In this document: piece after piece, positions 1 to 64,000 of the stretch
Layout: each line of letters opens with the position of its first letter
How positions within the stretch are numbered: the first letter of the stretch is position 1
NCBI GenBank assembly: GCA_963733035.1
Contig: CAVTBU010000005.1
Location: 512,001-576,000, forward strand
Origin: Pirellulales bacterium
Lineage (GTDB): Bacteria > Planctomycetota > Planctomycetia > Pirellulales > PALSA-1355
Direction of reading: 5' to 3'
DNA length: 64,000 nt
Notes under the pieces: model-generated
What the model was told of the DNA's origin: nothing
The model's database searches: none
Seen by the model: the letters and a program-made list of their open reading frames with translations, nothing else
Translations under genes and position numbers: made by a program

Positions 1-17
1 TCCAAAACGTGGAGTAG
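1..17 (+). CDS. 3' end of a YicC/YloC-family endoribonuclease (partial)
   Basis: Reads ..QNVE-stop (caa aac gtg gag tag), the typical YicC C-terminus, in the usual yicC-gmk-rpoZ-coaBC order. Only 4 codons are visible. Confidence 0.55.
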
Positions 18-81
18 GACGCCCACAACTTTCGCCCCGCTCAAACCGATGCCCCAGTTTGCTTCATCCCCCCGCCCTGCC

Positions 82-678
82 ATGCCCGGTACCGACACTG
101 GCCAGCTGATCGTGATTTCTGGGCCCTCGGGAGCCGGCAAGACGACGCTTTTAAAGCGACTGTTTGAAGAATGCCCCGCGCTGGTCGCCAGTGTTTCTGC
201 CACAACGCGGAAGCCTCGCCCCGGCGAGGTCGACGGGGCCGACTACCATTTCATCTCGACCGAGGAATTCAAGCGACGTCGGGCTGCCGGCGATTTCCTG
301 GAATGTTTTGAGGTTTTCGCTAGTGGAACGTGGTATGGAACGCTGGAAAGTGAAGTGGCCCCTAGCCTTGCGGCCGGCAAGTCGATAATCTTAGAGATTG
401 ACGTCCAGGGAACCATGGCGGTGCTTAAGCGGTATCCCCAGGCGATCACCATCTTCGTGCACCCCACGTCGGTTGAAAACGCGGACGATGATCTGCGGGA
501 GATTGAACGGCGTCTGCGCTCGCGTGGCACCGAGAGCGAGGAGTCGATCGAGCGGCGGCTTGCCGTGGCCCGCCGCGAATTGGAGAGTGCCCGCCAATAT
601 CAACACCAAGTGGTCAACGACGACGTTGAACGAGCCGTACAAGAAATTCGCGCCATTATCTGTCCCCCCGAGGTGTAA
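82..678 (+). CDS. gmk: Guanylate kinase
   Basis: P-loop [37 protein letters not shown]. Start is at 82 or 49. Confidence 0.96.
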
Positions 679-683
679 TCGTT

Positions 684-944
684 ATGCTCGACGAGCTGCG
701 AGAAGAGGAAATTGTCAATAAGGTCGGCGGCCGGTTTAAGCTGTCCACCCTGATCCAAAAGCGGCTGGTGGCGCTGAACGCCGGCAGCCGTCCGCTGGTC
801 GACATCAAGGCCGACAACAAGCTGGAAATCGTGATCCAGGAGATCATGCAGGACAAGATCTACCTCGACACCTCCCTGCAATTGAAGGTGACGGGCGAGG
901 AAGCCGCCGGCGGACCGCCCGAACTGGATTTGGCTAACCTATAG
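684..944 (+). CDS. rpoZ: RNA polymerase omega subunit (planctomycete type)
   Basis: 86 aa with [15 protein letters not shown]; lies between gmk and the coa genes. Confidence 0.88.
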
Positions 945-951
945 TTACCGT

Positions 952-1503
952 ATGACCGGGCGAGAAATAGTCGTTGGCTGTAGCGGCGGAATCGCGGCCT
1001 TCAAGACCGCCTCGCTGGTCAGCCAATTGGTGCAGTCGGGCGCCGGTGTCTCGGTTGTCATGACACAAAGCGCCCGCGAGTTCATCGGCCCGGCCACGTT
1101 CACAGCGCTGACCGGTCGGCCGGTGCTCGATAGGACTTTCGACCCGCAATATCCGCTTGGCGCGCATATCGAGCTGGCCGAGCGGGGTGAATTGCTGTGC
1201 ATCGCGCCGGCGACGGCCAACGTACTGGCCAAGGCAGCCGCCGGTTTGGCCGACGACCTGTTGAGCACGCTGCTATTGTCGTTCACTGGTCCTGTTCTCA
1301 TGGCACCGGCCATGAACTGCGAGATGTGGGAGAAAGCCGCCGTCCAGCGAAATGTCACGCAGCTGCGGCACGACGGCATCCATTTCGTCGATCCCGAGGA
1401 AGGCTGGCTCAGTTGCCGCCGTCGCGGCATGGGCCGGATGGCCGCGCCAGAAAAAATTCTCGAAGCCATCGGCTCGCTGCTGACGAAGCCAAAAGTTGTG
1501 TGA
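952..1503 (+). CDS. coaC: Phosphopantothenoylcysteine decarboxylase (stand-alone CoaC flavoprotein)
   Basis: GGIAAFK, HIELAE, IAPATAN, APAMNCEMW and GRMAAP motifs. Confidence 0.93.
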   Translation: MTGREIVVGCSGGIAAFKTASLVSQLVQSGAGVSVVMTQSAREFIGPATFTALTGRPVLDRTFDPQYPLGAHIELAERGELLCIAPATANVLAKAAAGLADDLLSTLLLSFTGPVLMAPAMNCEMWEKAAVQRNVTQLRHDGIHFVDPEEGWLSCRRRGMGRMAAPEKILEAIGSLLTKPKVV

Positions 1504-1512
1504 CGAGATAAC

Positions 1513-2145
1513 GTGGCGCGCATCCTCATCACCTCTGGACCGACGCGGCAGTACATCGATCCGGTGCGCTATCTGACGAATGCGTCCAGTGGTCGGATGG
1601 GAAAGGCACTCGCCGAGGCAGCGCTGGAACACGGCCACGAGGTCGTGATCGTCAGCGGTCCGGTCGATATCCAGTATCCCGCCGCCGCACGCGTGATTGA
1701 CGTCATTTCAACCGAAGATATGCTCGCGGCGGCTCAGCGAGTTTTCCCCGAATGCGACGGCCTGATCGGCGTGGCCGCGCCCAGCGACTACCGTCCGGTG
1801 AAAGTAGCTCCTAACAAGATCGCCAAGACGGGTGATCCGCTGGTGCTCAATCTGGTCGAAACGGCCGACGTAGTCGCGACCCTCGGCGCTCAGAAAACGA
1901 AGCAATGGCTCGTGGGTTTCGCCCTGGAAACCGAAGATCATCGACTGCGAGCTCTCGCCAAGCTGGAGAAGAAACACTGCGATTTGATGGTCTCCAACGG
2001 TCCCGAGGCGATGCATTCGCTCGAGAATCACGTGGAAATCATCGACCGCGCCGGCAACGTCCTGGAAACGCTTTCGGGCCCCAAGGAAGAAGTCGCCCGC
2101 GGCATTTTCACCGTGATCGAAGAGCGGCTCGTGCGGGTCAAATGA
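1513..2145 (+). CDS. coaB: Phosphopantothenate--cysteine ligase (stand-alone CoaB)
   Basis: ITSGPTRQYIDPVRYLTNASSGRMG, AAPSDY, VGFALET. Has its own GTG start 9 nt after the coaC stop. Confidence 0.92.
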   Translation: MARILITSGPTRQYIDPVRYLTNASSGRMGKALAEAALEHGHEVVIVSGPVDIQYPAAARVIDVISTEDMLAAAQRVFPECDGLIGVAAPSDYRPVKVAPNKIAKTGDPLVLNLVETADVVATLGAQKTKQWLVGFALETEDHRLRALAKLEKKHCDLMVSNGPEAMHSLENHVEIIDRAGNVLETLSGPKEEVARGIFTVIEERLVRVK

Positions 2146-2193
2146 AGTCGGCCACGGCGGCCGCCGATAGGGCGTCGCGGCGTCGCCTAGGAC

Positions 2194-3514
2194 TCATTCC
2201 GGTTTTGCGACCGGCAGCGGCACGTTCTTGAACGTCAGGTACACGTCGCGCTTCGAACGCAGCCGGGGATAGTGTAGCCGCAGCGTATGCGCTTTGCTGT
2301 CAGCCGAGTCCCCGTGAAACGTGATGCGAAGCTGCACGCCCCGTTCGGTGAGCGAGGGCGTCTGGCTCTGCACGCGAAACGGCTCGCCGGCCTGGTCGAC
2401 CAGTTCCAAGTCGTATTCGCGGAAAACCACTTCCTGCGGATCGGGCATCGCCAGGTCGCGGAGCACGTGCACCGTTACTACGTAGCGGCCCGCGGTCGGT
2501 TCCTCGATTGAATCGAGCAGCATCACGACGTCGTCCTGGGCGTGCGGCATGTTTGGTTCGAAGTCCGCGGTCTCCAGCACGGCCGGTTCGCCCGTCGCAA
2601 TCAGCCCCCAACGGATGGTGAACGTTTCCAGCGTCTGCGCCGATACGGGCACCGGATTGAGCTTCAGACTGGCAGTTACTTGCCGCAAGCCGCGAGAGGT
2701 GGCATTCCACCCGCCGCCCGATGGCTGAGCCGCCGAGAGAATCACGTGGTTGTCGGTCACACCCTCGACCAACTCGGGTTGCGTGGCATAGCCCACGATG
2801 CCAAAGCGGTCTTCCCAGTTGAACTGCAAGTTAATGTGGAAACTGTGTGTCAGCTCCGACTTTTGCTCTTCATAGTTAAGCTCCTCGACGAAGTAACGCT
2901 TGGCGTTGATAATCTGTGCTCGCACGGGCCCAGCGTAAGCTCGCGGATAGGCGCCCGGCGAACCGGAACTGACCACGACGCCCGGCGTGTGCATGTCGTA
3001 GTGCGGCCGCACGCGGTTACCCGTGCGGAGACAAATCTCGTCCACGGCTTCCCAGTAACAAACGCCGTCAAAAACAACGTCAAGTTCTTTCTCGGCAAAC
3101 GTTCCGTACGGGTCGCCCACGTGGATCTTGTTCCCACTCTGCTTGCCGAGCTCGCGCAGGATATCCGCCGCGGGCTGTCCAGCGGCCTCCAGGGTGATCA
3201 GACTCGGGGCCCAAATCTCGTCGAGTTTGATCGCTTCGAGCAGTTGACCTGCGCAGACGAATTTCGGGGTCGGCGTCGTTGAGTGCCTTCTCTAGCTGTT
3301 CTCGGCTGCCATTGCCGATTTTCGCCAGACGTTGAAACGCACCGCGTCGAGTCGAAAAGTCCCGGTCGCCCAGCTGTTTAATGAGCGTGGCCACGCGCAC
3401 TTCGTCGGCAGGCTTCGGTTGAGCCACCACGTCGACCGGTGACGCGAGTAGTATCAGCGCCAACAGACTCGGCATGCCGGCACGCCGGCAAACCCGCGGA
3501 GAGTTCCAATCCAT
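2194..3514 (-). CDS. Secreted hypothetical protein with an N-terminal HEAT-like repeat (one gene, frameshift near 3252)
   Basis: Signal-like N-terminus and LIKQLGDRDFSTRRGA..DPEIRLR HEAT motif. Restoring 2 nt at ~3252 joins ORFs 3080..3514 and 2194..3120. Confidence 0.7.
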
Positions 3515-3734
3515 GGACCGGCTCCTGCGGAAACTTGGTTTCTGGTTCGAGCAGTTCGTTGCCCGGACGCGTTATCGTCCCGTTCCGCTTGCCGACACCC
3601 AACGGCTCGGCCGGGCATGGGCAAGCGTCCCGAGGCCGGTTATCCTGTCGGCTCGGGATACTTAATTCCAAAACGGGCGAACAGTACGAAAACGCCTCCG
3701 CCGGGTCAATGCCGAGCCGAGGACGAGAATTTCC

Positions 3735-4709
3735 ATGACGGCACAGACAGCACCTGCCGAAGTCGACTGCTTGAGCGTCGGCATCCTCGTAGCCGACCAT
3801 CTCTGCGATCCGATTGACCACGTTCCGGCCGCCGGCGAATTGATCCTCTCCGAACGGCTGCCGTTGGCCATCGGCGGGTGCGCATCGAACGTGGGGATCG
3901 ATTTGGCCAGACTTGGCGTTCGCGTGGGCGTCATAGGCTGCGTCGGGCAAGACGCGTTCGGCCGCTTTATTATTGACGCATTGGCTGCCGCACAAGTCGA
4001 CGTACGTGGAATTCGCCAACTGGCCCATGCGGAAACTTCCGGCACGTTGATCATCAATGTGCGGGGCGAGGATCGCAGGTTCGTGCATGCCGTGGGTGCC
4101 AACGCCCATTTGCAGGTAGCCGACATTCCACGAGAACGTGTTCGACAGTCCAAGGTGCTCTATGTTGGTGGCTATTTGCTCATGCCAGCGCTCGAAGGCG
4201 AGCCGCTGGCCGCCTTGTTTCGCGATGCCCGGGCGGCAGGCGTCAAAACCGTGCTCGACCTCGTGCTGCCTGGACCGGGAAACCACTGGCCAAAACTCGA
4301 GCAGGTCTTGGCCGAGACCGACGTCTTTCTGCCAAATACCGACGAAGCCCGGATGCTCTCTGGCGAGGTGGATCCCTTGCGTCAGGCGGAGCGGTTTGCC
4401 GCGGCCGGAGCCGGCGCGGTCGTGATCACCTGCGGCGGCGAAGGGTCGATCATTGTATCGGGCAATCAGCGGATGCGGGCCGAAGCGCATCAGATGGAAT
4501 ACAAGGGGGGCACCGGTGCGGGAGACGCCTTCGACGCCGGCTTCATTGCGGGTCTTCTTTTAGGACACGATCTAGCCGATTGCGTCCGCTGGGGAAGCGC
4601 CGTCGGAGCGAGCTGCGTACGATCGATCAGCGCCACTGACAGCGTGTTCACTCGCGCCGAAGCCGAAGCCTTCTTGCGGGAACATCCGTTGGCGGTGCAC
4701 CGTCTTTAG
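3735..4709 (+). CDS. PfkB/ribokinase-family carbohydrate kinase
   Basis: GGCASNVG..LARLG, FLPNTDEA and the TGAGDAFDAGF signature. Confidence 0.93.
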   Translation: MTAQTAPAEVDCLSVGILVADHLCDPIDHVPAAGELILSERLPLAIGGCASNVGIDLARLGVRVGVIGCVGQDAFGRFIIDALAAAQVDVRGIRQLAHAETSGTLIINVRGEDRRFVHAVGANAHLQVADIPRERVRQSKVLYVGGYLLMPALEGEPLAALFRDARAAGVKTVLDLVLPGPGNHWPKLEQVLAETDVFLPNTDEARMLSGEVDPLRQAERFAAAGAGAVVITCGGEGSIIVSGNQRMRAEAHQMEYKGGTGAGDAFDAGFIAGLLLGHDLADCVRWGSAVGASCVRSISATDSVFTRAEAEAFLREHPLAVHRL

Positions 4710-4929
4710 ACATTCCGCCTCTAAGCATTCCGCCCACGAACGGCCCCTTGGTTCGGCTCGCCCCCCACTCTTGGGATTTGCTTTTTGCCGGTCGTAGCGG
4801 AAACGGCAATTTGCGACTCCGAAAGTGACGGCTGTCGCCAATCACTCCACCGGTTTGTGTCCTATGGTTTTTTGAGGCTGGAGCGATAGGCCAGCCCTGG
4901 CAGATGAGCGACCTCGATGAGACGGCACC

Positions 4930-5106
4930 TTGCGCAAGATCTTGCACCGCTTCCGTCGGTTTTTTGGCTCGGACGAAGGTCCGACGGCGGTGGAGTACGC
5001 CGTTATGTTGGCACTCATTCTGTTGGTCTGCGTGTCGGGCGCTCGGACGCTCGGCTGCAGCATGCAAGCCCCCATGGCAACGACCGCAAATGAACTGGGG
5101 AAATAG
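4930..5106 (+). CDS. Flp family (Tad) pilin, 58 aa; absent from the ORF track
   Basis: TTG start; MRKILHRFRRFFGSDEG|PTAVEYAVMLALILLVCVSGARTLG.. carries the Flp G|xxxxEY motif followed by a hydrophobic helix. Confidence 0.9.
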   Translation: MRKILHRFRRFFGSDEGPTAVEYAVMLALILLVCVSGARTLGCSMQAPMATTANELGK

Positions 5107-5202
5107 GACTCCGTCGCGCGAATTGACAATTCCACAACGAACCGAGCGACCAAATTGAGGTAGGGTTTCCGTAGCCGCATTGATCTCCAACAGAGGCAAA
5201 CC

Positions 5203-5685
5203 ATGTTCCGAAACAAACCACGCCGCCAATTGTTCGTCGACAAACACGTTCAAGGTGCTCTGCTCTATCGCATCGCCATCTATTGGTGCTTCTCGGTTTT
5301 GACGGTCTGCCTCATTACGCTCTGCGCGAGAGCCATTACACATCCGAATCAACCGTTCCTCGACTACTTTGCTTTTGGCGAGTTCTTCGTGCAGTACGGC
5401 CCGGTCATATTGACTTCGTTGGTGCTGGTACCGCTGATCATGTTCGACGTGGTGGCCATCAGCAATCGCTTTGTCGGCCCGCTGTTCCGCATGCGCCGCT
5501 CAATGCGAGCCCTGGCCGCGGGCGAAGAAGTCGAGCCAATCCATTTTCGCGAGAAGGACTACTGGCAGGAATTGGCCCAGGAGTTCAACCTCGTGCTTGT
5601 CCGGGTCGAGGAGTTGAAACAAGAACTTGCCGAAACCAAACAGAAGTTGGCCGAAGCCGAGCTCGAGACAGTCGGAAAGAAATAG
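5203..5685 (+). CDS. Two-TM membrane protein with a HAMP-like linker and coiled-coil tail
   Basis: Two hydrophobic segments, then RFVGPLFRMRRSMRALAAGE..ELAQEFN. GAGG RBS upstream. Confidence 0.75.
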   Translation: MFRNKPRRQLFVDKHVQGALLYRIAIYWCFSVLTVCLITLCARAITHPNQPFLDYFAFGEFFVQYGPVILTSLVLVPLIMFDVVAISNRFVGPLFRMRRSMRALAAGEEVEPIHFREKDYWQELAQEFNLVLVRVEELKQELAETKQKLAEAELETVGKK

Positions 5686-5764
5686 CCGGGCGGAAGCGAG
5701 CAACGATCTCCGATGTGCTCGGCAGCGAGCCCCATTTTCCGGCGTAAAAGCGGACCTGCCGTTG

Positions 5765-5793
5765 TTGACAGCCGCGGCGGGCCGGCCTATGCT
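5765..5793 (+). promoter_or_regulatory. Sigma70-type promoter of the cimA leader
   Basis: TTGACA (5765-5770), 17-nt spacer, TATGCT (5788-5793). Confidence 0.8.
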
Positions 5794-5829
5794 AAAACCC
5801 TCACTTGCTCGTCAGTTTGAGAACCTACG

Positions 5830-5913
5830 ATGCTTGTCTTTGGCCGCCTGAACCGAAACGTTGCCGCCGCGATCGCCGTTGGCGTCATTATTATTTCGGA
5901 GGTGCGGCCGTAA
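5830..5913 (+). CDS. Ile/Val-rich attenuator leader peptide (27 aa)
   Basis: MLVFGRLNRNVAAAIAVGVIIISEVRP*, with three tandem ATT codons, between the promoter and the terminator upstream of cimA. Confidence 0.82.
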   Translation: MLVFGRLNRNVAAAIAVGVIIISEVRP

Positions 5914-5942
5914 GGGCGAAGCGGTGAAGACCGATTCAAACC

Positions 5943-5986
5943 AAGCCCCGAGGCCGCCAAGGCCTCGGGGCTTTTTTCGTTTTTTT
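5943..5986 (+). terminator. Attenuator intrinsic terminator upstream of cimA
   Basis: Perfect 13-bp stem AAGCCCCGAGGCC / GGCCTCGGGGCTT with a 5-nt loop, followed by TTTTCGTTTTTTT. Confidence 0.9.
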
Positions 5987-6033
5987 GTCCCACAAAACTC
6001 CGAGTCCTCCTCGAACCACTGGAAACCAAGACT

Positions 6034-7647
6034 ATGCGTCGCATTCAGATGTACGACACGACCCTCCGCGACGGCAGCCAGGGCGAAGGTGTCAACTTCT
6101 CGCTGCAAGACAAGCTGCTGATCACCGAACGTCTCGACAGCCTGGGTTTCGACTACGTCGAAGGAGGCTTTCCCGCATCGAACGAAAAAGACGCCCAGTA
6201 CTTTGCCCGCCTCGCCGACCTTAGGCTTCAGAACGTCAAAGTCTGTGCCTTTGGCATGACGCGCCGCCGCGGCGTTCGGCCCGAAGACGACCCGGGCATG
6301 CGGGCCTTGGTCGCGGCCAACACCAAGGTGATCACGTTGGTGGGAAAAACCTCCTCTTTTCACGTCAGCGAAGTACTCCGTGTCTCGCTAGAGGAAAACC
6401 TGGCTATGATCGCCGACAGCGTCCGCTACCTGCGCGAAGCTGGCCGCGAGGTCGTCTACGACGCCGAACACTTTTTCGACGGCTGGAAGCTCGATCCGGA
6501 ATATGCCCTCAAAACCGTGCGGGCCGCCGCCGAAGCTGGCGCAAGTATCGTCGTGATGTGCGACACCAACGGCGGCACCATGCCCGAGGAGATCTCCAAA
6601 ATCACGCGCGACGCGATCGCGGGCCTGGCCGTTCCGGTTGGCATCCATTGTCACAACGACTGCGAACTCGCGGTGGCCAACTCCCTGGCCTCGGTCGATG
6701 CTGGCGCCGCGCAGGTGCAGGGCACGGTCAACGGCCTGGGCGAACGTTGTGGCAATGCCGACTTGATCTCGGTCATCGCCAACCTGGCCGTCAAAAAGCA
6801 GGGTTACGAAGTCCTCGACGGCGGCGCCGCCGAACATCTGACCGAACTGTCGCGGTTCGTCTACGAGACGGCCAACCTGCGGCTACGCTCAAACCAGCCA
6901 TTTGTCGGTCAGAGCGCCTTTGCTCACAAAGGTGGCATGCACGTACACGCAGTCGCGCGGGCGACTTCAAGCTACGAGCACATCGCTCCGGAACTGGTCG
7001 GCAACGAGCGACGAATCTTGGTCAGCGAACTATCGGGACGTTCCAACATCAAGGCGGTTGTTGGCGAAACGCCCGCCGGCGCCAGCGACGATCCTCAACT
7101 CATGGATCGCATATTGGCCCGAGTGGTTGAACTCGAGAACCAGGGCTACCAGTACGAGGCGGCTCAGGGCTCTTTCGACCTGCTGGTGAAGAAGGTCGCG
7201 GGAACCTATCGTCCTCACTTCGAGCGGATCCATTTCCGCGTGAATGTCGAGGCTGATGGACCGGATAACGTGGTAACCGAAGCCACGGTAAAGCTCGGCG
7301 TCGATGGCCAGGTGCGGCACGAAGTGGCCGAGGGGGATGGCCCGGTGAACGCCCTGGACGCCGCCCTCCGCAAGGCCTTGCACGCGCATTTCCCGAACCT
7401 CGCCCAGATGCAACTGGTCGATTACAAAGTGCGGGTCATCAACACCGAAGCCGGTACTGCCGCTGGCGTGCGCGTAGTGATCGAAAGCCGCGACGAGGAT
7501 GACGTGTGGGGGACCGTCGGCGTGAGCGAGAACATCATCGAGGCCAGTTGGATCGCGCTGGTCGATAGCTTCGAATACAAGCTCTATAAGGACCAAAGTT
7601 CCAAATCGTCGGACACTCGGACGAAAGCCATGCCGGTATCGGGCTGA
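6034..7647 (+). CDS. cimA: Citramalate synthase (TIGR00977-type LeuA-like)
   Basis: YDTTLRDGSQGEG, YDAEHFFDG, HCHND, GERCGNA, AFAHKGGMH and a C-terminal regulatory domain with GDGPVNALD. Confidence 0.92.
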   Translation: MRRIQMYDTTLRDGSQGEGVNFSLQDKLLITERLDSLGFDYVEGGFPASNEKDAQYFARLADLRLQNVKVCAFGMTRRRGVRPEDDPGMRALVAANTKVITLVGKTSSFHVSEVLRVSLEENLAMIADSVRYLREAGREVVYDAEHFFDGWKLDPEYALKTVRAAAEAGASIVVMCDTNGGTMPEEISKITRDAIAGLAVPVGIHCHNDCELAVANSLASVDAGAAQVQGTVNGLGERCGNADLISVIANLAVKKQGYEVLDGGAAEHLTELSRFVYETANLRLRSNQPFVGQSAFAHKGGMHVHAVARATSSYEHIAPELVGNERRILVSELSGRSNIKAVVGETPAGASDDPQLMDRILARVVELENQGYQYEAAQGSFDLLVKKVAGTYRPHFERIHFRVNVEADGPDNVVTEATVKLGVDGQVRHEVAEGDGPVNALDAALRKALHAHFPNLAQMQLVDYKVRVINTEAGTAAGVRVVIESRDEDDVWGTVGVSENIIEASWIALVDSFEYKLYKDQSSKSSDTRTKAMPVSG

Positions 7648-7735
7648 AGCGGAACTCGCCTGTTGATCGACTCCCCGTGCCGGTAGAATTTCAGCCGGCC
7701 CGGAGTTTTCCCTCACCACCCAACCGAATGCCGAA

Positions 7736-10700
7736 ATGTCGACAGACTCCAATACCGCCGAGCTTCCCAAGCAATACGATCACGAGGCCGCCCAGAGCCG
7801 CTGGTACCCGTTCTGGAAAGCGCAGGGCTACTTCCATAGCGAGCCCGATCCGAACCGCAAGCCGTTCACGATCGTCATTCCACCGCCGAACGTGACCGGT
7901 GCCCTGCACCTGGGGCACGCGCTTAATAACACGTTGCAAGATACGCTCATCCGCTGGCGGCGAATGCAGGGTTACAACGCACTCTGGATGCCCGGCACCG
8001 ACCACGCCGGCATCGCCACCCAGGCCGTGGTCGAGCGGCGACTGTTCGAGGAAGACAAGCTCACCCGCCACGATCTGGGCCGCGCGAAGCTCGTCGAAAA
8101 AATCTGGGCGTGGAAAGAAGAGTACGAAAAGCGCATCCTCGGCCAGCTCGAACGGATGGGCTGTAGCTGCGATTGGCAACGCACGCGGTTCACCCTCGAC
8201 GACATCTGCGCCGGGCCGTGCGTCACACCTTCTTTCGCTTGTTCAAAGACGGGCTCATCTACCGCGGCACCCGACTAGTGAATTGGGACACACATCTGCA
8301 AACAGCGGTCAGTGACGACGAGGTATTCCACGAAACCGTTCAGGGACACTTCTGGCATCTCAAGTACCCCGTGATTGACGCCCTGCCCGGCGAACCGGAG
8401 CATGTGAGCATCGCCACGACGCGGCCGGAAACGATGCTGGGCGATACGGCCGTGGCCGTGCATCCCGATCCGGGAGCGGCCCTCGACGCCTTCGAAGCGG
8501 AATTGAAACAAAAACTGGCCGCGGCTCCGGCGAAAGAAAGGCCGGCCGTTCAGGCGCAACTCGGAGAATTGGCCGAGCGGCGCCGCACGGTGCTTCCGCA
8601 GTTGATCCACCTGCGCGACATGGCGCGCGCTGGCCGCAAGGTGATGCTGCCGCTGTTGGACCGCCCAATCCCGCTCGTGGCCGACGAGTGGGCCAAACCC
8701 GAGTTGGGAAGCGGCTGTGTGAAAATCACGCCGGCCCACGATCCAAATGACTACGAGGTGGGCAAACGGCAAGACTTGCCGATGGTCAACATTCTCAATT
8801 CCAACGGCACGCTGAACGACAACGCCGGACCCTACCAGGGACTCACGATGAAGGCGGGCCGTGAGCGGGTGGTGGCTGATCTCGAATCGCTCGGTCTGCT
8901 CGAAAAGGTCGAGGACCGTGAAATCGAATTAGCACATTCCGACCGCTCGAAGATGCCAATCGAGCCGTACCTGGCCGACCAGTGGTTTGTGAAGATGGAT
9001 CGGCTGGCGCAAAGCGCGATGGATGCGGTGACCGATGGACGCGTCAAGATCGTGCCGCCGCGCTACGGCCGCGGTTATCTCGACTGGCTCGGCGAAAAGC
9101 GCGACTGGCCGGTGAGCCGTCAGCTCTGGTGGGGACACCAGATTCCCATCTGGTACGCGCGCACTGCCAGCGAAGCCGATTTAAGAAAAGCCTTTGCAGG
9201 ACGTGACGATGTTTGCTGGCACCGCGACGCCGAACACGACCAGTGGCTCGTTTGCGCGCTCGAAGAGGACCTGACCGAAGACGCCGTTGCAGGCCACAAG
9301 CTCACGCGCGAAGTTGACGTGCTCGACACCTGGTTCAGCTCAGGTTTGTGGCCACACTCGACACTTGGTTGGCCGGATAAGACCCCGGAACTCGACTACT
9401 ACTACCCAACCAGCACGCTCATCACCAGCCGCGACATTATCACTCTGTGGGTGGCCCGCATGGTGCTGCTGGGAATCTACAACGTGGGCGAGGTGCCGTT
9501 CCACGACGTCTACATCCACCCTAAGATTCTCGACGGCTACGGCGAGGGCATGTCGAAGTCGAAGGGCAACGGTGTGGATCCGCTCGACGTAATCGAAAAG
9601 TTCGGCGCCGATTCCCTCCGCTTCAGCCTGGCGTACTTGACCACCGAAACACAGGACGTGCGAATGCCGGTCGAGTTCGAGTGCCCACATTGCCAGGCAG
9701 CAATCGAACAGACCAAGAAGAATCGCGTGCAACCGCGTGTGGAGTGTAAGAAGTGCGGCCAGCCGTTTTCAACCCAGTGGGCCAACAAACCCGAGGATCG
9801 AGCCCTGCCGCGCGGGGCCGTCATTAGCGAGCGTTTCGAGCTGGGGCGCAATTTCTGCAACAAGCTGTGGAACGCGGCGCGGTTCGCATTGCTGAACCTT
9901 GAGGGTTACACGCCGCGACCGGTGGGCGAGCAAGAACTGGCCGTGGAAGATCGCTGGATCTTGAGCCGTCTGGCAACGGTCACCGCGGAAACAACGGCAG
10001 CACTCGAAACCTACCGCTATGGCGACGCGGCCCGCGTGCTCTACGACTTCGCCTGGAACGAGTTCTGTAGCTTCTACGTCGAGATGGCCAAAGGGCGATT
10101 GCAAGACGAACGGGCTCGCCTCGTGGCCCAGCGCGTGCTGGCACATACGCTCGATTCCATCGTGCGACTGCTGCACCCGATGATCCCGTTCATTACCGAA
10201 GAAATCTGGCAACGGCTGGCGGAGGCCGCGCCCCGACGTGGATTGACCCAACCGTCGCCTGCTGCAGAAAGCGTGATGATCGCTCCCTGGCCGGAAGCCG
10301 ACGCTGCGCGGCAAGACCCCCAGATCGAAGTTCGCTTCGCGCAGTTTCAGGAAGTGCTCAAGGGATTGCGCGACATCCGCAGCCGACAAAACATCCCGCC
10401 TAAGGCCAGGCTGCATTTTTCCGTTCGTTGCGATGCGCAGATGTCGAATCTGCTCAAGCCGATGGAGCCCTACTTCGAGTCGATGGCCGGCGCAGGCAAC
10501 GGCCTGGGGTGCCGACATCACAGCGCCAGAAACCAGCGCCGCGTTCTTTGCTTCTGGCGCCGAAGTGTTTGTCGATCTGGCCGAGCACATCGACCTCGAC
10601 GCCGAGCGCATCCGGCAAACCAAAGAACGGGACCGATTGGCCGGCGCGATCTCCCAGAAGGAAAAACAACTGGCCAACGAAAACTTCGTCAGTCGAGCCC

Positions 10701-10804
10701 CAGCGGCGGTGATCGAAAAGGAACGGGCGGCCCTGGGCCAATTGCGCGAGTTGCATACCGCCACGGAGGCAGCCCTGGCAAAACTCGCTTCGGCACGAAA
10801 GTAG
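7736..10804 (+). CDS. valS: Valine--tRNA ligase (apparent frameshifts near 8211 and 10492, probably sequencing errors)
   Basis: PPPNVTGALHLGHA (HIGH), ATTRPETMLGD, GMSKSKGN (KMSKS) and C-terminal coiled coil LANENFVSRAPAAV, spread over three consecutive frames. Confidence 0.95.
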
Positions 10805-11111
10805 CACAAGCTGCGCCCCTCTTGTCCCCACGCGTTCCGATAGTCACCATCCGACGCCGGACGCCACATTTTCCCGCCCCCAAAGTCGAAGACACTCCAA
10901 TACAATTGTCTCCGGCGGAACCCCTTTTTGGTTCCAGCCCTTCCATCGATGTCGGGGGCAAACACGTCGCAACTGATAGACTGGGCGCTATCGCGTCGAA
11001 TTTCGAACCGCCAACTTTTGTCGGCCACTAGCCCGCTGGCGGCAGCGCCAACTATAATCGGTGGTCGCCATCTAAATCCGCTTGTCTCGGTTCAAAGAAA
11101 AGGTGCCGCAT

Positions 11112-11519
11112 ATGCCGGTCCACATGGAGCTGTCGCGGATCATCATCAGCGAAATCAACGACCAACAGGTCATCTATTTGAAGGAAGTCGACGGGGAACG
11201 GACGTTTCCGATCCTGATTGGCATCTTCGAAGCCACCAGCATCGACCGCCGGGTGAAACAGTACCACACGCCGCGCCCGCTGACGCACGATCTGCTGGTG
11301 AGCGTGGTTGAAAACCTGGGCGCTGAACTACAGGACGTCGTGATCAGCGAACTCCGCGAGCATACCTATTACGCCAAGCTGCGAGTTCGTCACGAGGGCG
11401 AACTGATCGAAATCGACGCTCGTCCGTCCGACGCCATCGCCGTGGCCGTCACCTGCGATCCGCAACTGCCGATTTACGTCGCCGAAGACGTTTTGGAAGA
11501 CGTGCTGGGGGAGCAGTAG
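11112..11519 (+). CDS. Bifunctional nuclease family protein (DUF151)
   Basis: FPILIGIFEATSI, PRPLTHDLL, IDARPSDAIAVA. TATAAT upstream at 11053-11058. Confidence 0.92.
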   Translation: MPVHMELSRIIISEINDQQVIYLKEVDGERTFPILIGIFEATSIDRRVKQYHTPRPLTHDLLVSVVENLGAELQDVVISELREHTYYAKLRVRHEGELIEIDARPSDAIAVAVTCDPQLPIYVAEDVLEDVLGEQ

Positions 11520-11614
11520 ACCTTCGTGACGCCTCGGGCGATCCGATGCCTACCGTGTGTCGACGACGATTTTGGATCGGACGCGATGGTATTCGTCAAA
11601 AGGTGGCGAACATA

Positions 11615-12619
11615 ATGCAAATGCCTCGCTGTTTTGAATTTCGTGTGCCAAAGCTGATTTGTCTGGCTCTCTCCCTGGCACTCGTATCGGCCTCAGCCTG
11701 TGCCGACGAATTGCGGATGAACCAGCTTCAGGTGGTCGGCACGCACAATAGCTATCACGTGCGTGAAAAGCCCATCAAGAGCGGCCGCGCGTCGGTTTGG
11801 AATTACACGCACCCGCCGCTCGACGTGCAGTTGGACCGCGGCGTGCGGAGCTTCGAACTCGACCTGCATTGGCGCGGCGGCGAGTTTCAGGTGTTCCATG
11901 TGCCGATCATCGACGAGGGGACGACCGCTCGAAAACTCCCGGATGCGTTGGCGGTGGTGCGGAAGTGGTCTGAAAAGCACCCCAGGCACGTGCCGATTTC
12001 CTTCCTCTTCGAGTTGAAAAAGGAGGGCCCGGGTCTCGACAAGCGAATTACGCATGTCGATGTCGCGGGCTTCGAGCAACTCGACCAAGTACTGAAGGCC
12101 GGATTCGCTAGCGGGCAGATTATTACGCCCGATACGGTGCGCGGCGATGCCCCATCACTCCGCGAGGCAGTAACCACGCGCGGCTGGCCAACGCTCAATG
12201 AAAGCCGTGGCAAGGTATTTTTCATCCTCCACGATGATGATCAGCAGCGCGAACTCTACAGCAAAGCACATCCTTCGCAACGCGGTCGGATGATGTTCGT
12301 TCGCTCCGACGAATCGCGCGACGACGCGGCGACTTTGGTGCTTGACGGCCCCGAAAACCCCGACATTCCACGGCTCGCCAAAGCCGGCTACTATATTCGC
12401 ACCCGGGCCGACTCGAACCTCCGCACCGATTCGCCCGCGCAACCCGCGCGTCGCAACACCGCGTTCGCCAGCGGCGCCCACATCCTAAGTACCGACTTCC
12501 CACGAGGCGAGCCGGATGCGGCCAACGGCTACGTCGTCGAATTCCAAGACGACGCCCCCGCAAGGGTCAATCCCGTGAACGGCCCGGAAGCCTTACGGGG
12601 CGAGCCCTTTCAAGAATAA
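11615..12619 (+). CDS. Secreted PI-PLC-like phosphodiesterase (PI-PLC-C1 type)
   Basis: Signal peptide; GTHNSYH, QLDRGVRSFELD, GWPTLNESRGK, RTRAD, SGAHILSTDF. Start uncertain. Confidence 0.85.
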   Translation: MQMPRCFEFRVPKLICLALSLALVSASACADELRMNQLQVVGTHNSYHVREKPIKSGRASVWNYTHPPLDVQLDRGVRSFELDLHWRGGEFQVFHVPIIDEGTTARKLPDALAVVRKWSEKHPRHVPISFLFELKKEGPGLDKRITHVDVAGFEQLDQVLKAGFASGQIITPDTVRGDAPSLREAVTTRGWPTLNESRGKVFFILHDDDQQRELYSKAHPSQRGRMMFVRSDESRDDAATLVLDGPENPDIPRLAKAGYYIRTRADSNLRTDSPAQPARRNTAFASGAHILSTDFPRGEPDAANGYVVEFQDDAPARVNPVNGPEALRGEPFQE

Positions 12620-12657
12620 CGTCGTCACAAGCGCTCGGCCGGAAGGCGAATCCGCTC

Positions 12658-14431
12658 CTATTGCATGCAATCGGCAAACGCTGTTTGCAAACACTTGAGC
12701 GCTTGTTTGCCGTGCTGGCCGTCGACGACGACGTTGACGCGAACTTCGCTGGTGCTGATCAAGTCAACGTTGATGCCGGCTTCCGACAGGCAGCGGAAAG
12801 TGCGGATCGCCACCTGGGTGTGGCTCCGCAGGCCAATACCGGACACGGACAGCTTGGCCACCCTTGGACTGCCGGTAATGGGACCACAGTTTAACTTGGC
12901 CGATAGTCCTTTCAGCAGGTCGAGGCATTCTTTGTACATGTCCTGCGGCACGGTGAAGCTGATCTTGGCTTGTCCCTCACGACCGTAACTCTGCACGATC
13001 ATGTCGACGAAGATACCCCCCTCGGCCACCGCTTCGAAAATCGTGGCGGCGATTCCCGGTTGATCCGATACCCCGCTGACCGTCACCCGGGCTTGCGACT
13101 CGTCGAGCGAGATATCGTCGATCGCCAACTCTTCCATCTTCTGCAGGCGCGAAACAACGGCCACCGCGTCGCGACCCAGCGTTGCCTTCGTTGGTGCCGG
13201 TGCGCCGCCGTTTGTCTTGGCCGGTTCGCGCTCGAGCTGGAACGCCTGGTGCACGGCGCAGCGCGGCGGGGGCCTGCTCGCGAGACACCAGGACGGAGAT
13301 TTTGATCTCGCTGGTAGTGATCATCTGAATGTTTACGCCGGCGTCGGACAGGGCGCGAAACATCCGCTCTGCGACACCAGTTTGCTCGGCCATGCCAAGA
13401 CCAACAACGGAAACCTTCGCGGCCTCGTCATTATGGACAACACCTTCGGCACCTAGTTCCCTGGCCACGTCCTCGGCTGCCGCGAGCGTCTCCCGCAGAT
13501 CGTCCTTGAGCACCGTGAACGACAAATCCGCGCTTCCGCCGGCACCGACGTCCTGGACAATCATGTCGACGGAAATTGCATGCTCGGCAATCTTCGAAAA
13601 AATGGCCAGGCTGGTACCCGGTTTATCGGGTACGCCGAGGATCGTCACGCGGGCTTCGTTCTTGGCGAGTGCCGCTCCACCGACGGGCTGTTCCGGAGAC
13701 TCAGGCAGCGCGGCGATGATCGTACCCGGCCGATCGCTGAAACTACTCCGCACGTGAATCGGTACCGAGAACTTTTTGGCAAATTCGATCGACCGGTTGT
13801 GCATGACGCCGGCGCCCAAACTGGCCAGTTCGAGCATCTCGTCGTAGCTCACGCGCTTTACCTGCCGTGCTTCGGCCAGCACGCGTGGGTCAGTCGTGTA
13901 TACGCCGTCGACGTCGGTATAAATCTCGCACGCGTCGGCTTCGAGGACCGCGGCCAGCGCCACGGCCGTCGTATCGCTGCCGCCGCGGCCGAGCGTCGTG
14001 ATGTTGAAGTCCTCGTCAATGCCCTGGAAACCGGCGGCAATCACGATCTTGCCCGCGTCAAGCGCTTTGCGCATCCGCTCGGTGGAAATCGACTGGATGC
14101 GAGCCTTGGTGTGGGTGCTGTCGGTTTTGATGCCGATTTGCGCCCGGTCAGACTGATCGCCTCGAAGCCCAGGGAATGAATCGCCATCGCCATCAACGCT
14201 ACGCTCACCTGCTCACCGGTCGACAGCAGCATGTCCATTTCGCGGGCCGGGGGTTGATCGGTGATTTGGTTCGCCAGGTCGATCAACAGGTCGGTGTTGT
14301 GCCCCATCGCACTTACCACCATCACCACCTGGTTGCCCTGCTGCCTTGCGCACGGCTCGGCGGGCCGCCGCCAAAATCTTCTGGCTGTCGGCCACGCTGG
14401 TTCCGCCAAACTTCTGCACAATTAACGACAT
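12658..14431 (-). CDS. lysC: Aspartate kinase with four ACT domains (frameshifts near 14350, 14142 and 13257)
   Basis: [42 protein letters not shown] and two ..TSE[IV].. ACT pairs, spread over four frames. Confidence 0.93.
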
Positions 14432-14485
14432 GAAACAAGAATCCTTGGATTCCTCGGGAAGTGGAACGGTTGTCGGCTGGCAGCG

Positions 14486-15686
14486 TTACGTTCCCAGGAA
14501 GTAACGCATCAATTTCCAGCCATCTTCAAAGGCCAATGTCGATTGGCCGGCCGAGCGCTCTTCGTAAGTGCCTAACGCATCGGGCGCGACGCCCGTGCCC
14601 GCCAGGGCAAAGGGCACGAACCCATGACTATGCGTCTTGGTGCGCACCGGTGTAGGGTGATCGGGAGTCACCAGGATGCGATAGTCGCCTCGCGCGCAAG
14701 CGCTTCATGCAGCGGCGCGACGATGTGCCGATCGATTTCCTCGAGGGCTTTCATCTTCGCCGCGATGTTGCCTTCGTGCGAGGCCTCGTCGGGGGCTTCG
14801 ATATGCACCGTGACCAGGTCGACTTCATCTAAGGCTGCAATTGCCGCGCGGCCTTTTGCCGCGTAGTCGGTATCGAGATACCCCGTGGCGCCCGGCACTT
14901 CAATCCGCTTCCAGCCCAACAGCACCGCCAATCCGCGCAATAAGTCGACGGCGGTGATCATTGCTCCAGTCTTGCCGTAGACCTCCAGGAAGGACGGAAC
15001 CGCCGGCGCTCGTCCCTGGCCCCACAGCCAGACGTTGGTGGCCGGCAGGCGGCCCGTCTTGCGCCGTTGCCGGTTCACCTCATGCTCGGCAAAAATCGAC
15101 ATGCTTTCGCTCATCAGCAGGTTAAGTAGCCCGCTGCCGGGTCCACGCGGGTAGTCATCGAGCACCGATTTGTCCGTCAGGTCGTGGGGCGGAGTGGCCC
15201 GTGTATCCGCCGTAAACGGTGGCGGCGAGCTACCTCCCCGATAGATCAGTAGATTGCGATAGCTCACTCCGGGCACAAATTCGAGTTCTGGCCTGGCAAG
15301 TTTCTCCTGCAAGGTGCCCAATAGTTGCGTGGCTTCCTCGGTCGAAATGTGGTCGGCCGTGAAGTCGCGCATCGTTTGGTTCTCGATCGTGACCAGGTTG
15401 CAGCGAATGGCGCAGTCGTTGGGTCCGAGTTGAATCCCTTGCGCCGCGGCCTCCAGGGCGCTCGCCCCGTGAAGTACTTGTTCGGGTCGTAGCCCAGCAG
15501 GCTCAGGTTGGCCACGTCGGAACCCGGTGGGAGATGCGACGGCACGTGGTTGGCCCGTCCCACGACTCCAGCGCCGGCAATCGCGTCCATCGCCGGTGTG
15601 CTGGCGGCTTCGAGCGGTGACTTGCCGTCGAGTGTCTGCTGCGGCTCGTCGGCACATCCGTCCGGAATGACCAGTACGTATTTCAT
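14486..15686 (-). CDS. ApgM-like cofactor-independent phosphoglycerate mutase family protein (proposed homoserine-kinase subfamily); frameshifts near 15457 and 14692
   Basis: PDGCAD, GSDVANLSLLGY, GATGYLDTDY, HIEAPDEASHEG, TPDHPTP..THS; located between hom and lysC. Confidence 0.87.
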
Positions 15687-15737
15687 CGTGAAAACCGTCG
15701 GGCGGAACGGGTCGTTCCGCGCTCCAAAAAATGCCGG

Positions 15738-17036
15738 CTAATCCCGCACGCGCATGCGTACGCTGGGACCCCGCATGAATGCCAGCCGATCGATGGCCGA
15801 AAGCGCGCGGCCCAGTGCGCCTTCGGTGGTATTGTGCGTCATGATGACCAAAGGGACAACGCCCGCAGCCTCGTCCTCGGCTTCGTGCTGAATGACCGAA
15901 GCAATCGAAATGTTCTGCTTGCCCAGCAGGCCGGCAATCTCGGCCAGCACGCTCGGCTGGTCGGCCACGTTGAACCGCAGGTAATAGCGCCCAGCTACAT
16001 TCTCGTAATCGCTGATTGACACGCGTGCAGTGCCGTTACCCCACATCTCAAGCGTGCGAAACGTGATTGCCGCCCGTCCAACGACCGTGTCAATCAGGTC
16101 GGCCACGACGGCCGACGCAGTCGGCATTTGGCCGGCTCCCAATCCGGAGAAGAACACGCGCCCCACGGCATCCCCCACCACGCTCACGGCGTTGTACGCG
16201 CCACGCACTTCAGCCAGCGGGGCACCGGATTTGACGAGGGTCGGCGACACGTGAAGTTCCAATCCCGCCGGCGTGAGTTGCGCAACGGCCAACAATTTGA
16301 TCCGATAGCCAAGCTCCCTGGCATATCGCAAATCGGCCAGATCGAGCGTGTCGATACCTTGCCGGGGTATCGCGTTCCAATCAGCGTGCGCGCCAAACGA
16401 CAAGTGGGCCAGAATCGCGAGCTTCTGAGCCGCGTCGGTTCCGTCAACGTCCATGGTCGGATCGGCCTCGGCATAGCCTAATCTCTGTGCTTCGCGAACC
16501 GCGTCCGCATACGTGGCGCCATGAGCCTCCATCTGCGTGAGGATAAAGTTGCTCGTACCGTTGAGGATCGCATGGATCGATTCGACTTGATTCGCCGAGA
16601 GGCACTGGCTGAGATTGGCGATAATCGGGATGCCGCCAGCCACCGCAGCTTCGAAGGCAATCGAACGCCCGAGTTTTCGGGCTCGGGCGAACAGCTCTTC
16701 ACCGTGCGCAGCCAGGAGGGCCTTGTTGGCGGTGACGAGATCCTTGCCGCACTCCAGAATCTCAAGGGCAATGGTCCGTGCCGGCTCCAATCCACCCACG
16801 AGCAATGCGACGACCCCGATCTCCGGGTCGGCGGTAACCCGCCGCAAATCGGCCGAAACAATGCCTCTCGGGAGCTGAATTCCGCGTGGCTTGGCGAGGT
16901 CTTGGACCACCACCTGGGCCAAGACCAACCGCCGACCGGCGTGACGTTCGAGCCGTGGGCCATGTTCAAGCAGCAGTCGGGCGACCCCGGAACCGACGGT
17001 TCCCAGGCCGATCAGCGCTATTTTCGTTTCGGACAT
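15738..17036 (-). CDS. hom: Homoserine dehydrogenase with C-terminal ACT domain
   Basis: GLGTVGSG, VTANKA, FEAAVAGGIP, LGYAEADPTMDVDGTDAAQK. Confidence 0.95.
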   Translation of the reverse strand: MSETKIALIGLGTVGSGVARLLLEHGPRLERHAGRRLVLAQVVVQDLAKPRGIQLPRGIVSADLRRVTADPEIGVVALLVGGLEPARTIALEILECGKDLVTANKALLAAHGEELFARARKLGRSIAFEAAVAGGIPIIANLSQCLSANQVESIHAILNGTSNFILTQMEAHGATYADAVREAQRLGYAEADPTMDVDGTDAAQKLAILAHLSFGAHADWNAIPRQGIDTLDLADLRYARELGYRIKLLAVAQLTPAGLELHVSPTLVKSGAPLAEVRGAYNAVSVVGDAVGRVFFSGLGAGQMPTASAVVADLIDTVVGRAAITFRTLEMWGNGTARVSISDYENVAGRYYLRFNVADQPSVLAEIAGLLGKQNISIASVIQHEAEDEAAGVVPLVIMTHNTTEGALGRALSAIDRLAFMRGPSVRMRVRD

Positions 17037-17238
17037 GGCTCAAGCCGGAGATTCCAAGTGGAAAGAATCAAACATCTTAGGACGCGGATTCCGTAGGAGT
17101 CAAGCGGCCGTAGCGAACACAAAGGCAAACATGGCATGCCTGCGGGGGACGTGGTTTTTAACTGAAACGGACGAAAAAACCCCGCCAAAACAGACAAAGT
17201 ATCCGTGTTACGTAATTGTGAAATTTTGGCGATTTAGC

Positions 17239-17268
17239 TTGCATGTAGCTGCACGTCGAGGGTAGATT
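17239..17268 (+). promoter_or_regulatory. Possible sigma70 promoter of the first PEP-CTERM gene
   Basis: TTGCAT-18 nt-TAGATT in an AT-rich intergenic region. Confidence 0.4.
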
Positions 17269-17320
17269 ATGTGCAGTCTATTTTGAAGTTCCCTGGCACC
17301 CCCAACGATCGACCCCGCCA

Positions 17321-18088
17321 ATGATGCCAAACCGAACACGCCAACGCTTTCTCGCGGCGCTGCTTGTCGGCGCATTTCTCTTCTGTTGCGCTCAAGAAGG
17401 CCGAGCTGAGTTCATCGGTTCGGCAGTCAACATCCAAATCTGGAACAGCACAGACTCGGGCAACTTTGAACTTGATTTAGCCATCCCAAGCGACCCCTGG
17501 AGTTGGGAATTGGCTGCCCCGGTGCAAATCTACGGTAAGAACGACCCGGGCAATTTGATGGCGACGATCGATTCACTCAGCGTGGGGCTGAACGGCGATC
17601 CCGCAGTCAGTTTGAGTTTTGCAGTGACGGCCGGCAGTGCCGCGACGGTAATTTCTGTCAGTTCGTCAACGGTGCTATTTTCGCCAATCGCCAACGCCGA
17701 CGCGTTTGCCACCGCGGCGATTTCACTTACCGATGGCAACGGCAACGGTGCTTCGCTCATCGGCGGCTTTAGCGGCAAGTCCTACGAAGCCCAATACAAT
17801 GGTGGCACGATCTACACGGACTTGGTCTCTGGATTCTCAGCCGGAGCCGATGCGTCGAGCATTAACAGCGAACGCACTCCCACGACGGGAACTGCTACGA
17901 TCCCGGGTACCATCAGCAGCATTCAGTCGCAGTTCGGCTTTCTCTTGTCGGCCCACGATTCGGCAAGTGGCACCAGTCGTTTCCAAGTGACTTCGACCAA
18001 CAACATTCCTGAGCCCTCGACATGGGCTCTGGCATGTTTGGCCCTGATTGGCTGGACTTGGCTCAGACGCCACAATACCCTCCGATAG
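17321..18088 (+). CDS. PEP-CTERM sorting domain protein (paralog 1)
   Basis: Signal peptide; C-terminal IPEPST + TM helix + RRH basic tail. Confidence 0.9.
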   Translation: MMPNRTRQRFLAALLVGAFLFCCAQEGRAEFIGSAVNIQIWNSTDSGNFELDLAIPSDPWSWELAAPVQIYGKNDPGNLMATIDSLSVGLNGDPAVSLSFAVTAGSAATVISVSSSTVLFSPIANADAFATAAISLTDGNGNGASLIGGFSGKSYEAQYNGGTIYTDLVSGFSAGADASSINSERTPTTGTATIPGTISSIQSQFGFLLSAHDSASGTSRFQVTSTNNIPEPSTWALACLALIGWTWLRRHNTLR

Positions 18089-18135
18089 AGGGGATCGAGC
18101 GGGATTGCCGTCCCTGCCGTCACGCAAAGTAGCAT

Positions 18136-18182
18136 AAAAAAGCAAAAAAAGCTTGCGTTGCCGCGAAGTTGGCAACTATACT
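18136..18182 (+). promoter_or_regulatory. Sigma70-type promoter with A-tract UP element and a palindrome in the spacer
   Basis: A-tracts at 18136-18150; TTGCGT-18 nt-TATACT (18153-18182); GTTGCC-N8-GGCAAC at 18157-18176. Confidence 0.55.
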
Positions 18183-18238
18183 CGCCCGAGTAGCTTCAAG
18201 CTTACGCCTTCCGTTCCTATCGCTACAGTGAGTCGTCC

Positions 18239-18991
18239 ATGAACCGGACCATTGTAACACGCTCGACTGGTTGGACCGTCGGTTGTTGTGTCCTCATTGC
18301 TTTGACTTCCATGCCCGGTCGGGCTTACGCCACTTTCGTGGGGACGCTCCTGGACGTCCAAGTTAGTGCTGGCAGCGACACGGGTGAATGGACACTGGTT
18401 ATCCCGACTCCCGACGATCCGCTATTGTGGCAGCTTAATGGTCCGATTGATATCTATAGTTCGCAGAACGCCAATACGTTGTTGGCTTCGATCGACGATC
18501 TCACGTTGCAGCTTAACGGTGATCCGCAAGTCTTGGTCAATTTCGCCGTCACGGCTGGCGGTACGAATACCAATTTCTCAATCAGCTCCGCGCTCGTTGC
18601 GTTTTCACCATTGACGAACCCTCAAGCGTTCGCGACGGCTGCGGTCACGGTTACCGATAACGACAGCAACGGTGCGACAGTGAGCGGCTCGTTCCCCGGC
18701 AGCAAGGCTTACGAGGCGACCTACAACGGTGGAACGGTGTTTGCCGACTTGGTTTCGCCCGTAATCGCGCCGGTCGATAGCTCCAACATCGGCAGCCAAC
18801 GGAACCCCCTGGCGGGCACGATTCCTATCGCCGGTTCGGTCAGCAGTATTGCGGCCGGCTTCAGTTTTGTACTCACGGCAAGCGACTCTGCCAGCGGCAC
18901 CAGCCGGTTCAGCGTTGTGCCGGAGCCTTCCACCGTGGTTCTTTCCCTGATGGCGATTGCTGGTCTGTTGTGGGCTTGTCGCCGCAAGTAA
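18239..18991 (+). CDS. PEP-CTERM sorting domain protein (paralog 2)
   Basis: Signal peptide; VPEPST + TM + CRRK; collinear homology with 17321..18088. Confidence 0.9.
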   Translation: MNRTIVTRSTGWTVGCCVLIALTSMPGRAYATFVGTLLDVQVSAGSDTGEWTLVIPTPDDPLLWQLNGPIDIYSSQNANTLLASIDDLTLQLNGDPQVLVNFAVTAGGTNTNFSISSALVAFSPLTNPQAFATAAVTVTDNDSNGATVSGSFPGSKAYEATYNGGTVFADLVSPVIAPVDSSNIGSQRNPLAGTIPIAGSVSSIAAGFSFVLTASDSASGTSRFSVVPEPSTVVLSLMAIAGLLWACRRK

Positions 18992-19143
18992 AACCGCGCA
19001 CCGGCTCAATTCCCAGCCAACGCTGGTGGCTAACCCGCCGGCGTTTCTTAACTGTCACGCAGTGCGTGCGCATGGTCCGTTTGTACGGCCTGCGGAAAAT
19101 GATCCAAAGTCGGTAAGTCGTCGGGTCGGTGAAACGCTTACGG

Positions 19144-19201
19144 CAAACGTCAGACGTTTCATGTATCGTCCGCAAACGTCCGAAACCTCCGTAATGGTCC
19201 G
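19144..19201 (+). repeat. Array of degenerate 9-10-bp direct repeats (consensus about CAAACGTCCG) with an embedded palindrome
   Basis: caaacgtcag (19144), gtatcgtccg (19163), caaacgtccg (19173), aaacctccg (19183), taatggtccg (19192); palindrome AAACGTC-A-GACGTTT at 19145-19159. Confidence 0.55.
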
Positions 19202-19247
19202 ACGCGCACGTTGCCCGTCGGGCGTAGAATGCACGGAGGTTGCTCCC

Positions 19248-19499
19248 ATGCCAAGGATTGCTCCCACGGGCGAATCGCCCAAGGTCCGAGCCACGCTTTA
19301 TCTATCCTTCGAAGTCCTGGACGAAGCTCGCAATGCCGCCGTGCATCTGGCCGGTTATCCGGCGCGGTTGACGCTTACCAAGCTTGCCGAAGATGCCATC
19401 CGTCACGAACTTCGTCGCCTGAAAGACAAATACAACGAAGGCCGGGATTTTCCAGAACGTGGCGAGGATTTGAAAGGGGGCCGGCCCATCGCTGCTTAA
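19248..19499 (+). CDS. Small ribbon-helix-helix-like DNA-binding protein resembling the plasmid centromere-binding ParB C-terminal domain
   Basis: GGAGG RBS at 19235; 83 aa: beta strand RATLYLS, helices, then LRRLKDKYNEGRDFP..GGRP tail. Confidence 0.7.
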   Translation: MPRIAPTGESPKVRATLYLSFEVLDEARNAAVHLAGYPARLTLTKLAEDAIRHELRRLKDKYNEGRDFPERGEDLKGGRPIAA

Positions 19500-19640
19500 A
19501 TGGTGCCCGCCATGGTACGCACGACGATTAAGACATCAGCTGACTCCGGCCAGCGCGAAGCGCTACGCCGCGAACTGTTGCGGATGATCGTGAAGAATGA
19601 AGCACGACGCCGCGATCAACGCAAGGCCCTGGTTAAGTGA
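19500..19640 (+). CDS. Small basic helical protein (46 aa); absent from the ORF track
   Basis: MVPAMVRTTIKTSADSGQREALRRELLRMIVKNEARRRDQRKALVK*. ATG directly follows the upstream TAA, and its TGA overlaps the downstream GTG (GTGA). Confidence 0.6.
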   Translation: MVPAMVRTTIKTSADSGQREALRRELLRMIVKNEARRRDQRKALVK

Positions 19641-20650
19641 AAACCGCTTTGGCAATTGGGTTCTGCCTGCTGGCGGCGCTTCCCGCGCGCGCGCAACCAA
19701 CCGCGCACATTCACCCGGCCGTGGCGCGAATTGTCGCTCCCGGCGATGGGAGCATATCCTACGGCTCCGGTACGTTGGTCTATTCCAACGACAACTACGG
19801 CTTGGTGGTCACGAATTGGCACGTCGTCAACGAGGCGACGGGACCGATCTCGGTCCACTTTCCCGATGGCTTTTACTCCCTCGGCACAATCCAAAACGTC
19901 GACCGCGATTGGGACCTGGCTGTAATCGCCATTCGCCGCCCCAATGCCACTCCGGTACCAATTGCCACCGCCCCCCCCCGCCAAGGCGAAATCCTAACAA
20001 TCGCCGGATATGGTTCCGGCCAGTATCGAACAGCCAGCGGTCCCTGCACGCAATACGTTGCACCGGGGTTGGACTTTCCCTACGAAATGGTCGAAGTCGC
20101 CGTGTCAGCACGCCAAGGCGACTCGGGCGGTCCTATCTTCAACCAGCAGGGCCAGTTGGCTGGTGTTCTGTTTGGCGAAGGAAATGGACGTACCTCCGGT
20201 AGCTACTGCGGCCGCGTGCGGTGGTTTCTCACGAGCGTCGTGCCGCGTCTGCCGGATGAGTCCGCACTGGTCGCCGCACGGCCACTCGAATCGCTTCCGA
20301 AACGTCCAGCCGCGGTTATGACGGAAGCACCAACGGCCGCGGCAAGCCAAGCGAATCGCAGCCGGCCAGTCGCGGCCGTGGCGACAATGTCCGCGCAGGT
20401 GGGGCAGGCCACGGCTCCCCTTGAACCGCCCCACCAGCCAGCGGTTTCGGCTGCGGGAGATTCGGCACCCCTCGCCGCCAGCACGCCATTGTCCGAAGAT
20501 CAGTCGCCCCAGACGCTGCAAATTAGCTGGCAGGACATTGCCGGTGAAACTCTAGGCGAACAGGCCAAAACCTTGCTGGCGGGAATTGGCATCCTGGCTG
20601 TCCTGCTGCAAGTTCTACGCTGGTTAAGTCGCGAGGAGGCCGTCGCATAA
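19637..20650 (+). CDS. Secreted trypsin-like serine protease with an Ala/Pro-rich linker and C-terminal membrane anchor
   Basis: Signal peptide; triad motifs VTNWHV, DLAVI, GDSGGP; C-terminal TM segment. Confidence 0.9.
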   Translation: MKTALAIGFCLLAALPARAQPTAHIHPAVARIVAPGDGSISYGSGTLVYSNDNYGLVVTNWHVVNEATGPISVHFPDGFYSLGTIQNVDRDWDLAVIAIRRPNATPVPIATAPPRQGEILTIAGYGSGQYRTASGPCTQYVAPGLDFPYEMVEVAVSARQGDSGGPIFNQQGQLAGVLFGEGNGRTSGSYCGRVRWFLTSVVPRLPDESALVAARPLESLPKRPAAVMTEAPTAAASQANRSRPVAAVATMSAQVGQATAPLEPPHQPAVSAAGDSAPLAASTPLSEDQSPQTLQISWQDIAGETLGEQAKTLLAGIGILAVLLQVLRWLSREEAVA

Positions 20651-20808
20651 ATCTCGTTGGCACCAATCGACACCTCGGTAGGCGTGCTGACCCTGCTCGC
20701 CGTGGTCCCACACGGTAGAATAACGACGGTACCCCCGGGCATCCGAATGTCGGCAAACGTCAAATCCCCACACAGCCCTTTCGACCGCCCGCTGGAATTG
20801 CACGCTCT

Positions 20809-23800
20809 ATGGCCCGAACGGTCCAAAATGCGACTTCCGAAGCACAGCCGCCGCTAAGTCTGGCGGTGTTGCACGATGCGTTGCACGCCGTCGACCCGGC
20901 CGTACTGGTCGTGGCGCCGCGGATCGTGCGCCGGGTGATCAAGCAAGACGCCGGTGTGAGCAGCATTGGTCTGCGCGTGCCGCATCGCAAAACGTACGTA
21001 ATCGCGCGCGACAAGCTGCTGTCGATTGTCGATCGAGTCGACTTGGAAATCGACATCGACACGGAACTCCCTGAGCACGTAATCCTGGTTGCTCGACCGA
21101 CGAGCGAGGCGCTGGCGGAATTGTCGGGCGATGACTTGCTGCTCAAGTTCTGGCGGCAAGTATTCCATGCGCGAGTGCACTATTTGCTTGAGGAGAGAAT
21201 CGCGACCGGCAAGCTGACCGAAGCGGATGTTTGTTCGCGAATTCGCGAACTTGGCAGCACCGAGTTCGACGAGATCCGCGTGGTGCTACGCCAAGAAGAG
21301 TATCTGCTGCCGCCGCAAACCGATGTAACCGTTTATGTTGAGTTCGTCGCTGTGTATCTGGAACTGCGGTATTTCGTGCCCAGCTTCTTGCGCAGCTATT
21401 TTCCTTCGCTGTCGGACTTTCATCACATCGACGAAATGCTTCGTCGTGATCTTGACGGAGAGTCATTGCTCGCGGCAACGCGGCCAGCCGGCGCTCCCGA
21501 CCCGGTCATTCTCACCGAGGTTCCCAGTGCCGAACGGGTTATCGACCGCGTGGACAAAGCTCAGCCGCTTTTGCGGCCAGCGCGCATTCCGGCCCGGCGG
21601 CGATCGGATCGCCGGGCACAAACAATGCAAGCCCGCGCCAATCACGTGGCTGCGCTGGGAAACCTGGTCCGCTCCGCCATTCTTCACACCAGAGCCTCGC
21701 GGACGGCGAAGTCGGACCTGTCAATCACCCTTCGCGACGAAGCACGGTCCGACATTCTTCGCCTGGTCAAGCGACTGCAAGCCGCTTTAAACTTTACCGA
21801 CAAAGAAGGCGACGAATGGACGAAGGGGCTGTGCTCGTTGTTAGAACAATCCGCGCTGGGAATTTGGACGACGGAAGCCCGCGTACTGTACGACTTGCAG
21901 AAAGTATGCGTCGATCACGAGCGGGGCGTTTATACGCTGGACGTGTTCGGCTGGGCCTTCTCGTTGGGACGTAAGCCGCTCAAACGGTTTTTGCCCGGCC
22001 AGCGCGACGTGCTGATGTCGAAACATCTGCGCAGCGCCCAACGACGCCTGCCGGCCGCGCGGCTCTCGCACCGCGCCCGCAGCCGCCTCTCGGCACTGCT
22101 GGCGGCCGCCGTGCACCGGGCGGAAGGAAACTTGCGGGCTCGCTTCAAGCCCGTTGTGGAACGCGCACTCGACAAAGTCAAACTGCTACCGACCAATCCG
22201 CCGGAGCGGGTTGCCCGAAAGAAACTGGTCGACGAGATCCTCGACCGCATCGTCGAGCGCGGCTTCCTATCGATGAGCGATTTGCGCGATGGTTTGTCAC
22301 GCAATAACTTGAAGCTGCCGGACCTGGCCAGCACCCGGCAAGTATTCCGGGGCGACCAATTGATCCGCGCGGACCGTCAACTTGCCACGAGCCTCGACGG
22401 CGTGTATCGCGGGGCGGAAGCCTATCTGCGGTTTCCCCAGCGTCTCAGCTCGTTGGCCTTTGGCACCCCCGTCGGGCGATCACTGACGCGTTACATCGTG
22501 TTGCCGTTTGGCGGGGCGTTTCTGATTCTGGAAGGGTTGACGCATCTGGTGAATCCGGCACTGCACACGTTCGGCAACCCCAGGAACGTGCAGTTCATGA
22601 ATACCTATTCTCTGGTCGTCTTCGGCCTACTTTTGTTGGGTCTGATGCAGAACCAGCGATTTCGCGAACAAGTCCTGGAAGGCTTGGTCGTGCTGGGGCG
22701 ATTGGCACGCCGAGTGCTCGTCGATGTGCCAGCCTGGCTGATCAATCTGCCGTTGGTGCAATGGATCGCATCCAGTCGGCCGTTTCGCGTGTTCCGCCGC
22801 TACGTGTTCAAACCGCTGGTCGTCTCGGCACTGATCACGGCCGTGGTCTCGGTGTTGTCGGACGACTACATCACCTGGCGAAGCGGCATTTTGACGTTCA
22901 TTGCGGCAAGCGTGCTGTTGAATTCGCGCATTGGCCGCAACGTTGATGAGTTGATTACCGACTGGGTTGTCAGCGGCTGGCATCGACTACGGATACACGT
23001 CTTTGCCACGCTCTACCGTTTCATCATGGACGTATTCCATCGGATGCTCGAAGCGATCGAGCGTTTTTTGTACACGGTGGACGAGTGGTTGCGGTTTCGC
23101 GCCGGCGAAAGTCGCACTTCCACGGTTGTCAAAGCCATGCTCGGCTCGGTGTGGTTCTTCGTGAACTACGTAATTCGTTTCCTGGTCACCCTGATGATCG
23201 AGCCGCAGGTCAACCCGATTAAACATTTCCCCGTGGTCACGGTCTCGCACAAAGCTCTTTTGCCGCTGATCCTTACGATCCACAAGTCGCTGCAGGGTCC
23301 GCTGGGGACATGGGCCTGGCCGATCGCGGTCTTCATTCAATTCCTGTTCCCCGGCATGTTCGGCTTCTTGGTGTGGGAACTGAAAGAAAACTGGCGGCTG
23401 TACGCGGCCAACCGTCCGCAGAACTTGCAGCCCGTGGTCATCGGCCATCACGGCGAAACGATGATCCAGTTCCTGCGCCCGGGCTTTCGTTCGGGAACCA
23501 TTCCCAAGCTGTACGCCCGGCTTCGTCGCGCCAGTCGCAAGGCCTATTGGACGGGGAACTGGAAGGCGTGCAGCAAGTTTCTCAGCGGTCTGCACCACAC
23601 CAGCGAATCGATCCGCCGCTTCGTCGACCGCGAATTGCTGGAAGTGCTGCACGAAAGTCGCATTTGGGCCGATCGTTCGCTGGCCACCGGCGAAATCCGG
23701 CTCGGCTGCAATCGCATTCTGATCGAGCTGTATTGTCCCGATCTGTCCGAAGACAGCCTCTGGCTCTCGTTCGAGGATCAGGCTGGTTGGCTGATAGCCG

Positions 23801-24201
23801 GTATTCACCGCCGGGGTTGGGCCGACAGTCTTTCCTTTCAACAACGTCATACGTTCGCCAGCGCGCTGGCCGGCTTCTACAAAATGGCCGGCGTGGATCT
23901 GGTGCGCGAGCAAATTGAATCGCAACTCGCCCCGAACAGCCCTGGCTACGAAGTCACTGAAAAGGGGCTCGTTGTCTGGCCGCGACAGAACGGTCCCAAA
24001 GTGGTGTTTCCGCTGCGCGACTGGCCTCGGCCGGAAGAGGAAGCAGCCGCCGACCCAACGGCGCTTGCCGAGCGGGAAAAGTGGGTCTTCGCGGCCACTC
24101 CCATCTCCTGGCGCCGCTGGGTCGTCACCTGGGAGCTCGATCAGCTCGGTGGCGCGTCCAAACATCAAGTACTCGACGACCTTCCGCTGCTGCCAACCTG
24201 A
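20809..24201 (+). CDS. Large (1130 aa) hypothetical integral membrane protein
   Basis: Long uninterrupted ORF: Arg/Leu-rich helical N-half, several TM segments in the middle, soluble C-terminus. No motif recognised. Confidence 0.8.
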   Translation: MARTVQNATSEAQPPLSLAVLHDALHAVDPAVLVVAPRIVRRVIKQDAGVSSIGLRVPHRKTYVIARDKLLSIVDRVDLEIDIDTELPEHVILVARPTSEALAELSGDDLLLKFWRQVFHARVHYLLEERIATGKLTEADVCSRIRELGSTEFDEIRVVLRQEEYLLPPQTDVTVYVEFVAVYLELRYFVPSFLRSYFPSLSDFHHIDEMLRRDLDGESLLAATRPAGAPDPVILTEVPSAERVIDRVDKAQPLLRPARIPARRRSDRRAQTMQARANHVAALGNLVRSAILHTRASRTAKSDLSITLRDEARSDILRLVKRLQAALNFTDKEGDEWTKGLCSLLEQSALGIWTTEARVLYDLQKVCVDHERGVYTLDVFGWAFSLGRKPLKRFLPGQRDVLMSKHLRSAQRRLPAARLSHRARSRLSALLAAAVHRAEGNLRARFKPVVERALDKVKLLPTNPPERVARKKLVDEILDRIVERGFLSMSDLRDGLSRNNLKLPDLASTRQVFRGDQLIRADRQLATSLDGVYRGAEAYLRFPQRLSSLAFGTPVGRSLTRYIVLPFGGAFLILEGLTHLVNPALHTFGNPRNVQFMNTYSLVVFGLLLLGLMQNQRFREQVLEGLVVLGRLARRVLVDVPAWLINLPLVQWIASSRPFRVFRRYVFKPLVVSALITAVVSVLSDDYITWRSGILTFIAASVLLNSRIGRNVDELITDWVVSGWHRLRIHVFATLYRFIMDVFHRMLEAIERFLYTVDEWLRFRAGESRTSTVVKAMLGSVWFFVNYVIRFLVTLMIEPQVNPIKHFPVVTVSHKALLPLILTIHKSLQGPLGTWAWPIAVFIQFLFPGMFGFLVWELKENWRLYAANRPQNLQPVVIGHHGETMIQFLRPGFRSGTIPKLYARLRRASRKAYWTGNWKACSKFLSGLHHTSESIRRFVDRELLEVLHESRIWADRSLATGEIRLGCNRILIELYCPDLSEDSLWLSFEDQAGWLIAGIHRRGWADSLSFQQRHTFASALAGFYKMAGVDLVREQIESQLAPNSPGYEVTEKGLVVWPRQNGPKVVFPLRDWPRPEEEAAADPTALAEREKWVFAATPISWRRWVVTWELDQLGGASKHQVLDDLPLLPT

Positions 24202-24224
24202 ATCGCCCTGGTTGTTGCGTCAAG

Positions 24225-27200
24225 TTAACGCAACGACTCCAGATAAGCGATCAAGTCTCCCAATTCCTGCTGCGAAAGCACCTTGTCGAGGCCCTGGGGC
24301 ATGATCGAGGTTGCATTGGGCACCAACTGCTCGATCTCCTCGCGCGGCACGCGAATTTCCGTGCGATCGGTGGTCCGCAGGTAAACCGCCGTTGCCGTCT
24401 GGCGCCCGAGCAGGCCCGTATGAACCTGGCCGTTCTTGGTCATTACGCCAAAGCTCTCGTATCCGCGCGCCAGACTCGCGCTGGGAAACAGGATGGCTTC
24501 GGCCAGGTCGCGCCGGGCCCGAACGGCGCCGATGGAGCTCAGGTCGGGTCCAATCTTCTCACCGCGCTGCGCAATGCGATGGCAAGCCGCACAAGCTGCC
24601 CGTTGGCTGTAAAAGACGTCTTCGCCCCGCGCCGCATCGCCCTCTGCGGTCTCCAAAAACGCATTAATCTTCGCCGCACGCTCGCTGTCATTTGCGTCCT
24701 GCGCGGAAAGCAACGCATCGCCCGAGCGTTGCACGTCGGCCGGATAGTGGGCCAGCGCATCGCGAAGCCGAGCGGCATTCAAACTGCGACTGGAAGCCGC
24801 GGATTTGAGCACCGCGACCAACGCCTTGCCGGTGTCCGGATCCGCATCTCCCTCGAATGCCTTAACCAGCCAAGACGTTTCCAAGGGGCTCGACGTTTCA
24901 AGAATCGGGAGGATCGCCCGCCGCTGGTCCGTCGTCAATCGGAACTCGCCAAGCGCTTCGGCCGCAGTCAACCGCTGCTGCATCGCATCAGGCTCGTCGA
25001 ATTGGCGCCGCAAGAGCGTAAAGCCCTTGTTGGGTAGCGGTCGCTCCGTGTCGGCCGCCGCGCGCAAGGCCGCGACGCGAATCTCCGCGGGCTGCTCGAC
25101 GTCGAGGCCGATGGCCATTAAGGTCTCCGCCAACCGACCAGGAGCAACCTGCGCGGCCGTAAGAATGGTTTGCCGTATCAGGGCCGGATCGCGCTGACCC
25201 AGGTTGGCGGCCAGGGCTTCGTCGAAGCCCTTCGGTTCGGAACCTACGTCGGCCGCCGCAAGCGCTTCGAGCAGAACCAGACGAGTCGCTGGCGATGTGT
25301 GCAGATCGCCAAGCGCCTTGGCAACCAGTTGCTGCACCGCTGGTCGCCCTAGTAATGCCGAAGCGGCACCGCGAAGCATGTCGAGTTGTTGGGAAGTCGG
25401 TTCGTCGAGCGACAGCCAGTCGGCAAGCGTGCCGTCCAGTTCATCCGTCCAATCCGGGTGCCGCCCCAAAACGTCCACAACGGCGTTGAGCAAGTCGGCA
25501 TCATCACTGGCCAACAGCGGAGCGATCCTATCGCGAGTGAGGTTCCCCGCATTCATTTGGTCGAGCGCGATCAGTGCCCCCCTGCGAACTGAGGGACTAT
25601 TTTCGTCCAAGCCGGCCAAGGTCGACTCTCGGTCGTTGATCTCGATGAGTGCGTATATCAAGGCATGCTCTTCGAAACGATCGGCCGGTTTCACCAGGGC
25701 CTTGAGAATGGCCGGCACGGCCTCCGCCCGTCCAAGCCTGCCGAGCGCGGTGGCGGCCTCGCGGCGAACCGGCGCTTCGTCGTGGAGCAGGCGGTCGATA
25801 AGCGACAAGATGGCCTCCGCGTCGCGGATGTCACCCACGGCTTTTACCGCAGCGACTCGCCCCGGCACGTCGTCGTCCGAGAGTGCCTGCCGCAACAGCA
25901 GCCGTGAGTTTTCGGTGTTGATCCGAGCCAAGGCCCACATGGCATTTTCCCGCGAGCGATACCCGCCTTCGAACAGCGCCGTGGCGAGGGCCCCCATGGC
26001 TGCGTCGCCGCGCGGAACCAAGAACTCGATCGCACGTTCGACAACCGCTGGTCGCGGGTCGCCAAAAAGGTCGGCCATTTCCGTGTCGGAAGTCGTCTCC
26101 CAGTCGATTTCGAGGCCGCGAGGATCGCTGACCGCCACGGCATCTTTTTTTCGAATACGGTAAATCGCGCCGCCAATATCGGGTTTGGCGATCTGCGACG
26201 TCGGACAACCGATGCGGAACCAACCCCCAGTGTCGATGACGAGCAGGCTGCCGTCGGCATCGACCAACACGTCGGTGGGGTGGAAGTCGCCATTGGTCGA
26301 AACCAGGAAGTCTTCATCCCGCGCGGTGAACGTTGCTCCCTGCCGCGCGAGTACATGTCGCAAGATCTTGTGCGTGTTGAAATGGGCCGAGAAGAAGTTG
26401 TCTCGATATTCATCGCCCCAGGCCGCGTTATTCTGGCGCGTCAGTCCCGAGGGAGCAGTGACGCCGAAGCGGCTAAGTGCCGGCATCAGAGGGCCCGTAC
26501 GTTTGAATTCACTAATGCAGGGATGCTTCTTCGGATAAACACCGCCGTACACGTAATGCACCACGGCATCGTGGCGAGATTCGTCGGGGTTGTAGAAGGT
26601 CATGGTTCCCAGTGGTTCGCCTTCGGAAGTGAAAGCTAACTCGACGGGATTATCCATGCCGCCGCCACAGAACACCTCGACGTCGCTACCGTCAGGCCGG
26701 CACGTAAAGATGCGGGCTGCCTCGCCTTTGCTGGTGGTCTGACCCGCGCTGTCCTTGAACTCGTGGCCGTGCCGGCCATCGCACCAGGCAATGCGACCAC
26801 TAGGCGTGACGAAGCAACCGTGAATGTCGGCAGCGTTGCCCGTGTAACCAAACCTGCCGACGATGGCCGTCCGCTCATCAGCCACACCATCGTCGTCGGT
26901 ATCAACCAGTCTCCAGATATTTGGCGGACTGGCGACATACAGCGCGCCGCGAAACCAAACCGCTCCCTGAGGAAACGTCATCTTGTCGGCAAACGTCGTG
27001 GCCCGGTCGAAGCGCCCGTCACCGTCGGTATCCTCCAGCCGGCGGATGAAGTTGGGCTGTTGCTTTTCGAGTTCCTCGGCGGGCAGGTTCAGCCCCGCGT
27101 TGTCGGCCACATAAAGCCGCCCCAATTCGTCAAAGCCGCCCATCAGCGGGTGCTCGACCAACGGCGCTGCCGCGACCAATTCGACGGTGAAGCCCTCGGG

Positions 27201-27305
27201 TACGCGCAGCGTCGCCAGAGTTTCGGTGGGAGTCGCCGCGATACCCATCCGCGCGGCGAGGAAACACGACAAAGCCACAAGCACGGCGAAGCGGCGAAAC
27301 TGCAT
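24225..27305 (-). CDS. PVC-type heme-binding CxxCH protein (dehydrogenase-like propeller + HEAT repeats + cytochrome c)
   Basis: VPEGFTVELVAAAPLV, DTDGDGRFD, HEAT repeats, CAACH, GPDLSSIG, SIMPQGL. Confidence 0.92.
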   Translation of the reverse strand: MQFRRFAVLVALSCFLAARMGIAATPTETLATLRVPEGFTVELVAAAPLVEHPLMGGFDELGRLYVADNAGLNLPAEELEKQQPNFIRRLEDTDGDGRFDRATTFADKMTFPQGAVWFRGALYVASPPNIWRLVDTDDDGVADERTAIVGRFGYTGNAADIHGCFVTPSGRIAWCDGRHGHEFKDSAGQTTSKGEAARIFTCRPDGSDVEVFCGGGMDNPVELAFTSEGEPLGTMTFYNPDESRHDAVVHYVYGGVYPKKHPCISEFKRTGPLMPALSRFGVTAPSGLTRQNNAAWGDEYRDNFFSAHFNTHKILRHVLARQGATFTARDEDFLVSTNGDFHPTDVLVDADGSLLVIDTGGWFRIGCPTSQIAKPDIGGAIYRIRKKDAVAVSDPRGLEIDWETTSDTEMADLFGDPRPAVVERAIEFLVPRGDAAMGALATALFEGGYRSRENAMWALARINTENSRLLLRQALSDDDVPGRVAAVKAVGDIRDAEAILSLIDRLLHDEAPVRREAATALGRLGRAEAVPAILKALVKPADRFEEHALIYALIEINDRESTLAGLDENSPSVRRGALIALDQMNAGNLTRDRIAPLLASDDADLLNAVVDVLGRHPDWTDELDGTLADWLSLDEPTSQQLDMLRGAASALLGRPAVQQLVAKALGDLHTSPATRLVLLEALAAADVGSEPKGFDEALAANLGQRDPALIRQTILTAAQVAPGRLAETLMAIGLDVEQPAEIRVAALRAAADTERPLPNKGFTLLRRQFDEPDAMQQRLTAAEALGEFRLTTDQRRAILPILETSSPLETSWLVKAFEGDADPDTGKALVAVLKSAASSRSLNAARLRDALAHYPADVQRSGDALLSAQDANDSERAAKINAFLETAEGDAARGEDVFYSQRAACAACHRIAQRGEKIGPDLSSIGAVRARRDLAEAILFPSASLARGYESFGVMTKNGQVHTGLLGRQTATAVYLRTTDRTEIRVPREEIEQLVPNATSIMPQGLDKVLSQQELGDLIAYLESLR

Positions 27306-27343
27306 CGATGTTCTTCGCGAAAACCGAGTTCTAAAAACGGAAA

Positions 27344-28741
27344 CTACTCTTTGGTTTTGTCGTCCTGGGCGTCATCAGCGGCCGCGTCCTTTTCCTTACG
27401 GGCAGCTTGAGCGTCCGCCTTCTTCTTGGCGGCGGCCAGCGTTTCGGCGGCCAGATCCTTCCCCTCGACAAGCGATTCCAGATCCTTAGTGAGCGACTCC
27501 TCGAGATTTGGCGAGAGACCGATCTTCACGACCTGCACCGAACCGTCCTTGCCGACGAGCACCGTCTGCGGAATCGCTTCGGCCAGGTAGGCGCGAGCGG
27601 TTTTACCATCTCGGTCGAGTGCCACCGAGACGTCACCAAGCTTGGCCTCCTCCAGGAACGCCTTGATTTCGTCGTCCCCTTCCTGCAAGTTCACCGCGTA
27701 CAACTCGACGCCCTTGTCCTTGAACTTGGCCGCCACCTTCTCGATGACGGGCATCGCCTGCACGCACGGCCCGCACCAGGTGGCCCAAAAGTCGAGGATC
27801 ACAATTTTCTTGCCCTTGAGGCTGGTCAAATCCAGTTTGCCGCCGCCGAGCAATTCCAACTCGATCGGCGGGGCCGGCTGACCGAGCAGCGCATGCGGAG
27901 CCGGTTCCGCGCTGGCGCGGCCGGTGATCATTTCCATCAGCGAATCGACCTTCGTGGCATCCTCTGGCGCCTTGAAGGCGAAGTCGGCATCGTCGAACTT
28001 CGGACCGACTTGCCAGTCGCTGTAGCTGACGACGTTCGTAATTTTCATATCCGCGAACGGAGACTTCTGTCCTCCCTCGGCCATGCGGGCAAAAGCCTTC
28101 TTCAGATCGGGGACAAACTGCCGCACCAAGGGCTGCTTGCCGGCGTCAATCCAGATTTCCCAATCAAACTGTTCCTGCGTTGCCTTGATCACGTGGCACT
28201 TGAACTCGCCTAGTTCGGCGATGCCGCCGTACTGCACGGTTTGCGTGCCGTCGAGCAGGCTGCCGGCCGGATCGTCGGAGAGCATGGCCACCATTGCACC
28301 GCCGGCATTGCCGAAGCCAATCGAACCCAAGATGATTGGATTTTGAAACAACTCGGCAAACGTGGGAGGCGCCTCTTCGACGGCATACTTGTTGAACGAC
28401 GTGACAAATACAGACAGGTTCGTGCCATCGCTTACAATCGAGGCCCCACCCTGGGGTGACTCGAGTTTGTAAGAGAGTTTATTCGGCCGCTCGGCCGCAA
28501 AGTGCTGCGTAAAGTCCTGAGTTTGCTCTTGCCCCTTCTGCTCCACTGTCAGTGCGATTTTTACCGTCACTTTAAAGCCATCGAGCTTGCCATAGAACTT
28601 GCCAAACTCGTCCAAGACTTTCTTGGCTTTCGGATCGACTTCGGAGTCCGCGGCAGTGGCGGTTCGAGAAACGAGCGCGGCACCGGCAATGAGGGCCAGC
28701 GTGAACGCAATCGTGCGGACGGTGCGATGTCGAGTAAACAT
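27344..28741 (-). CDS. Periplasmic DUF2092 (LolA-like) domain fused to a TlpA-family thioredoxin
   Basis: Signal peptide; AERPNKL and WEIWIDAGKQPL in the N-domain; DFWATWCGPC. Confidence 0.87.
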   Translation of the reverse strand: MFTRHRTVRTIAFTLALIAGAALVSRTATAADSEVDPKAKKVLDEFGKFYGKLDGFKVTVKIALTVEQKGQEQTQDFTQHFAAERPNKLSYKLESPQGGASIVSDGTNLSVFVTSFNKYAVEEAPPTFAELFQNPIILGSIGFGNAGGAMVAMLSDDPAGSLLDGTQTVQYGGIAELGEFKCHVIKATQEQFDWEIWIDAGKQPLVRQFVPDLKKAFARMAEGGQKSPFADMKITNVVSYSDWQVGPKFDDADFAFKAPEDATKVDSLMEMITGRASAEPAPHALLGQPAPPIELELLGGGKLDLTSLKGKKIVILDFWATWCGPCVQAMPVIEKVAAKFKDKGVELYAVNLQEGDDEIKAFLEEAKLGDVSVALDRDGKTARAYLAEAIPQTVLVGKDGSVQVVKIGLSPNLEESLTKDLESLVEGKDLAAETLAAAKKKADAQAARKEKDAAADDAQDDKTKE

Positions 28742-28986
28742 GACGGGCATCCTGTGGGAGGAGTGATGGTAAGGCGGAGGCATCAATCAGGCAGGAACTC
28801 GGGCCCGAGGGTACTCCCACAGACCCGCTAACAGCATAGCACCCTTGCCCGGCGGGGGCCACTCTTCGCACCGCGGCCCCCCACGTTTTCGCGGCGTTGC
28901 GCGTCGCTTTGGGTGCTCCGCGCGGGTACGATTGAGCCAATTTGCCATTCCGCCCCGCCTCCGGCGCTACACCAGGGAACGCTGCC

Positions 28987-29871
28987 ATGCAACGCTTGTC
29001 GCTCGGTCCGTTGTACTATGAATTCAGTCGTCATTTTGAGCCCCGACTGCGCATTACGTCAGGCGAAACGATCGTTGTCGAGAGCGAGGATGCGTTCAGC
29101 GGACAAATCCGCACCACAGACGACCGGCGAAACAAAGCCACCATGCCCTACAGCAATCCGCAAACGGGACCAATTTGGATCGAAGGGGCCGAACCGGGCG
29201 ATTCACTCGCCGTGACCATCAACTCGATCGAGCCAACGCTCGGTCAATGTTGCACGCGCACCAGCGACCCCAAACAACTCGCCGAATGGCTCGGAGACGA
29301 TTGTCCACACGGCACGCATGTCTGTCCGATCCGCGACGGCCAGATTCACTGGAGCGACTCGATCACGATTCCCTATGCACCGATGCTTGGCTGCATCGGC
29401 ACTGCCCCACATTGGGGCTCACCCACGACGCTGCCGGCGGGACCACACGGCGGCAACCTGGACATTGTCGAAGTTTGCCCCGGCAGTACGATCCATTTGC
29501 CGGTTTTTGTTGCTGGCGGCTACCTCTACCTCGGCGATGCCCATGCTGCCATGGGCCACGGCGAGCTTTCGGCCAGCGGACTGGAAATGCCGGCCGAGAG
29601 CACGATCACCGTCCGGTTGGAAAAAGGGCGTTTGATTCCTGGCCCGCGGATCGAAACCGCCACGGAAATCATGACCGTTGTCAGCGGCACCCCGATGGAA
29701 CGATCGGCCGCCCAAGCCTTCGCCGAACTCATCCAATGGATGGAAGCCGACTATGGGTGGAATCGCTGGCAAGCCTACGATCTGCTTACGCACGTGGCCC
29801 AAACGTCTCTCGGCTACTACGGCATCGGTACCATCGGCGTGAAGGTGGCCAAACGGTATCTGCAAACGTAG
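28987..29871 (+). CDS. Acetamidase/formamidase family protein
   Basis: NPQTGPIWIEGAEPGD, PMLGCIGTAP, HGGNLD, GDAHAAMGHGE. Confidence 0.9.
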   Translation: MQRLSLGPLYYEFSRHFEPRLRITSGETIVVESEDAFSGQIRTTDDRRNKATMPYSNPQTGPIWIEGAEPGDSLAVTINSIEPTLGQCCTRTSDPKQLAEWLGDDCPHGTHVCPIRDGQIHWSDSITIPYAPMLGCIGTAPHWGSPTTLPAGPHGGNLDIVEVCPGSTIHLPVFVAGGYLYLGDAHAAMGHGELSASGLEMPAESTITVRLEKGRLIPGPRIETATEIMTVVSGTPMERSAAQAFAELIQWMEADYGWNRWQAYDLLTHVAQTSLGYYGIGTIGVKVAKRYLQT

Positions 29872-29967
29872 CCAGGGCGACCGCAAAGTTTGCCGGGACC
29901 CGTCGCCGGCATTAGAATCCGCCTTTGCCAAGCCAACCAGCCACCACATGCTTACAGGGAACCGATC

Positions 29968-31389
29968 ATGCGCCTTGTCCTGCGAACTTTACCGCTCGTC
30001 GCATTTTTCCTCTTGGGTACGTGGGTTCACGCGGTGGAGGACGAGACCGCGCTCGACCGCTACATCGCCCAGCCCGATCCGGCCTACGCCTGGAAGCTCG
30101 CGGCAACGCACGCGGGAGACGGTTATACGACGTACATCATCGATCTGACGTCGCAAACCTGGCGCACCGAAAAGGACGTCGACCGGCCGGTGTGGAAACA
30201 TTGGCTGACGATCGTTAAACCCGACAATCTGAAGTATCATACCGGATTCCTCTACATCGGCGGTGGCGACAACGACGACGCCATGCCCAAAGATGCCACC
30301 GACCGCACCATCGAACTGGCGAAGTACACCGGCTCGATCGTTGCCGAACTGTTTCACGTGCCCAACCAGCCGCTTACATTTAGCGATTCGAAGGATGAGA
30401 AGCGCTACGAAGACAACATCATCGCCTACACGCGCGTCAAATACATCGCCACGCGCGACTCCAGCTGGCTGGTCCGCCTGGCGATGGTCAAGAGCGGCGT
30501 GCGGGCCATGGACGCGATGCAGGAGTTTTTTGCATCGGACGCAGGTGGAAAGTGGACGCTCAACGATTTCGTGGTGGCCGGTGGATCGAAGCGCGGCTGG
30601 ACGACCTGGTTGGTCGGCGTGGTCGACAAACGCGTCATCGCGATCGTTCCGATCGTGATCGATGCCCTCAACTCGGAAGTCATCACTCGCCACCATTACG
30701 AAGCTTACGGATTCTTCTCTCCGGCGCTCAAGGATTACGTCCGCCACGGACTGTTCCCCGGCAAGGTCGGCACGCCCGAATATCGCGAAATTCTCGCGAT
30801 CGAAGATCCCTATAACTATCGCCACCGCGAGCGACTGAAAATTCCCAAGTACATCATCAACGCCTCGGGCGACCAGTTCTTCCTGCCCGACAATTCTCAG
30901 TTCTATTATGATGAATTGCCCGAGCCGAAGTGGCTACGCTACGTCGAGAACGCGAAGCACAACCTGGCAGGAAGCGACGCCCGCGAAAGCCTCGCGGCTT
31001 TCTACCTGACCGTGCTCGAAAAGAAACCCCGTCCCACCTATACGTGGAGCCGCGAGAGCGACGGCGTGCTTCGGGTTTATCCCAGCGAAAAGCCGGCGGA
31101 GGCGAATCTCTGGCAGGCCACGAATTCCAAGGCTCGCGACTTCCGCGTTGACACAATTGGCAAAGCTTACACCAAGTCGTCCATCAAGCCGCAGAGCGAT
31201 GGAAGCTTCTTGGCACGCGTCGAAAAGCCCGCTACCGGTTTTACGGCGTACTTTGTCGAACTCGTCTTTCCAACCGGTCACGAGTACCCGCTCAAATTCA
31301 CAACGGGCGTCTACGTTGTACCGGACGTGCTGCCGTTCAAGATGCCGGCCAAAGGCGAGCCCGTGCAATTGGGCGAACCCACGAAGTGA
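29968..31389 (+). CDS. PqaA/AprA-family (PhoPQ-activated pathogenicity-related) secreted alpha/beta-hydrolase-like protein
   Basis: LTSQTWR, VPNQPL, GGSKRGWTTW, IPKYIINASGDQFFLPD. Confidence 0.9.
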   Translation: MRLVLRTLPLVAFFLLGTWVHAVEDETALDRYIAQPDPAYAWKLAATHAGDGYTTYIIDLTSQTWRTEKDVDRPVWKHWLTIVKPDNLKYHTGFLYIGGGDNDDAMPKDATDRTIELAKYTGSIVAELFHVPNQPLTFSDSKDEKRYEDNIIAYTRVKYIATRDSSWLVRLAMVKSGVRAMDAMQEFFASDAGGKWTLNDFVVAGGSKRGWTTWLVGVVDKRVIAIVPIVIDALNSEVITRHHYEAYGFFSPALKDYVRHGLFPGKVGTPEYREILAIEDPYNYRHRERLKIPKYIINASGDQFFLPDNSQFYYDELPEPKWLRYVENAKHNLAGSDARESLAAFYLTVLEKKPRPTYTWSRESDGVLRVYPSEKPAEANLWQATNSKARDFRVDTIGKAYTKSSIKPQSDGSFLARVEKPATGFTAYFVELVFPTGHEYPLKFTTGVYVVPDVLPFKMPAKGEPVQLGEPTK

Positions 31390-31425
31390 CGATTCACCGG
31401 TCGTTCCGCCCGGCGCGGTGGACTC

Positions 31426-31833
31426 TTAGAACGGCGGGATCGGTGGCGTGTTGACGCCATGCGTGCCGCCATTGCCACGAATGCCGACGGCTTGCAGTCG
31501 CAAATTCGGCAGTTGTACGTTCAGTCCACGTGCGCGGGCCGCAAGTGCTAGTTGGAAGTACTGCAACGGATGCCGCGTTTCCTGTTGCGCCCGCAGATAG
31601 GTGGTGACGACCAGCTTTTGCGGCAGCTTGCCGTCCTCCACAAGCTTGATAATCTGGCTGATGTACTGAAACTCGACGGGGCGTCGGGCTTTCAGGCCTT
31701 TTTCGAGTTGCGTCTGGAGGGTGAGCCCGGTCACGCCGCCCCCGTCGAAGGCCGGCAACGGGTCCTTGGCGCTGGCCAACCCGCAAATCAGCACCACGGT
31801 AAATACAGTCGGAAACGCGAAGCGTCGAAGCAT
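31426..31833 (-). CDS. Secreted hypothetical protein
   Basis: Signal peptide, GAGG RBS, LEKGLKARRPVEFQYI helical core. Confidence 0.7.
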   Translation of the reverse strand: MLRRFAFPTVFTVVLICGLASAKDPLPAFDGGGVTGLTLQTQLEKGLKARRPVEFQYISQIIKLVEDGKLPQKLVVTTYLRAQQETRHPLQYFQLALAARARGLNVQLPNLRLQAVGIRGNGGTHGVNTPPIPPF

Positions 31834-32115
31834 TGCCCAGCCTCCTCAGATTGGCGGCGCGATGGGATCCGAGCCTTGGCCCGGCTGCAAGATGGGAACG
31901 AGGCTTTTACTCCATCCGCCGGTTTGGGCACAAGGCGGCTTTGCGTCGAAAAACACCCCGGGCTGGACGCTGGGGGCTGCAACCGACCACAATCTCCACA
32001 GGTTCACTATCTTGTCGCCGGCCGAACCATTAGGTGGTGCGTGCCAGCAGCGCAACTGGCGACATTTTGGCCGCGAGGGTGAACCCAACGAATCGGCGCG
32101 GGTCCACAGGAAACT

Positions 32116-33564
32116 ATGAGTACCACTGCTTCGGCCCCCACTTCTGACCGCGCTGGTTCGCTCGGCGAACTACTCATCGTGGCAGTGCCGCTGGTGATCA
32201 GCTACACGTCCAGCGCCTTAATGTACGTGGTGGACCGAGTATTTCTCAGTTGGGATTCCGTCGAATCACTGGCGGCGTCGTTGCCAGCTGGCGTGCTGCA
32301 CTACAACCTGGCGGCATTGGGTATTGGCACGGTGGCGTACGCCAATGCTTTCGTCGGCCAGTATGAAGGGGCTGGGCAGCACCAGCGCGTTGGCCCCGTG
32401 CTCTGGCAAGGCGTCTACGTCTCGATTATTGGTGCCGCGCTGATCGCGCTTTGCGTTCCGCTGGCCCCAGCCATTTTCGATTGGTTCGAGCACGGCGAGG
32501 CGCTCCTGTCGCTCGAGATCGGTTACTTTCGCATTATGTGCCTCGGCACGTTTCCGCTCCTATTGGGAACCACCCTGGCCTGTTTCTTCAGCGGTCGTGG
32601 CAAGACGACCGTGATCATGGTGGTCAATATTCTGGCCACGCTGTTCAACGTCGCGCTCGACTACGTCCTGATCTTTGGCAAAGCCGGCATGCCTCGGATG
32701 GGCATCGAGGGGGCGGCTCTGGCCACCGTGATTTCATTTACCGCGATCGCATTGATGTACATTGTCATCATGGCGACGCGGCGCGATTACTTGCCATATC
32801 ATCTCTGGACCGGCCGATCGTTTGACCCCGAACTCTTTCGCCGCTTGTTGCGGTTCGGCCTGCCGAGCGGCTTTCAGCAGTTCTTGGACATCGCCTGCTT
32901 CACCGTTTTCATTCAACTGGTCGGCCGGCTTGGCACTGAGCAGCTTTCGGCCACCAGCCTGGTGTTCAATCTCAACTCGCTGGTATTTGTGCCGATGATT
33001 GGGCTCGGCACGGCGGTCACCGTGCTGGTGGGACATCGCATCGGCGAAGGCCGTCCACAGCTGGCAGTGCGCACTACCTGGCTGGCCGCGGGCCTGGGCC
33101 TGTTGTACGTCACGCTGTTCGCGGCGCTCTACCTGTTTGCACCGCAGGCGATTCTGAAACCGTACGGGCTGGCCGACAAAGAATCGCTCCGCGAACTCGT
33201 GGTGGGGCTGCTGCAGCTGGTGGCGGTGTACTCATTCTTCGACGCGCTGGCGATCGTGTTCAGCTCCGCCATCCGCGGCGCGGGCGACACGCGATTCGCG
33301 ATGGTGTTCTCGTTCTCATTGGGTCTTATACTGCTGGTGTTGCCCACGTACGTGGCCTCACTCTACGGTCAGGCCGGTTTTTACTACGCCTGGTACGCCG
33401 TGACGACGTTCATCATCGCGCTGGCACTCGGCTTTATCGCCCGATTCCAACAAGGCCGTTGGATGTCGATGCGAATTATCGAACACACGCTGCCCGAGTT
33501 GGAAGGCCATCCGCCGATGGAAGATGGCGAACAGCCGGAACAACTCGCCACGGCCATTCCGTAG
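32116..33564 (+). CDS. MATE family efflux transporter
   Basis: About 12 TM segments; VDRVFLS, LDYVLIFGKAGMPRMGIEGAALAT, RGAGDTR. Confidence 0.93.
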   Translation: MSTTASAPTSDRAGSLGELLIVAVPLVISYTSSALMYVVDRVFLSWDSVESLAASLPAGVLHYNLAALGIGTVAYANAFVGQYEGAGQHQRVGPVLWQGVYVSIIGAALIALCVPLAPAIFDWFEHGEALLSLEIGYFRIMCLGTFPLLLGTTLACFFSGRGKTTVIMVVNILATLFNVALDYVLIFGKAGMPRMGIEGAALATVISFTAIALMYIVIMATRRDYLPYHLWTGRSFDPELFRRLLRFGLPSGFQQFLDIACFTVFIQLVGRLGTEQLSATSLVFNLNSLVFVPMIGLGTAVTVLVGHRIGEGRPQLAVRTTWLAAGLGLLYVTLFAALYLFAPQAILKPYGLADKESLRELVVGLLQLVAVYSFFDALAIVFSSAIRGAGDTRFAMVFSFSLGLILLVLPTYVASLYGQAGFYYAWYAVTTFIIALALGFIARFQQGRWMSMRIIEHTLPELEGHPPMEDGEQPEQLATAIP

Positions 33565-33606
33565 GAGTGTTTCCAAATTCAGCCGTGTTCAACCGATGCG
33601 AGCGAG

Positions 33607-34980
33607 CTATAGACCTTCGGCCGTCCCCTCGGCGAGGGCTTCAGCGTCGTCTTGTGTATACGTGCGCTCACGATAGAACATTGCCACGAACACAAATACC
33701 ACCGCGGTCGCGACCATCAAACCCGCAAAGAGCCAGTAGTAGTCCGGACCGGTTAGTCGCGATTTGCCCGTTTCATCTTGAATGGCGAGGTTGATAACGG
33801 CTGTGATACCGTTACCGGCTGAAACCGCCAACAACCAAAGCGACATGACCACGGATTTGAGTCGCGGTGGCGCCTGCGTGTAGGAGAATTCCAACCCTGT
33901 GATCGAGACCATGACCTCCCCGGCCGTAATGATGGCATACGCAAAGAACTGCCAATTGATGCTTGGACGCTGGCCGTCGGCAATCCAACTTTCGATCATG
34001 GCCGACACGCCAAAAGCCGCCGCGGTCAAAAAGAACCCGATGCCAATCTTTCGTAGGTAGGTGAGCGGAAATATTTTGTTGATCGCCGGGTAGATCACGT
34101 AGGTGAAGATCGGAATGAACGTGAGGATCATAATCGGATTGGCCGCGTGTGTTTGTGCCGCGGACATCTCGGTGCCGAAGAAATGCCGGTCCATGTTTTC
34201 CGCCTGCAGAATCCAAGCCGAACCGGTCTGATCGTAGAGAGACCAGAACATCGCCACGAAGGCGTAGATCAACACGAGCTTGCCCAACACGGCCAACCCC
34301 TCGCGGCTGACCGCCTCCTTCAGAAAACCGACGCCGCCCGGTGGCACGTGCACGAACTTGTTCCGGCCTCCCCAGAACACGAGCGTCGCCAGACCCATGA
34401 AGATGCCGGGCACGCCGAATGCCCAGCTTGGACCGTAGTGGATCAACAAGTACGGCGTAAGTAGCGTCGAGAAGAACGCACCGAAGTTAATCGAGAAGTA
34501 GAACCACGAGTACACCTTTTCCAGCAGATGCTTGTTCAGAGAACCGAATTGGTCGCCCACGTTGGCCGACACGCAAGGTTTGATGCCGCCCGAGCCGATG
34601 GCGATCAGCGTCAAACCGAGTGCCAGGCCGATTCGAGTCTCGTCGAGCGCCAATGCGGCGTGCCCGGCGCAGTAGACGAGCGAAAGCCAGAAAATCGTGC
34701 GGTATTTGCCGAACACCGCGTCCGATAACAGCGCTCCCATGGTGGGAAAGAAGTAAACGCTAGACAGGAAGATGTGATACCAGTACTTGGCTTCCTCGTC
34801 GCTCATCGGATCGAGCGAACCGCTCGCGCCCATCAGGTGCTTGGTCATGAACACGACCAGGATGGCGCGCATCCCGTAGAAGCTAAATCGCTCGGCAGCT
34901 TCGTTGCCGACGATATACGGAACCCCGGGGGGCATGCCGGTCGTGGGAATCGGCGTGGTCAAATACTTCTGGGCGGCCAT
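33607..34980 (-). CDS. POT/PTR family proton-dependent oligopeptide transporter
   Basis: EAAERFSFYGMR, GSGGIKPCVSANVGDQF, FYFSINFG, GLEFSYTQAP. Confidence 0.95.
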   Translation of the reverse strand: MAAQKYLTTPIPTTGMPPGVPYIVGNEAAERFSFYGMRAILVVFMTKHLMGASGSLDPMSDEEAKYWYHIFLSSVYFFPTMGALLSDAVFGKYRTIFWLSLVYCAGHAALALDETRIGLALGLTLIAIGSGGIKPCVSANVGDQFGSLNKHLLEKVYSWFYFSINFGAFFSTLLTPYLLIHYGPSWAFGVPGIFMGLATLVFWGGRNKFVHVPPGGVGFLKEAVSREGLAVLGKLVLIYAFVAMFWSLYDQTGSAWILQAENMDRHFFGTEMSAAQTHAANPIMILTFIPIFTYVIYPAINKIFPLTYLRKIGIGFFLTAAAFGVSAMIESWIADGQRPSINWQFFAYAIITAGEVMVSITGLEFSYTQAPPRLKSVVMSLWLLAVSAGNGITAVINLAIQDETGKSRLTGPDYYWLFAGLMVATAVVFVFVAMFYRERTYTQDDAEALAEGTAEGL

Positions 34981-35200
34981 TTTGCGGAGTTCCGTGAGCA
35001 GCAGTTGCGGGCAGGGGGCAAACGCGGGTGTAACATAGCACCCTCCGCAAATCGAAGCCAGATTGGCATCCTTTGCGAACGGTCAGCGGCCCAACCACGA
35101 GAAACCAGCCATGCGTCGAAACGCCCCGTGCCCACGGCGTGGCTGATGCGTAGAATGGGTTTGCCGTTTTCTTCTCGCTCGCACCTCTCCAGAGAACTAC

Positions 35201-37132
35201 ATGCCTACGCGCCGCAGCCGTCAACGATTCGCCGAATATCGGTGGCAACTCCGCGAGCGGCGACGCGGCGGCAAACGCCAGCCGCACGATAGCCGGTCTC
35301 GGACTCCGCAGCATCGTTCGTTTTGGCAGCTGTTCAGGGCGTTTTGGGGCCTGTTGGCGGGTCATCAAGCCGCCGTCGTCTTCTCGCTGGTAACGCTCAC
35401 CGTGGCCACTCTACTGGCGCTGGTCCCGCCAGCAGCCACGAAGGTCTTGATTGAAAATGTGCTCGAAGGAAAGCCGCTCGAGCGACCGTTCTCGCTGGTT
35501 CTGCCGCAGTCCGCCGACCGGATGCACTTGCTCTGGTGGCTGGCGGGGGGAGTGATGGCCGTGTCCATTGTCGAAACCGCCATCAAGCTGTGGGGCCGCT
35601 GGTACGCCACGCGCACCGTCACGCGAGTTGCCGTCAACACGCGCCGCCTGGCCTTTGAACATGCCGTGCGATTGCCGCTCGATCGGGTCCACAATCTCAA
35701 GAGCGGCGGCGTGGCCAGCCTGCTCCGCGACGACGCCGGCAGTATCTCCGAGCTGATCTTCAGCATGTTGTACAATCCCTGGCGGGCAATCATCCAACTC
35801 ATGGGCTGCCTGGTAATTCTGGCTGTGATTGATTGGCGCCTGCTGCTTGGTTCGCTCGTCTTGCTGCCGGTGGTCTTCCTGACGCATCGCACCTGGATCT
35901 CGCGCATCCGGCCGCTCTACCGCGACATTCGCAACCAGCGGCAAGATATCGACAGTTCGGCAACCGAAGCTTTTGCCGGCATGCGCGTGGTCCGCGCATT
36001 TGGGCGCCAACGCAGCGAGGCGGGCCGCTTTACGCGCGAAAATCATTACATGGCCCGTCAGCAACTGCACGTCTGGTGGTGGGCCCGCATCGTGGAAGTC
36101 GTATGGGAAATCCTCATTCCACTTTCTTCCGCGGCACTGCTGTTGTACGGCGGCAAGCAAGTGCTCGACGGGACGATCGGCTTGGGCGACTTGATGATGT
36201 TCCTGGTCTACCTGGCGATGCTGCTCAGTCCGTTGGCGGTACTGGCCAATAGCGCCGCCGCGTTTCAGAGCAGCCTGGCGGGCTTGGATCGTGTGCTCGA
36301 CCTGCTGGGCGAGCCGCGCGAAATGGCCGACCGCCGCGGCACGACCCTGCTCCGCAAAGAAGACGTTTCCGGCCGCTTGACGCTGTGCGACGTCAGCTTC
36401 CGCTATCCTAGTTCCGGCGAGTTGGTGCTTCGGGACATCGATCTAGACGTGCAGCCGGGTGAAACCATCGCGCTGGTCGGGCGTAGCGGTGCGGGCAAGA
36501 CCACGCTCACGAACCTCGTCGCGCGATTCTACGATCCGACCAACGGCGTGGTCGAACTCGACGGGCAGGATCTCCGCTCGATCGACGTGGAAAGCTATCG
36601 CCGCATCCTCGGCATCGTGGAACAGGACGTGTTTCTCTTCGACGGCACGATCGCCGAAAACATCGGCTATGCCGTCCGCGGCGCCGACCAGAGACAGATC
36701 GAAGCCGCCGCCCAAGCGGCCAATGCCCACGAGTTCATCGTGGCCCTCGACCAAGGCTACGATACGATCATCGGCGAACGCGGCGTGCGGCTTAGCGGCG
36801 GCCAGCGGCAACGCATTGCCATCGCTCGGGCGCTACTGGCCGACCCTCGGATCCTGATTCTCGACGAGGCAACAAGTAACCTCGACAGCGAAAGCGAACG
36901 ACTGATTCAACAAAGCCTCGTCACGCTCATGCAAGGTCGCACCTCCTTTGTCATTGCCCACCGTCTCAGCACGATTGCACACGCCGACCGAATCGTCGTC
37001 CTCGAGGGCGGTAGAATCGTGCAAATCGGCACGCACGAGGAGTTGCTTGCCGTCAGTGGGCGTTATCGTGAGATGGTGGAAATCCAAACCCTCGGCGATG
37101 GAGCGGTCTCCAGTCTGAACGGTGCGTCCTGA
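35201..37132 (+). CDS. ABC exporter, fused permease/ATPase (MsbA-like)
   Basis: TM domain plus GRSGAGKT, LSGGQRQR, ILDEATS, IAHRLST. Confidence 0.95.
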   Translation: MPTRRSRQRFAEYRWQLRERRRGGKRQPHDSRSRTPQHRSFWQLFRAFWGLLAGHQAAVVFSLVTLTVATLLALVPPAATKVLIENVLEGKPLERPFSLVLPQSADRMHLLWWLAGGVMAVSIVETAIKLWGRWYATRTVTRVAVNTRRLAFEHAVRLPLDRVHNLKSGGVASLLRDDAGSISELIFSMLYNPWRAIIQLMGCLVILAVIDWRLLLGSLVLLPVVFLTHRTWISRIRPLYRDIRNQRQDIDSSATEAFAGMRVVRAFGRQRSEAGRFTRENHYMARQQLHVWWWARIVEVVWEILIPLSSAALLLYGGKQVLDGTIGLGDLMMFLVYLAMLLSPLAVLANSAAAFQSSLAGLDRVLDLLGEPREMADRRGTTLLRKEDVSGRLTLCDVSFRYPSSGELVLRDIDLDVQPGETIALVGRSGAGKTTLTNLVARFYDPTNGVVELDGQDLRSIDVESYRRILGIVEQDVFLFDGTIAENIGYAVRGADQRQIEAAAQAANAHEFIVALDQGYDTIIGERGVRLSGGQRQRIAIARALLADPRILILDEATSNLDSESERLIQQSLVTLMQGRTSFVIAHRLSTIAHADRIVVLEGGRIVQIGTHEELLAVSGRYREMVEIQTLGDGAVSSLNGAS

Positions 37133-37252
37133 ATCTGTGCCGATACTCTAGAGGTCCTGTCCACGAAAACCTTGCCACGCTTGGCGTTGGCAGGATAAGA
37201 TGACGGCTCCGGCACCCTCCCGCCCAACGCCATCCCCGAGGCCTCTGGCACG

Positions 37253-39499
37253 ATGCACGAGTGGATGCATAGAATCGCACGGCTGCACACCGTGGTCGCT
37301 CTGCTTTCCGCGCTGTTCGGTTGCGGTTCGCTCCATGCAGCGGACCTGCCGGCCTTCAACAATGGCACGTGGCCGTTTTGCCCGCCGCGGCGGCCCGAGA
37401 TTCCCGCCGTCGAAAACGGGGCCTGGGTCGCCAATCCGATCGATGCGTTCATCCTGGCTAAGCTCGAGGGCAAAGGGCTGGAGCCCAACGGAAAGGCCGG
37501 CCGACTGGCACTGCTGCGTCGGCTCACGTTCGATTTGACTGGCTTGCCCCCGACACTGGCCGAACAACAAGCCTTTTTGGCCGACCGGCAAGAGGGCGCC
37601 TTCGAGCGCGTCGTTGATCGCTTGCTCGACTCGCCCCACTACGGCGAGCGCTGGGCTCAACACTGGCTCGACGTGGTTCGCTATGCCGAGACCGACGGTT
37701 TCAAGGCCGACGAATTTCGCCCCGATGCATACAAATATCGCGACTACGTGATCCGGGCTTTCAATGCCGATTTGCCCTATGACCGATTCATGCGTCAGCA
37801 GCTTGCCGGCGACGAACTCGAACCGAACAATCCCGATGCCGTGGTGGCCACGGGCCTCAACCGGCTGTACCCCGACGAATCGAACGCGGCCGACCTTCGT
37901 CAGCGTCGGCAGGAGATCCACGACAATCTGACCGAGACCACGGCCCTCACCTTCCTGGGGCTAACGGTCGGTTGCGCACAGTGCCACGATCATAAGTTCG
38001 ATCCAATCACGCAAGTCGACTATTTCCGTCTGCAAGCGTTCTTCGCCACGCTGTTGCCGCGAGACGATGCGCCGGTGGCCTCACGTGACGAAATCGAGCG
38101 CTACAACGAGGAGCATGCCGTCTGGGAGCAGGCGACCAAATCGATTCGTGCCGACATCGAAACGCTGCTCGACCCCAAGCGTCAGGCCATGCTCCGAAGT
38201 ACGATCGAAAAATTCGATCCGGACATTCGCGAGGCAATCGTCACGCCCGCCGAAGAGCGATCCTGCATGCAACAGCAAATTGCCTTCCAGGCGATGCGCT
38301 ATGTCTCGCCGAAGATGGCCGGCATCACCGGTGACAAACTGAAGGGAAATGAGCGAAAACGATACGACGAGTTGGCAACTCAATTGGCCAGTTACGATCG
38401 TCTGAAACCTCGGAAACTACCCACGGCAATGGCGGTCGTCGATGCGTCGGCCGAGGCCCCTCCGACACACCGCCTGGCGCTGGGCAACTATCGCAAACCG
38501 CAAGAACAGGTGGAGCCGGGATTCCCGGAATTCCTCGGGGCCAGCGAACCCGTCATCGAGGCTCCTCCCGTCGGCGAGGAATCCTCCGGTCGCCGCGCGG
38601 CACTGGCCAATTGGCTGTGCCGCGAGGACCATCCGCTAACCGCGCGGGTCATGGTCAATCGCATCTGGAAACATCACTTTGGCATAGGCATTGTCGCCAC
38701 GCCGAACGACTTCGGCGCCATGGGCGACCCGCCGACGCACCCCGACCTGCTCGACTGGCTGGCGGTGGAGTTTGTCGCACGAGGCTGGAGCATCAAGGCG
38801 ATGCATCGCCTGATCGTTACGTCCTCTACGTACCGCCAATTATCGCTCATCGACGCCGACAATCCCTTGCAGGCTGAAGCGATGCGGGTCGACGGCAGCA
38901 ATCGTCTATTGTGGCACGCCCGACGCCGCCGTTTAGAAGGCGAGGCGATGCGCGATGCGATGCTCGCGTTGTCCGGCGATTTGCAGCTGCGAATGTTTGG
39001 ACCGAGTGCCCGGCCGATTCTTCCGGCCGCCATTCAACCCGGTTCAAATTGGGGAACCGACAAATCGCCGCAAGATCGCAATCGCCGGTCGGTCTACATC
39101 TTCGCCAAACGCAATCTGAAGTTCCCGCTGCTGGAAATTTTTGACCTGCCCGATCTGCACAACAGTTGTCCGCAGCGGACGACGACCACTACCGCACCGC
39201 AGGCGCTCGCACTGCTGAACGGCGAATTTTCGCTCGAGCAGGCCCGGCACTGGAGTGAGCGACTGGCGGCCGAGCATCACAATGACACCGGTGCGATCGT
39301 CCGCGGCGCCTGGCAGACGGCATTCTCCCGCGACCCCACGGCGGAAGAGCGTGTGGCGGCCGAGGATTTTATACGCACGCAAACCGAGATCATCGCCGGT
39401 CGCGCTCAGCCAGGCGACATGACACCGCCACTGGCCTCCGCACTGGTCGACTTTTGTCACGCGATCTTCAATGCCAACGAGTTCCTCTACATCGACTAA
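37253..39499 (+). CDS. DUF1549/DUF1553 (PSCyt2/PSD1) planctomycete protein
   Basis: NPIDAFI, LLRRLTFDLTGLPPT, YGERWAQHWLD, CAQCHDHKFDP, PLTARVMVNRIW, PQALALLN. Confidence 0.95.
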   Translation: MHEWMHRIARLHTVVALLSALFGCGSLHAADLPAFNNGTWPFCPPRRPEIPAVENGAWVANPIDAFILAKLEGKGLEPNGKAGRLALLRRLTFDLTGLPPTLAEQQAFLADRQEGAFERVVDRLLDSPHYGERWAQHWLDVVRYAETDGFKADEFRPDAYKYRDYVIRAFNADLPYDRFMRQQLAGDELEPNNPDAVVATGLNRLYPDESNAADLRQRRQEIHDNLTETTALTFLGLTVGCAQCHDHKFDPITQVDYFRLQAFFATLLPRDDAPVASRDEIERYNEEHAVWEQATKSIRADIETLLDPKRQAMLRSTIEKFDPDIREAIVTPAEERSCMQQQIAFQAMRYVSPKMAGITGDKLKGNERKRYDELATQLASYDRLKPRKLPTAMAVVDASAEAPPTHRLALGNYRKPQEQVEPGFPEFLGASEPVIEAPPVGEESSGRRAALANWLCREDHPLTARVMVNRIWKHHFGIGIVATPNDFGAMGDPPTHPDLLDWLAVEFVARGWSIKAMHRLIVTSSTYRQLSLIDADNPLQAEAMRVDGSNRLLWHARRRRLEGEAMRDAMLALSGDLQLRMFGPSARPILPAAIQPGSNWGTDKSPQDRNRRSVYIFAKRNLKFPLLEIFDLPDLHNSCPQRTTTTTAPQALALLNGEFSLEQARHWSERLAAEHHNDTGAIVRGAWQTAFSRDPTAEERVAAEDFIRTQTEIIAGRAQPGDMTPPLASALVDFCHAIFNANEFLYID

Positions 39500-39501
39500 T
39501 C

Positions 39502-40975
39502 ATGCCGAATTACTCCCACTTCCTGGGTCCGAACGTACCGCACTTTGCCACACCCGTCTCGCGACGCGATTTTTTGGCACGGGCCGGAGCGGGCTTCGGA
39601 AGTGTGGCGCTGGCGTCCCTGCTGTCGCAACAGAGCGCGGCGGCGACCACGAACTTGTCGACCAGAGGAATTGCGGACACGCCCTTTAGCGGTCGGTCCC
39701 ACTTTCCGGCACGGGCGAAGAACGTTATCTGGTGTTTTCTCGACGGCGGCCCCAGCCACCTCGATTTGTTCGACCCCAAGCCCCAGCTCGACAAACTCGC
39801 CGGTAACCCCCTGCCCGACAGTTTCGACCGTCCGCTCACGGCGATGGGCAAAACGGCCTTCACGCCGCTGATGGGCACTAAGCGCAAATTTGCTCAGCAC
39901 GGCCAGTCGGGCATTTCGGTCAGCGATTGGCTGCCGGAGATTGCTACCTGTGCCGATGAGCTGGCCGTCATTCGCAGTTGCCATGCGGACGGTTTGAATC
40001 ATGTTGGCAGCGTCTGCCAAATGAACACCGGCAGCATTTTGGGCGGCCGCCCGTCGCTCGGTGCGTGGTGCCTGTACGGATTGGGGAGCGAAAGCCAGGA
40101 TCTGCCTGGCTTTGTCGTGCTGACCGACAACGCCAGCGACCCGCCCGGTGGGAATCGCAACTGGGGCACGGGCTTCATGCCGGCTACTTTCCAGGGAACC
40201 AAGTTTCGCGACGGCAAGACACCCATTCTGCACGTGGCCCCGCCATTTGACACCGACGCTGTCCGACAGCGGCGAAAGCTCGATTACATTCAAACCCTCA
40301 ATCGGCAGCACCGCGGAGAGCGAGCGGTCGACGACCGGCTCGAAGCTCGCATTGCCAGCTACGAACTCGCCTTCCGCATGCAGGCGGCCGCACCCGAAGC
40401 GGTGGACATTGCGGACGAAACCGCCGAAACCCGCGCCCTCTACGGCCTCGACGACAAAGCCACCCATAACAACGGCCGCAATTGCCTGCTCGCCCGCCGG
40501 CTTGTTGAGCGGGGCGTCCGCTGCGTGCAGATCTACATGGGCTCGGGCAGCAAATGGGACGCTCACACGGATATGGAAGGGAACCATTCGGCCCGCTGCC
40601 GTGAGAGCGACCGCCCGATTGCCGGATTGCTAAAGGACCTCAAGCGCCGCGGCATGCTCGATGAAACGCTCGTGGTTTGGGGGGGCGAATTCGGCCGCAC
40701 GCCGATGAGCGAGAGTGGCAACGGTCGCGATCACAACCCTTGGGGCTTCACCATCTGGATGGCCGGCGGTGGCATTAAGAGAGGTATTACTTACGGCGCG
40801 ACCGACGAAATCGGCCTGTATGCCACCGAGGGGAAGGCGCAGCGTGAACGATCTGCATGCCACGATTCTGCATCTTTTGGGCCTCGACCATGAACAACTC
40901 ACTCTGATGCACAACGGACGCGCCGAACGACTGACTGGCGTGGCGGGTCGTATCATTACCGAAATCCTGGCGTAG
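39502..40975 (+). CDS. DUF1501 Tat-exported protein (frameshift near 40838)
   Basis: SRRDFL Tat motif, [38 protein letters not shown]; the tail [11 protein letters not shown] is in a second frame. Confidence 0.93.
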
Positions 40976-41053
40976 CTTCGCATACGGGCAAACTGCGAGC
41001 TACGCGCTGGTTGACCCAAAACATCACCGGCAATTTCCCAGGAGCGTACCGCC

Positions 41054-42438
41054 ATGCAGCGGAACCACGCGACTTCGGCCAATCATCCGATCTTCGAGCA
41101 GTACCTTGCGAAAACACCCGGTTCGGCGCGGCTCTACCGACGTGCCGTGAACGTCTTTCCCGGCGGCGTGACGCACGACACGCGCTACTTGCAGCCGCAT
41201 CCCTTATACATCGATCGGGCCGCGGGGTCGCGCAAATGGGACGTCGACAATCACGAGTACGTCGACTACATCGGCGGTCACGGCGCTCTGCTATTGGGCC
41301 ACAATCACCCGCAAGTTATGGATGCCGTACGCGCACAGTTGGCCAAGGGAACACACTTCGGCGCGAGCCACGAACTCGAACTGCAGCTTGGCGAACAGAT
41401 CCAGAAAATGATCCCCTGCGCCGGCAAAGTCCGCTTTACCGGCTCGGGCACCGAAAGTACGTTGCTGGCCATTCGCCTGGCGCGGGCCTTCACCGGCAAA
41501 CAGAAAATCGTGCGCTTCGCAGGGCATTTCCACGGCTGGCACGATCAAGTGGCTTTCGCCGCCATGTCGCACTTCGACGGCTCGGTGCCTGCCGGCATTT
41601 TGCCGGGGGTCGTGGGCGAAGCGATCGTTTGTCAGCCCGGCGATGCCGCCGCGCTAGAGCGCATTCTTGATGCAAATGAAGACGTTGCCGCCGTGATCCT
41701 CGAACCGACCGGAGCCACGTTCGGCCTGGTCCCCTTGCCCGAAGGTTATCTCGCGCAAGTCCGCGAACTAACGGCCACCAAGGGCGTTTTGTTGATCTTC
41801 GACGAGGTTATTACCGGTTTTCGCGTTTCGCCCGGCGGCGCCCAGGCACACGCCGGTGTTACGCCGGATCTGGCTACGCTGGCCAAGATCGTCGCCGGCG
41901 GCTTCCCCGGCGGCGCCGTTGCCGGCCGCAAAGATGTGATGGACGTCATGACAATGCGCGAGGACCGCGCTTGGAACCTCGCGCACCGCGTGCCGCACCA
42001 GGGGACCTTCAACGCCAACCCGATCACCGCGGCGGCCGGGCTCGCCGCCCTGCAAGTCATCGCCGAGACCGACGCCATCGCCCGCGCGAACACCATCGCC
42101 GCGCAGCTCCGCAATCGGTTGAACGAAACGATTCGCCAGGTCGGTTCCAAATGGCTGGTCTATGGCGAGTACTCCGGTTTCCACATTTTTACCAACCCGC
42201 TCGACCGCCCGTTGTCCGTCGCGGACATCTACACGGGCAATGTCAGTATGGAGGAACTCAAGGGGGAACGCCCCCGTCGGTCATCCACCAACTGCGCTGC
42301 GGCCTGATTCTGGGCGGCGCCGATATCTTCCCCTGGCCCGGCGGCTGCGTTTCGGCGGTACACGACGAGCGCGACGTGGAGATTACCGCCAGCGCACTAC
42401 AATCTACACTTGAACAGCTCGAGTGGAAGAAAGGCTAG
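41054..42438 (+). CDS. Class III PLP aminotransferase (HemL-like; frameshift in the G-run near 42263)
   Basis: WDVDNHEYVDY, SGTEST, FAGHFHG, LIFDEVITGFR, TLAKIVAGG, GTFNANP. Confidence 0.9.
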
Positions 42439-42468
42439 CGACTCATTGCGTCGCGGCGCTGCTTCAAG

Positions 42469-44737
42469 TCACTCCCGGTCGAGTTCGGTCTGCAGCGCTC
42501 GCACCTGGTCAAGGTTCACGCCGACGGGCTCGTGTTCGAGCAGCCAATCAACGTCGTCGCGTGCGCGCTGGCGCTCGTTGAGCTGGTAGCGAACCATCGC
42601 TCGCAGCATGTGGTAGGGGCCATGTTCGGGCTCAACGGCGAGCATGGCATTCAGGTAGCGGTGCAGGGCCGCGGGATCACTGCGTGAAACGCTGAGCAGG
42701 TTTTGCAACATGCGGAAGATGATCGCCCGCTTGGTAGTCGGCTCAAAAAGCTTTGCGACCTGACTCTCGGTCAACTCCCCATCGGTTGCGTCGTTAACCC
42801 GCCGCTCGGCCTCCTTTCGGCTCACCTCCGCGGCGCCCTCGAATACGTCGATTAGTCGGGGGTCTCCTTCGGGGGGAACATACGCCACGATAAAGTGCCC
42901 GGGCAGACCCACGCCAACGACGTCCAAGCCGATCCTCCGCGCCAGTTCCAGATACACGACCGAAAGCGTGATGGGCAGCCCTTCGCGGTCGTCGAGCACT
43001 TCGTTCAGGTAGCTGTTGGCCCGATTGTAAAAGTCGCCGCGGCTGCCGTGAAAACCATTCTCCTTGAAAAGATAATTCTTTAGAGCGGCCAGTTTCGCCG
43101 CGTCATCCGCATCTTCTCCGAGCGACGCGTTAAGTTCCGCGGCCATCTCGTCGAGTTCCTGGCAGTAGGCATCCACGTCGACCTCCTCGTTATCGAGCCG
43201 GGCGACCAGCAACCCGGCACGGAACAAGTCGATCTTCGCTTCGTCAGCGGAAAGCGTGGCCAGCAGATCGTCGATCACGCGGCGCTCGGTGAGCTTCGAG
43301 CGCCAGTTCGCGAAGCCTCTCGGCCCGGCGATCGAGTTCGGAGGCCCGTCGCCGCAGCACCTTCGCAGCGCGAACCGGGTCGGTGGCCAGATCTTCAATG
43401 ACCGCCTCATCGAGAGAACCTTCGGTTGGCAACTTTTCAACAAGACCTACGATGCGCTCCGCTTCTTCCGGCCGCACTGTCGAGCGTGGCACTTCGGTGC
43501 CGACGTGAAACCCGCGAAATTCAGCCTCGGTGTCGCGAAACTTAACCAGACCGATTTTGCCAGGCTGCAGCGCCGAGTCGGCCATCGTGACAACTGGTTG
43601 GTCATTGACGAAACACTTGATCCTTCCGTCTTCGAGCCGCACGCGTAGGTTGTTCCACTTGCCCGCTGCATAGTGCTTGTTCGGTTGGCTATAGAGAATC
43701 TGCCAGGTTTGGATATCGGGGCCTGCGAATCGCGTCAGGCGCATCTGACCATTGGTCGGGTAGAAGCCGTAATGCCGGTTCTCGCCGTCGGAGCAAAATG
43801 CCAACCCCGCCGCGCCAGACTCGTCGTCCAGCTTCACGTCGACGGTTATCTCGAAAGGTCGCTCGGGTGGAATTGCCGTCGACAGGCAGAGCGAACGCCC
43901 TCCAAACCCATCGCCGAGCCCATCGACCAGGATGCGACCGGCACGTTGCCGCCAGTGGGCCCCGAACACTGGTTGCCACTCGCGGGCATCGAGCGCCCCG
44001 ATGGTTCGCCAGCGCGACATGGCGATCGGATTGGGCTTCTCGAGTAGCGGCTTGAGCAGGTTAATCGTGAGGGCAAACCCAAGGTTGGGCGTCACGAGCG
44101 ACTTCATCGTCATCACGCCCTGCACGCGCCCCTGGCGATCGATGAGTGGTCCACCGCTGTTGCCAGGTTCAATCGGAATGGCCAGTTGGATCATCGGCCG
44201 GCCGTCCATTTCGCGCATGCCGCTAACCAACCCGCTAACGACACTGTGCTTGAGTCCGCGCGGATTGCCCAATGCAATAACGCTTTGCCCCTGTTTGAGC
44301 TGATCGGAATCACCCAGCTCGAGCGGCACCAAGTCCATGGCGTCGATCTTCAGCACGGCAAGATCCAGTTCTCGATTCGACGCGTGAACTTCGGTCACCT
44401 CGACCTGTCGGCCGCTGGCCAATTGCACGCGGATGTCGCGACCATCGCCGATGACGTGGTAGTTCGTCACAACGTGACCATCGGGCGAAATGATGAACCC
44501 GGCTCCCATCCCCTCTCGTCGACCGTCGCGACCGGCGGAAGTGATGACGACGACCGACTCGCGCACCCGCTCGGTCAGTTCCGCAATACTCAACTTGGAA
44601 TCGTCCGCCGCGTCGGCATTCGATTCGCGAGACTCTGTCGCGGCCGCGGAGGGCTCTTCGGCGACGGCGAATGTCCGCCAGAGGACCGATGCAAAGAGCG
44701 TCAACACTAAAAGCACAAGGCCGGATCGCATCATCAT
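42469..44737 (-). CDS. Secreted trypsin/HtrA-like protease + lectin-like (DUF1080-like) domain + SirB1/transglutaminase-like core + TPR (frameshift near 43288)
   Basis: VTNYHV, DLAVL, GNSGGP; beta-sandwich AGLAF..WNNLRV; NSYLNEVLDDREGLPITLSVVY..GLPGHF (SirB1-like). Confidence 0.85.
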
Positions 44738-44927
44738 TTGCTCCGCGTCTTTGCCAAGACGGACCGGGGCGGTGCATCGCCCATAGCCTTGATGATACCC
44801 GGAATGCGGCCCCCGCGGCGAGTACCGCGTCGCGATTTAGCCTCCAACTGGCACCGCGTTTTAGTGCCAAACCAAGGCCTACGCGAAGCGTGGTGTGACC
44901 CGCCGAGAAGATCGGGCGATTTGCGAG

Positions 44928-45494
44928 CTACCGCACTGGCCCGATCAACTCAATCAAATTGCCGTCAGGATCGCGAACGACCGTCAGGGCAAGTCCTGGC
45001 GTGATGTCGGCCGGCAGTGGCACGGGGCTTTTGCCTATCGGCCGAACGCCTGCTCGGCCGAGTCGCTCGAGCGCACGATTGCCGTCTGCGACGTAGATCG
45101 TCAGGTAGCTGTAGCCGAGCTGCGCGTGAATGAACGAGTTGTCGGATTTCTTGGTCCCCGCGCCTGGCACTTGCATCAGCTTGAGCCGCGTGGCCGACGC
45201 TTCGTCACCAAGCACGAGCACGCGAATGTCGAGTCGCTTGTGGTCCGTCAGTCCAGCATCGGTGCAAAAGTCGGCGTCGACAGAGAATCCCTGGATTTCC
45301 TTAAAGCCGATTGCCTCGGTATAGAATTTCACTGCGCGATCGAGGTCGCTAACGACCACGCCGATATCGATCGTCGAACGGGCAAAATCGCTTCTTGAAT
45401 CGTTGGCTGCGTGACTTGCCAGCCAACCGCCGCCCACGATCGCCAAGCCCAAGAACGTTACAACGGCCCACCGACCGCCGGAAGAATACATCAT
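44928..45494 (-). CDS. VOC/glyoxalase family protein with an N-terminal signal or anchor
   Basis: IGVVVSDLDRAVKFYTEAIGF and VRDPDGNLIEL. Confidence 0.88.
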   Translation of the reverse strand: MMYSSGGRWAVVTFLGLAIVGGGWLASHAANDSRSDFARSTIDIGVVVSDLDRAVKFYTEAIGFKEIQGFSVDADFCTDAGLTDHKRLDIRVLVLGDEASATRLKLMQVPGAGTKKSDNSFIHAQLGYSYLTIYVADGNRALERLGRAGVRPIGKSPVPLPADITPGLALTVVRDPDGNLIELIGPVR

Positions 45495-45544
45495 TTCGTT
45501 GCCCCTGGTTGTCAATCGAACTTGTCGTACCGCAATCGGCGTGC

Positions 45545-45995
45545 TTATTCACTCGCCGGTTTCTCGCGCTGCCACACTTCCAGCACGCAGCCACTCCCCT
45601 GCTTGCCGGTGAATTCCATGGGCCGCGTCTTGTTATCCGATCGCAGACAAATCGTGAGCTTATCCCCTTCGACCTTGTAGATCACCAGATAGACTTTGTC
45701 TTGCTCACCATCGCCAACAACGATATCGAGCGCCTTCGGCTCCTGCGAAGGATCGAAGCGGTAGGTGCCTCGCTCATGGAAGTCGCCGTTCTGAAAATGG
45801 TAGTTGTTTTCCTCGACGGTGAGCTTGATTGCCTTCAGCTTTTCGTCCGGCGTCCGCTCTCCGTCGTGCTCCATCACGCACGGGATGCCAGACGCCTTGC
45901 CATTTGGCGATTTCCTGTTTGGCCGCGTCCTTCTCAGCGGCGATCACGGCGAACGACCCCACGATCAACAGTGCCGCGCTAACGAACCATCGCAT
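45545..45995 (-). CDS. TIGR03067-like planctomycete secreted protein (frameshift near 45880)
   Basis: WQGVW, DPSQEPKALDI, IYKVEGDKLTIC, RPMEF. Confidence 0.85.
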
Positions 45996-46094
45996 CTGCC
46001 CGAATCCTCGCGTGACGTGCCCCAAATCGTTGCGTCAACCGCCGTAGTATGCCCGGCTTTCCTTCGACTGTAAAGCAAGTGCCAGCAAGCAACT

Positions 46095-46766
46095 CTACTC
46101 CGTTGGCGCGGCGGCAGCCGCCGGCTTGCCGAGATGCTCGGCCAGAATCTGGTCGAGCCGGCCGGCAAACGAGGCGTCCGTGCGGACGTGCATCACCATG
46201 CGTTGCTTGAGAAACAGGTTCAATTGCAGGCCAGACTTGCCGGACCAGGAAAAACGGCTGATGTCATCCCAGGCAATAAAATGCCACGCCCCCTGAATCA
46301 ACCCGTGCTCGCACGCCTCGAGGCCCATCGGATCCACCTTCCACCACACGCGTACCACAAGATAGTTAACTGCGAAAAACAACAAGAACGGCGACGGTGG
46401 CATCAGAACAAACGCCCCCGGCCTGGCCGTGCGGAGCTTGAAGCCAACCTCGAACAAATAACCGCCCAGGAACAGTACAAGCAGCGCCCAGTGCAACAAC
46501 TTGCCGGAAAAACGGCCGAATCGCTCAATACGTCGGCCGGCCCTTCGTTCGACCTTCTGGCGCGCGAACAAGATATATCCTGAACTACAAACGACCACGA
46601 CTACCAGCACGACTGCCTGCACCAGCGCGGAGATTTGCGCCGTGCCCGACAAGTCCTTCACCAGCGTGGCCAGAACCGCGAACAACACTCCCGCGCCGGC
46701 CATCAGCACCAGCAAGTTGCGGATGCGAAACTGGCCGAGCGGCTCGAGTCGTTTCAGATCTTGCAT
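46095..46766 (-). CDS. Hypothetical membrane protein (about 4 TM)
   Basis: QFRIRNLLVLM N-terminal motif common in planctomycete membrane proteins; small C-terminal beta domain (FIAWDDI). Confidence 0.65.
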   Translation of the reverse strand: MQDLKRLEPLGQFRIRNLLVLMAGAGVLFAVLATLVKDLSGTAQISALVQAVVLVVVVVCSSGYILFARQKVERRAGRRIERFGRFSGKLLHWALLVLFLGGYLFEVGFKLRTARPGAFVLMPPSPFLLFFAVNYLVVRVWWKVDPMGLEACEHGLIQGAWHFIAWDDISRFSWSGKSGLQLNLFLKQRMVMHVRTDASFAGRLDQILAEHLGKPAAAAAPTE

Positions 46767-46935
46767 GTGGATCGATCCCACCAGTCGGGTCAGGCAGCGT
46801 TGGCAGTTTAAGGCGGCGACGCGAGAAGTTCAATTTCGATCATATTCATGGGTCGCGTGCAGGATTTCGTCCACGGGTTCATGCCATATCGTGTGTTCGA
46901 ACGACATTTGAGCGAAGTACCCGGCGCGGACAGCG

Positions 46936-48279
46936 CTACTGCGCGTCGCCCGCAGACACATACACCGGTCGCCGGGGATCGATCGCCAGCCAGGCCAGCG
47001 CGCCGATGGCATAGGCGCATGCCGAGAGGGCGAAGCTAGCGGACCAGCCGAACTCCAGGGCAAGGCGTGGCACCAGCGAAATCCCAATCGCGGCCCCGAT
47101 GTTGCCGCACATGTTGCCTACGCCAAGAACGGTGCCCGAATAGGGGCCGCCCAGATCCTGGTAGGTACACCATAGCGAGCCGAGTCCAAAGTCACCCAGG
47201 AAAGACGAAATCACCAGCATCGCGACAATCGCCATGGGGTCTTCGAGAAAAAAACAACAGCCGTAGCTAATGGCAGCGCCACCATAGGAAAAGATGCACG
47301 GCGCGTGCCGTCCCCAGGCCAGCCCTAATCGACGGACCAACCAGTCGGTTGCAAACCCGCCGGCCAGGCAGCCGCCCATGCCGGCCAGCGCCACCGCGCT
47401 GGTATAGACGCCGGCATCGACGAGTTTCCAACCGTGCACTTTGTTCAAGTACGTTGGCAACAGCGTCCCCACCAGGATCCAACCGACGTTGATCCAGAAA
47501 TTCACCAGCGTCAAAAACCAAATCGAACGACTCCGCAAAAAATCCACGGGGCTGAGTCTCGGCAAAAAGGTGTCAGGAACCTTTCCGACCAATGGCCCCT
47601 CAATCAGCTCCGCTTCGGCCTCATTCACGCCGGCATGCTGGCGCGGTCGATCGCGAAACCACCACCAGTACAAACCCGCCCAGAAAATGCCCACGACGCC
47701 GTAGGCGACAAACACCGGCCGCCAGTGGAAAACCTGCAGCCCCAGCAGACCCACGGCCGCCATGCCGTACGCGGTGAGCGAAGGCGCCAACACGCCGCCG
47801 GCACGACCCCCGAGTGAGACCGCGCTGTTGGCGAATCCTCGCGACGAAAACGGCGTCCAGCGACGTAAGAAACCGGCCGTCGTGGCATAAGCACCGGCCT
47901 GTCCAATACCTAGTACGCCACGCATGACGACCAGCGACGCGAGCCCCGCCACAAACCCCATGCCCGTGATCGCCAACGACCAGGCAACCACATACAGCGT
48001 CAACGCTCGGCGGCCACCCCAACGGTCACCAAGCCAACCGGCCGGAATCTGGAACAATGCATAGCACCAGAAGAACGCCGCCACGGAATCGGCAACGTAT
48101 TCCAACGGAATGTCCAGATCCTCGATCATCGCCGGCATGGCCACCGAAATCGCCATCCGGTCGAGGTATAGAATCACCGCCATGGAAACGGCCAGCGCCA
48201 GCACGCGATAGCGAACCACCGTGGGGCGAACATCGAGCGCGGCGTTGGCAACTTCACTCTTCACGGAACCACCGGGCAT
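46936..48279 (-). CDS. MFS transporter (anion:cation symporter-like)
   Basis: YLDRMAIS, YALFQIPAGWLGDRWGGRR, about 12 TM. Confidence 0.93.
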   Translation of the reverse strand: MPGGSVKSEVANAALDVRPTVVRYRVLALAVSMAVILYLDRMAISVAMPAMIEDLDIPLEYVADSVAAFFWCYALFQIPAGWLGDRWGGRRALTLYVVAWSLAITGMGFVAGLASLVVMRGVLGIGQAGAYATTAGFLRRWTPFSSRGFANSAVSLGGRAGGVLAPSLTAYGMAAVGLLGLQVFHWRPVFVAYGVVGIFWAGLYWWWFRDRPRQHAGVNEAEAELIEGPLVGKVPDTFLPRLSPVDFLRSRSIWFLTLVNFWINVGWILVGTLLPTYLNKVHGWKLVDAGVYTSAVALAGMGGCLAGGFATDWLVRRLGLAWGRHAPCIFSYGGAAISYGCCFFLEDPMAIVAMLVISSFLGDFGLGSLWCTYQDLGGPYSGTVLGVGNMCGNIGAAIGISLVPRLALEFGWSASFALSACAYAIGALAWLAIDPRRPVYVSAGDAQ

Positions 48280-48411
48280 GTGAAAGCGCCGCGCAACGGG
48301 GCACGTTGCGGTTGATCAGATTCAGGAGTAGCATGACGCGTCCAACCTAACGGGCGGCGCGGCGGGCCGCAATCGTGGCTTTTGCACTTACCGGTAGAAA
48401 GAACACGGCCA

Positions 48412-49476
48412 ATGTTGATCTTCGATGCGCATCTTGACCTGAGCATGAACGCCCTGGAATGGAACCGCGATCTCACGCGTCCCATCGAAGAGATCCGTGC
48501 ACGAGAGCAAGGTAAGAAGGACAAGCCAGATCGTGGCAATGGCACGGTCTGCTTGCCCGAAATGCGGCGCGGCGGCGTCGGCCTCTGCGTGGCCACGCTG
48601 ATTGCCCGCTACGTAAAACCGTCAAACCCGCTCCCCGGCTTCCACGCCGCCGAAATCGCCTGGGCCCATACGCAAGGGCAGCTCGCCTGGTATCGGGCAA
48701 TGGAAGAAGCCGGCGAGATGACACAGATTTGCGATCTGGCCGGACTCAAGAAGCACGTGCAACTTTGGCAGGATCCGCCAGCCAACGCACCAATCGGATA
48801 CATCCTCAGTCTGGAAGGTGCCGATTCGATCCTTGCACCGAAGCACCTGGAGCGGGCCTATGCGCAGGGCCTGCGTGCCATTGGCCCGGCGCACTATGGA
48901 CCGGGCACGTACGCGCAGGGCACGCACGCCACCGGCGGCATCGGCCAGGCGGGCCGCGAATTGCTGGCGGAAATGCAACGGCTGGGCATCATTCTCGACG
49001 CCACGCACCTGTGCGACGAAAGCTTTTGGGAGGCGTTGGACACCTACGACGGTCCGGTATGGGCCAGCCACAACAATTGCCGCGCGCTTGTCAACGACAC
49101 GCGGCAATTCACCGACGAGCAACTCAAGGCCCTCATTCAGCGCGGCGGGGTGATTGGCGCCCCGCTCGACGCCTGGATGATGGTGCCCGGCTGGGTTCGC
49201 GGCAAATCGACTCCCCTCGAAGCGGGCGTGAAATTCGAGCACATGCTGGATCATATCGACCACGTCTGCCAGCTAGCAGGCAACGCCCGGCATGCTGGCA
49301 TCGGCACCGATCTGGACGGCGGGTTCGGCCGCGAACAGAGTCCAGCCGACCTGGAAACGATCGCCGATCTCGCCAAACTGCCAAAGATGCTCGAAAAAAG
49401 GGGCTATTCGGCAACGGACGTCGAGGGCATCATGCACGGGAATTGGCTCCGGTTCCTGGAAAATGCCTGGAGATAA
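48412..49476 (+). CDS. Membrane dipeptidase (peptidase M19)
   Basis: DAHLD, LEGAD, DATH, ASHNN, GIGTDLDG, GNWLRFL. Confidence 0.93.
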   Translation: MLIFDAHLDLSMNALEWNRDLTRPIEEIRAREQGKKDKPDRGNGTVCLPEMRRGGVGLCVATLIARYVKPSNPLPGFHAAEIAWAHTQGQLAWYRAMEEAGEMTQICDLAGLKKHVQLWQDPPANAPIGYILSLEGADSILAPKHLERAYAQGLRAIGPAHYGPGTYAQGTHATGGIGQAGRELLAEMQRLGIILDATHLCDESFWEALDTYDGPVWASHNNCRALVNDTRQFTDEQLKALIQRGGVIGAPLDAWMMVPGWVRGKSTPLEAGVKFEHMLDHIDHVCQLAGNARHAGIGTDLDGGFGREQSPADLETIADLAKLPKMLEKRGYSATDVEGIMHGNWLRFLENAWR

Positions 49477-49700
49477 GTTTCCGCCGATTGTCCGGGGGGT
49501 AGTGACATTTGCGGAAAATGGGTTACAAAAGTGTTAGCGAACATCGGTCAGAATCTCCCGTAACACAAACAGGAACTGGGGGAAGCTTCTGGTGCGATGC
49601 GTCAACATTCACCCCGTTCGGTTGCCGTTGGGGCGACACCGGCACTCGAACAACAGCTTCCCACCGTCGTCTTACGCCCCCGCTTTGTGGAGTTCTCCTC

Positions 49701-50321
49701 TTGAGCACCGCAGCTTATCCAACGATTGACCGTTCGCGTGCTCTGCACGTCGTTGCCCGTGTGATCTCCGACGCTTTGAGCCCTGCCGCGCTCGCCGTGC
49801 CCGGATTGATGCTGGGCGTCTGGGCCAGTGGTGTGCCCGGCACGTTTCGATATGCATTACTGTATGCGGCGGTCGCAGTGGTCGTGCCGATGGTGTACTT
49901 GGTGTGGTTGATGAAAACCGGTCGAATCACGGACTTCCATTTGCCCAATCGGCGTGAGCGTTTCGGTCCCTTTGCGGTTGCGTCCGCATCAGCGGCCGGT
50001 GGTGTGGGACTGCTCCTCTATTTGGGCGCGCCGTCGGCATTTGTAGCGCCGCTGATCGCAGCACTCGCGCAGATCGTGCTGCTGTTTGTCATCACGCTAG
50101 CCTGGCAGATCAGCATTCACACGGCGACCAGCGCCGGGCTGGCAACCTTTGCCGTCTTGGCCCTCGGCGGAGCGGCCGTCTTGCTGCTGCTTCTGGTGCC
50201 GGTCGTGATGTGGGCTCGCTTGTACCTGCGGCGGCATACGCTCGCACAAACCTTGGCGGGCGCCGGGCTCGGCGTGGCCGCATTCTGTGGACTGTTTCTC
50301 GTGCACGGCATCTGGTGGTAG
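49701..50321 (+). CDS. PAP2-superfamily membrane protein
   Basis: ISIH and WARLYLRRHTLAQ motifs, multiple TM; TTG start after GGAG. Confidence 0.75.
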   Translation: MSTAAYPTIDRSRALHVVARVISDALSPAALAVPGLMLGVWASGVPGTFRYALLYAAVAVVVPMVYLVWLMKTGRITDFHLPNRRERFGPFAVASASAAGGVGLLLYLGAPSAFVAPLIAALAQIVLLFVITLAWQISIHTATSAGLATFAVLALGGAAVLLLLLVPVVMWARLYLRRHTLAQTLAGAGLGVAAFCGLFLVHGIWW

Positions 50322-50331
50322 ACGCCCGGTC

Positions 50332-52659
50332 CTACCGCACCTGCAAGCCGCTTTCGGCAACGTCACTTTCTTCGGTACTACCAGCGCGGTCCACTTTGCA
50401 GCCGCGGGTGAAGAATCGCCCCAACGGACCTGCCAGAATGACGGGCGTCAGCGCCAGGTCGGCCACGAGGCCAAACCCCAGCAGCGTGAACATCAACAGG
50501 CCGAACCGCCGGGTCGGCATGAAGCTGCTCAGCGCAAAGGTGAGCAGCCCCAGCGACACGATGGCAGTGCTCTGATAGATTGCGCCGGCCGAGTGCTCGT
50601 AGGCCATGACGACGGCATCCTTGCGTTTCAGCCCCATGCGTGTGGCGCGGCGAAACCAGTTGGCAAAGTGGACGGTGTCGTCCACGCATACCCCCATCGC
50701 CACGCTGGCGGTCATCATCGTACCGATGTCGAGTGCAATACCCAGCCAACTCATCAGCCCAAACACCACGGTCATCGGAAACACGTTGGGCAACATCGTC
50801 AGCAGGCCGGCTCGCACGTCGCGAAACATAATGCTCATCACGGCGGCAATCATGGCGAACGCGCCGAAGAAGCTCTCGGTCAGGCCATTGAGCAGCGCGC
50901 GCTCGGCCATGTAAACGACCGGCGTCATCCCGGTATACGTCACACCGTCAAGCCCCTTGACGCCCTGCGAACGTTGGCGATCGAGCGCCGGCTCGACATG
51001 ATGTCGAATGTCGTCGATGAACGCACCGTAGTCGATGTCCGCCAAGGCCGCCACGCGCAGACTGATGCGCCACCACTCCTGGCCCGTCTTTTTGTCGACG
51101 GTCAGATAGCCTTCCTTCACGAAGTCCTCGCGATGGGCGTCGAGCCGCTTGGTGAGCACGTCGCGCCGCAACAGCCCACGCACGCTGCCGCTCCGACTTG
51201 GCCTCAGATCGGGCGCGAACGTGACGGCGGACATCGTGCCGCCAACAGCGGGAATCTCCTGAGCGGCCTGTTGTATTCTTTCGACGGTCCGCATTCGCTC
51301 CAGCATCGTTTGGTCGTTGGCCTTTTCATCGAACCGCACGACGAGTTCCATCGGCACCAGCGGGCCCAGGTTGGCCTCCAGCCAGCGGTAGTCGTGTATA
51401 ATTTTCGCGTCCGGCGAAAACAGGCTCATCAGGTTGATTGTCGTTTTGGCCTGGTAGAGCCCCGACCCACAACCAACCATCAGCCCCAAAAACACCAACC
51501 ACACCAGCCGCGGTCGGCCGACGACAAAACTCCCGAGGGCGCGCATTTGCCGGCGATGCTTCGGATCGAGCAGGCTGTCTTCCTCATCCACGAGCCCCTC
51601 GGGCAGCTTGGGGGGCCAAATTGTCAAGGCGGACGGCAAGTACAGAAACATAAACCCGACCGTCGCCATCACACCCAGGGCCGTATAGAAGCCGAAGGCC
51701 TTGATCGGCACCAGTTCGCTGATATACAGCGAGATCAAGCCCATGGCCGTCGTGCCGGACGATAGCGTACAAGGGAGCCAGGCCGCCGTCACGGCCCGCT
51801 CCGGCGCACCGCGCATGCCGCCGTGCAAACAAACGTGTCGATAATAGTTGATCAAATGCATGGCCGTGGCCAGCCCCGCGGTGTATACCACCGCCGGCAT
51901 CGTCAACAGCACGGAGCTCATTTGGCCGCCGAGCACCCAGACCAGAGCCAGGCAGATACCCGCGCTGTAGACACCGCCCACCAACACCATGACGGTCAGC
52001 CGCAGGTCGCGGATATACCACCAGGCAAGCGACAGGCCGACGGCACCGCACAGGCCCATCAGACGCATCAACATCCGCTCGCCTTCCATGTCGATCGTCA
52101 CATTGTCGACCGGCGGTCCGCCCATCCGCAGATTCTGCTCGGAGATTCCCAACTGCTCTGCGTCGTGGTAGACCTGGGCGATCGATTCCCGCAAGTGCTC
52201 GCGTCCCAATGCCGAAAGCGTCAAGGCCACGCAGGTCTGTTTGCCGTTCGGTCCGATGAGCGTCCCCTTCAGCCGTTTCACCGCTTCGCTCTGCGAGAGG
52301 CTCGTCGGCGGGTTCATCAAGCGTTCGAGCACGCTTTCGCCGGTCACCGCGCTTTGGAAGTAGTGCGGTGTTTTCGGATCGCTGGGCATGACCAGGTGGT
52401 CGGCTAGTTCGCCGACGCGCGGGTTGTCGAGGGTGCACCCCTCCCAACTCACCAGCACGAACGTCTCATCGCCAAAGTGCCGCTGGAACTCCTGATAGTC
52501 ACGCGTGGCCTGAAACGTATCCGGGAGCCACTCCTTCACGTCGTTCTTGTTGGTCTTGAGTGCGAGTATGGCCGCCCACACGGTAAATGGCAGCATCACC
52601 ACTACCAAGGCGATGATCGGCCAACTGAACTGCTCGTAAAATGACTTTCTGGCTGCCAT
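50332..52659 (-). CDS. MMPL/RND-superfamily transporter (probable lipid exporter)
   Basis: Two repeats of TM1 + periplasmic loop + 5 TM; GVCVDDTVHF; TTAMGL. Confidence 0.9.
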   Translation of the reverse strand: MAARKSFYEQFSWPIIALVVVMLPFTVWAAILALKTNKNDVKEWLPDTFQATRDYQEFQRHFGDETFVLVSWEGCTLDNPRVGELADHLVMPSDPKTPHYFQSAVTGESVLERLMNPPTSLSQSEAVKRLKGTLIGPNGKQTCVALTLSALGREHLRESIAQVYHDAEQLGISEQNLRMGGPPVDNVTIDMEGERMLMRLMGLCGAVGLSLAWWYIRDLRLTVMVLVGGVYSAGICLALVWVLGGQMSSVLLTMPAVVYTAGLATAMHLINYYRHVCLHGGMRGAPERAVTAAWLPCTLSSGTTAMGLISLYISELVPIKAFGFYTALGVMATVGFMFLYLPSALTIWPPKLPEGLVDEEDSLLDPKHRRQMRALGSFVVGRPRLVWLVFLGLMVGCGSGLYQAKTTINLMSLFSPDAKIIHDYRWLEANLGPLVPMELVVRFDEKANDQTMLERMRTVERIQQAAQEIPAVGGTMSAVTFAPDLRPSRSGSVRGLLRRDVLTKRLDAHREDFVKEGYLTVDKKTGQEWWRISLRVAALADIDYGAFIDDIRHHVEPALDRQRSQGVKGLDGVTYTGMTPVVYMAERALLNGLTESFFGAFAMIAAVMSIMFRDVRAGLLTMLPNVFPMTVVFGLMSWLGIALDIGTMMTASVAMGVCVDDTVHFANWFRRATRMGLKRKDAVVMAYEHSAGAIYQSTAIVSLGLLTFALSSFMPTRRFGLLMFTLLGFGLVADLALTPVILAGPLGRFFTRGCKVDRAGSTEESDVAESGLQVR

Positions 52660-52986
52660 TTCGCGCTTCAAAAAAACCGTGCGTTCAGAATTCAACAACT
52701 GCCGGGCGGCCGTGGCCGGCTCTCACGGTCGCCTTGATCGCCCGGCCAAACCACCTCGATCGCAGGCGTCCGAGCGGCTCGCGACGGGCGAGTGTCCGGC
52801 CATCGTACGGAGCAAAACCCGCGCCGCCCGCGCTAACACCATCCTCGCTGAAGCCCCGGCCTGCAAGCCCTGGTGGGCGGAAAAGTCGCGGCAATTGGCC
52901 CCGTTGAGTCGACAAACGGCGGATCGTGCGGTATTGGTGGTACATTTGGCGCAGCTCTCCGCGCGGGAGAACCGATCGGCCCGTAG

Positions 52987-53001
52987 TGGCACGCAAGCTG
53001 C
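52987..53001 (+). promoter_or_regulatory. Sigma54 (-24/-12) promoter candidate
   Basis: TGGCACGCAAGCTGC: GG-N10-GC, one mismatch to TGGCACG-N4-TTGC; intergenic, about 60 nt before ATG 53063. Confidence 0.6.
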
Positions 53002-53062
53002 GACCGAATGAGTGAGCACGGCGCATTGCACAGCAACCCAGCATTTCAGACCGGAGCCGTCC

Positions 53063-53431
53063 ATGGCCAAGAAAGCAAAAGCCGCCACGTCCAAACCGAA
53101 AAAATCTGCGACAACTGGCAAGTCCGCTAGCAAGCCCGCGGCAAAGGCGGCCGCTCCCAAGATAGCGCGGAGCAAAACCGCGCCCGCCAAACGCAAGGCT
53201 TCCCATTCGACCACACGAACCCCGGCACCAGCGGTCGTCACCAAGAAAGTCGTCGCGGAAGTTACCGTCCATCAACCCTTGACGGAACGGTTTGGCAGCA
53301 TCGACGAAGCCAAAGACGCCACGCTTGACGCCCTGCTCGAAATCATCGAAGCGGCCGAGGAGCGCCTCCGCGACGTCAAACGTGTCCAAACGTTCGAGGA
53401 ACTCGAACCGCTGGCAAACGGCCGTCTCTAG
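53063..53431 (+). CDS. Histone-H1-like Lys/Ala-rich protein with an acidic helical C-terminus
   Basis: MAKKAKAATSKPKK..KPAAKAAAPK..; GGAG RBS at 53053. Confidence 0.72.
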   Translation: MAKKAKAATSKPKKSATTGKSASKPAAKAAAPKIARSKTAPAKRKASHSTTRTPAPAVVTKKVVAEVTVHQPLTERFGSIDEAKDATLDALLEIIEAAEERLRDVKRVQTFEELEPLANGRL

Positions 53432-53448
53432 GCGCCAATCTGGGCACT

Positions 53449-54273
53449 TCAAAAACGAGCTGCTTCGCGGTCATGACGCCAGCGATAGAGCGTGATCCCC
53501 CAAGAAACCGCGATGTAGTACAGCGGGTAGAGTAGCGACACGAGAGCCAATTGAAACGTCTGCGCCGCGGAGTGGGCATCGGCCGGGGGATCCGTCGTCG
53601 GCATGGCCCACAGTACCCACAGCAGCACGACGACCCACACACCTCCCAGGAAGTTGGTCAGGCGGCTGAGCACGGCACCCCGGCTGGGGTAGAGATAGTA
53701 GCTCGGTACGAACGTCAGTCCGGCCAAAAGCAGAATCAGCACCGCTGCCAGCCAGCTCGGCATCCCCAATACATACAAGTAGAACGCCACGATATTCCAG
53801 TAGGATGGAAAACCCACGAAGTAGCCGTCGGGCGTCTTGGCCGGCACCTGGCAAAATCCGTACGCGCTGGCCACGAGCGCCACGACCAGCACCCATTCCA
53901 TGTTGTGTGGCAGCAACTCCGCCCGCCACACCAGCAACAGCGGTAGCGAAGTGAAGGTTAGAAAGTCGATGATGTCGTCGAGCTTGGCGCCGTCAAAATT
54001 GGGGAGCAATTCCTTTACGCGCAGCCGCCGCGCGAGCGAGCCGTCGGTCGAATCAACCAGACAGGCGACGAGCATCAAGGCAAACGCCCAGCGAAACGCC
54101 TCGGGCGTTCCCTCGACGATGCAAACCGCCATTCCCGCGGCCAGCAAGAGCCCGGCTGCGGTGAACGCGTGGGCAAACCAAGCGATCCAGGCCGGCCAAG
54201 GGGGCTGCTGGGCGTGAGACTCGGCGGCCCCACGCTCAACGCCCTGTTCGAGTTCGATTTCGCGACGAATCAT
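53449..54273 (-). CDS. pcs: Phosphatidylcholine synthase (CDP-alcohol phosphatidyltransferase, Pcs type)
   Basis: Pcs-type motif DG-x2-AR-x8-P-x3-G-x3-D-x3-D (DGSLARRLRVKELLPNFDGAKLDDIID), HAFTA, KT..YFVGFPSYWN. Confidence 0.88.
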   Translation of the reverse strand: MIRREIELEQGVERGAAESHAQQPPWPAWIAWFAHAFTAAGLLLAAGMAVCIVEGTPEAFRWAFALMLVACLVDSTDGSLARRLRVKELLPNFDGAKLDDIIDFLTFTSLPLLLVWRAELLPHNMEWVLVVALVASAYGFCQVPAKTPDGYFVGFPSYWNIVAFYLYVLGMPSWLAAVLILLLAGLTFVPSYYLYPSRGAVLSRLTNFLGGVWVVVLLWVLWAMPTTDPPADAHSAAQTFQLALVSLLYPLYYIAVSWGITLYRWRHDREAARF

Positions 54274-54291
54274 AAGTCCATTGCGTTTTGA

Positions 54292-55866
54292 TTAGACGTC
54301 TTCAGCCGGTTCGGGAAGCGGTCGCGGCGGATCCCAGCGAGCGGTCAGCCTCGAGACAACCGGCAATAGAATCATACCTGACGCAGCCGACAGCGTGCGC
54401 ATGGGAAACAACGTGGCCTCTCCACCAGAGTCGGCCCAGGCCGCTCGGCCACCGGGAAGCACGCCTGCGAACCACTCGGTGTAGGGAATGAACTGCGGCA
54501 CGGCCAGAATTGGTTCGCCACCGCCCAGTCGTAGCACAAGTGCCACGACAAACGCCACGATCGAACCCGTGCGGTTGGCGCGCGGATCGTAAAGCGCGTA
54601 CACCAATTGGGGAAACAACAGCACGAACACCAGATCGCTGGTGAAGAACCACAACTTTTGCACGCTCTGCACGTGCAATGCAAGCACGGCCGCCAGAGCC
54701 CCCAGTACTAGAATTGATAGCCGAATCACTCGCCGCATATTGAGTGCGGAGATTTTCGGCGTTACCAGTGCACGAAAGAAATTCCAACTGAGCATCGAGC
54801 CGGCCGAGAGTACCGAGGCGCGTAAAGCTGGACGTTACCGCTCCTACGATCGCGGTGAGGCCCAAAATGGCGATGAACGGCGGCAGTGCATACTGAAACA
54901 ACAACGGCAGCGCCATCGACGGAGAGGCTGCCAACTGCTCGCGTGCCGCGGCCGTCCAATCGGGATAGGCAAACGCCGCCAGCCCCAGCAGCAATGGTGG
55001 AATCGTCAGCAACATCGTCAACAGGCCCGCGACGATCGAATGCCATTGAGCCTTGACCGGAGTTTGACAGGCCTGAATGCGTTGGAAGTAGCAGTTCCAC
55101 GGAATGCCACCCAGCACAAGCATGATCGACAAGTCCCACCACCCGACGATCCGCGGGGCGGTCCAATAGCCGTCGGCTTCGGTTGGCGGCAACCACCGGG
55201 CCGCCGATCCCTTGGCGGCAACGTACTCGCTCCAGCAGGACTCAAGCCCACCGGACGCGCCAGCGCCAGGGGCAACGCCAACATGAGCCCAATCGGAATC
55301 AGCATGAACTGCACGGAATCGGTATAGCCCACGCTCCACATGCCGCCCAACAGCGTGTAGCCAGTCACCACCGCGGCGGAGACAATGATCGCCGTGGTCA
55401 GATTGATTCCCAGCATCACGCCAAACGTAGCGCCAATGGCCACCAGCAGTTCAGCGCTCCAAAACACTTCGCCGAACATGGCCGGCAGCGACAACACGGC
55501 CGACCAATGTTTACCAAAGCGCGCCGCGAACGGATCGACAAGCGTAACGAACTGTAACTGCCGCATCCGCCGCGCGAAGAAAAAGCCGCCTAGGATCAGA
55601 CTCAACCCGAAACAAACGCCCCCCTGCCAGCCCGAGGCGATGCTTGTCATTACCCCTTCGGCCGTGCCGAGCAGATAACCACCGTCGATCCAGGTGGCGG
55701 CCATCGTGACCGTGGCCATCCAGAATGGCATGGCACGGCCCGCAACCAGCAGTTCGGAAGCCGTGCCCAACTTGAGTCGCTTCGAAGCACGCCAACCGAC
55801 GACGAAGAAAACCAGATACAGCGTGGCCACGGCCGCTATGCCCGCCCAATTGGCCTCGTGCATCAT
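54292..55866 (-). CDS. Sodium:solute symporter, high-affinity choline transporter (CHT1/SLC5A7)-like; frameshifts near 55258 and 54820
   Basis: TMAATWIDGGYLLGTAEGV, LSLILGGFFFARRMR, VTLVDPF, GEVFWSA, YTLLGGMWSVGYTD, LGGIPWNCYFQRI, SDLVFVLLFPQL, LRLGGGEP, FPMRTLS. Confidence 0.85.
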
Positions 55867-56930
55867 GTCACTCCGCCGCTAATCGGCCGCAGCCGCCGCC
55901 GGCCCAGCGACCGACGCTTCGATGATCTCGGCGCCGCCGGCGCTGTCGGGGCAGGCCTCGCGAGCAACGTTCCGCGAACCCGAGCCATTAAGCCTGGCGA
56001 GCCAAGATACAGCGCGAGCAGGTGACGCTTGCCGACCTGGCAACAGGCATCAAGTTGACAAACTTTGTAGGCCTCCACGCCCCAGGCGCCGGACCATAGG
56101 CCAGTGTACCCCAATGCCTCGGCGCACGACCGCCGTCCATCAATAATGTGATACCGCTTCAGCAGTCGGTCACAACTGTTGTTGACGAGCAGCAGGCCTG
56201 ACGTCTGCGACATGGCCTGACCGTGAAAGCGTTCCGGCAGCAGCCAGTCGTTGTTAATCGCAGCCGCGAACAATACGACTTGCGCTGCTTCGCGCCGAGC
56301 ATGCACCCGCTCATCGAGCACATGACCACACAATGTTCCACCACCCAACAAATGGAGTGCTCCGGTCGCGGCCCGCGCACCAAAACTGTGCGCCCACAGA
56401 CTGAGGGGTACTTGCGGATCCAAATGGTCGAGAAACCAGGCCATGTAGTAGCCCGTGACGTTCGTGCGATTGGCCTTCACGCGGGCATCATTGACGAGTC
56501 CTCGCACCGAATCGCTGGGCCACGACCAGATGATAAACCGCAACGGCTCGTCGCCCGCGCAGCGAATGAGCGCACGATAGGCCGACCACCCTTTCGTAAA
56601 TGCATCGTCCGCCGGAATGCGATTGCCGTGCACGAAAACGGTCGTCGACATGTGCGGGTCTTCCGCCGCAAGTAGTTCCTGTAAACTCGAACGTGTCCAC
56701 TGACGCTGGCAATCGTAGCGCCAGTATTGCAGTCGCTCGGCGTCGCAGGCGACGTTGCATCCCAAAGTGCGATCGCTCACCAGCCAAAGCTGGTCCTGCA
56801 TGCGGACGGAGCAGCAACACGCGGTGGAACTGGCCCAGGCCACTTGCGCGCCAATGCAGACTACCATCCAGGCGAAAACGGCTTTCAAAACCAAACGAGT
56901 TGCAACTTGCCGTTGCGGTGCGACATCCAT
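55863..56930 (-). CDS. Secreted alpha/beta-hydrolase (DUF900-like)
   Basis: Signal peptide, VFVHGN, IWSWPS, nucleophile elbow AHSFG, LGYTG and a late His. The true stop may be at 55879 if a frameshift lies near 55932. Confidence 0.78.
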   Translation of the reverse strand: MDVAPQRQVATRLVLKAVFAWMVVCIGAQVAWASSTACCCSVRMQDQLWLVSDRTLGCNVACDAERLQYWRYDCQRQWTRSSLQELLAAEDPHMSTTVFVHGNRIPADDAFTKGWSAYRALIRCAGDEPLRFIIWSWPSDSVRGLVNDARVKANRTNVTGYYMAWFLDHLDPQVPLSLWAHSFGARAATGALHLLGGGTLCGHVLDERVHARREAAQVVLFAAAINNDWLLPERFHGQAMSQTSGLLLVNNSCDRLLKRYHIIDGRRSCAEALGYTGLWSGAWGVEAYKVCQLDACCQVGKRHLLALYLGSPGLMARVRGTLLARPAPTAPAAPRSSKRRSLGRRRLRPISGGVT

Positions 56931-57174
56931 GGTGGCGTTCGGTACCGGGCGTGAAGATTGTGTCGATCAGCACGTTTGCGCGGTCTACCCAAGCCGCTGG
57001 CTAGGGCGCCCGTCACGTAGAATGTAGCATTTTTTCAACGTGGGTGACGTCAAATCTTGACCCGTTGAGAAAAGTCAACACGGCGCGCTTGCCCTTCGAT
57101 CCGCGCGGGGTAGAGTTGCATGGCCCCGCGATTTGTCGCGGTGGAATTTACCTTTCGTGTTGGAGCTATGAATC

Positions 57175-57432
57175 ATGAAGAGGCTTCTGATTCTCTCGGC
57201 CGTAGTGCTGGCGGCCGGCGCGAGTGGTTGTAAGAATTGCTCGCCCTGCGGTGGCACGACGGCCTATCGACCGTTTTCGCCCACGCCGGCGTGCTGCACT
57301 CCGACCACGCAGTCGTACGGAACGCCGGTGTACTCCACCCCTGGAGCAATCGCGGCGCCGACCTTGTCCGATCCGCAGGCAGTGCCGATGCAGACATACC
57401 CCGGCCCCGAGGCGTACACGCCGGCCAATTAG
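57175..57432 (+). CDS. Small Cys/Pro/Thr-rich lipoprotein
   Basis: MKRLLILSAVVLAAGASG|C lipobox; GGAG RBS; candidate promoter TTGCCC-16-TAGAGT at 57089-57116. Confidence 0.75.
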   Translation: MKRLLILSAVVLAAGASGCKNCSPCGGTTAYRPFSPTPACCTPTTQSYGTPVYSTPGAIAAPTLSDPQAVPMQTYPGPEAYTPAN

Positions 57433-57494
57433 CGTGCATTTTCGCTCGACGTCATCACCTCGGGCGAGCATTAACCTGAAACTCTTGAGACTAG

Positions 57495-57565
57495 GTCCAT
57501 CGCGAGTGAAGCCGCCCGGCGTACCAGCCGCCTGCGGCGGTCACTCGCGATGGACATTTTTGTTT
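57495..57565 (+). terminator. Long hairpin with U-tract, probable intrinsic terminator
   Basis: 15-bp perfect stem GTCCATCGCGAGTGA / TCACTCGCGATGGAC enclosing two further short stems, followed by ATTTTTGTTT. Confidence 0.75.
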
Positions 57566-57771
57566 CCCCAGTGGCGTGCCCGGCTGTCGGCGCCCGAAAC
57601 ACGGTGAAACAATCGTTTTTTTCCCAATCTTCCGCAAACGGCCAGACACGATGCGCCATTTTGCTCGGCAGTGACTAGAATCGAAGAATACTGGCTCCTT
57701 CGCCCCGTCGTCGGGCCAGGCGCGTGTCTGACAACTTGCACGGACGCCCCTTCTACATCTGGGTTGACGCC

Positions 57772-58731
57772 GTGCGTACGCTCCTGATTTTTTTGCTGTT
57801 GATATCGTCCGCGCAACATGTTTGCGCACAATTCAAAGACGAGAACACCGACGACGGCAAAGGCCCCCTGTTGGGAGCCGAAGCCACCAGCCGCCTCAAA
57901 GTTGGCATCACCGTCAAAGCCACCGGCGGTACCATCTTTCGCGGCAACGCGGCCATCCCCATTCCGATGGATTGGCCCGAGCAACAAGTCAAGGTCATCG
58001 ACGAAGACGTCTCGGCCACCGTCAGAAACATGACGTACCGCGACGTCTCCGGCGGCGGTGGACTACGGCAGATGATCGTGCAGATTCCTCAGCTGCCAGG
58101 CGGCCAGGAAGCTCACGCGCTGGTGACGTTCGAAATCACACGCCGCGCGCAAGCGCCCCCAGCCGACACGTCCATCTATAAAATCCCCAAGCGGGTCGAC
58201 CGTTCGATCATGTTGAACCTCGGCCCCAGCCCCTTCATCGAAAGCCGGCATCCCAAGATCATCGCGGCCGCACGAGAAGCTGTCTCCGACGACCAAGACG
58301 CCTGGCATCAGGTCGAGGCGATGTACGAATGGGCTCGTAGCCACATTCAATACAAGGAAGGCAGCGTGAAGGGCGCCGCCCGCGCTCTGGCCGACGGCGA
58401 AGGTTACACGGATGACATTTGCTCGCTTTTCATCGCCATGTGCCGCGTGCAGAAAATTCCGGCCCGCACCGTGTTCGTCAAGAACCATTGCTACGCGGAG
58501 TTCTACTTGGAAGACGACGAGGGCCAGGGCCACTGGTTCCCCTGCCAGCCGGCCGGCCCCCGTGAATTCGGCGGGCTAGACGACGTGCGGCCGATCTTGC
58601 AAAAGGGGGACAATTTCAAGAACCCCGACAACTCACGCGAGCGGTTGCGGTACCTTCGCGAGGATTTCCACGCCGCGGGCCGGGGTGGCAGCCCCGAGGT
58701 GAAGTTCGTTTCGGAACCGGTGGCCAACTGA
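57772..58731 (+). CDS. Secreted transglutaminase-like domain protein
   Basis: GAARALADGEG..LFIAMCRVQKIPAR..HCYAEFY..GHWFPC; GTG start with a signal peptide. Confidence 0.85.
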   Translation: MRTLLIFLLLISSAQHVCAQFKDENTDDGKGPLLGAEATSRLKVGITVKATGGTIFRGNAAIPIPMDWPEQQVKVIDEDVSATVRNMTYRDVSGGGGLRQMIVQIPQLPGGQEAHALVTFEITRRAQAPPADTSIYKIPKRVDRSIMLNLGPSPFIESRHPKIIAAAREAVSDDQDAWHQVEAMYEWARSHIQYKEGSVKGAARALADGEGYTDDICSLFIAMCRVQKIPARTVFVKNHCYAEFYLEDDEGQGHWFPCQPAGPREFGGLDDVRPILQKGDNFKNPDNSRERLRYLREDFHAAGRGGSPEVKFVSEPVAN

Positions 58732-58762
58732 CTCCCCGTAGCTCAGGAAGCCCTGCGCTCCC

Positions 58763-61700
58763 TTAGTGCATCTCGCCGGCCCCCTCGGGCGGTTCGCGGT
58801 GTCCGTAGAAACTATAGAACACGGGCATCAGGGTCATTAGCAGCATCGTCGTGATCATTCCACCCACGACCACGATGGCCAACGGCTGTTGGGTCTGCGA
58901 GCCGATTTTCGTCGAGAAAGCAGCCGGCAACATGCCAAAAATGGCCGTCAGGCAGGTCATCGTCAGGGGGCGGATGCGCTTGTCCAACCCGTCGCGGAGG
59001 GCATCGGCAAGCGGCATGCCACGCGCACGGCGTGAATTGAAGCCCGAAACGAGGATCAGCCCGTTCATCATGCCGACTCCCAGAATCGAGATAAAGCCCA
59101 CGCCAGCCGAGATGTTGAAATTCGACCCGGTGAGAATCAGCGCCCAAATTCCGCCAATGGAGAGCACGACCACATTGGCAAACACCACGATCACGTCGAG
59201 CGCCGAACCAAGCGCCACGTAGAGCAACACGACGATCAACGCCAATGAAATTGCCACGACGATTACAAGTCGGTGCACGGCCTCTTCCATTTCCTGAAAC
59301 TCTCCGCTCCACTCCACCGTGTAGGGAGCTTGGAAACAGTCGGCCGTCGCCCGTTGCGCCTCGGCGACGGCGCTGGCCAGGTCGCGGCCACGGACACTGA
59401 ACTTGATCGCAATCAGACGCTTTCCCTGTTCACGGGCAATCGTCGAAGCTCCCGACCGCACGAAATTCGGATGACCTGCCGTGCCACTTGAATCGTCCAC
59501 GGGAGCAACCAAATCTCCCAACCGCCGCCGCGGAACCGCCGACAATTCACTGTGCCCCGTGCTGCCAAGACTTCCGGTCAGCGATGGCATGGGAAGTGTC
59601 GAGCCACGTAGTGTCAAATCGCGGCTGGCCAGGGCGCTGTCCGCCGCCTCTTCGACCACGCGATTCTGAATCACGTCGACCGGGATATTAAGAATCTGAT
59701 CCTGGTTTCGCCGCAGCCGTTCAGGCCAGCGAATCGTAATATCGAACTTCCGTTCGCCTTCGACCATTTCGCTGAAGGCTTTTCCGGCAACCGCCGTTTG
59801 CAGGGCGTCCTGTACCTGCGACACACTGACGTTCCATTGGGCACACTTTTCGCGATCGATGGCAAACTCCAAATTCGATTGCCCCTTGATCGGAAAGATG
59901 CCGACGCTTTCGATCCCCCGGACACCGGTCAATCGCGACTGAACCTGCTTGGCGATCCGTTCCAATTCATCCAGGTCTGGGCCGAAAATCTTGATCGAGT
60001 TCTCGCCCTTGACACCCGATAGGGTCTCCATCACGTTGTCGCGAATCTGTTGCGAAAAATTCCAGTCGACGCCGGGGATGGCGTCGTCCAGGACTCGCTG
60101 CATCGCTTCAACAAGCTCTCCCTTCGTGCGAGCGCGATCGCCAAACCAATGCTTCCATCCAGTGCGCTGTAGAAGCTTCGGCCACTGGTCCTCGTGCTGG
60201 AGCGGCACCAGGAACTCAGCGTTGTAAAACCCGGTTGGGTCCGTGCCGTCGTCCGGCCGGCCCGACTGCGACAATACCGACCGCACCTCGGGAAATTCTC
60301 GGAGCAGTTTGCGGGCCGTTTGGGCCTGGCGCGTTACTTCCTCGAGGGAAACCTTCACCGGGAATGTACCGCGGATGTAGACGTTTCCTTCTTCCAGCGC
60401 CGGCATGAACTCGCGTCCCAAAAACGGCAGCGCCATGCCCGTGACGACCACCAGCGCGGCGAATCCCGCCAAGACCGCCCAGCGAAGCCGAAGACCGAGT
60501 TCCAACTGCCCCATATAGACCCGCTTCAGCCCGCGCACCAGGAAGTTGTCGTGGGCATTTTTGATCTTGAGCATCGTCATCCGGCACAGCACCGGCGAGA
60601 GCGTCAAGGCAAACAATAGCGCACCTCCCAGGGCAAACGCATAAGCGTCGGCCATGGGCCCAAAGATTTGGCCCTCGGGCCCCGACATCGTAAACAGCGG
60701 CAGAAGCGCGCAGATAATGATCACCCGCGAGAAAAACAAGCTTCGCTCGACTTCGCCGCTCGATTTGAGGATGCGGCGATCGACCGGCAAATCGGCATCT
60801 TCTCCCGTGCTCAAGCGGCGATAGATCGACTCCACCATGATGACCGACGAATCCACGATGATGCCGAAATCGACCGCACCCAGCGAAAGCAAATTCGTCG
60901 ATTTGCCGAGCAGATAGAGGATCGAGAAGGCAAACAACAGTGCCAGCGGGATGTTCAATGCCACGATCAGCGCGCTGCGCACGTCGTTCAGAAAGACCAG
61001 CAGGATGATCACCACCAAGCCAATCCCCACCAGAACGTTCTCGCGAACGGTGTGCGTCGTGCGCTGGATCAGTTCGCTGCGATCATAAATCGTATCGAGG
61101 GTCGCGCCCGGCAGTAGCTCGCCCGGGGCGCGCAACTGCTGAACCTTGGCCTCAACGTCCGCCAGCGCCGGCAGCGACTTTTCTCCCTTTCGCAACAGCA
61201 CGATGCCTTCGACGACGTCTTCATCGTCTTCCCATTGACGCTTCCCTTGTCCATCAACGAGCTGCTCGCCGTCGGGTCCGACTTTCGGCAAACTGACCGC
61301 CACGCGTCCGCTACGGGTATGCGTGCCGACCGCGACGCCCCGGTGTGCGTCGGAGCCGTGGCGGCCGCCGTCGACGACGTCGGAGATCTTGACGGGAACG
61401 TTGTTGGTTGCCGCCAGCACCACCTGTCGAATCTCGCGGATCCGCCGATCCTCCTCCTTACGCAGCCAGCCGCGCGCTGCGCGCGACGTCGTTTGAGGCG
61501 TGAGCAGCGCGATTGGATCCTCGCCGCCGCCGATCAAGCCCAGCCCGCGAACTGCCTGCACAGTGTCTCCCTGTCGCAAGTAGTCGCCGCCGACGTTGGC
61601 GTTGCTGTTGGTGATGGCGGTTTCGAGTTGTTCGAGCGTAATGCCAAATTGCTTGAGACGCTCGGGGTCGGGCTGGACTTCGTAGCGTTTCACCGCGCCT

Positions 61701-62248
61701 CCGAAGCTGACCACGTCCGCAATGCGCGGCACGCGGCGAAACTCCTTTTCGAGCTTCCAGTCGTTTAGCGCCTTCATGTCGTAGAGCGAGTAGACGTCCT
61801 TGCCGTCGGCATCGCGCGGGCTGCGTAAGACATACCGGTAGATTTCGCCGGTTGGAGAAGTCGGCGCGATGACCGGCTTGACCCCCGGCGGCAAATCGAC
61901 CGAATTCAAGCGGTTGAGCACTTCGAGTCGCGCTCGAAAATAATCCGCGCCGTACTCAAACTGGTTCCGCAAGTGCGCGAGGCCAAACAGCGACTTGCTG
62001 CGGGTGTAGTCCAGTCCGGGCATTCCGGCCAAGGCAATTTCCAGCGGAATCGTCACTTGGCGTTCCACTTCCTCTGCCGACGCGCCAGGATATTGCGCGA
62101 TCACTTCCACAATTGCGGGAGCTGGGTCCGGGTAAGCTTCGACGTTGATATGCAAGAAGCTATAAACGCCAAAGCACGACAACGACATCACAGCCAGGAT
62201 CACCACCAGGCGATTATGCAAGGCCCAAGCTATTAGCTTTTGAACCAT
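58763..62248 (-). CDS. CusA/CzcA-family heavy-metal efflux RND permease
   Basis: EAYPD, SAEEVERQVTIPLE, GAVDFGIIVDSS, GRPDDGTD, QQPLAIVVVGG. Confidence 0.94.
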   Translation of the reverse strand: MVQKLIAWALHNRLVVILAVMSLSCFGVYSFLHINVEAYPDPAPAIVEVIAQYPGASAEEVERQVTIPLEIALAGMPGLDYTRSKSLFGLAHLRNQFEYGADYFRARLEVLNRLNSVDLPPGVKPVIAPTSPTGEIYRYVLRSPRDADGKDVYSLYDMKALNDWKLEKEFRRVPRIADVVSFGGAVKRYEVQPDPERLKQFGITLEQLETAITNSNANVGGDYLRQGDTVQAVRGLGLIGGGEDPIALLTPQTTSRAARGWLRKEEDRRIREIRQVVLAATNNVPVKISDVVDGGRHGSDAHRGVAVGTHTRSGRVAVSLPKVGPDGEQLVDGQGKRQWEDDEDVVEGIVLLRKGEKSLPALADVEAKVQQLRAPGELLPGATLDTIYDRSELIQRTTHTVRENVLVGIGLVVIILLVFLNDVRSALIVALNIPLALLFAFSILYLLGKSTNLLSLGAVDFGIIVDSSVIMVESIYRRLSTGEDADLPVDRRILKSSGEVERSLFFSRVIIICALLPLFTMSGPEGQIFGPMADAYAFALGGALLFALTLSPVLCRMTMLKIKNAHDNFLVRGLKRVYMGQLELGLRLRWAVLAGFAALVVVTGMALPFLGREFMPALEEGNVYIRGTFPVKVSLEEVTRQAQTARKLLREFPEVRSVLSQSGRPDDGTDPTGFYNAEFLVPLQHEDQWPKLLQRTGWKHWFGDRARTKGELVEAMQRVLDDAIPGVDWNFSQQIRDNVMETLSGVKGENSIKIFGPDLDELERIAKQVQSRLTGVRGIESVGIFPIKGQSNLEFAIDREKCAQWNVSVSQVQDALQTAVAGKAFSEMVEGERKFDITIRWPERLRRNQDQILNIPVDVIQNRVVEEAADSALASRDLTLRGSTLPMPSLTGSLGSTGHSELSAVPRRRLGDLVAPVDDSSGTAGHPNFVRSGASTIAREQGKRLIAIKFSVRGRDLASAVAEAQRATADCFQAPYTVEWSGEFQEMEEAVHRLVIVVAISLALIVVLLYVALGSALDVIVVFANVVVLSIGGIWALILTGSNFNISAGVGFISILGVGMMNGLILVSGFNSRRARGMPLADALRDGLDKRIRPLTMTCLTAIFGMLPAAFSTKIGSQTQQPLAIVVVGGMITTMLLMTLMPVFYSFYGHREPPEGAGEMH

Positions 62249-62323
62249 TTGCGCTGTCGGCGGCTTTTTCAGCCAGACCCGCGCCGCGGCCAAGAAGAGG
62301 TTATGAGACGCACGAGTCGTTTG

Positions 62324-63721
62324 TCATTTAGTTTCGGCTTCCGATTCGGGAGCCGTGGCCAGCGCATGTTCGAGTGCACCGTCAAGTTCAACACCGCCAG
62401 ACGCCACGACCCATTCGCCCGGCAGCAGCGGCTGGCAACCGGCGGTGCATTGGGCGGCAGTCGGGTGCGATCGAATATAGACGACGTCGCTACCGCGACT
62501 CGACAGCGCAACCTGGCGGCGGGTAAGTTGATGCCCGCTCGCGTCGTTCCCGACGAGAACGACGCATTGGTCGCCGTCTTGAATCACGGCGGAATCCGGC
62601 AGGACAACGTCCTCCTCGAGGTTCGGCATCTCGATGCGGGCGGTGATGAATTGGCCGGCCCGCAGGCGACCATCCTTGTTATCGAGCCATCCCATCAGCG
62701 CCGCCGTGTGCTGGTTCGGGTCGACGAGATTTCCAATCAGCGAGAATTCTCCGGGAATCGCGCTCACGTCAGGCTGCGACTTCAACAGCACGCTCCAGCG
62801 CCGATCGCTCGGCGCCAGCGACTCGACCGCTGGCAAGTCTTCTTCATAAATGTTGGCCATGACGCCCAACACGGAGAGGTCGGCGATTTTGTAAATGTCT
62901 AAATTGGTATCGACGATATCGCCGGCCACGATGTTTTTTTCCAGAATGACTCCGTCCATCGGGCTGCGTACCTCGACCTCGGCCCAACTCTTGTCGATGG
63001 CCAAGTCGGCGGCCAGGTGCTCGTGGTGATCGTTTTCCGCATAACGATGAATCTTTTCCGCCTCGGCGCGGACCACGTCGATTTCCGTCTCCGTCAGCCG
63101 CCACGAACGCAGCGTGCGTTCCAAGCGTTCGACGCGAATTACGTCGGCTTCCACGCTACGTTCAGCCTCGCGAAGTTTGCTTCGTGCGACAATGTCCTGG
63201 CCCAGCGACTTCAGGCTATTATATTGAGCGCGGTCGAGGCCGAGTTGCGAAACCGCATCGACCAGGTCGCTCTTCTTTTCACCCACGTCCTTGCTCCAGA
63301 TCGTCGCCAGGAGCTGTCCCTTCGTCACGTGATCGCCCAGCCGAAGCGGACGTCGCTGCTGGGCATCGAGGCCAATCGACACCACCTCTCCAGCGAACCG
63401 CGAATGCACGTGAACCAGACGATTCGGATCCAGGAACAGCGAGCCGGAAAGCATTAGCTGTTCGTGCGGTCCAGCGGCCTTAGCCTGGACCATGCGCACG
63501 CCCAAGCTTTGCGTGACCTCGGAGGACAACTCCAGTGAGTTCTGTGCACCAAGCGTTACCGAAGGGGAATGCGACCGGCTTTGCTCCAACTCGGGAGCTG
63601 GCGGAATTCGGCGCGAGGCCACGACAACTCCGCCAACCGCAACTCCAACCGCGGCAACGATGGCGACCGCGACCGTCCAACGCCAGACTCGTGATTTGCC
63701 GCGCGGATTACTCATCGCCAT
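62324..63721 (-). CDS. RND efflux membrane fusion protein (CzcB/CusB-like)
   Basis: N-terminal TM, RFAGEV..GDHVTKGQLL, VRSPMDGVILEKN, LRAGQFI; directly upstream of the RND permease. Confidence 0.92.
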   Translation of the reverse strand: MAMSNPRGKSRVWRWTVAVAIVAAVGVAVGGVVVASRRIPPAPELEQSRSHSPSVTLGAQNSLELSSEVTQSLGVRMVQAKAAGPHEQLMLSGSLFLDPNRLVHVHSRFAGEVVSIGLDAQQRRPLRLGDHVTKGQLLATIWSKDVGEKKSDLVDAVSQLGLDRAQYNSLKSLGQDIVARSKLREAERSVEADVIRVERLERTLRSWRLTETEIDVVRAEAEKIHRYAENDHHEHLAADLAIDKSWAEVEVRSPMDGVILEKNIVAGDIVDTNLDIYKIADLSVLGVMANIYEEDLPAVESLAPSDRRWSVLLKSQPDVSAIPGEFSLIGNLVDPNQHTAALMGWLDNKDGRLRAGQFITARIEMPNLEEDVVLPDSAVIQDGDQCVVLVGNDASGHQLTRRQVALSSRGSDVVYIRSHPTAAQCTAGCQPLLPGEWVVASGGVELDGALEHALATAPESEAETK

Positions 63722-64000
63722 GAATTTCCAGTTGATTCTGCGCGGCGAATCCAATCAAAACGACAAATGAGCGGGAGGGGCGCAAGCCTTCCGCCGTTGG
63801 AACTCGCGTGGGTGATGCAAGACTTGCATTCAAAGGAGGGACCGCCAACACCGCCGATCGAAGCAACCGACGCCACTATGTACATTATTACTACTGTTAC
63901 GAGTCAGCAACGCCGGTTGGGGGCGGGATTACGCCTTTGTAATCCCCGGCGGCAGAGGTTTCATGGGAAACTCTCGCTCTGTAGCAGCGATGCCACTTCC

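Follow-up and report, generated by a model that had tools for sequence, protein, structure and literature searches.

A CHT/SLC5A7-like transporter gene next to pcs: a probable two-gene module for turning choline into membrane phosphatidylcholine in a Pirellulales bacterium

The minus strand of the 64,000-nt stretch of Pirellulales DNA analyzed here (the window, meaning the whole of that stretch) carries at 53449-56930 a trio of genes for an alpha/beta hydrolase, a transporter of the sodium:solute symporter (SSS) family and a phosphatidylcholine synthase (pcs). We consider it likely that the last two of these genes make up a choline-to-membrane phosphatidylcholine (PC) module to which the hydrolase is not specific, the frameshifts in the locus being most likely assembly indels. 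In the proposed scheme, a CHT-type (SLC5A7-like) Na+/choline symporter would import free choline, and Pcs, encoded 18 nt downstream, would condense it with CDP-diacylglycerol to yield membrane PC, the module as a whole sitting downstream of what would be a hydrolase gene of the genomic backbone. The observed basis of the module consists of homology, conserved residues, adjacency and co-occurrence; the CHT and pcs genes are presumably co-transcribed.

The features of the locus are given below, where P0001 is an intact orthologue of the transporter (523 aa; 85% identical to the N-terminal piece from the window) that served as transporter reference, and X4 designates contigs from a different organism, 90-95% alike.

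53449..54273, minus strand: pcs, phosphatidylcholine synthase, 274 aa, intact (PF01066, NCBIfam models and motif)
54292..54822, minus strand: C-terminal piece of the CHT transporter, stop codon at 54292-54294 (76% identity to P0001 residues 347-523)
54821..54823: indel site 2, inside the conserved SSFSAS segment (window one base longer than the X4 contig, where letter 54822 is absent)
54823..55258, minus strand: middle piece of the CHT transporter, about 145 codons in a shifted frame, holding GGIPWNCYFQR (77% identity to P0001 residues 201-349)
55258..55260: indel site 1 (window one base shorter than the X4 contig, which has a C inserted behind 55259)
55259..55866, minus strand: N-terminal piece of the CHT transporter, start ATG at 55866 (PF00474, E 2.5e-14; 85% identity to P0001 residues 1-208)
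55863..56930, minus strand: DUF900-like alpha/beta serine hydrolase with an N-terminal hydrophobic helix (PF05990, invariant S/D/H, predicted model)
56931..57174: upstream intergenic region, presumed promoter region (from its position only)

The three packed minus-strand genes described in an earlier, sequence-only reading of this DNA were thus found at 55863-56930 (hydrolase), 54292-55866 (SSS transporter) and 53449-54273 (pcs), and reading of the sequence confirmed the 18-nt spacing between the transporter stop and the ATG of pcs. The ATGA overlap between the hydrolase and transporter genes that it had also described is, in contrast, probably an artefact, the X4 relative having one extra base behind 55929. 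In the X4 frame, the hydrolase stop falls at 55879-55881, which leaves 12 nt to the ATG of the transporter, and the hydrolase tail becomes acidic and Ala-rich, resembling the tails of most orthologues compared; in the assembly, the last ~22 hydrolase codons are probably frame-shifted, and the true stop is likely to be the one at 55879-55881. Across the intergenic region, a small lipoprotein-like gene (57175-57432, plus strand) diverges from the hydrolase gene. A scan for the sigma-70 consensus found no site in the 56931..57174 spacer, and a combined promoter and terminator scan returned counts no higher than the shuffled expectation.

Matches to SSF/sss were obtained on two of the three transporter pieces, and matches to TIGR00813 likewise on two. 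The intact orthologue scored 420 bits against sfCHT (9rws; E 1.7e-124, residues 3-517) and 258 bits against human CHT1 (8j74; E 2.6e-75), other solved SSS transporters (SGLT1, the next best at 61 bits, SGLT2, SMVT, NIS, SMCT1, SiaT-like and vSGLT) reaching 61 bits at most. The equivalog models for PutP (35 bits, cut-off 515) and PanF (28 bits, cut-off 328) scored far below threshold. The CHT1/SLC5A7-like identity proposed earlier is borne out by these scores, on which the transporter is placed in the CHT/SLC5A7 clade of the sodium:solute symporter family, and all five CHT1 motifs that had been named in support of it are present in the translations from the window (TMAATWIDGGYLLGTAEG, LSLILGGFFFARRMR, LGGIPWNCYFQR, SDLVFVLLFPQL and LRLGGGEP). 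Alignments read by eye showed that the aromatic choline cavity of sfCHT (W99/Y126/W176/W298/W445) reads W/F/W/W/W, the change of Y126 to F being the one conservative cavity change in the clade, that the Na+ site (A97/T98/V100/Q226) reads A/T/I/Q and that the gate (R84/Q303/R304) reads R/Q/R. The same cavity, Na+-site and gate residues occur in the window's own transporter pieces, whose substrate is probably choline. S307 of sfCHT is an alanine in the window clade, at a position called poorly conserved among bacterial homologues in the text of PMC13220886. Proteins of this kind already carry the label 'high affinity choline transporter' in JGI automatic annotation.

Downstream, the encoded protein belongs by PF01066 (E 1.9e-07) to the CDP-alcohol phosphatidyltransferases, and models of phosphatidylcholine synthase took its five best NCBIfam places (E 1.1e-44 to 9e-31), the best non-Pcs model being that of archaetidylserine synthase (E 4.2e-08). 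Scores for the Pcs equivalogs were 108-153 bits, below their cut-offs of 300-440, with serine and other synthases at 33 bits or less. The protein also fits the motif DGX2ARX8PX3GX3DX3D printed for Legionella Pcs (PMC7867332), reading DGSLAR, 8 residues, P, 3, G, 3, D, 3, D. The top NCBIfam models and the Legionella-type motif together favour the earlier naming of this gene as pcs, and its product would be expected to make PC.

The order hydrolase-transporter-pcs recurred in 11 of 11 loci of relatives, the transporter being intact in 10 and shifted in its tail in the remaining one (L002). Among a wider set of 80 loci from Planctomycetota and Acidobacteriota, the best 80 of 290, pcs lay downstream on the same strand in 58 and within less than 400 nt in 47 of these, counts that are not independent because the loci are mutually related and were selected with two peptide patterns from a single subclade. 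In another planctomycete family (G144), pcs directly follows a CHT gene whose product is 46% identical. Presence and absence across 41 relatives pointed the same way, 14 genomes having both CHT and pcs, none CHT without pcs, 2 pcs without CHT and 25 neither. The genetic coupling of CHT and pcs thus reaches well beyond the genome of the window. It is not universal: 22 of the 80 CHT loci had no adjacent pcs, only 5 of them being explained by less than 900 nt of downstream sequence, and among 10 genomes with such a locus, 9 had pcs elsewhere and 1 gave no pcs match. Conversely, one relative (G019) keeps hydrolase-pcs without CHT, and Pcs is therefore not strictly dependent on a CHT transporter. 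No paper describing a link between CHT and pcs was found in the literature searched.

Further candidate members of the module were considered and set aside. In 11 loci the gap from CHT to pcs is 0.9-2.4 kb wide; judged by reading their ORF starts, the inserts there resembled toxin-antitoxin genes, HNH-nuclease-like genes and unrelated ORFs rather than a conserved gene. The MMPL/HAE3 transporter gene (50332-52698) and the PAP2 gene (49509-50321) of the window were rejected as members because no more than 2 and 6 of the 80 loci, respectively, had them. An apparent transporter-Pcs fusion (P0058, 766 aa, PF00474 and PF01066) proved to be an artefact, its tail running out of frame through the spacer into pcs.

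As assembled, the transporter gene of the window is split over three frames, the N- and C-terminal pieces sharing one and the middle piece of ~145 codons being offset. The two frameshifts postulated by the sequence-only reading were confirmed and could be corrected by comparison with X4, since removal of one base at 54822 and addition of one behind 55259 restored a single transporter frame, X4 being a different organism and the short, same-strain-like contigs X1-X3 covering none of the three indel sites. The third of these is the 1-nt indel behind 55929 in the hydrolase tail, which brings the count to three indels within 1.1 kb. Such clustering would fit a genuine, recently inactivated transporter pseudogene, in a strain whose Pcs would then use another choline route or stand idle; G019 illustrates that CHT can be lost from the lineage while pcs stays, and the one OpuAC-type ABC binding protein found in G000, which could also bring in choline, might supply the other route. 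We nevertheless hold a pseudogene to be unlikely. Each transporter piece is open in its own frame, free of in-frame stops and 76-85% identical to its orthologues, and the same kind of break occurs in other MAGs of the clade (P0058, P0060, G024 and G011). Moreover, the class-I tRNA synthetase gene at 7667-11028 of the same window is split as well (PF00133 positions 2-137 and 138-413), although this essential gene forms a single frame of 1029-1150 aa in 8 of 8 relatives and had no close second copy in G000. With a single-copy tRNA synthetase gene frameshifted too, assembly error is the likelier cause, and indels introduced in assembly most likely account for both transporter frameshifts and for the one in the hydrolase tail. 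The organism therefore probably has a working transporter, and gene calls in the genome of the window should be read with probable assembly frameshifts in mind.

The choline-scavenging operon envisaged by the sequence-only reading stood up with regard to the coupling of CHT and pcs, but not with regard to the hydrolase, which falls outside the module. That the hydrolase could be a functional third member, a secreted esterase freeing choline or a precursor from choline esters or lysophospholipids, is suggested by its same-strand, tightly spaced position in 17 of the 80 loci and in all 11 of the relatives' loci, by the position of pcs directly after the hydrolase gene in G019, and by the attributes of the protein itself. 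The predicted model has an alpha/beta hydrolase fold (pLDDT 90, pTM 0.85) with a hydrophobic N-terminal helix at residues 6-33 and has lipase and phospholipase A1-like fold neighbours; all 38 sequences compared keep S182, D254 and H303, which would form the catalytic triad. No specific function could be drawn from the fold searches, Foldseek yielding TM scores of 0.43 or less and VIA-align a list without a clear leader, made up of thioesterases, lipases and phospholipase A-type (PLA1) enzymes at Z 11-13 (up to 13.2), and neither a cholinesterase nor a choline-releasing enzyme was among the matches listed by either program. Deacylating enzymes, for their part, release fatty acids rather than choline. 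The distribution of the gene argues further against a role in the module: 39 of 41 relatives have it, among them 25 of the 27 that lack CHT, whereas none of the 63 loci (of 80) outside the planctomycete group of the window does, and G016 keeps the transglutaminase-lipoprotein-hydrolase arrangement without CHT or pcs. A choline-releasing partnership is thus improbable, and the hydrolase gene is part of a conserved genomic backbone in this Pirellulales family that also includes transglutaminase-like and lipoprotein genes. Its closest known likeness is to the DUF900 (PF05990) hydrolases, with which it shares the alpha/beta fold, the invariant Ser/Asp/His and weak to moderate profile matches (20 of the 38 aligned members reach E <= 0.01, the best of them 1.1e-05), the window hydrolase itself differing in that it scores below the Pfam cut-off (E 0.007, 16.2 bits against 20.5). 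Its Atlas neighbours are DUF900 clusters of Planctomycetota, and a literature search at the level of records found no function for DUF900.

It is very improbable that choline, or a related quaternary amine, is imported for osmoprotection or as a carbon/nitrogen source with pcs adjacent only incidentally, a reading in keeping with the mixed neighbours of the 22 loci without adjacent pcs and with the osmoadaptation and nutrition proposed for sfCHT of a halophile in the text of PMC13220886, given that BCCT and BetA had no match in G000, that no bet or lic gene occurred among the 32 flanking ORFs of 15 pcs-less loci, that pcs is present in 14 of 14 genomes with CHT versus 2 of 27 without, and that the adjacency is seen in two phyla and with a 46%-identical CHT.

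The preferred reading, a CHT-Pcs module, may have a wider bearing. We tentatively propose that CHT-pcs is a compact environmental-choline-to-membrane-PC cassette that moved between soil Acidobacteriota and Planctomycetota and that may give the prokaryotic SLC5A7 homologues their missing role. In a quick IQ-TREE analysis of 82 CHT rows, 20 of the 23 planctomycete rows of the subclade formed one group nested among acidobacterial rows; the tree was rooted on two long outgroup rows, and the direction of transfer is for that reason only a lead. Thirteen rows, L020, L026 and L052 among them, were placed on a single branch of length 8.8, which we attribute to mis-framed or badly trimmed extractions. 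If the nesting holds, the cassette would have reached the planctomycetes by transfer and been placed downstream of a hydrolase gene that they already had. The conserved pairing in two phyla hints at what bacterial CHT transporters are for. The sole paper on a bacterial CHT (PMC13220886, 2026) calls the physiological role of the prokaryotic homologues 'unclear' and suggests osmoadaptation or nutrition, and its main text makes no mention of operon, genomic context, pcs or neighbor; the CHT-pcs pair in two abundant soil phyla would be a concrete alternative, namely high-affinity choline scavenging for membrane PC. CHT would then be a third transporter class among the routes known to feed the Pcs pathway, and uncultured Pirellulales and Blastocatellia would be likely makers of PC from external choline. 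The expectation that gene context would assign a substrate to bacterial SLC5A7 homologues had been overtaken by publication, since choline transport by sfCHT has been directly shown, whereas the physiological link to Pcs stands. The CHT-Pcs module is an ordinary but useful one.

Of the known systems, the nearest is sfCHT of Salimicrobium flavidum (9rws/9rwt), described as a Na+-dependent, HC-3-sensitive choline carrier in proteoliposomes (PMC13220886, 2025/26). The two share the SSS/LeuT fold and a 420-bit alignment that spans almost all of the orthologue, and they agree in the gate, in four of the five cavity residues and in the Na+ site, where V100 reads I in the orthologue. They differ in that the alignment begins at sfCHT residue 45, the window-type protein being without ~40 N-terminal residues of sfCHT, in having F and A for Y126 and S307, and in their hosts, a halophilic member of the Bacillota for sfCHT and a soil planctomycete for the window. 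With human CHT1/SLC5A7 (8j74, 9bfi), residues 8-461 of the orthologue align to 7-462 with the N-termini level, and the five CHT1 motifs are present; like sfCHT, CHT1 takes up choline in a Na+-dependent, hemicholinium-3-sensitive manner. The human protein (580 aa versus 523 aa in the orthologue) has a long cytoplasmic C-terminal tail and a neuronal role in the recycling of acetylcholine, and Cl- dependence is discussed for CHT1 only in the text of PMC13220886. In physiological logic, the closest counterpart is that of Sinorhizobium and Brucella, in which, as described in PMC8371380, the ChoXWV importer feeds the Pcs pathway, with high-affinity uptake of external choline followed by one-step synthesis of PC from CDP-diacylglycerol. 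ChoXWV is an ABC system, whereas the importer predicted here would be an SLC5-family secondary Na+ symporter, whose gene immediately precedes pcs in Planctomycetota and Acidobacteriota.

Three tightly packed minus-strand genes at 53449-56930, claimed from sequence alone to encode a hydrolase, a CHT1/SLC5A7-like transporter (CHT) and a phosphatidylcholine synthase (pcs), were confirmed, with corrections, in the window (C5:512001-576000) of the 6.6-Mb, 10-contig genome (G000) whose closest named relatives are Pirellulales MAGs. Eighteen nt separate the symporter stop from the pcs ATG. P0001 in the following list is an intact 523-aa CHT orthologue used as reference.

7667-11028, plus strand: class-I aminoacyl-tRNA synthetase, split, two successive ORFs matching PF00133 positions 2-137 and 138-413
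53012-53431, plus strand: lysine/alanine-rich ORF, 139 aa, converging on pcs; weak CT392 family match (E 9e-04)
53449-54273, minus strand: CDP-alcohol phosphatidyltransferase ORF (pcs), 274 aa
54292-55866, minus strand: sodium:solute symporter (CHT), ORF pieces in three frames
54822 down to 54292, minus strand: C-terminal CHT piece; P0001 residues 347-523, 76% identity
between the two terminal pieces, minus strand: middle CHT piece, offset frame; P0001 residues 201-349, 77% identity
55866 down to about 55259, minus strand: N-terminal CHT piece, same frame as the C-terminal piece; P0001 residues 1-208, 85% identity
55863-56930, minus strand: hydrolase ORF as assembled, 355 aa
57175-57432, strand opposite to the three genes: small lipoprotein-like gene, upstream
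57724-58731, strand opposite to the three genes: transglutaminase-like gene (PF01841), upstream

Since the ORF at 53012-53431 converges on pcs from the opposite strand, the unit ends at pcs.

The N-terminal CHT piece matched PF00474 (E 2.5e-14), and all five CHT1 motifs named in the sequence-only reading were found in the window's transporter pieces. When all PDB sequences were searched with the orthologue from a related genome, G009 (523 aa, identical to P0001), the best match was sfCHT, deposited as 'SLC5 (high affinity choline transporter) member 7' (9rws/9rwt; E 1.7e-124, 420 bits), followed by human CHT1 (8j74, 9bfi; E about 3e-75, 258 bits), whereas the best other symporter of the superfamily, SGLT1, reached 61 bits (E 1.2e-15) and SMVT, NIS, SMCT1, a putative symporter (5nv9) and vSGLT at most 30 bits each. 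The window transporter itself scored 35 bits against the PutP equivalog (cut-off 515) and 28 bits against that of PanF (cut-off 328). This score gap, used in place of an SLC5 tree with CHT1, PutP and PanF, bears out the assignment to the CHT clade; the JGI pipeline likewise labels many homologues 'high affinity choline transporter'.

The Salimicrobium flavidum protein sfCHT (PDB 9rws) is the subject of a 2026 Sci Adv paper (PMC13220886; preprint October 2025) that reports Na+-dependent, hemicholinium-3-sensitive choline uptake into proteoliposomes and gives the cavity, Na+-site and gate residues. In the PDB alignment, read by eye, the choline cavity W99/Y126/W176/W298/W445 corresponds to W/F/W/W/W in the orthologue, the Na+ site A97/T98/V100/Q226 to A/T/I/Q, and the gate R84/Q303/R304 to R/Q/R; S307, poorly conserved according to the same paper, is replaced by A. 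The cavity, Na+-site and gate residues are likewise present in the window's own pieces. Gene context had been put forward as the route to a substrate for bacterial SLC5A7 homologues, a proposal now overtaken by the choline transport demonstrated for sfCHT.

We next consider the broken transporter frame. Contigs from another study and a different organism (run X4; 90-95% alike) differ from the window by one base left out at 54822 and one base put in behind 55259, which together give back a single transporter frame, as sought by the sequence-only reading. A further base behind 55929 changes the hydrolase tail from basic to acidic and Ala-rich, as in most orthologues compared, and puts the stop codon of that gene at 55879-55881, leaving 12 nt before the transporter ATG; the abutting or overlapping ends seen by that reading are therefore probably an artefact. 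Contigs from the same-strain-like runs X1-X3 (at least 99% alike) miss all three indel sites. Assembly error is the probable source of the frameshifts, because the window's tRNA synthetase, a single-copy gene, is split as well (break at about 8167-8275) and other MAGs of the clade show breaks of this kind (homologues P0058 and P0060; genomes G024 and G011). The synthetase forms a single 1029-1150-aa frame in 8/8 relatives, and no close second copy was found in G000, other matches being 25-32% identical. An intact CHT frame of about 520-530 aa, counted from its start codon, was present in 10 of the 11 relatives' loci examined. That the same breaks mark a real pseudogene in G000 appears unlikely. 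An apparent SSF+CDP-OH_P_transf fusion in P0058 (766 aa) was rejected: its out-of-frame transporter C-terminus reads through the spacer into pcs. P0060 carries a similar shifted tail, and both breaks look like assembly frameshifts.

The pcs product matched PF01066, and in NCBIfam its five top-scoring models were all five equivalogs for phosphatidylcholine synthase, at 153 to 108 bits, each below its strict cut-off; serine, inositol-phosphate or cardiolipin synthase models gave at most 33 bits. The sequence also conforms to DGX2ARX8PX3GX3DX3D, which PMC7867332 gives as the Legionella Pcs motif, in agreement with the proposed pcs identity.

CHT matched at E <= 1.5e-74 in 13/40 relatives of G000. 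Among the 41 closest genomes, 14 had both CHT and pcs, none CHT alone, two pcs alone (G019 and G040) and 25 neither, a pattern among kin rather than a statistical test. The two genes lay side by side on one contig in 12/13 relatives, the exception being a 1340-contig assembly (G017) with CHT and pcs on separate contigs, and the order hydrolase, transporter, pcs held in 11/11 relatives' loci. When 300 genomes were sampled evenly across the phylum, only two other CHT carriers were present (43-46% identical), one (G144) with pcs directly downstream and one with CHT on a 4.4-kb contig without pcs.

A wider scan of one genome per species, with the patterns PWNCYFQ and TM[TA]ATW[VI]D and hence covering one subclade, yielded 290 confirmed relatives, of which the best 80 were kept (Acidobacteriota 47, Planctomycetota 23, 'Bacillota' 8, Bacteroidota 1, unlabelled 1). 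Same-strand downstream pcs was found in 58 of these 80 loci, so that the linkage is not unique to G000; the gap was below 400 nt in 47 of the 58 and 0.9-2.4 kb in the remaining 11. Small ORFs occupy the gap in Blastocatellia-type loci (L035, L036, L040, L062, L070, L078, L085); judged from their first residues, inserts in the longer gaps resemble either a PIN-type toxin paired with its antitoxin or an HNH nuclease. Five of the 22 loci without pcs have less than 900 nt of downstream sequence, and 9 of 10 tested genomes whose CHT locus lacks pcs carry a homologue elsewhere (E <= 3.5e-48). Among 32 ORFs flanking 15 pcs-less loci, no choline gene was seen, whether bet, lic or another. In G000, neither BCCT nor BetA was matched, and a single OpuAC-type binding protein was found.

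Other neighbours were also recorded. The lysine/alanine-rich ORF adjoins pcs in 7 of the best 80 loci and is present too in the pcs-less G016. Just past pcs, at 49509-52698, lie two genes: one on the minus strand for an MMPL/HAE3-type RND transporter of 788 aa and one on the plus strand for a PAP2-like phosphatase, linked to the module in only 2 and 6 of the best 80 loci, respectively. At 37199-40890 (plus strand), the gene for a DUF1549/DUF1553 (PSCyt2/PSD1) protein precedes that for a DUF1501 protein, a combination characteristic of planctomycetes.

In a quick CHT tree of 82 rows, 20 of 23 planctomycete rows clustered together (SH-aLRT 85), surrounded by rows from Acidobacteriota. CHT transfer between Planctomycetota and Acidobacteriota may be taken as a lead rather than as established, because an artefactual long branch carries 13 of the rows and rooting depends on two outgroup rows that are themselves long. 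Eight loci (L036, L056, L062, L066, L068, L069, L078, L089) lie on contigs labelled Heliomicrobium, Heliobacteriaceae or Clostridia; these 'Bacillota' bin labels look wrong, since their CHT rows are interspersed, by short branches, with those of Blastocatellia.

The hydrolase matched DUF900 weakly (16.2 bits, cut-off 20.5), and 20/38 aligned relatives matched it at E <= 0.01; S182, D254 and H303 were invariant across the 38 sequences. Its confident structure model (pLDDT 90) has an N-terminal helix (residues 6-33) that fits a signal anchor or signal peptide, and its fold neighbours form a flat list (Z 11-13) of thioesterases, venom phospholipase A1, Tle3/Tle4 lipases and pancreatic-type lipases, with Foldseek TM at most 0.43. 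The choline-releasing role proposed for it is not supported. The gene is kept in 39/41 relatives, including 25 of the 27 without CHT, and is absent from 63 of the best 80 loci, those outside the window's planctomycete group. In G016, transglutaminase, lipoprotein and hydrolase genes are followed by other genes, with neither CHT nor pcs; in G019 (L098, G019:C136:3500-10500), the hydrolase gene is followed directly by pcs and then an MMPL gene, with no transporter between and the remaining synteny as in the window. The hydrolase is thus part of the local backbone, into which CHT-pcs is variably inserted; the G019 arrangement still gives a choline-releasing role a slight chance.

The choline-to-PC reading of CHT-pcs is well supported. 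Homology, conserved residues and linkage were observed directly; we infer the module's substrate, coupling ion, co-transcription and product. A Na+-coupled CHT would take in choline from soil or plant material, and Pcs, translated from a transcript shared with CHT, would join it to CDP-diacylglycerol, yielding phosphatidylcholine. A full-text literature search returned no description of a CHT-type symporter beside pcs, and 'operon', 'genomic context', 'pcs' and 'neighbor' do not occur in the main text of PMC13220886. Each of the two proteins falls within a known family, and feeding of Pcs by choline uptake has a precedent in the ChoXWV ABC system (PMC8371380). There an ABC importer feeds Pcs, whereas here a CHT-type symporter is encoded beside pcs, a variant arrangement in which what remains new is the proposed physiological link between a bacterial CHT and Pcs.
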